27,934 nt of DNA from a virus (lineage: Duplodnaviria > Caudoviricetes), in IMG/VR virus record IMGVR_UViG_3300032320_000131, positions 1 through 27,934 of that record. One strand, written 5' to 3'. Below the pieces are notes generated by a model that was given only the letters and a program-made list of their open reading frames with translations, was not told the origin of the DNA and did no database searches. Below, in pieces: positions 1 through 27,934 of this stretch. A program made the position numbers and the translations under genes. Numbering within the stretch: the stretch's first letter is position 1; each line of letters begins with the position of its first letter.

Positions 1-233
1 ATGTCAGCCACGCTGTACTTGGTGAACCACTTGCCATTAATTTCTTCCACGCCATCACGGAAAGCAGTCTGATAACGAGTCGGTTGAGCTTGCGGGCCTT
101 CAAAGACTACGTCATAGCCCATATCGTTAATCAGCTCCACCGTCAGTTGTTGCGGGAAGGACGTAGTAGGGAAGGCAGCACGGAACTCAGATTCCGTAAT
201 TACCGCTCCAGTATCTTTGTTACGAAGTTCCAT
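1..233 (-). CDS. Probable tail (fibre) assembly chaperone, 3' end outside window
   Basis: Not in ORF track. ATG at 233 with AGGAG RBS; reads MELRNKDTGAVITESEFRAAFPTTSFPQQLTVELINDMGYDVVFEGPQAQPTRYQ... open to the window edge; directly follows the fibre-like gene. Confidence 0.7.
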   Translation of the reverse strand, partial: MELRNKDTGAVITESEFRAAFPTTSFPQQLTVELINDMGYDVVFEGPQAQPTRYQTAFRDGVEEINGKWFTKYSVAD

Positions 234-241
234 GTTTGCTC

Positions 242-2200
242 CTAAGCAATTGCGAGGAAGATGAATGTCCCACCATTGGCATTAATAGCCGCAGGCGCGG
301 TGCTGCTAATCTCAAACCCTGCGCTATATGTGTCAACGTAGTCGGTGTTAAAGACATCAGCAGCGGTGCTGTTCAAGAGAAGGTACGGGTCGTTACCAGC
401 CACAATCCCGCGCGCGCTATCCCAGACGTACCAATCACCAGTTGTGTCAGTACGCTTAATCAGGACGAACCTAGCACCACCAGTGAAGCCACAGTCAATA
501 GTCTGCGTTGCGCCCGTGCCTGTGTAACTGCCTACTTTGGAAACACCAGCGCAGGTTGCGAATAGGTAGGCTACATAAGTTTCAGCAGATTGATTTGTAG
601 AGGCGTGTGTTCCTACTGTAAAAACTGAAGATGTTGGATTTGTATCATTCCAGATAGCTGTAGAAGTACTCAAAGCCAAAGTTGTATCCAAACGCATAAA
701 CTTTGTGCCGCCACCCGAACTTACATAAACACTCCAATTTGTGGCTGCATAACTACGGCTTTTAACAATCATCAACTCAGGCGCTGCCGCCAAATTATGC
801 GTCACAGTCCTAGCTACTCCCGTCCCCGTATAGAAAACTTGATCAAAGAAGCCGGGGGCGCGGTCAAACAAATAGTTGATGTATGCGTTGCCGCCAGCGT
901 TTGTGTTGGTTGATGTTGTGCCGACTTTGACGCCATCCATGACATCCCAAGGGTTGGCTTGCAGAGTGGTTGTTCCAGCGGAATTCTCTACGGATGTGGA
1001 TGAGGTCTCTAAGTAGCCCGTACCTGTAAGCCGTGAAACAAATAAATTACCAACTGCTGCACTTCGATACTTAATCAACACAGCATCTGAAACACCTGCG
1101 CCGCCGGTAACCGTGGCGTTTGCACCAGTACCACTTCTTGCAATAGGACTAAACACACTCGTACCACTCGTAGGCACTTTCATCGGGCCGCGACGGATGG
1201 CGATGTACGCAATAGTTGCGCCGTTTAAGTATGCTCCTGCTCTAACCTTAAAACCGACTGATGTTGGATAACATTGTTGACCAGCAAATTCAGCCCCAGA
1301 ATCATTTGCGAATAAAAGTTGTGCATTTGCGCCTGTTGGAGAACCTCGCATGATGTCTGATATAGACCACCCAACACCGGAACTTGTTGTCTTTAATAGC
1401 AACCATTGCGTTTCCCAACCAAGGTTAATTTCTTGGTCTATCGTATTGTTGTGCGTAAACGACCCACACGAAATCACATTGTCATTACCCGTCAGGCCAA
1501 AGCCGCCAGCGTTGTGGGCAAATAGGTAGGCGACGTAGGTTCCGCCATTGGCGTTTACACCAGAGTCTGTCCCTACAGAAAAAACAGTTGATGTTGGGGC
1601 GCTGCTGTTCCAGACAGTTGGAACGGGAGTCCACGCAGAGGCCGCGTCGTTACTGTTAAGAGGGATTGCCGTTAACGCGCCAAGTGAAGTGTGATATGTG
1701 TACCACTGGTCTGAAACGTCAGTGCGTTTTACGACCATGAACCCCGGCACAGAACCAAGATTGTGAGCGATGGTTCTAGCCGAACCGGTACCCGTATACG
1801 TCACCACATCAAAGAACTTGGCCTGCTTGCGGAATGTCCATGAGACGTAGGTAGCGCTGGATGTGTTTACGCGACCACCATCACCTATGGTGAACCCATT
1901 TGACAAAAATGAGGTGACGCTCGCAGTTTGTGCAGCGCTTGGAATAAAAGCGGCACTATCTAAATTGGTGCTTAATTCGTTTCCTTTTGAATCCGGGCCA
2001 AGTCCTCTCGCCGTGTCATTAAGAATATGATTTGTGGCTCCAGACCTGCCTTTAATCCAAACCAACCCACCATTGGTAGACAAATCAATGTTATTCGTGA
2101 TGGTCTGGTTGGCCCCAGTACCCGTATATAGGTAGGTGCTGAAGACCGACTCTATGTAATTTGCTTCGCTTGACACTTGACTTGCACTTGTACTAAACAT
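242..2200 (-). CDS. Tail fibre/virion protein built from ~100-aa beta-rich YTGTG repeats (DUF7483-like), 652 aa
   Basis: Start placed at ATG 2200 (AAGGA RBS; MFSTSASQ). About six repeats; the unit FFDxVxYTGTG..HNL..P..M.VK...WN...PTS.VF.VG...TYVAYLFA occurs twice. Confidence 0.8.
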   Translation of the reverse strand: MFSTSASQVSSEANYIESVFSTYLYTGTGANQTITNNIDLSTNGGLVWIKGRSGATNHILNDTARGLGPDSKGNELSTNLDSAAFIPSAAQTASVTSFLSNGFTIGDGGRVNTSSATYVSWTFRKQAKFFDVVTYTGTGSARTIAHNLGSVPGFMVVKRTDVSDQWYTYHTSLGALTAIPLNSNDAASAWTPVPTVWNSSAPTSTVFSVGTDSGVNANGGTYVAYLFAHNAGGFGLTGNDNVISCGSFTHNNTIDQEINLGWETQWLLLKTTSSGVGWSISDIMRGSPTGANAQLLFANDSGAEFAGQQCYPTSVGFKVRAGAYLNGATIAYIAIRRGPMKVPTSGTSVFSPIARSGTGANATVTGGAGVSDAVLIKYRSAAVGNLFVSRLTGTGYLETSSTSVENSAGTTTLQANPWDVMDGVKVGTTSTNTNAGGNAYINYLFDRAPGFFDQVFYTGTGVARTVTHNLAAAPELMIVKSRSYAATNWSVYVSSGGGTKFMRLDTTLALSTSTAIWNDTNPTSSVFTVGTHASTNQSAETYVAYLFATCAGVSKVGSYTGTGATQTIDCGFTGGARFVLIKRTDTTGDWYVWDSARGIVAGNDPYLLLNSTAADVFNTDYVDTYSAGFEISSTAPAAINANGGTFIFLAIA

Positions 2201-2873
2201 TTTGTGTTCCTTTGCAATTTTCAAAGTGCCAACGCTTTGCAACATTGACAGCAATGACTTTCATACATTGAGGGCATTCAACTTTTGGCTTTGGAATGCC
2301 AAGACGAGATTCACTCATTTTAATTTTGGATGCCTCAGTGTGGCAACGCCCTTTCATTGGACTTGGCCTGCCACGCAATGTATTTGATACTTTCTTTTTT
2401 GTTTCCTCAGAGGGCCTATAGTTTGTCTCTAACCGCGCATTAGCAATATTCTTTCGTCCCCGCTCTGACTTTGGTTTGCGCATCTTTTCTTTTGTTTCTT
2501 CAGATACGACTCGGTTTTTTTGTATGCAAGAAATATAAGCCTTATGTTCATCAGTATGCTTGTATCCCTTAGCGCCATCACCACCGTCTGTCATATTTGT
2601 TAAACATATGCCAAAGTCTCTTATTTCTGATATCAAAAAACACTCTAATTCAATTGCTTGTTCATCAGAAATATTTTCTTCAATTTTTTTAACCACCGGA
2701 CTTAGTCCAGCATAAAGCAATTGACGAATCTTGCTGAGTTTTAAAGACTTCCTATTTTTGTAATATTTTGCTTCTTTCTCATGAAAATAGCAGCGATTGC
2801 CAACGCCCTTGCCAATGTAAAAGGGTTTGTTATTCCTTGGGTCAATCAAAGCATAAACATAAGAATTATTCAT
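2193..2873 (-). CDS. Free-standing GIY-YIG homing endonuclease with NUMOD3-type repeats and C-terminal CxxC motif, 226 aa
   Basis: Start ATG 2873, 1 nt after the upstream TAA. YVYALIDPR..FYIGKG..R, conserved E, LTNMTDGGDG; repeats HTDEHK, SEETKEKM, SEETKKKVS, HTEASKIKMS; ends CPQC..RWHFENCK. AT-rich relative to flanking genes. Confidence 0.9.
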   Translation of the reverse strand: MNNSYVYALIDPRNNKPFYIGKGVGNRCYFHEKEAKYYKNRKSLKLSKIRQLLYAGLSPVVKKIEENISDEQAIELECFLISEIRDFGICLTNMTDGGDGAKGYKHTDEHKAYISCIQKNRVVSEETKEKMRKPKSERGRKNIANARLETNYRPSEETKKKVSNTLRGRPSPMKGRCHTEASKIKMSESRLGIPKPKVECPQCMKVIAVNVAKRWHFENCKGTQNV

Positions 2874-2874
2874 A

Positions 2875-3702
2875 TTACAAATACGATTGACCTGCGTTGG
2901 AACCCCACCAATAGGTGCCGTCAGCCGTGAACACGAACTTGTCACCCTTGCTTGCAGTGCTAGTAATCGTCGGAGCGGTGTTAGCAGGCCACTTAACCGA
3001 TGCCGGCCAAGTCACAGTGCGCGAACCAGTAGCGTCTTGCTTTTGGAACAGCGTGAACGACTTACCAGCAGTGGCAGTGGGGAATGTGTAGGTGCAGTTA
3101 CCAGTCAACGTCAGAATTTGCAGACTGCCGTTGGCAAGATCAATTGTATATGCGGTACTGGTGTTAGCAGTAGCCACTTCTTCTGTATAACCATTGGTAA
3201 ATGTACCAGCCTCAATAGTCTTATTAGTTAGTGTCTGAGTGCCAGTAGTCGTTACGTCACCACTAGCAGATGCCAGCCAAGATAGAGTTCCTGATCCGTT
3301 AGTACCGAGAACTTGACCATTAGTACCATCAGCAGAAGGAAGCGTCCAAGTGACGTTACTAGCAACGGTAGCCGGTGCTTGGAATGCAACCCAGTTTGAC
3401 GAATCGCTATCAGCCAGACGCAAGTCACCCTGACCATTCAGAGTAAGGTTGCCGCTATTGGTTTGAGCGCCAGAGACAGACAGGGTAGAACTCAATACGG
3501 TTGCACCAGAGACGGTTACAGCACCGTTGAAGCTATTGTCTTGGGCCACAGCGCCAGATTGCCAATCCTTGAGATAGGCCATCAGAGTACGGATAGCATC
3601 ATTAATACCGGAAGGAGCGCAGCCTTCTGCAATGTTGATGCTGTTGATGTCTGTATTGCTTCCAGGGGTACTGCTGAATTCTGAAATCTTTACCTTTGGC
3701 AT
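2875..3702 (-). CDS. Tail fibre-like protein, 275 aa
   Basis: N-terminal NIAEGCAPSGINDAIRTLMA anchor-like segment; TLPSADGTNGQVLGTNGSGTLSW and TQTLTNKT fibre motifs; Thr/Gly-rich beta C-terminus. Confidence 0.75.
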   Translation of the reverse strand: MPKVKISEFSSTPGSNTDINSINIAEGCAPSGINDAIRTLMAYLKDWQSGAVAQDNSFNGAVTVSGATVLSSTLSVSGAQTNSGNLTLNGQGDLRLADSDSSNWVAFQAPATVASNVTWTLPSADGTNGQVLGTNGSGTLSWLASASGDVTTTGTQTLTNKTIEAGTFTNGYTEEVATANTSTAYTIDLANGSLQILTLTGNCTYTFPTATAGKSFTLFQKQDATGSRTVTWPASVKWPANTAPTITSTASKGDKFVFTADGTYWWGSNAGQSYL

Positions 3703-3705
3703 GAT

Positions 3706-5295
3706 TTATTCCCTTTCTCTGCCCGATTGGTACAGGATGTTATATAGACGTTGATCAAGCAATGTAGGAGCATATTTGCGAGTTGCTTCAATTCCCATAC
3801 GAGCAGGCCTTCCAGCCATACCAGCAGCATAAGCAGATTCTCCAACTACCCTAGGAGAAGATGCTAACAGCGCGGCAAGTGCCGGAGGAAGTCCACCCAT
3901 GCTAAATGCACCACCAGCAGCAATCGGAGAGCCTAGTCTTGAAAGCCCACGGGGAGTCAGTTCTGACAAAGATTGTCCAGCAAGTGCCGGAAGTATCTCA
4001 CGACCACCTTGAGCCTCTAATTGTTTTGCAAGATTCAATCTTTGACCATAATTTGTATTAACATTATTTCTCATCAATGACTGAAGTTTACGCAATGCAG
4101 TATCAGTAGATGCCTTATCACCAAGAGACAATGTACGTTCAATCTCTCGAATCTGATCACTAGCAGTTGAGTATTGACGCATTACATTTGCATAGGTTGG
4201 TGCTTGTTTAACAATCTCTTTTTTGATTGAGTTATAAACTCCACCAACAGCAGCACGAGCCTGTTTTTGCTCAAATGGAATTGTCTCCAGCAAATCACCA
4301 ACCCTTTGTTTAAGAGCGTCCATACCCTCTGGAGTATGAAACTCATTTGGATTTGCATTTCTCCATTCATCAACAATGTTGCGAGCATCAGATAATTCTT
4401 TATATGCACGCTCATTAACAATCTTGCCTTTATAAGTAGTTTTGGCAATAGATTGATTAATGGAATTATCAATTCCAGCAAAATCAAGAACTGATTTATC
4501 GTTCTTAATATCAACCATGCCAGAACGATATTCATTTTGCTTGGCAATGTTCATATCTGCAAGATTTTGTTTTGCAGCATCAAGAACATCAGTAATTTCA
4601 GCCTTGCCAGTGAGATTCTCACGAAATTGTTTAGCAGTCTCACCACCAGTTACACCAGCACGAAATGCTTGTTTGATTGGTTCTTTGCCGACGCCAGTGG
4701 TGACACCAAGTGCCTCTCCAGCAAGCCTTCCAGCACCACCAGCTACAGCACCACCAGCACGCAATGTTGCTGCAAGAGGATCAATTGCAGTGGCAACGCG
4801 ACCAAGTCTAGGAGCAACTAGAGAGCCTCCTGAAAGCACTGTAGATACATCTGCCAAGAATCCAGCGGGGTCTTTTGCAATGGTTTGCCGTACACCCTCC
4901 GAACTTCCATATCTTTGTCGATAGAAGTTAGCAACCTGATTGGCAGCTGCTTGAGATTGTTTATCTGGCCCAATAGCATTGACGATGCTCTCAGGAAGAA
5001 TGTTTTGCAATCCACCAGCAGCAACATCAAGAATTGCTTTACCAGTCTGTACAGGATTAGTGACAGCTTGGTACAGTCCTTGGAAAAGGTTTGCAGTTGA
5101 TTCTGGAAGGTTTGAAATAGCACTAGAAACAGTGCCACCAAAACTTTTGTCTTCGGGAACCTTTGCTTCTTGAATAGTAGTTGGTTGAGATTGAGACAAG
5201 GCGTATTGGTACGCCTGTTCATCTGACAATTCCTTATCAGACTCAACAATGAATTTCCCCCTATTAGGGATGCTAATTTCGTATTTAGGCATCAT
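3706..5295 (-). CDS. Putative internal virion/DNA ejection protein, 529 aa
   Basis: Helical Ala/Gly/Gln-rich ORF in the position of podovirus ejection proteins; overlaps the upstream gene's stop codon. Confidence 0.65.
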   Translation of the reverse strand: MMPKYEISIPNRGKFIVESDKELSDEQAYQYALSQSQPTTIQEAKVPEDKSFGGTVSSAISNLPESTANLFQGLYQAVTNPVQTGKAILDVAAGGLQNILPESIVNAIGPDKQSQAAANQVANFYRQRYGSSEGVRQTIAKDPAGFLADVSTVLSGGSLVAPRLGRVATAIDPLAATLRAGGAVAGGAGRLAGEALGVTTGVGKEPIKQAFRAGVTGGETAKQFRENLTGKAEITDVLDAAKQNLADMNIAKQNEYRSGMVDIKNDKSVLDFAGIDNSINQSIAKTTYKGKIVNERAYKELSDARNIVDEWRNANPNEFHTPEGMDALKQRVGDLLETIPFEQKQARAAVGGVYNSIKKEIVKQAPTYANVMRQYSTASDQIREIERTLSLGDKASTDTALRKLQSLMRNNVNTNYGQRLNLAKQLEAQGGREILPALAGQSLSELTPRGLSRLGSPIAAGGAFSMGGLPPALAALLASSPRVVGESAYAAGMAGRPARMGIEATRKYAPTLLDQRLYNILYQSGRERE

Positions 5296-6458
5296 TGCAC
5301 CTTACGAACAGTTACACCAGCAGGAAGACCAGATGTTTGTGGGGCAGCGCGGCCAGATTTAATCCGAGCAGATTCCAAAAGTGTTTCAAGACGCTTTTGT
5401 TTATCAGCAATAGTTGATGGCTTATCTCCAAGTTGCGGGAAATAAGACTTTTGATAGTTCATCAACTGTTCGCGTGTATATGCAGCACCAGTACCAAGAG
5501 TCAAAGCAGAATCAAGAATTTCAAGTTGAGCAGCCTCAACCTGCTGTCGAGATGCAGGATTCATTAAGTTCTTTAGATAATCTGATCCAGTTACAAACTT
5601 AACCGCTTCTGCTCCAATTTTTGGAGTTTGTGCGGATGGGTTTTGACCAATTGCTGTTTGCAATTGATCTATTCCAGCCTGCAAACGATTAGTCAAGAAT
5701 CCAGCAGTACGCTCAGATTCTGTTGGCATATTTACATTTACTTGGCTTGGAGGAGCAAATGCTGCACCTGCTGCAATGGTTTTCCAAGTGCCATCAGTCT
5801 GGAATTCTTGAGTAATTTTTTGATTACCTTGAATATAGTCACGAGTATCACCAGGCTTGAATTTGCTCTTTGGCGTTCCTTGTGCAATCGGCTTTCCGGT
5901 ACGCACATCATAAAGAGTTTCGCCCTCGCCAATTTTTTCTGTAACTGGCTTAAATAAATCACGGACAGAACTAACACCACCAAAGTAATCCTTTGCAAAC
6001 TCAGGATATTGCATTGCAAGGCGCATAGCAGCGTTTTGATCAAATGCAGTAGTCGTTTCTGGAGGACGTACTTCACCAGCACCAGGACGACCATACGCAT
6101 CCATCTGCTCAACTGTTTGTGTCTTAAATAGACCAGGAAGAGCATTTCGGAACTCTTCCTTGCGTAATAGTTGAGCCTGCTCTTGTTGAAGTTTGCGAGC
6201 AGCCATAAGACGCTCAAGACCCTTATCCATCAGTCCTTGATTGGCTTGCATGGCCTGCATACCAGCCTGACCAAGACGTTGACCGAATCCACCTGGAACG
6301 GTTGTAGGGCCACCAGCTTGCAACAGCGCGAGACCAAGGTTAGTAGTACCTTGTTCGCGTGCTTGATTCATCAGTAGTTGGAGTTGCTCAGGAGGCAGCA
6401 GACGTAGCAACGGGTCTTCTTCTTGAATGCCAAACAGATTACCGAGTAGTCCGTCCAT
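5292..6458 (-). CDS. Putative internal virion/DNA ejection protein, 388 aa
   Basis: Gln/Gly-rich N-terminus (GLALLQAGGP..FGQRLGQAGMQAM) and coiled coil; second of three adjacent ejection-type genes. Confidence 0.65.
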   Translation of the reverse strand: MDGLLGNLFGIQEEDPLLRLLPPEQLQLLMNQAREQGTTNLGLALLQAGGPTTVPGGFGQRLGQAGMQAMQANQGLMDKGLERLMAARKLQQEQAQLLRKEEFRNALPGLFKTQTVEQMDAYGRPGAGEVRPPETTTAFDQNAAMRLAMQYPEFAKDYFGGVSSVRDLFKPVTEKIGEGETLYDVRTGKPIAQGTPKSKFKPGDTRDYIQGNQKITQEFQTDGTWKTIAAGAAFAPPSQVNVNMPTESERTAGFLTNRLQAGIDQLQTAIGQNPSAQTPKIGAEAVKFVTGSDYLKNLMNPASRQQVEAAQLEILDSALTLGTGAAYTREQLMNYQKSYFPQLGDKPSTIADKQKRLETLLESARIKSGRAAPQTSGLPAGVTVRKVQ

Positions 6459-6460
6459 AT

Positions 6461-7291
6461 TTAAGCCCCCAAGAGTCCAGCAAGACCACCAAGGACAGCA
6501 CCAGTAGTGCCAAACTTGGAGCCAAGTGCAGCACCACCAAGACCACTAATCAGCGGTGACGAATAGACCGGAGTCTGCGTAACCGATCCACGAGGCGCAC
6601 CATAAGCAGCGCCTAAGAAGTTTGAGAGTTGCTGTTGCGGCAGGTTTTGGTAGTAGTTGAAGCGATTGATTGCATCTTGCAATGCTTGGCCTTGATAGGA
6701 CTCACGAGCCTGACCAGCAGCAGCAAGTTGTGCAATATCACCATAGTCCGTAGCAGCAAGTGCAGGCGCACCAGTAGCGGCACGTTCTTGTGCAGCGCGT
6801 TCTGCGGCGTAGTTCTCATAGGCCAGCTTGCCAGCAGTACCAGTCAGAGCATTCGCCAGAGTGGTAGCAGCACGATCTTGCAATTGACCCATAGCACCAG
6901 AACCATATCGACCAGCCCTCGAAGCAGTGCTTGAGATATCTTGAATTGACTGATTGAACTGCTGTGCGGCAGCTTGGGCAGCAGGCTGGAATGCACCTTG
7001 GAAGAAAGGATTGCCGCCAAGATAACCGCCACCAATGGTAGATAGTTGCTGTTGTTGTGCAGCAAGATTTAGTGGGCTACCTTGGACTGCGCGATTCTTT
7101 TGTGCGAGTAGTGCTTGTTCTGTCTCAGCAGTCGGCGAGACATAAGTCTGACCAGGATAGTATTCTGGAGCCATCGTCTGATACTGGCGAGTTGCTTCCT
7201 CTAGCCCGTATTGGATGAACGGCTTTAGCAGCGGATCTAGCTGAGTGACGTTAGTTTGCACTCGCTCTTTTTGTCCAAAGATGTCACTCAT
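6461..7291 (-). CDS. Putative DNA pilot/ejection protein, 276 aa
   Basis: Gln/Ala-rich helical body, AGRYGSG motif, C-terminal glycine-zipper hydrophobic tail; GGAG RBS. Confidence 0.65.
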   Translation of the reverse strand: MSDIFGQKERVQTNVTQLDPLLKPFIQYGLEEATRQYQTMAPEYYPGQTYVSPTAETEQALLAQKNRAVQGSPLNLAAQQQQLSTIGGGYLGGNPFFQGAFQPAAQAAAQQFNQSIQDISSTASRAGRYGSGAMGQLQDRAATTLANALTGTAGKLAYENYAAERAAQERAATGAPALAATDYGDIAQLAAAGQARESYQGQALQDAINRFNYYQNLPQQQLSNFLGAAYGAPRGSVTQTPVYSSPLISGLGGAALGSKFGTTGAVLGGLAGLLGA

Positions 7292-7690
7292 TTATATCTC
7301 CTTAACCCATGCGCGAGGTCTGAATCCCATTTGCCGAGCGCGTTTTTCCCAACCTCTGCGCCAAGTCCTAAATTCCAAATACTTTGCATTACCTTGCTTG
7401 GCAATGCCTTCAATGTGCTTTAGGGCTTCATCGGCTACCGACTCAGACTCCGACCATGCAATGGAGATTCCTACGGTGTCACCTAGTGGCTCTAGTATAA
7501 ACATACACGCCGGTTTGTTAAATAGATAACCGACCCAAAGCATTGCATTTTGATTGAAACACTGACAGTAAATCTCTTCTGGCATCCATTGCTCAGGAGA
7601 TTTACGTTGAACTACAGAAAGTTTTTCTCTAACCCAAGGCCAAATAACCTTGAGTTCTGTTGGGTTAACGTATTTAACCGACAATGACAT
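7292..7690 (-). CDS. Small virion assembly protein, GNAT-like (P22 gp14-like position)
   Basis: 132 aa with C-terminal LEFRTWRRGWEKRARQMGF resembling a GNAT motif; lies just before the ejection genes. Confidence 0.55.
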   Translation of the reverse strand: MSLSVKYVNPTELKVIWPWVREKLSVVQRKSPEQWMPEEIYCQCFNQNAMLWVGYLFNKPACMFILEPLGDTVGISIAWSESESVADEALKHIEGIAKQGNAKYLEFRTWRRGWEKRARQMGFRPRAWVKEI

Positions 7691-8474
7691 AAGCGTAAGT
7701 TTTATCCGCTGTGCTGTTAGCCCAATGAGTTAACGTTGCGCTACCTTGTGTTTGCGAACTCGCATAAATATTGCCGCCTTCAGCCGGTGAAACATAATTA
7801 ACCGTAACGATGGCAGAAGGACAGGCCGGAATAGCTGGCGTTACACCACCAGATGCAGAAACTGCGTTGAAGTGTTCTATTGATACGCCTGTATTAGATA
7901 CGCGCCACATAATTTGCACATAATCATTAGCGTCCATTTCAACAAAAAAGTTTAATGCAGCAATCAAGTGACTTGGATTCCCAGAACTCTTACGAGCAGA
8001 CATACCAAATCGACTATCTGAACCCGCGATATCAGTTCCATTTTTGCGGAACCAAATATCAATATCTTGAGTGTCGTTTGTGGTGTTTTTCACTTGAATG
8101 GAAAACTGAATGTTATAAACACCGTAATTTCTGACATTAATACGAGAGGTGTTTGATACATAAACTCCATTCGTGTAGTCAGTCGTATTTAGTGCTAAAG
8201 CGTATGCAACATCTATGGCAGCAGCAGTTTGATTCGTAGTGTCCTGAAAAGCACCATACGGAGCATTGTCTTCAAATGCTGCGCTAGAAAACGGCAACAG
8301 GATAATCTTACTGTCGTAACCGATACGTTCATCGTAAAGCGTTGTAGTAGTAGCGTTACCAGTAGCAAGCGTGATAGTGCCTGTGTTATTGGTCTTGCCA
8401 TCCATGATTCCACGGACGATTTCGGCAACCGCACGTTGGTCACCGCCGAATGGTGGTAGGGTGCGAAAAATCAT
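7674..8474 (-). CDS. Tail-associated structural protein with central C1q/TNF-like beta-sandwich, 266 aa
   Basis: Central GVYNIQFSIQ..IWFRKNGTDI..NDYVQIMW pattern; ATGA-coupled to the upstream tail gene. Confidence 0.6.
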   Translation of the reverse strand: MIFRTLPPFGGDQRAVAEIVRGIMDGKTNNTGTITLATGNATTTTLYDERIGYDSKIILLPFSSAAFEDNAPYGAFQDTTNQTAAAIDVAYALALNTTDYTNGVYVSNTSRINVRNYGVYNIQFSIQVKNTTNDTQDIDIWFRKNGTDIAGSDSRFGMSARKSSGNPSHLIAALNFFVEMDANDYVQIMWRVSNTGVSIEHFNAVSASGGVTPAIPACPSAIVTVNYVSPAEGGNIYASSQTQGSATLTHWANSTADKTYAYVIVG

Positions 8475-9901
8475 CGTGTACCCGCGTTGGCAAGTTCAAG
8501 TTCAACGCCACTGGCGCTAGTCCAGTTACCAGTTGGCGACACTCGCACCCGATGGTATCGACCAACACTGCGTTGGGGAGAACGTCCATCAGAGTTGGCT
8601 GATACAGCAGAACCAAATGACGGTTGTGTAGAAAGTAGATTCCTTGATGCTACCGAAACAGTGGCTGAACCACTATCAACAATAGGACGAGCCATAGAAA
8701 TCATGGTTGTCGCGTTAGATGTGATATCACCAGTAGTGATAGATGCAGTCGCATTGCCACCAGTAAACGTCACAATCTTTGCTCCATCTGTACCAGCAAG
8801 CAGCAAGTCACCACCAGACCATGTGCGGTCATCCCAGGACGTTTGAATTGAGTCAACAGTACCGTAGGCATCTAGCCCTTCAAGCGACACGCCAACAGTC
8901 ATTGCTGACGCAATACGATCTACTGTAGTTACACAGTATGACCAGCGTTTAATCTGCCATTGATACGCCAAAATAGATTGACCACCAGATACATTTCGAT
9001 AGCACCACATAATCAATGCACGAATTGGATCAACAGCAGTGGACATTCCTTCGATTTCACCAATAATTGCGTCATTAAAGAAAAACCTATCTACTTTTTC
9101 AGCACCAATTGGCGTTACATTCTGACCATCACACGAATAAAACCCATCATCTGACAGGAAATACGTCACACCACCATATTGAGCAATAGAATTTTGCTCA
9201 AAACAGCCAAGATTCCTAGAAATAGTGTCAAATTGGAAGAAAAGCGGTGAACCGACGTAACTCATCCGTGAAATTGATCGTTCTGTAAGAACTAAACCAA
9301 ATTCACCACCAGTAATCCCTCTAATTTCACCACCTTCTGCAATATCCTGATAATCAGATTGGCTAGTAGCACCGCTAGTCCAGTCCGTTTCATCGTTAAT
9401 ATCAGACCATTGCACTCGATTATTATTTGTTCCAGCTCCAATGTTTCCACAAACAACAAAATCACGCACGATAGTTAGGTATTTAGCAACAGGCGCAGAT
9501 GCACTAACGTCATTCCACGCTGTTGATGTGCCAATAGTCCACGCTTGTATCTTTTCTTCATTGTTTGCAGCAAGAATAACTTTGCCAAATTGCGTAAAAT
9601 TCCATCTGTCATTAGTTGGAGTTGCATAACCACCAGCCTTTGAAACATCATCAAGACTCAAGTCAGCCGCGTCCAGCTTAAACATCTTGGATGTTCCTCC
9701 GGCAAATATCTGAGTAGTTCCACCACTCTTTCCTGCAACAATGTTGTTGAGAGTCTCCGATGCAGCAGCAGAGTAATCTGTTGCAAGAGGGAAAGGCGCG
9801 TATCCAGTAGCAATCGCATAAACATTTTTCGCCTCCGTAAGATTTCCAGCAACGCCTGGTTGATCTGGAACCCACTCGCCAAAATTTATTGTTGTTGCCA
9901 T
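8471..9901 (-). CDS. Tail nozzle/DNA stabilisation protein (P22 gp10/T7 gp12-like), 476 aa
   Basis: Beta-propeller-like composition, NRVQWSDINDETDW motif, FGEWxPDQP N-terminus; lies downstream of the adaptor gene. Confidence 0.75.
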   Translation of the reverse strand: MATTINFGEWVPDQPGVAGNLTEAKNVYAIATGYAPFPLATDYSAAASETLNNIVAGKSGGTTQIFAGGTSKMFKLDAADLSLDDVSKAGGYATPTNDRWNFTQFGKVILAANNEEKIQAWTIGTSTAWNDVSASAPVAKYLTIVRDFVVCGNIGAGTNNNRVQWSDINDETDWTSGATSQSDYQDIAEGGEIRGITGGEFGLVLTERSISRMSYVGSPLFFQFDTISRNLGCFEQNSIAQYGGVTYFLSDDGFYSCDGQNVTPIGAEKVDRFFFNDAIIGEIEGMSTAVDPIRALIMWCYRNVSGGQSILAYQWQIKRWSYCVTTVDRIASAMTVGVSLEGLDAYGTVDSIQTSWDDRTWSGGDLLLAGTDGAKIVTFTGGNATASITTGDITSNATTMISMARPIVDSGSATVSVASRNLLSTQPSFGSAVSANSDGRSPQRSVGRYHRVRVSPTGNWTSASGVELELANAGTR

Positions 9902-10851
9902 GAATTATTCCCAACAGAGACATTTGACCAATTATTGCTGCCAAAATCAGAGGCAGTCCACGAGTTATCGCTTGATGATGTAAGCGTCCAATCATTGGAA
10001 CTTGTTGTTACAGGATTCCAACTGTTTTCAGAATCACTTACAACACTCCACTCTTCACCAAGAATGCGACCAATTGCAATAATACTTGCGCTGCCAACAA
10101 TTGAGCCACTAGATACAAATACTGCATTGGCATAAGCGGAAACCTCCGCAGTACCAGTAATGCTTGCACTGGCAGAAGCAATAAATCCACCAACAGCAGA
10201 TACAGTTGCTACTCCATTAATACTACCGCTTGACGTTCTTATCCGAATAGCACCAGAAGATACGGAACCGTTACTTGTAACGCTTGCACTTGCTAGCCTA
10301 ACCCTCAAACACGCAGCAACAAGACTTCCTGTTGCATTGATAGAACCACTTGCAGTGCGAATTACCGTAGAACCGCTTGAGACGCTCGCTGTTGCGTTTA
10401 TAAAGCCACTTGATAGTCTGACCCTAAAGGCATTGCTAGAAACGATTGCAGAGCCTTGTACGGCTCCGCTAGAAAATGTTATGCGTGTTGGTGCTGCTGT
10501 TACTGTTGCAGACGATGTTACCGATCCAGATGCAAGTCTTTCTCTGAATGCGGCAGCAGTAAGTGTTCCAGTTGCGCTAATGCTTGCAGTGGAGCCTTTG
10601 ATACGTTGTGCGTCAGCGGATACAGATGCGCTTGCGCTTATTGATGCTGGATTTACATCAATTATGCAGCAGGTATCCCAGATTGCATCGTCTAGCGAAA
10701 ACGCTAGTGTGTCGATGTTTCCAAAGTAATCTAGCTGCTCAAGTACCCACGGCCCGCATACCCTATCCGAGTACCAAGTGTTATCCAGCGAATACCCAAG
10801 AGAATCCAAATTCCCACGGGAATCCAGTTCTTCGAGGGTAAGCGGAATCAT
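9886..10851 (-). CDS. Ser/Ala/Thr-rich repeat virion protein, 321 aa
   Basis: About ten 20-aa repeats (R-x-R-x-x-SGS-I/V-x-A-x-A-x-V-x-A) followed by six Trp residues spaced exactly 10 aa apart. Confidence 0.7.
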   Translation of the reverse strand: MIPLTLEELDSRGNLDSLGYSLDNTWYSDRVCGPWVLEQLDYFGNIDTLAFSLDDAIWDTCCIIDVNPASISASASVSADAQRIKGSTASISATGTLTAAAFRERLASGSVTSSATVTAAPTRITFSSGAVQGSAIVSSNAFRVRLSSGFINATASVSSGSTVIRTASGSINATGSLVAACLRVRLASASVTSNGSVSSGAIRIRTSSGSINGVATVSAVGGFIASASASITGTAEVSAYANAVFVSSGSIVGSASIIAIGRILGEEWSVVSDSENSWNPVTTSSNDWTLTSSSDNSWTASDFGSNNWSNVSVGNNSWQQQ

Positions 10852-11234
10852 GCAAGCGTCACACTCAAACTACCGATGGCAATCTTAAAGATGTCGCCAG
10901 ATTCGATAGCCTTTGAGGTATCCAGAGGAGTGTGGAACAGCATATTGCCCGTCGAGACCGCATCCCAAATGCCAATATGTGACACGGTTCCCCACGAGCC
11001 AGTAGCCTGCGGGAACTCAACTGCTGCGCTATTGGTAGACACACCATTGGAAGGCGCAGCCATCGTCACAGAAGTGCGGGCATACGAGCCACCAGAGACT
11101 TCAGTGCCAGTGCCAGCGTCAGTCGGGTCTGCGGTATGCAGAGAGACGAAGCAAGTGGTCGGGCTGGTGTACGAGGTATTGCGAAGAACTGCGTTAATCA
11201 TCGCATTCTCCAGATAATTTGACATTTCAGACAT
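10848..11234 (-). CDS. Conserved phage structural protein (tail/fibre-associated), 128 aa
   Basis: SNYLEN..LHTADP..TEVSGGSYAR..FPQATGSWGTVSHIGIWDA pattern typical of phage morphogenesis modules; AGGAG RBS. Confidence 0.7.
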   Translation of the reverse strand: MSEMSNYLENAMINAVLRNTSYTSPTTCFVSLHTADPTDAGTGTEVSGGSYARTSVTMAAPSNGVSTNSAAVEFPQATGSWGTVSHIGIWDAVSTGNMLFHTPLDTSKAIESGDIFKIAIGSLSVTLA

Positions 11235-11243
11235 TTTTAACTC

Positions 11244-11864
11244 CTATCGGTTGGCTACAGAGATGGCAAGCGGTGAAGCAGAATACTCACCCTGGTCATC
11301 GCTGGCTTGGATGTTAGAGATTGCTCGGTCATACAGTCCAGCCCATACCTGCACACGAGCATCATTCATCAGATATGGTTCTGCTTCTGCCAGTGATCCA
11401 TAGAGCATTGCATCTGGGCAGTTGGCAAGGAATACGTTTGAAGTATTTGAGTCGCTCAGAAATGTCGGACTGGCGTAATACAACATTTGAATTGTGTACA
11501 CAGCATCAGGAATCGGAGCAAACTGGAATTCACTTGCTAGGATTGTGTATTGACGCGGTACGCCTGCTTCAGCAGAACGTGAGTTGCGATAGAACGCACT
11601 AGGGGCCAAATACTCAACCGGATAAACCGGATTGCCATCCAAATGAATCTCACGCAATTGCAGGAAATCTGACGGCAGTGCCACCGTAGAGTCACCAGCA
11701 GTAGTTGTAGTGGTCACAACCTTGAGCATCTGACGGATACGCAGTTCTCGGCGCATACGTTGTTCTGCAAGTTGAATGAAGTCAGGGATGACAGACGTTA
11801 GATCAGAACGTGCCAGATAATTGGCAACAGTAGTCTTTAGGTCTGAGTAGTTACTTAGGGCCAT
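11244..11864 (-). CDS. Head-tail adaptor protein, 206 aa
   Basis: NYSDLKTTVANYLARSDL..IPDFIQLAE..ALPSDFL..PDAMLYGSLAEA pattern; position downstream of capsid. Confidence 0.75.
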   Translation of the reverse strand: MALSNYSDLKTTVANYLARSDLTSVIPDFIQLAEQRMRRELRIRQMLKVVTTTTTAGDSTVALPSDFLQLREIHLDGNPVYPVEYLAPSAFYRNSRSAEAGVPRQYTILASEFQFAPIPDAVYTIQMLYYASPTFLSDSNTSNVFLANCPDAMLYGSLAEAEPYLMNDARVQVWAGLYDRAISNIQASDDQGEYSASPLAISVANR

Positions 11865-12528
11865 TATTGAATTCCTTTAGCGTTTCGTCTTCTACATCTT
11901 CCCAACGGTGTTCTCGCGCTCCAACGTGACCAATGTGCATCGACAGTTCGTGGTCAACATAAGTGTCATATCCAGAGTCTTGAGCCTTAATGCAGAAATG
12001 CACATCTTCGCCAATAATCCCACTCTTGCCCCACGGAGCATCAAACCAAGGTTTCGGCACAGACTTAAACACTTCCTTGCGAATCAACACAGCACCAAAA
12101 CCAATTGCCGTAACCTTCTCAATTCCTTGCTTGCCACGACTATCAATCTTTTCCCACCAGTGAATCTTTTTGCCATCCTCTTCTTCAATGTGCAGATTTA
12201 GTGCAGTAGGAAGAATCGGTGGTCTGCGAGTTGTTGCATTAACTCCACAAATGCCAACCTCTCGGCTAAGAAGGATATTAACCATATCCTTCGGAAATCT
12301 CATATCGCTATCAATGAAAAGAACTGCGTCGCAGCCCTCGTTCAGAGCAATATCAACAAGTTTCTCGCGCTGATCAAAAATCAATGTTCCAGGCATCGTA
12401 TACATCATCAAACCATGCCCTTCTTTAGTGCAGCGAGTCTTTACGTCATAAGCAACCATCTTCGCAAAATCAAACGCAAAACTGGTCATAACCTCGTCAC
12501 GGCACGGTACGCACACTCCGACTTTCAT
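11851..12528 (-). CDS. GT-A fold (GT2-like) glycosyltransferase, 225 aa
   Basis: N-terminal VCVP strand, LFIDSD (DxD), GFGAVLIRKEVF, GEDVHFC and HIGH motifs. Confidence 0.8.
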   Translation of the reverse strand: MKVGVCVPCRDEVMTSFAFDFAKMVAYDVKTRCTKEGHGLMMYTMPGTLIFDQREKLVDIALNEGCDAVLFIDSDMRFPKDMVNILLSREVGICGVNATTRRPPILPTALNLHIEEEDGKKIHWWEKIDSRGKQGIEKVTAIGFGAVLIRKEVFKSVPKPWFDAPWGKSGIIGEDVHFCIKAQDSGYDTYVDHELSMHIGHVGAREHRWEDVEDETLKEFNNGPK

Positions 12529-12842
12529 AGATTCCCTCTGTAAGTTTTGCAGGCAATGCCAATTTCAGTTGTGTTCAACCATTTGGCAAATGCAGTGTCA
12601 TCAACAATCGCAAATCCACGCATCACACCCATTTTATTTAAATCGTCAATGACTGTGTTCGGGATACGCGCTACATGGTGCATCTCATCTAAAAAGTCTG
12701 TTCGTTGCTTGTCTGCCTCCAAGTCAATCTTGTTTTGCTCAAGAATGTTTGAAATATCCTGAGAAGTTTCAGTCACAACCATGTCATCTATGGTATGAAA
12801 CTTCTGAACCCTAGTGCCATCGTTAAAGATGATCTTTGACAT
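12525..12842 (-). CDS. Hypothetical phage protein after major capsid gene, 105 aa
   Basis: GAGGA RBS; ATGA-coupled to the glycosyltransferase gene. Confidence 0.7.
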   Translation of the reverse strand: MSKIIFNDGTRVQKFHTIDDMVVTETSQDISNILEQNKIDLEADKQRTDFLDEMHHVARIPNTVIDDLNKMGVMRGFAIVDDTAFAKWLNTTEIGIACKTYRGNL

Positions 12843-12853
12843 TTAATCCTCAC

Positions 12854-12880
12854 AAAAATGGGGAGGGTTTCCCCTCCCCA
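12854..12880 (-). terminator. Rho-independent terminator after major capsid gene
   Basis: Minus strand TGGGGAGGG-GAAA-CCCTCCCCA-TTTTT: 9-bp stem, GNRA loop, U-tract. Confidence 0.85.
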
Positions 12881-12891
12881 CCTCTACATCA

Positions 12892-13839
12892 TTACAGGCT
12901 CATATCCAAGTCAGCAATGAGGCCGTGAGCGGCTTCATTCTTAACTTCAAGCGTGCATTCGACCAGCAACTGAGTCTTGTCGCTATCGCCAGCCTTAGCC
13001 AGTTCGTTAGTCTGAAACGGACGAAGGTACGCAACAGCAGCGTATTCCGGATCAAGAACCAGAGCATCACGAGCACGCATAAAGCGGTTCGGAACCACCG
13101 ACATCGTGCCGAAGTCGCTCATGTAAACGTCAGCCGCACCAATGATGGTAGTCGGCTTGTTCGACGGAGCCATGAAGCGTTGAGCAGCGATACCAGCAAA
13201 ACCCGAGACCTTCTGCTTACCCGACGGGCCAACCATCAGCACCTTCGGATTGCCACCAGCGGTAAACACGTTAGCAACGCAATCCTTCAGCAGTTGCTCA
13301 GTGAAAGTACGTTGCGTACCGTCGGTACGGGTCGAGACACCGATGGTGGTCGGGTTGTTGGTAGCGGTAACAACGCTAGTGTTGGTCTTCAGCCACGAGA
13401 GCAGCGAACCCATCTTACGAGCCGACGAGTTCGACGAACCAGCGGTTTGACCTTGGTTAGCCAGCAGGATGGTTTCCAGATCGCGCTTGATTTCAGCCGA
13501 TGCCTTAGCCAGTTGATAAGCCTTTTCCGACTTACGGCCAGCCTTGTTCACTGCATCCAGAGTGCCAGAGACCTTGATGGTCTTTTGCAGAATCTGGGTG
13601 TAGTTGCCCAAGCGAACGGTAGCCGACAGGGTAGCGTCCGAAGCGTCAGCACCTTCAACAGCAGCGTTGTTGGTGGTAGCAGCGGCCAGGCTGTCAGTCT
13701 GCCATTCGTGATAAACGTTGGTGGCCTTGGTACGGCCAACCGACGATTGGAACGGAGTGTCAGTCGGGGAAATGTTGTAGATAACGTCTGCGAGGTCTTC
13801 GCGGATGCCCTTGGCATCGTAAGCATTCCAAATAGCCAT
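12892..13839 (-). CDS. Major capsid protein (DUF5309/SU10-like), 315 aa
   Basis: GIREDLADVIYNISPTDTPF..HEWQTDSL..NYTQI..YMSDFG..LAKAGD motifs; AAGGAG RBS; strong codon bias; follows scaffold. Confidence 0.92.
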   Translation of the reverse strand: MAIWNAYDAKGIREDLADVIYNISPTDTPFQSSVGRTKATNVYHEWQTDSLAAATTNNAAVEGADASDATLSATVRLGNYTQILQKTIKVSGTLDAVNKAGRKSEKAYQLAKASAEIKRDLETILLANQGQTAGSSNSSARKMGSLLSWLKTNTSVVTATNNPTTIGVSTRTDGTQRTFTEQLLKDCVANVFTAGGNPKVLMVGPSGKQKVSGFAGIAAQRFMAPSNKPTTIIGAADVYMSDFGTMSVVPNRFMRARDALVLDPEYAAVAYLRPFQTNELAKAGDSDKTQLLVECTLEVKNEAAHGLIADLDMSL

Positions 13840-13851
13840 GATTATTTCTCC

Positions 13852-14805
13852 TTAAAGGAATCGTTCAAATAGTGTGGCAGCATCTTGAACCCTTCCAGAT
13901 TCACGCAGACGCGCCTTGTCTTTTTTAATCTGCTCACGCTCGGAAGTCTGAGCTTTTGAAGTGCCGGATTTAACCATTTTAGGTGCTTCACTTACCTTCT
14001 TTGTAACAGAAGGTTTGTTCTGCATGAGTTTCCGATACTGCATACCTTCGTATAGCGAGAGTACAGCGCGAGAGTCATAAACAGACGACAACTCTTGGTC
14101 AGTCCAGCCAATAGACTTGGCATATTCACGAATCTCCTGACGAATCTTTGCGCCTTTTTCCTTGTCGGCGTAGTCAGGAACAATTGCTGCAATCCTCTCT
14201 GCTTCGCTTGCAAGATGTGTCCTTAACGCATTAGCCTGATCCGCTTGTTGCATTTGAGCAATGCGGATTTGCTCGGCGTGGACTGCTTGCAGTTGCTTTT
14301 CGCGTTGAGTCTGCTCTGCAACCTTTACCGCGTAACCAATCGGGTCTGTTTCCTTGAGATACTCAATGTCTTCCTCTGGAGTGTTTAGGAAATTCTCCAG
14401 CACTTGAAGACGTTGTGCATACTGCTCCCGCAGATGTTTGGCCTCTTCAACGGCTTGACGCTCTGCTTCCAGTGCGCGACGTTGCTCGGCTACTTCTGTG
14501 GTCTTTTTTGTGTAATCAGCACCAAGTTGATAGCCTTTGATGAGTTCGTCGAGGGTGACATCCTTTTCTTCGCCAGCCGCTTTAACACGGTAACGCGGAT
14601 GTTCCTCTTCATCTTCTTCAGCATCTTCCTGATCGGACTCTTCGTAATCTTCCTCAGAATCCTCTTCAGCCTCTACTTCCTCATGTTCGACTTCCGGTTG
14701 CTCTTGCGAGTCGGACGGGTCTTCCATTAGCGAAAGCATTTGGCTTGCGGCTTCATTTACACCAATTTCTCCACTCCCGTCAGGGGTCATGGTTTGCTCA
14801 GACAT
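13852..14805 (-). CDS. Capsid scaffolding protein, 317 aa
   Basis: Very acidic N-terminus, VTLDELIKGYQLGADYTKKT motif, coiled coil, basic C-terminus; directly upstream of capsid. Confidence 0.88.
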   Translation of the reverse strand: MSEQTMTPDGSGEIGVNEAASQMLSLMEDPSDSQEQPEVEHEEVEAEEDSEEDYEESDQEDAEEDEEEHPRYRVKAAGEEKDVTLDELIKGYQLGADYTKKTTEVAEQRRALEAERQAVEEAKHLREQYAQRLQVLENFLNTPEEDIEYLKETDPIGYAVKVAEQTQREKQLQAVHAEQIRIAQMQQADQANALRTHLASEAERIAAIVPDYADKEKGAKIRQEIREYAKSIGWTDQELSSVYDSRAVLSLYEGMQYRKLMQNKPSVTKKVSEAPKMVKSGTSKAQTSEREQIKKDKARLRESGRVQDAATLFERFL

Positions 14806-14859
14806 TTTAATTGCTCCACAGTTTGCGAATCTATCGCGTTCGCATACGTTTCTCCATTA

Positions 14860-15090
14860 TTAGAGAATCTTCCAGCGTTTCTTCTCAATATCCTTCTGAG
14901 CAGCAACGCTCTTAATCCGTCCTACTATTTCATCCAATACCATTAAATTTCTAAAAGCAGACTCTCGTTGTTCAAAATCAAACTCACTTGAGTTCCTAAA
15001 CCTATCAATCTGCTCATTATGATAGTTTGCGATTATCTCTTGGAAGAATGAATCAGACAAGAGATGCTGTGCTTGCGTTGGTTTGTCCAA
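14860..15090 (-). CDS. Small conserved head-module protein, 76 aa
   Basis: TTG start at 15090 with GGAGGA RBS (MDKPTQAQHLLSDSFFQEII...EQRESAF); overlaps the end of the 720-aa gene. Confidence 0.7.
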   Translation of the reverse strand: MDKPTQAQHLLSDSFFQEIIANYHNEQIDRFRNSSEFDFEQRESAFRNLMVLDEIVGRIKSVAAQKDIEKKRWKIL

Positions 15091-17215
15091 CCTGTCCTCC
15101 CATAATCGGTGTGCCAAGCAAAGTTTGTAGTGGAATGTCTCCGAGCCTATTTATCAGATCATAACCAAGATACTGACCAGCCCCCAGACCACCACGACGA
15201 TACAAATTCATAAACGCATTAAAGTCAAATCCTGGGCCAGCAGTACCAAAAATAGCCGGATTAAACCTAATATCAGGCGACAATACAGTTGGTTTTACAG
15301 GAGGGACTGTTGGCGGGTTAATAATGCTAGGAATTGTAGACGCGACGCCAATCGTTGTAATTGGATTCTTAATTGCAGCAGTCACAGCATCGTCAATAAT
15401 TTTCTTTGCATCACCAATAAAAGTGCCACCATTATTGATTGCTGAAGGATACTCTCCGCTGCCAGTGGTAACTGTATTCCCACCAATAGGAGGAGAAATA
15501 TACCTATCTAGGTATGTATTTACTCCGCTTACATCAGGAACAGTGCCGCCTCCAACTGGGGTAGGAATAAAATCTTCCGGATTGATTTTTAATCCAATTC
15601 CACCAACATTAGGATTGAAACCTATGCCACCGAATGTTCCAGGGGCAGGAGTGGGAATTGATTGGAGCGTGCCACCACCAACAGGAGTACGAATAAATCC
15701 TTCTTGCATATTCGGAGTCAATCGCAGTCCAGCTCCAGTATCGTCTAGCAATCCGGTAATAGTTTGACCAGGACGGAATGTTGCTCCAGTTACATCATCA
15801 ACCACCCCACCAGTAGCAGCTGCGATATCGTCAACCGTCGTGGCAATCCCACTGTTCGTCATTAACGTTGCGGCAGCATTTGCTTGAGAAACTGTAGGCT
15901 GACCAATGCCACTGACAAATTTGTTAAGCGTGTCAATAGTTGATTGCGACATAGTGATGCCATTCTTGGCTAGGACATTGCCAAGACCACCATTTTGACC
16001 GATATACCCACCAGCAGCACCTCCGGCTGCTCCAAGCAGTCCACCAGTCAAAATATCGTTACCAGTAATTGCAGCAGTACCAGCGCCAACCAGTCCACCA
16101 GCAGCAGCAAGACTTCCAATAGTTGATCCGGCCCCGTAAGCAGCACCAGCAGCAGGCAGGAATGATCCACCAGCAAATACGCTACCCAGACCAGGAACCA
16201 AAAGAGAACCAGCAATGCCAAGAGCAATCGCGCCCAAAGTGCCGATACCCTCTTTGGTATTTATTGACTGGTAGGTATTGCTGGCCTCTACGATTGTTCC
16301 GTCTGGCTTCTGGATGTAGTAAGTGGTCAATGATCGACCATCACCAACATTTGTTTTGTCAGAATAAACAGTGCCAAGATTGGTGCTAAGACCACCATTG
16401 TTCTTTACCTGTTTCAAGCCTTCTGTGGTAGTCGGTGCGCCAGCCTCTAGTGCGCTGATAATCTTTAGTGCTTCGGCAGGATGTTTTGCACCAAGCAATT
16501 TCGCATCTGCTACTGTTGGGTTATCCATCTGCGACAGATTGTTGAGTACATAAACTCCAGAAAAACCAGAACCAACGCCCTTCTTATTGGTTGATTGCGT
16601 CAATCCATTTTGATTCATGAATTGCACGGCACTAGAGATTTCTTGCGCGGTGCTATTTACCACATTTGCAGCATTTCCAGAGAAATCTTGCGATAGCAGA
16701 CCAGATACAACCTTACCGCCAAGAGTCGGTACGAATCCTGTTGATTTGGCTTTAGCAAGTTCTGCTTTGTTTTGCTGTTCCATCAACTTTACTGCTGCTG
16801 TGATCTCAGCCTTCGTAAGTCCTGCTTGCTTTGCTTCTGTCTTAAAAATAGATATTTCAGCCTGACCAGCCTTCTGAAGTGAGCCAAGCGTTGCCTTGTC
16901 AGCAACAGTTTGGCTGGCAATCAAATTAGCCGGAGTGGAAACAGGAGCAGGAGCAGGAGCAGGAGCAGCAACCTCACGAATATCAACTGGGCTTATTCCA
17001 GTTCCTGCTGGTGCGGCATAGACATTGATAGATGGTGCTGACGGCACTTGTGCTGCTGGTGCTGCGCCAGTGACATACGGGCCGTAATCTGATGCAAGAA
17101 GAGAAGGTACAGCAATAGGAGTAGGTGCAGGAGAAATGGCAATAGGAGTCAGCTGATTAGATGAAGACCCGCTATTTTTCGCTTGATTAGCAATAATTTC
17201 CAAGACAGTTGGCAT
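15053..17215 (-). CDS. Large Gly/Ala/Thr-rich protein of unknown function, possibly virion-internal, 720 aa
   Basis: Starts 2 nt after the portal stop; Pro/Ala-rich N-terminus, central glycine-zipper hydrophobic region, repeated TPVGGGT motif. Confidence 0.7.
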   Translation of the reverse strand: MPTVLEIIANQAKNSGSSSNQLTPIAISPAPTPIAVPSLLASDYGPYVTGAAPAAQVPSAPSINVYAAPAGTGISPVDIREVAAPAPAPAPVSTPANLIASQTVADKATLGSLQKAGQAEISIFKTEAKQAGLTKAEITAAVKLMEQQNKAELAKAKSTGFVPTLGGKVVSGLLSQDFSGNAANVVNSTAQEISSAVQFMNQNGLTQSTNKKGVGSGFSGVYVLNNLSQMDNPTVADAKLLGAKHPAEALKIISALEAGAPTTTEGLKQVKNNGGLSTNLGTVYSDKTNVGDGRSLTTYYIQKPDGTIVEASNTYQSINTKEGIGTLGAIALGIAGSLLVPGLGSVFAGGSFLPAAGAAYGAGSTIGSLAAAGGLVGAGTAAITGNDILTGGLLGAAGGAAGGYIGQNGGLGNVLAKNGITMSQSTIDTLNKFVSGIGQPTVSQANAAATLMTNSGIATTVDDIAAATGGVVDDVTGATFRPGQTITGLLDDTGAGLRLTPNMQEGFIRTPVGGGTLQSIPTPAPGTFGGIGFNPNVGGIGLKINPEDFIPTPVGGGTVPDVSGVNTYLDRYISPPIGGNTVTTGSGEYPSAINNGGTFIGDAKKIIDDAVTAAIKNPITTIGVASTIPSIINPPTVPPVKPTVLSPDIRFNPAIFGTAGPGFDFNAFMNLYRRGGLGAGQYLGYDLINRLGDIPLQTLLGTPIMGGQVGQTNASTASLV

Positions 17216-17217
17216 GA

Positions 17218-19353
17218 TTAACCCCTCAATTGCATCAATACATTATTAAGAACTCCTGCGGCTTCACTTTGTTTGTCCAGACGTTCTTGTGCAGTTTCCA
17301 GTGCGGCAATGAACTGCTGGCGCTCAGATAGAGCCATTTCACGTTCTGAGATTGCATTGTCAGACAGTAGTTTGGCCTGCTCCAGTTGCAGCTTCACTGC
17401 GTTCTTCTCACGCTCAATTTCCAATTTGGCTTGCTGGATAGCAATGTCAGCAATAGCCTGCTCTCGATTGGCTTGCAGTTTTGCAGTCTCCACTTGGATA
17501 TCGGCTTGCAGTTTTGCTGCATCAGTCTGTGCTCGCAGTTGAGCCTTCTGCTGTTCAATCTGTGCAATGACCATTGTCGGATCAGGTTGCTGCTGTTGAG
17601 GCTGAGACAGTTGTGCGTCAACCTCCGGCGGGACAGGTTTAAAGAATGTGTCCGTATCCTTGAAACCAGCAGCCTCAATAAGACGGCCAAGCGTCTCACG
17701 GTACTGTCCAACAGATACCAGCGGATTGGACGGGCCATAGCCTTGCAGGATGGTCTCTTGCTTAGACATAATCATCTGGAGCATTGCCAACTGTTCCTGA
17801 CGGCTTCCAGTACCCAAGCCGACGTTGATAGATACGTCATACTCATTTGACCAGGAGCGCGGATCAAACTGAACATACTGGCCTCGCAGACGCACCACCT
17901 TTGGCTTGTCTTGGTATTGGCACAGTAGGTGCAGAATGCCCTTCATCAGACTCTTAACGCCAGTCTCAGCAAAGATGCGAGCCATCAGTTCAATCTTGCC
18001 TGCGGATGCCTGAGACATTGCAGCAACAGCAGTAGCTGTCACGTTGCTCAGGATGTCAGGATTTAGCCCTTGCTGTGCATCAGATACGCCAGTGCGTTTA
18101 GCTTGAACGCTATCCAGATACTCAAGCATCGGGAATGCCTGCGAGGCTACGTTAGCCACAGTCAATTGCTGGATTGCATTGTTGTTCTTGACGCGGATAA
18201 CTCCACCAGGAGTGCTAGTCAGCAAGTCATCTAGATTTGCCTGACCATCGACAACAGTCACCCGAGCATTGTTAGTCAGGTAAAGGTTATCCAGCATCTG
18301 ACGAGTAATCGTCGTTTTAATCAATTGCAGATCAATGGTGCGGTCTGCAAGCGATTGTCCGTAGAACTTGTGCGGAATCGGAATCGGGCAGATAGAGTGA
18401 AACGGAATGTAATCACACTCTTCGTCTTCAAGAATCTCATTGCCCGCGTAAACGATGCGACGCAGTTCTGCAATGCCATCATCGTCTTCGTCGATACGAA
18501 TGTAGCACTCATAGACTTCAACCTCTTGCATCGCCATATCAAGCGACTGTGTATCGTCAGGCATCTCAGAGCGGTCATAACGTGCCAGACGTTCCTGCGA
18601 GTATTGCAGGCGATCGCCACTCGGCAGAGCATCAACGATGTCCTGCTCAAAGCCCATAGCAACCAGTTCGCTGCGGGTAATCATTCGACGGTGGGCGCAG
18701 AACGGAGTGTCTTGCACAGTCCGACCATTCTTTGACATCAAGAACTCTTCGGGTGGCACGTTCTCAATGACAATACCGCCCTCACCGACCTTCTTCTGGA
18801 CCTTGACCGAGTGCTTGCGATAGACCATACCCATCGGGTCAATCACTTCCTCCGTGTCCTGCTCGACAATCTCTACAGAATCATCAGATAGCAGCAGCAC
18901 CAGTTCGTCATCAGTGAGGTCTTTGTACTTTTCCTTGGTGACGCTAGTCTCGTCGTTCCAGTAAGCCTTAACGATGCCAGTCTTCTGTAGCAGAGCATCC
19001 TTGAACCAGTTGTGCAGGATCAGGAATCCGTCGTTTTGGCGATAGAACACCCAATTGGCATATTCGGTAGCCTGCTTGGCAAACTGTTCGTCGCCTGGCG
19101 ACTTAGGCTCAAATGCGACCACATCGTCAGTAGAAGTAAACACGCGCATTAACTGAGGCAATGCACCGTCAACTGCTTCTGCTACCTCACCAGTGACAAT
19201 CTGTGAGCGGCCCTCAATCTCATTACCCATCGGATTCCGCAGGTAATAATTCATCGCCTTCGTGCGTTCATCGGTTGTATCCGTCTCCAGATAACCGATT
19301 GCATCATCTATTTCGCTTTCAAGAATGGCCTTCACTTGAATGTCAGTAATCAT
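17218..19353 (-). CDS. Portal protein (P22/SU10-like), 711 aa
   Basis: ATGA overlap with TerL stop; WFKDALLQKTGIVKAYW, IENVPPEEF, PHKFYGQS, DVSINVGLG motifs; long C-terminal coiled coil. Confidence 0.92.
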   Translation of the reverse strand: MITDIQVKAILESEIDDAIGYLETDTTDERTKAMNYYLRNPMGNEIEGRSQIVTGEVAEAVDGALPQLMRVFTSTDDVVAFEPKSPGDEQFAKQATEYANWVFYRQNDGFLILHNWFKDALLQKTGIVKAYWNDETSVTKEKYKDLTDDELVLLLSDDSVEIVEQDTEEVIDPMGMVYRKHSVKVQKKVGEGGIVIENVPPEEFLMSKNGRTVQDTPFCAHRRMITRSELVAMGFEQDIVDALPSGDRLQYSQERLARYDRSEMPDDTQSLDMAMQEVEVYECYIRIDEDDDGIAELRRIVYAGNEILEDEECDYIPFHSICPIPIPHKFYGQSLADRTIDLQLIKTTITRQMLDNLYLTNNARVTVVDGQANLDDLLTSTPGGVIRVKNNNAIQQLTVANVASQAFPMLEYLDSVQAKRTGVSDAQQGLNPDILSNVTATAVAAMSQASAGKIELMARIFAETGVKSLMKGILHLLCQYQDKPKVVRLRGQYVQFDPRSWSNEYDVSINVGLGTGSRQEQLAMLQMIMSKQETILQGYGPSNPLVSVGQYRETLGRLIEAAGFKDTDTFFKPVPPEVDAQLSQPQQQQPDPTMVIAQIEQQKAQLRAQTDAAKLQADIQVETAKLQANREQAIADIAIQQAKLEIEREKNAVKLQLEQAKLLSDNAISEREMALSERQQFIAALETAQERLDKQSEAAGVLNNVLMQLRG

Positions 19354-20615
19354 ACGACCCACCTTGTATTTATATTTAACGGACGATTCCAGTCTGAACC
19401 ATCTTCGCGCAATCCAATTGCTAAGTACCTAAATGCGTCTGCTGCGTGACTAGACCAATCATGCAATGGCTTATCATAAAATACCGCACGTTTATCGTCA
19501 TATTCTCGCCGATAGTTTCGTAGTGCGTCTAGTCCCAGTTTTGTCTTATCAATTTCAAACCAGCAGCGTGGCAATAACTGGCGTACCGCTTGAATACCAT
19601 CAGCAATAGATAATCTCGGTGCAACAGTAACATCGAGTCCTGCTTCCATCAGCACTTCTTTGCGACTCTTACCAGTGCCAAGTTCGCGTACCTCTACGTC
19701 ATGCGGCAGGATCTGCGATGCCTTGTGGTAGTTATTGTCTTGCAGCCACTCAAAGTAATGCTCAAGCCCGACTCCGTGGTTCTCGTGGTAATCAATTAGC
19801 CTGACCTCTTTAGACGCGATTTGAGCCACCCAAATTGCTGTGCTGTCACCCATACCTAAGTCCCATGCACAGAACGTCTTGGCGAGGCTCTCATGAGTTA
19901 TACGGCATATTCTCTGCTGCTCTTCTAGGTCGTTTATCAGCGCACCGTAGTAAGAACCTTCTACTGCTGCGTGGAATGAGCACTCGAATTCTTGGGCGTA
20001 CTTGTCAGCACCCATTTCTTTCTTCGCGGATTCCAGTTCGGAGCTATCAAGTATCCCAGTCTCACTAGCCTTGAACTCCAGAAGCGACCAATCGTCCGAC
20101 GATGCCGCACGATCTCTAAAATCCGCAAAATGATTGCGACCTTTCGGCGTTCCAAGAAAGAGTGCGAACCCTTTTCGGTCAGCGAGAGCGGGACGAATGA
20201 TCTCATTCCAAATCTTTGGGTCTTGGTCAGCAATCTCATCAATCACCACTCCGTCGAAGTATTGACCACGCAGGCTGTCAGGATTATCTGAGCCATACAG
20301 TTGGATGCGACGCCCATAGAACTCAGACTTGAGTTCAGAGACATTGAGTTTTGCGTCTAGCGGGCGAGTGAAGCGTTCGAGGTAATCCCAGGCGATACGC
20401 TTTGCCTGACCATAGGTTGGCGCAATGTATGCGTACCTCGGGGCTTCCTGACCGTTCTTAAGCGAACTATGAATTAGCTGGTTGATTGCTGCGACAGTCT
20501 TACCCATCCGACGATGAGCGACTACCACCGTGAACCTGTTTGCAGCGACAGCCTTGTGAATTGCACGTTGTGGATCGCGTGGTCTGTAGCCAGTATCAAT
20601 AACTCGCTCAGTCAT
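19350..20615 (-). CDS. terL: Terminase large subunit, 421 aa
   Basis: Walker A HRRMGKT, Walker B VVIDE, GTPKG coupling motif; RNase H-like WDLG..D and HDWSSHAADAFRY. Start placed at ATG 20615. Confidence 0.95.
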   Translation of the reverse strand: MTERVIDTGYRPRDPQRAIHKAVAANRFTVVVAHRRMGKTVAAINQLIHSSLKNGQEAPRYAYIAPTYGQAKRIAWDYLERFTRPLDAKLNVSELKSEFYGRRIQLYGSDNPDSLRGQYFDGVVIDEIADQDPKIWNEIIRPALADRKGFALFLGTPKGRNHFADFRDRAASSDDWSLLEFKASETGILDSSELESAKKEMGADKYAQEFECSFHAAVEGSYYGALINDLEEQQRICRITHESLAKTFCAWDLGMGDSTAIWVAQIASKEVRLIDYHENHGVGLEHYFEWLQDNNYHKASQILPHDVEVRELGTGKSRKEVLMEAGLDVTVAPRLSIADGIQAVRQLLPRCWFEIDKTKLGLDALRNYRREYDDKRAVFYDKPLHDWSSHAADAFRYLAIGLREDGSDWNRPLNINTRWVV

Positions 20616-20922
20616 CGACCCCACTCACAACCTTGATAGACAGAGGGCCACCACCATCACCAGTGACCTCAGTGCGAGCCAGCTTCGGAATGTGGTACTC
20701 GATAGCACGTAGATAGATGTCGCAGGCTTTCTCAGGAGACTTGTCCGCTACCTGGCTAATCCACTCAACAAAGTTACCTGCGTTGTCTTCAGCCATGCGA
20801 GCAATTGCTTCTCTGACAGCAGCAGTAGACTTGTTGACAGAACCAGCAGGCCGTCCCATTCCAGCACGAGGCGGCTTCTTATCTGTCACTACTTTACTGT
20901 GTTGAGAATCATTCTCATTCAT
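20608..20922 (-). CDS. terS: Probable terminase small subunit, 104 aa
   Basis: GRPAGSVNK N-terminal motif and EVTGDGGGPL C-terminus; overlaps the terL start. Confidence 0.7.
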   Translation of the reverse strand: MNENDSQHSKVVTDKKPPRAGMGRPAGSVNKSTAAVREAIARMAEDNAGNFVEWISQVADKSPEKACDIYLRAIEYHIPKLARTEVTGDGGGPLSIKVVSGVDD

Positions 20923-20934
20923 GATACCGAGTCC

Positions 20935-21102
20935 TTACTGGTTTGCTTCCGGTTCTAGGATTGCTACTTCTAGACCGCCATCATCATCAACGAACACACC
21001 TAGAACTTTGTCGTTGTCGAGTTCGATATACAGTGCATCATCGTCGGTTTCGATACCTTCGATGGTGCGGCCGATCAGCATTTCAAGGATTTCTTCAAGC
21101 AT
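20935..21102 (-). CDS. Small acidic hypothetical protein, 55 aa
   Basis: Not in ORF track. GGAG RBS; MLEEILEMLIGRTIEGIETDDDALYIELDNDKVLGVFVDDDGGLEVAILEPEANQ; fills the gap between neighbouring genes. Confidence 0.75.
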   Translation of the reverse strand: MLEEILEMLIGRTIEGIETDDDALYIELDNDKVLGVFVDDDGGLEVAILEPEANQ

Positions 21103-21113
21103 ATCGTACTCCG

Positions 21114-21632
21114 TTATTTAGTGAAGCCGTAAAAGTATAGGTCTGCTGGATTACAGTTTGTACTGAACTCATAGTCAGTGAACATATTATCTAGGTTGAA
21201 GAGTTCTCTGAAGTCATGCTCTATTAAGTTTCTATAGTAATCGTTTGTGAATGGTGCGTCGGCTGGACTAGTCGCTGTCGTTCCATGTTCTGGTCTGCCT
21301 TCTGTAGCACAAGTCATTATTACCATTCCATCTGTCATTCGTACCATGTTCTCGAATGTCTCTGCCCAATACTTATTGTGTTCAAAGCATTCGCAGCTAA
21401 TAGATGTTCTGAAGTGTTTGTCTGGGAATGTGAGCAGATGTCCTGATTCAACTAGGTCTACATTCTTTCCAGAACCTAGGTCTACGCCTAGATAGTCGCA
21501 TCCACTGAAGAATCGTCTTATGCTGCCATTGATGTCTAGCGATCCAATCTCTAGTACCTTGCAGTTGTTGAAGTAACTCGGGTACATCGACTGAACACGA
21601 TGCACAAAGTTAATCTGGCTTTCGTGGCTCAT
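21114..21632 (-). CDS. Class I SAM-dependent methyltransferase, 172 aa
   Basis: Motif I KVLEIGS, YLGVD and ISCECFEH; no DPPY/NPPY or PCQ DNA-methyltransferase motif seen. Confidence 0.85.
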   Translation of the reverse strand: MSHESQINFVHRVQSMYPSYFNNCKVLEIGSLDINGSIRRFFSGCDYLGVDLGSGKNVDLVESGHLLTFPDKHFRTSISCECFEHNKYWAETFENMVRMTDGMVIMTCATEGRPEHGTTATSPADAPFTNDYYRNLIEHDFRELFNLDNMFTDYEFSTNCNPADLYFYGFTK

Positions 21633-21931
21633 TTCTTCTTGTTTCGTGCGCTGATTGCTGATGCCTTCTTCTTTGCGTCACCCTTACTAGATGCTCCCCA
21701 TGCTTGGAGAGATAGCAGCAGTCGAGTAGGACTACCATCCGGCTTACGCTCCGGTCCTGGCATATTACCCATACGAGCCAAAAAACTTGCGCGGCGAGGA
21801 TTGTCGCCAGTCTTTACCGGGGACTTTAGGTCTGAACCCGGATTAGCAGCTTCGTAAGACTTGCGACCTTTTTCGTTTAGGCCGCCAGTCTTTGCTTTGC
21901 CTTCTTTGCGTGTCCATGCGGGAGATTTCAT
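21629..21931 (-). CDS. Basic phage protein (DUF6321-like), 100 aa
   Basis: PAWTRKEGK..GGLN.KGR..RRASFLARM..SLQAW pattern; ATGA overlaps on both sides. Confidence 0.75.
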   Translation of the reverse strand: MKSPAWTRKEGKAKTGGLNEKGRKSYEAANPGSDLKSPVKTGDNPRRASFLARMGNMPGPERKPDGSPTRLLLSLQAWGASSKGDAKKKASAISARNKKK

Positions 21932-22545
21932 TTTGACCCCGGATAATAACCAAACTCAAGCAATGAATCAGGCCACGTTGTTATATCCCTTGCGCGAACC
22001 TTCTTCTCAAGAATTACAGGGCCATAATCACTAGCTACATTTCTGTCTAAAGTAACCCAATCACCAGTATTTATTTGCTTACCAGTTCCTTTAGGGACAC
22101 CGCGATAAATTGTAACTTCTGCCTCAGGATTACCACGAATCATTCGCATGATATTTAAAATGCTTTTTTCTCTAGGATCGCCAGAACCAAAGTATTGCAA
22201 AGCATTCTTGCTAAAAATATCTTCACCAAAACTTTTTTGCGGCTCAAATAACATAGATGCACCGCCCTCTAACGACATTGGCCTATGCGTCATTGCATAA
22301 TCAAGAATGTCAGCTTTCTTAATAGCACCCATCATCGGAGCAGCAGCAAGGCCAGCAGCCTTACCAATAGGCCCACCAAAGTCTAGCAATCCAGAGATAG
22401 CAGCCTGTCCATAGTTGCCAGACATTGCTTGTCGTGTTGCACCGAGACCAGGAACGAACGGTTCTGCAAGATCGGCAAATAGAGTGCGGATTTCAGCCGG
22501 ACTCAGCCGTTTCTTCGCCCTCTCAAGTTTGCTAATCCTGTCCAT
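21928..22545 (-). CDS. Putative effector: pre-toxin-like hydrophobic N-terminus plus ADP-ribosyltransferase-like C-terminal domain, ~205 aa
   Basis: VTIYRG..GDWVTLDRNVASDYG..LLEFGY resembles the R-S/T-E ART core. Start uncertain (22545 or 22551). Confidence 0.55.
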   Translation of the reverse strand: MDRISKLERAKKRLSPAEIRTLFADLAEPFVPGLGATRQAMSGNYGQAAISGLLDFGGPIGKAAGLAAAPMMGAIKKADILDYAMTHRPMSLEGGASMLFEPQKSFGEDIFSKNALQYFGSGDPREKSILNIMRMIRGNPEAEVTIYRGVPKGTGKQINTGDWVTLDRNVASDYGPVILEKKVRARDITTWPDSLLEFGYYPGSK

Positions 22546-22978
22546 CTTCATATTCCATCTTGGCAAACTTCAGCATAGCCTTCTGTTTGCTGGTCATAGA
22601 ATCAGTAATCGGGCCACCAACCAACCACGCAGAGCAAGTGCGATCAGCAGCACACTTGAACTCAAACAGTTCGCAGTAACCTAGGTCTGCACTATCAACT
22701 ACTTCGGAAGCATACGTCTCATCGTCCGACTCTTCCTGCTGGATGCCACCGACGATGCACTCCATCATTTCGGGCGTCTGGATGAATGCAGAGCAGTTCC
22801 CGCAACGCATAGTCTTGGCATTGTCTTCAGAAGTATTCCACTCCTTGCCACGCGCACTCCAGAAGTCAGCATTCTCAAGTTCTGGATTAGCAGGGCCATA
22901 TCCATACTCAGCAAATGCTTTGTCTCGATTCTTGAGATTTACACTGATATCGTGAGTAGCAATAGGACAATTTTTCAT
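22532..22978 (-). CDS. Cys-rich acidic protein, possible metal or Fe-S binding, 148 aa
   Basis: Start at ATG 22978 (ATGA overlap); RCGNCSAF..GYCELFEFKCAADRTCSAW. Confidence 0.75.
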   Translation of the reverse strand: MKNCPIATHDISVNLKNRDKAFAEYGYGPANPELENADFWSARGKEWNTSEDNAKTMRCGNCSAFIQTPEMMECIVGGIQQEESDDETYASEVVDSADLGYCELFEFKCAADRTCSAWLVGGPITDSMTSKQKAMLKFAKMEYEDGQD

Positions 22979-23133
22979 AGTTTTTCTACCTGCACCCAGT
23001 GGCAACGATAGTCGCCTTCTTTTTGAGTCTGATACCACATTTGTAGACTCTGGCAATCCTCTAGCGTTTCAACAGTATCTAGTAAAACTAGATGTCCATT
23101 TGTCAGCAGGAAGAGGTTGAACCAGATAATCAC
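22975..23133 (-). CDS. Small hypothetical protein, 52 aa
   Basis: Not in ORF track. GTGA overlap at start, ATGA overlap at end; MIIWFNLFLLTNGHLVLLDTVETLEDCQSLQMWYQTQKEGDYRCHWVQVEKL. Confidence 0.65.
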   Translation of the reverse strand: MIIWFNLFLLTNGHLVLLDTVETLEDCQSLQMWYQTQKEGDYRCHWVQVEKL

Positions 23134-23276
23134 TTTTTCTTGGCGGTCTTAGCTGAAGCCTTGAAAGCAGCAGCAGTAGGTGCGCCCTTGGTTCCAGGCT
23201 TACGCATCTTCTCGCCTGATCCTTCAGCGATACGCTTGCGTTTAGCGTTAATGTTTGCGTATAGACCGTTCTTCAT
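23130..23276 (-). CDS. Small Lys-rich phage protein, 48 aa
   Basis: Not in ORF track. MKNGLYANINAKRKRIAEGSGEKMRKPGTKGAPTAAAFKASAKTAKKK; start/stop overlaps on both sides. Confidence 0.8.
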   Translation of the reverse strand: MKNGLYANINAKRKRIAEGSGEKMRKPGTKGAPTAAAFKASAKTAKKK

Positions 23277-23428
23277 TTCTTCTTGGCCCTCTTTGCTTCG
23301 CTCATTGCAATAGCTACGGCTTGTTTGCGAGACTTAACAACAGGGCCACCCTTACCGGAGTGCAAAGTGCCTTCTTTGTATTCGCCCATCACCTTACCCA
23401 TCTTCTTTTGAGCAGCAGTCTTCTTCAT
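23273..23428 (-). CDS. Small Lys-rich phage protein (DUF6496-like), 51 aa; first gene of the late operon
   Basis: Not in ORF track. CAGGAG RBS; MKKTAAQKKMGKVMGEYKEGTLHSGKGGPVVKSRKQAVAIAMSEAKRAKKK. Confidence 0.82.
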   Translation of the reverse strand: MKKTAAQKKMGKVMGEYKEGTLHSGKGGPVVKSRKQAVAIAMSEAKRAKKK

Positions 23429-23454
23429 ATCGGTCTCCTGTTAAAACCAGTTCT

Positions 23455-23483
23455 ATAGTAATACCTGCGTATTTAACAGACAA
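23455..23483 (-). promoter_or_regulatory. Sigma70-like promoter for the late operon
   Basis: TTGTCT (23483-23478)-N17-TACTAT (23460-23455); T-rich upstream sequence; 26 nt before the first late ATG. Confidence 0.6.
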
Positions 23484-23550
23484 TAGAAAACCCTTAAAAA
23501 CAAAACCTAGTATTACCTTCGATTATTAAGTTTAGGTAATATCTCTGTTT

Positions 23551-23735
23551 GGTGGACACACCTAGACCATCCTAGATGTGCCTTCAGAGTAATCTCCGCT
23601 CGGAGCCACCCACCCGTCAGCCTTCTCGTCCTAGTGGTGCTAACTTCGACGCCACTTGCTGTATCTCAGGACTATCCCACAGTTCAGCTTATCCCCTAGC
23701 CCCTACCGTTACCCGACAGGCTAGGCGGTCTGCCC
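23551..23735 (-). ncRNA. Putative ~185-nt structured non-coding RNA of unknown class
   Basis: At least six helices whose G-U pairs work on the minus strand, a candidate pseudoknot GTTAGC/GCTGAC, and no credible ORF. Confidence 0.55.
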
Positions 23736-23737
23736 AA

Positions 23738-23868
23738 AGAAAAACCCCGCTTAGATAGAGGCTCGGCCTTGGCGAGGCAGTCTCCAACACTCCCGTAATA
23801 GTGTCTTTGACCACACAAGCCCCTATCTAAACAGGGTTCTACGGGAATGTCTGACTGCCAGATCAGAC
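23738..23868 (-). ncRNA. C4/CI-like antisense RNA with upstream a1/b1-like target sites
   Basis: 23-bp closing stem (23838-23816 with 23765-23743; 4 G-U) followed by a U-tract. Two inner hairpins carry TACGGGA and GACTGCC, exact complements of upstream TCCCGTA (23846-23840) and GGCAGTC (23859-23853). Confidence 0.75.
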
Positions 23869-23874
23869 GACTAT

Positions 23875-23904
23875 AAGGTAATGCTTATGCTCCATGCGTG
23901 TCAA
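23875..23904 (-). promoter_or_regulatory. Sigma70-like promoter for the non-coding RNA cassette
   Basis: TTGACA (23904-23899)-N18-TACCTT (23880-23875); predicted start falls at the first leader hairpin GTCTGA..TCAGAC. Confidence 0.6.
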
Positions 23905-23920
23905 GTATAAGAAAGTCTGA

Positions 23921-23949
23921 TAGCACACAGCAAAAATTTGTGGGACTAT
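23921..23949 (+). promoter_or_regulatory. Possible promoter for the isolated plus-strand gene
   Basis: TAGCAC-N17-GACTAT with a TGn extension; followed by a leader hairpin and RBS. Confidence 0.35.
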
Positions 23950-23999
23950 GACTCATCGACGCAGCACACGCAGCGTCCTAAACAAGACAGGAGAACGAA

Positions 24000-24179
24000 A
24001 TGCTTCAGACCAATATCCGTAACTTCTACCCGACCCTTGCTGCTGCCGCCAAGGTTGCAGAGGCTAATATGATTTCCGATCCTGACTGGTCTTATGTCTG
24101 CGAATCTTATGACGATGGTGTTACTTGGTCTGTAGCAATTTATGACGAAGACAGCATAAAAGTTGGCTACATCGGCTAA
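24000..24179 (+). CDS. Small acidic hypothetical protein, 59 aa, monocistronic
   Basis: Not in ORF track. CAGGAG RBS; MLQTNIRNFYPTLAAAAKVAEANMISDPDWSYVCESYDDGVTWSVAIYDEDSIKVGYIG; followed by its own terminator. Confidence 0.8.
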   Translation: MLQTNIRNFYPTLAAAAKVAEANMISDPDWSYVCESYDDGVTWSVAIYDEDSIKVGYIG

Positions 24180-24514
24180 TCAACAGGGGCTTCGGCCCCT
24201 TTTTTATTTGCCCTGCGAACATACTCATCCATCTCCGCTTGCAGGATGTCCAGACCAATCTGGATGCCATCTCGGAATTGCTGAGTCGTAATCTCCAGCC
24301 CGTAGTCTGCCGCCACTGGTAGCTGCTTGGGTTGCTTGATCCAGCAGTCAAGAATTGCCTCGCAGATAACGTGCATGGTGCGCTTAGGATGCGTTTTCCG
24401 AGCCATGTAGACCGTCTGTAGGTTCGCCATCAGTTCCTTGCGCCTATGCGCCTCAGAACGCACCCAATACCCCAGACACCCCATACCTTTACGACGCGTA
24501 TCACTCAACACCAC
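24176..24514 (-). CDS. Hypothetical protein; start uncertain, possibly ATG 24430
   Basis: Last ORF of the minus-strand recombination block; AAGGA precedes ATG 24430. Confidence 0.55.
   Translation of the reverse strand: MVLSDTRRKGMGCLGYWVRSEAHRRKELMANLQTVYMARKTHPKRTMHVICEAILDCWIKQPKQLPVAADYGLEITTQQFRDGIQIGLDILQAEMDEYVRRANKKGAEAPVD
24185..24209 (+). terminator. Rho-independent terminator
   Basis: AGGGGC-TTCG-GCCCCT-TTTTTATTT (cUUCGg tetraloop), 5 nt after the stop of the 59-aa gene. Confidence 0.88.
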
Positions 24515-24899
24515 AAGTTTCCCTTGCTACAGTTGCCCAAGACTCAAGACTGCATTCGACAGTGTAGTCAAAGTCGTGCCACCAGTCTGCATCCTGCGTG
24601 TGTAGATGTACACACAATGGATATACAGCTCGCCATTCTCCGCGCTGGCGCTTGTAGACCAACAGCGGGATTAGCCCCTTCGACTGGCGACAAGTCTGCG
24701 ACCACCAATCCTTGATGTCTCCGAGCGTAGCCTTGGAATGATCCTTAACCTCGACTGCCCATCCTGGCACACCAATCAAGTCTGTGTCCCCGTGGTCGTT
24801 CCTGACGCGTCTGTGAGCGTTCCAACCAGTCAGTTCAAAGATGATGTTGGCGACGGCACGTTCACCACGCTTGCCCTTGTCTCGACTGAACTTACTCAC
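24501..24899 (-). CDS. PD-(D/E)xK nuclease, Holliday junction resolvase-like, 132 aa
   Basis: SRDKGKRGER N-terminus and TDLI..AVEVK catalytic motif. Confidence 0.8.
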   Translation of the reverse strand: MSKFSRDKGKRGERAVANIIFELTGWNAHRRVRNDHGDTDLIGVPGWAVEVKDHSKATLGDIKDWWSQTCRQSKGLIPLLVYKRQRGEWRAVYPLCVHLHTQDADWWHDFDYTVECSLESWATVARETCGVE

Positions 24900-25098
24900 T
24901 TTCCATCTCCAGCAGCAAGTCGATGTAGTGCTTGGCTTTTAGCAAGTCTTGCTTGCCACCCTTTTCCCGCCATCGCACCAGATACTTGATAGCGTTGCCC
25001 TCACAGAATCCAATCCCATTCTTATGGATGAACTCGATAGGCTCGATTGAGAAGTTCTTGTAGTGCGTGCCGCCAATCTGTGTGTCTAGCGCAGACAT
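24892..25098 (-). CDS. DUF3310 (SaV/T7 gp1.7-like) protein, 68 aa
   Basis: QIGGTHY..IEPIEFI..FCEGNAIKYLVRW..KGGKQDLLKAKHY. Confidence 0.85.
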   Translation of the reverse strand: MSALDTQIGGTHYKNFSIEPIEFIHKNGIGFCEGNAIKYLVRWREKGGKQDLLKAKHYIDLLLEMESE

Positions 25099-25364
25099 TC
25101 TTTTACCTTTTCCAAGAGTTCAAGTTCTTCAATCCCATAGTATTTCTCAAAAGCCTTGCGACCCATGCCGTGCAAGCCTGAGTTGCCTCGATGGTGCTCT
25201 GGACATAGTGGGATCACATCCATATTGCTTGCTCTGCGTCCAGCACCAGTGCCAGTTCTAGGATGATGCAGTTCTGCCGGAGTCTCACCAAGGTTCAAAT
25301 GTTTGCAGAGTATGCAACCAATCTCTGCCACCTTACCCATGTATTGCTTCTCAGCCTTCGTCAC
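25086..25364 (-). CDS. Ref-like (recombination enhancement) HNH nuclease, 92 aa
   Basis: GCILC..ELHH..G.G.R...VIPLCPEHHR..GLH zinc/HNH pattern; GTG start with GGAG RBS. Confidence 0.8.
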   Translation of the reverse strand: MTKAEKQYMGKVAEIGCILCKHLNLGETPAELHHPRTGTGAGRRASNMDVIPLCPEHHRGNSGLHGMGRKAFEKYYGIEELELLEKVKECLR

Positions 25365-25770
25365 TAAATATCACTCCCTTTTCTACAGCCCATGCCTCAA
25401 CACACAGCATATAGTCTCCAAACTCCGAGACCGATAAGTCTGTGCTGGACATACCTAGATTAATAATTTCTCCGTCAGGCATACGCAGTTCGCGCACACC
25501 AATAAATCGACGCTTAAAGTATTCATGCCAAGTGTCAGAGTCGAATCCTAACTGGTCACTTATATCGTGTACGATTGCCCAGTATCTGCGGTTTTGTAGG
25601 TTCCTGCGCTTTTCTTTCTCGGTCTGCAATGTCAGCAGCATAGGCTGACCAGTCAAAGCCCGATTCATAGCCGAGAAAGCCTGTTTCAGCCCCTCCGTCG
25701 AGTTCACTCGAAACTTTAGTGCCTCGCTCGATTCCGTTCTCACTCGCATACTTAACTTTGCAATCTCCAA
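25351..25770 (-). CDS. ninB: NinB-family recombination protein; start uncertain
   Basis: RRNLQNRRYWA..WHEYFKRRF..SSTDLSVSEFGDYM..VEAWAVEKGV. Confidence 0.78.
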   Translation of the reverse strand: MEIAKLSMRVRTESSEALKFRVNSTEGLKQAFSAMNRALTGQPMLLTLQTEKEKRRNLQNRRYWAIVHDISDQLGFDSDTWHEYFKRRFIGVRELRMPDGEIINLGMSSTDLSVSEFGDYMLCVEAWAVEKGVIFSDEG

Positions 25771-25849
25771 AGACAGACTTCACCTGATCCACAAATTCTG
25801 CCACCTTCGGCATTAGCTGCCGATTCTTTCGCTGTACCTCGGTCTCCAT
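25556..25849 (-). CDS. Hypothetical phage protein, 97 aa, overlapping the helicase end and ninB start
   Basis: N-terminal half NRQLMPKVAEFVDQVKSVFGDCKVKYASENG looks like a genuine phage protein; GGGAG RBS upstream. Confidence 0.5.
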   Translation of the reverse strand: METEVQRKNRQLMPKVAEFVDQVKSVFGDCKVKYASENGIERGTKVSSELDGGAETGFLGYESGFDWSAYAADIADRERKAQEPTKPQILGNRTRYK

Positions 25850-26712
25850 CTGTTGTTCTCCCTGTAGAACTGACCATCGGGGTTAAAGAATAGCCCAATG
25901 CGACCTTCCCAGTCTCCGTGACGGTTCTTGTCGCATACCAGTAAGGCATCGACACCATCATCATCTTCGCCGTTCTGGATGCGCTGCTCTTTCTTTTTGT
26001 TGCGCCAGACTGAGAAGCATTGGTCTACCTGATCCGTAATCGAGCCGGAACCTTTGCTGTCGTACTTGCCTGGAACTTGCGATTCATCTGCCAGCTTGCG
26101 ACTGTGGTGAACAATGTGAATATGAATGTTATGGTCTCTGGCGATAGAACACAGTGCATCAATCATCAGCTTCTGACCGTTGTAATCGTCTTCATTGCGA
26201 ACAGTCTTCATGAGGCTGTCCACCACAAAGTGCTGCACACCTTTAACGTCGGCGCAGTATTGAATCACTTTAAGTAGTTCTTTGCTGTCAACGGTTCCCT
26301 GCTGGTCGTATAGCCAAAGTCTGCCAGCCAAAAAGTTGTGGAAGTCCTTGATGAACTTTTCCGTCGGGCCAGCAAAGCCTAGTGCCTGCTTGGTCATGCG
26401 TTTAAGCGTAGCGGCTGGCTTCATCTCGAAGCTAGCAATGCAAACCGTTGCGCCTTGGAACAAGAAGTCCAGCATTACATGAGAAGTCATCATCGACTTG
26501 CCGTGACCATTGATGCCCATCCATAGGCTTACTTCTTGCGGCCGGAACCTGATGTTCTCCTGCGTCTTGGGCCAAGGCAATGTGTGACCAGATACGCTCT
26601 CAGGATTGGCAAACGCATCAATCACAACATCCATGTACTCATCTGCGGATCGGATAGCCAGCGCAGTCCTGGGTGGTTGATAGCCTTCTAGGTCTTTCGG
26701 TGTGATGAGCAT
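25813..26712 (-). CDS. SF4 (DnaB/T7 gp4-like) replicative helicase without primase domain, 299 aa
   Basis: Start ATG 26712 with GGAGGA RBS; Walker A GINGHGKS, SFEM, Walker B FVVDSL, HHSRK, KGSGSI and KNRHG motifs. Confidence 0.9.
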   Translation of the reverse strand: MLITPKDLEGYQPPRTALAIRSADEYMDVVIDAFANPESVSGHTLPWPKTQENIRFRPQEVSLWMGINGHGKSMMTSHVMLDFLFQGATVCIASFEMKPAATLKRMTKQALGFAGPTEKFIKDFHNFLAGRLWLYDQQGTVDSKELLKVIQYCADVKGVQHFVVDSLMKTVRNEDDYNGQKLMIDALCSIARDHNIHIHIVHHSRKLADESQVPGKYDSKGSGSITDQVDQCFSVWRNKKKEQRIQNGEDDDGVDALLVCDKNRHGDWEGRIGLFFNPDGQFYRENNRWRPRYSERIGS

Positions 26713-26739
26713 TGTTCCTCCATGTGAGCCTTCAGTTTG

Positions 26740-26781
26740 CCACAAAAAAATTGTTGACACGGTAACTTTTTTGCGGATGAT
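26740..26781. promoter_or_regulatory. Divergent promoter/operator region
   Basis: TTGACA (26754-26759)-N16-GATGAT on the plus strand, inside an inverted repeat CCACAAAAAA..TTTTTTGCGG between two divergent operons. Confidence 0.55.
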
Positions 26782-26814
26782 ACGGGTTGTGCATCCCGCA
26801 CCCAAGGAGACGAA

Positions 26815-26934
26815 ATGTTTGACGATATGAAGGACATGACCGCAGTGGAATGGGTAGAAACAATCATCTTCACGCTGTTCGTTCTGGTGTCAGTTCCGAC
26901 AGTGTTTGCAATCGCGGAGTTGGCAATTGACTAA
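26815..26934 (+). CDS. Small single-pass membrane peptide, 39 aa
   Basis: Not in ORF track. AAGGAG RBS; MFDDMKDMTAVEWVETIIFTLFVLVSVPTVFAIAELAID. Confidence 0.7.
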   Translation: MFDDMKDMTAVEWVETIIFTLFVLVSVPTVFAIAELAID

Positions 26935-27172
26935 TGGTCAAAAGTTAAAGCAATGGCGAACTGAGCAAAATCTGTCGCCTAATCGCTTGGCATCGCTGTT
27001 ATCAGGAATCACAAAAAAACCTACCAGCAGGCACACAGTCATGCGATGGGAAAAGCAAAAACGAATACCTTACACGCTTTATGCAAATGCAATCTACGAA
27101 TTGACCAAAGGTTTAGTTGATTTCTCACAAGAAGACAAACCTAGATTTAAATTTATCAAGGAGATGAAATGA
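26927..27172 (+). CDS. Cro/XRE-family HTH regulator, 81 aa
   Basis: TTG start with GGAG RBS; LKQWRTEQNLSPNRLASLL..SRHTVMRWE...RIP..IYELTKGLV. Confidence 0.8.
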   Translation: MTNGQKLKQWRTEQNLSPNRLASLLSGITKKPTSRHTVMRWEKQKRIPYTLYANAIYELTKGLVDFSQEDKPRFKFIKEMK

Positions 27173-27573
27173 CACGCGATGACATCATCCGTATGGCGGG
27201 GCATCGAGAAGTGCCGCCTTGGGTCATGAAATTGGTACAAGATTGCGTGGATGCGGAGCGTGAGGCGTGCTGTAGATGCCATCCGAGCAAGGGGAGAGAA
27301 ATGACACACGATCAGTGGTTGGAACAGCCATACGTTAGTGCAGCAGATCGTCAATCCAGCATGGAATTGATGATGGAAGAAATCTTTTATGGTTATGACA
27401 AGTTGGCAATGTTCGCGGAGTTTATGGAAGATGCAACCTACGATGACATCCTCGCGCAGTACATCGTTGAAAAGAAGTTTGCAGAAGCAGGACGCTGCCT
27501 ATGGTCTGACTACATCGACTGGCTGTGGGACTGCGCCCAAACCGAAGCAGAGCATCGAATTCGGTTCCAATGA
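27169..27573 (+). CDS. Hypothetical ORF, probably an in-frame fusion of a damaged small gene and a second gene starting at 27301
   Basis: AAGGAG RBS before 27169; second RBS GGGGAG before ATG 27301; +1 frame reads DAIRARGEK-stop ending at 27304. Confidence 0.6.
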   Translation: MTRDDIIRMAGHREVPPWVMKLVQDCVDAEREACCRCHPSKGREMTHDQWLEQPYVSAADRQSSMELMMEEIFYGYDKLAMFAEFMEDATYDDILAQYIVEKKFAEAGRCLWSDYIDWLWDCAQTEAEHRIRFQ

Positions 27574-27617
27574 AGAGTACGAATACTGGTTGCAGGAAAT
27601 GACACAAGGAGACTTTC

Positions 27618-27934
27618 GTGAGTAAGTATGCAGATCGCAGGAAGATTGACGTTTCTCAGCACATTGAGAAGAAGAATGGTCTTTCGTATTTGTCTTGGCC
27701 CTATGCGATTGACACTTTGCTTTCGCATGACGAAACAGCAACATGGGAATATGGCGAGCCTATCCGCTTTGGCAATACGTTGATGGTTTCAGTAACCGTT
27801 CATGCTTTTGGCATATCTCGCAAGTGCTTGCTGCCAGTTATGAACCATCGTAACCAAGCAATTGAAAACCCCGACTCAATGGCCGTGAATACGGCATATG
27901 CTAGATGCCTCGTTAAGTGTTGCGGGTATCACGG
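27618..27934 (+). CDS. Sak3/DUF1071-like single-strand annealing protein, 3' end outside window
   Basis: Not in ORF track. GTG start with AAGGAG RBS; IDVSQHIEKKNGLSYLSW..LPVMNHRNQAI..VNTAYARCLVK..HG. Confidence 0.85.
   Translation, partial: MSKYADRRKIDVSQHIEKKNGLSYLSWPYAIDTLLSHDETATWEYGEPIRFGNTLMVSVTVHAFGISRKCLLPVMNHRNQAIENPDSMAVNTAYARCLVKCCGYH

Follow-up and report, generated by a model that had tools for sequence, protein, structure and literature searches.

A pseudoknotted RF02932 element in a tailed phage: comparative fold, links to replication modules and a possible origin function

Introduction

What is the function of the structured, non-coding stretch of about 185 nt that precedes the late genes of a tailed phage? 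The window (the entire 27.9-kb virus record, 27,934 nt, which may be incomplete) carries this stretch on its minus strand. An initial annotation made from the letters alone had read it as a probably pseudoknotted RNA under an antisense switch, and had named a replication primer or R-loop origin, a put-like antiterminator and a ribozyme as options. The question extends beyond this locus, since many environmental phages encode a helicase or a primase but no recognisable origin-binding initiator, and such an element may bear on how replication begins in them.

Origins that combine a promoter, an unwinding element and an R-loop have precedent in passages of PMC4412123: in ColE1 and T4, the transcript hybridises to the template at the unwinding element and then either primes synthesis or exposes the strand for helicase and primase. 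The structured motifs ARRPOF, GEBRO and PAGEV are located in plasmid replication regions, ARRPOF in one that replicates without a rep gene, according to sections of PMC5737381.

Results

The element belongs to an orphan RNA family

The sole Rfam match in the window is RF02932, Betaproteobacteria-1 RNA, with 90.6 bits (E 7e-16) against a gathering cut-off of 49.4 bits, and the match spans model positions 1-120 of 120 (Table 1). All three consensus hairpins of the family are paired in the window copy, as judged from the Rfam alignment and from co-variation. The annotated stretch is a real feature, and it adds a member to an orphan family already known rather than founding a new one. The earlier statement that it fits no known RNA family was therefore wrong, and the annotation itself had named a match of this kind as the outcome that would remove the novelty; its description of a pseudoknotted, non-coding minus-strand element stands, and the family itself is uncharacterised. 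Literature searches, with subscription journals mostly outside their reach, returned no paper on the function of the motif. RF02932 reportedly originates from Weinberg et al. 2017 (PMC5737381). The name Betaproteobacteria-1 does not occur in the main text of that paper; the plasmid-borne ARRPOF, GEBRO and PAGEV motifs treated in sections of it gave no Rfam match here, and RF02932 is a separate, phage-borne family. Relative to the Rfam model, what is new from the comparisons below is a conserved 70-nt 3' domain, a co-varying repeat and ties to replication modules.

A first viral sequence pattern was too strict and returned 2 loci only. A pattern from the 3' part of RF02932 yielded 48 viral loci, and 20/20 of those scanned exceeded the cut-off. 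A pattern placed wholly 3' of the Rfam model yielded 100 loci, and the 5' core was present upstream in all 62 distinct rows found by this 3'-domain-only search. The parser located the core in L001-L159 except for three loci, two of which were ended by a contig edge. Clustering gave 66 representatives and, after removal of two false parses, 64 non-redundant relatives. Ten genome records carry RF02932, with mostly betaproteobacterial or Burkholderiales-type titles; a cultured carrier is Acidovorax phage AP1 (OM049504, 11856-11979), where the copy lies immediately 3' of the primase gene, and the other named-record matches were one spring-water phage, a weak match in a Caulobacter phage and one 1.5-Mb Burkholderia replicon. 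Exactly one copy per genome was found in 30/30 carriers; one carrier record shows RF02932 twice, at the terminal repeats of the record.

Table 1. Features of the window and elements of the related loci
Feature	Position or loci	Strand	Basis or remark
DnaB/gp4-type helicase without primase domain	25813..26805	-	PHROG 239 positions 321-605 of 801; Pfam DnaB_C, AAA_25
Probable sigma-70 promoter	23875..23904	-	perfect -35, 18-nt spacer, weak -10; predicted by reading the sequence
5' leader hairpin with 7-mer 'a' (23860-23853)	23851..23866	-	'a' complementary to 'b'
Long attenuator-like hairpin with 7-mer 'b' (23782-23776) and U-tract (23744-23736)	23733..23846	-	C4/CI-like in anatomy only
RF02932 core	23612..23727	-	P1, P2, P3 and three pseudoknots; Rfam match, co-variation
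P1	23725-23719/23701-23695	-	co-variation
P2	23688-23685/23661-23658	-	co-variation
3' domain outside the Rfam model	23555..23611	-	co-variation; 3'-domain-only search recovers loci with the 5' core upstream
P4 with small inner hairpin	23611-23606/23592-23587	-	7-10 compensatory changes at each of three pairs (28 sequences)
Direct repeat unit 1, in P4 loop	23593..23603	-	
Conserved linker in 3' domain	23586-23581	-	
P5	23582-23572/23565-23555	-	co-variation
Direct repeat unit 2	23542..23552	-	just 3' of P5, 51 nt from unit 1
AT-rich tract (68%), candidate unwinding element	23431..23541	.	contains a weak promoter-like site; first late gene's RBS also inside
G-tract element	L184, L187, L188, L191, L194, L201, L208, L218, L222, L225, L229, L235, L238, L239, L241		290-1460 nt after primase stop
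G-tract element, further loci	L254, L255		
Larger non-Rfam elements	L186:2500-2870, L212:2545-2920, L213:2670-3030, L260:1000-1170		other 5' core

Co-variation defines a triple-pseudoknot core

Each helix was scored with its own partner strand and with shuffled partners (5000 shuffles) across the 64 non-redundant relatives, a type of test that kinship inflates. None of the 5000 shuffles was as good for P1, P2, PK2, P3, PK3, P4 or P5, and the third pseudoknot, PK1, was weaker (15/5000). Since PK3 formed part of the parsing rule, its shuffle test is biased; nonetheless, its pair types change on both sides. The short sequences listed in the initial annotation are all present where it placed them, and most of its pairings hold: the P1 hairpin, the pseudoknot GTCCT/AGGAC, P3 (AGTGG/CCACT), the pseudoknot GTTAGC/GCTGAC and the 11-bp stem, which is the P5 hairpin, all co-vary at 0/5000. 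Three of its pairings have to be revised. ACAGC, proposed as an arm of a second pseudoknot, belongs to P2; the GGTGG/CCACC junction closure was rejected, as it does not co-vary (563/5000 shuffles as good) and its 5' side varies while CACC is constant; and CGGAG/CTCTG appears in the single-sequence fold yet clashes with P4. P2, P4, the weaker third pseudoknot and the direct repeat were absent from that annotation. Single-sequence folding was uninformative, the element scoring no better than shuffles (z -1.27). The comparison of relatives shows that a core with three pseudoknots and a 3' domain with two hairpins are conserved in this sequence of about 185 nt.

The last P3 pair (23651.23638) is a conserved C.A/U.G wobble, C.A in 37 and U.G in 28 of 66 sequences; among 48 protein-selected loci, the counts were U.G 31, C.A 16 and U-A 1. 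The interchange of C.A and U.G indicates that the wobble geometry is kept rather than the sequence. As to whether wobble pairs only work on the minus strand, the strand test was mixed (helices longer under the G.U rule in 5/9 regions and under the A.C rule in 4/9); the minus strand itself is supported by gene direction and by the Rfam match. The absence of a reading frame was confirmed in that no minus-strand ORF of at least 50 aa crosses the element, and a 60-aa plus-strand ORF at the element has no PHROG match. The noted contrast in base composition is also real, with 45% AT in the element and 68% AT in the next 111 nt.

The fold was also compared with HDV-like ribozymes, which have the strand order P1-P2-P3-L3-P1'-P4-J4/2-P2' and a catalytic C. 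This assignment was rejected: the helix order differs, U rather than C precedes GAA after P4, and Rfam gives no such match.

A co-varying direct repeat flanks the 3' domain

The family extends about 70 nt further 3' than the Rfam model, through P4, P5 and a direct repeat. In the window, the two 11-nt repeat units are identical at 8/11 positions with three G-to-A differences, and L002 equals the window in both units; the spacing among relatives is mostly 47-64 nt. The units co-vary, with an own-locus score of 7.8 against 5.3 for permuted pairs (0/10000 as good, 63 loci), and 43 protein-selected loci, some on contigs common to the first set, gave 8.2 against 5.3 (0/10000). Parsing succeeded for 83 of 92 non-redundant loci, in which the units show an identity of 0.88-0.98 over five positions and of 0.45 at the next; G in unit 1 opposite A in unit 2 was counted 27 times and the opposite combination 2 times. 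This direction is what G.T wobble with template DNA tolerates and was counted in favor of RNA-template pairing.

A third RNA strand in P4, P5 or the core was rejected as the explanation of the repeat, because no locus-specific complement was found in 5/6 regions of the RNA (same 83 of 92 loci); the sixth region, the inner hairpin, gave a marginal signal (138 and 226 of 5000). With no complement inside the RNA, the evident remaining partner of the repeat would be the opposite DNA strand, or a protein.

Downstream of unit 2, the sequence has the AT-rich stretch expected of an R-loop origin and is a candidate unwinding element: the 60 nt that follow are more AT-rich than their own locus in 56/59 relatives, at a median 95th percentile. 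However, intergenic or promoter DNA could by itself account for both the G-to-A bias and the AT-rich tract. The promoter-like site in the tract scored 8 of 12 in L002 and L020, which are near-identical to the window, and downstream promoter-like sites are weakly enriched overall (14/63 against 7.7 expected). Among 63 relatives, none has a U-tract after P5. Perfect DnaA boxes occur downstream in 3/91 loci against 0.18 expected (L004, L098 and L131, 125-213 nt 3' of the core), a post hoc count in which two loci are similar.

Gene context in the window and its relatives

The minus strand of the window carries the terminase, portal, scaffold, capsid and tail genes between 23428 and 242, and the helicase, NinB and RusA genes occupy 26805-24501. 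The element is located between a terminator (24185-24200), a small divergent ORF and the first late gene, so that it heads a 23-kb late operon, while 2.1 kb and the terminator separate it from the helicase. This helicase has no Toprim domain by Pfam, and no primase or initiator gene was seen elsewhere in the 27.9-kb record, possibly incomplete as it is. A 112-aa ORF 3' of RusA (24176-24514, minus strand) occupies the lambdoid Q position; it has no PHROG, Pfam or atlas match as a Q-like antiterminator. A free-standing GIY-YIG/NUMOD3 homing endonuclease gene (2193-2945, minus strand) lies between tail genes.

Among the 64 relatives, 24 have a primase, helicase or initiator gene within 600 nt of the element, always on the same strand, and 40 have no replication gene within that distance, some flanks being short; in the window, too, none lies right beside the element. 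We used this count rather than the 2.4-kb count (35/64), since SF2 tblastn matches 0.7-1.5 kb downstream in 7 loci are unconfirmed. Terminase lies within 2.4 kb in 5/64 and RusA in 16/64. HNH or endonuclease VII genes adjoin the element in L029, L053, L066, L081, L091 and L098, and may help it to spread between phages.

RF02932 accompanies shortened initiators and primases

The λ O gene contains an internal iteron origin, and λ O-like initiators are represented by PHROG 270 and 9474. With an initiator query built from element-linked proteins, 80 loci with the λ O-like C-terminal domain were gathered, 73 of them with sufficient flank. The element lies upstream of initiators that are short, without the DNA-binding half, in 12/38 loci and upstream of full-length initiators in 0/35; by 70% clusters, the counts are 6/14 and 0/22. 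RF02932 was likewise absent from all 17 full-length-initiator genomes scanned, and internal repeats were present within the full-length initiator gene in 4/4 tested. PHROG 270 was matched in 9/30 carriers, in eight mainly over the C-terminal half. Thus, in a subset of phages the element takes the same early-operon place as λ O and is followed by the same C-terminal protein domain, whereas the N-terminal protein half is absent and an RNA element lies upstream instead. This exclusivity is phylogenetically confounded: the element-bearing short initiators are confined to about two tree groups, and the count does not represent many independent events. There are also counter-cases. In G014, the element lies between scaffold and capsid genes, and the genome encodes a 330-aa HTH_36 initiator-like protein whose gene has a two-copy repeat only; in G001 and G009, small HTH-type matches lie close to the element. 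A whole-genome initiator test based on HTH_36 was discarded as insensitive, as it matched 2/17 positive controls.

Short Toprim primases gave a second link, with the element downstream on the same strand in 40/80 loci and 23 of these 40 copies beginning at most 34 nt past the primase stop codon. Other primase loci carry different elements, namely 16 with a G-tract element and 3 with a third, larger class, with zero overlap with RF02932. The G-tract element is about 250 nt, conserved and structured, ends in a long G-tract, is never found together with RF02932 (absent from the 16 G-tract-type genomes) and has no Rfam match in nine loci scanned; it resembles the R-loop anchors of ColE1 or mitochondria. 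One cluster at 90% primase identity contains both RF02932 and G-tract kinds. The third-class elements and L260 end in the same looped-repeat/downstream-repeat module as RF02932. An Rfam scan of 40 loci without the element in this slot, 3' of the primase (20) or 5' of short initiators (20), returned only tRNA, one int-alpA and one sub-threshold tmRNA. Unrelated structured-looking tracts occupy the slot in L171, L176, L198, L214, L227, L257, L263, L267 and L269.

An attenuator-like leader precedes the window copy

Folding of the 150 nt upstream of the core (z -5.81) gives two hairpins, a small one in the leader and a long one that ends in a U-tract. The promoter-like site further upstream is below the scanner threshold (0 promoters called), and L001, L002, L007 and L013 retain this stretch. 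Pairing between the 7-mers 'a' and 'b' co-varies, with a mean of 7.1 against 5.3 bp (0/10000 permutations, 20 loci). In the P1/P7 C4 and P4 CI antisense RNAs, a 7-mer exposed on a long hairpin is complementary to a site in the 5' leader, and a U-tract follows. The window leader likewise has an exposed 7-mer opposite a leader site and then a U-tract, and would putatively act in trans; unlike C4 and CI it has no Rfam match (the C4 model gave none at E<=1 in the window and none at gathering in 20 loci), and it is found in only half of the relatives, a U-tract lying just upstream of the element in 32/64. The anatomy of the antisense switch in the initial annotation is hence supported by co-variation, while its assignment to the C4 family and its generality are not, given the U-tract count and the 23/40 primase-linked copies that directly follow the primase. 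A literature search on C4/CI and put, with coverage short of most subscription journals, found nothing.

Two lake metatranscriptome assemblies contain contigs that span 23594-23836, with no strand or level and with DNA carry-over possible, which is a weak hint of expression of the element. The same assemblies have nothing over 23872-24500, where both DNA runs have cover, and one of them also covers late genes. The word shares of the RNA runs X17 and X20 were small (0.14, 0.06), and contigs only were used. No contig skips jointly from unit 1 to unit 2 in four runs of thin contig data.

Discussion

An RNA-primed R-loop origin as the leading interpretation

We consider it possible, with a probability of roughly 45%, that the element is an RNA-primed R-loop replication origin, gated in the window phage by the attenuator-like leader. 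Among the options of the initial annotation, the origin or primer gains the most support, antitermination is retained as a rival, and nothing points to catalysis. The repeat geometry, the AT-rich tract, the single copy, the initiators missing their DNA-binding half and the exchange with the G-tract element together make an origin fit better than the rivals. From the sequence comparisons, we infer the following steps. RNA polymerase would transcribe the element from an upstream promoter, with read-through gated by the predicted leader and terminator hairpin in the window phage and transcription from the primase operon in others. From within the P4 loop, unit 1 may then pair with the template strand of unit 2, which borders the AT-rich tract, so that a short R-loop forms. 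After that, trimming or cleavage at the repeat's sharp 3' edge would turn the RNA into a primer for leading-strand synthesis, or else the displaced strand would load the phage helicase, the primase or the shortened initiator's C-terminal loader domain. In this way, the RNA would take over the job of the λ O HTH domain plus iterons.

Compared with ColE1 RNA II and T4 oriF/oriG, as presented in passages of PMC4412123, the element shares a predicted upstream promoter, a putative transcript end at a candidate unwinding element and predicted upstream control through RNA pairing. It differs in that RF02932 is about 185 nt with a triple pseudoknot and a looped repeat as the proposed anchor, its hybrid and priming being putative. 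Against an origin, an 11-bp hybrid is short, and the family lacks the conserved long G-tract of the ColE1 or mitochondrial type of rG anchor, having only three conserved G; it is the alternative element in the slot that a long G-tract marks. More broadly, and with appreciably less confidence, RF02932 may belong to a set of RNA origins that tailed phages exchange for one another; its RNA would replace the DNA-binding half of the initiator, its looped 11-nt guide would invade its own DNA at the matching repeat, and it would be trimmed or self-cut at the repeat edge to prime; the G-tract and larger elements would be other solutions for the same job. If the origin reading is true, an orphan RNA to which the searched literature assigns no function would receive a job, the shortened initiators would be explained, and phages would have a compact RNA-guided origin unlike that of ColE1 or T4.

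Alternative explanations

HK022 put RNA consists of two simple stem-loops, one copy per early operon, one left and one right. A cis-acting RNA of this kind with a different fold, modifying RNA polymerase as an antiterminator for the long early or late operons, is unlikely but deserves serious attention. Like put, the element is a short nascent RNA near the start of a phage operon; it is always in the sense of its operon, often after cro-like or before nin or late genes, and the window copy fits by its place ahead of the late genes. Furthermore, transcription likely continues past the element, as no U-tract lies downstream and promoter-like sites there are infrequent. On the other hand, RF02932 is pseudoknotted, longer and, unlike put, single in each genome (30/30), and antitermination leaves the direct repeat, the link with shortened initiators and primases and the G-tract swap unexplained. 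It is less probable still that the element acts in trans, as an RNA or RNP bound to a protein of the phage or the host, and that its location has no significance, even though Rfam labels the family as sRNA, the neighbours vary and include structural genes and homing endonucleases, the core is compact and conserved, and contigs cover it in two RNA libraries; no terminator sets a 3' end, and action on the element's own DNA is what the AT-rich tract and the co-variation of the repeat downstream suggest.

We give little credence to an origin that folds as single-stranded DNA on the displaced strand, like a primosome-assembly site or single-strand origin. It shares the context evidence of the RNA origin, and the invariant C-GAA-G resembles stable DNA mini-hairpins. 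Moreover, comparative evidence does not separate single-stranded DNA from RNA, a limit of comparative methods set out in a section of PMC5737381. Nevertheless, the three nested short pseudoknots, the many G.U pairs and the interchangeable C.A/U.G wobble suit RNA better, and folded DNA provides no partner for the repeat. Very improbable is a ribozyme with no replication role, cutting or splicing both repeat units at corresponding sites: the complex fold and the strictly kept P3 geometry would suit one, since group I splice sites also show wobble geometry, but the topology maps to no ribozyme compared, Rfam gives no ribozyme match, no guide strand is common to both units, and the thin contigs of the four runs show no skipping between them. 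A translational switch for the next gene has hardly any probability in our estimate. Antisense-gated pseudoknots do control rep translation in IncI plasmids; here, however, the next gene and its distance vary widely, and in the window its RBS lies 100 nt past the element.

Separately from these interpretations, phages near-identical to the window, L007 (2480-2700), L013 and L020, have P1/P2 and leader-hairpin versions that clearly differ from those of the window, between unchanged flanks, which suggests modular exchange of these parts. L007 additionally carries a 13-nt insertion in the P4 loop.
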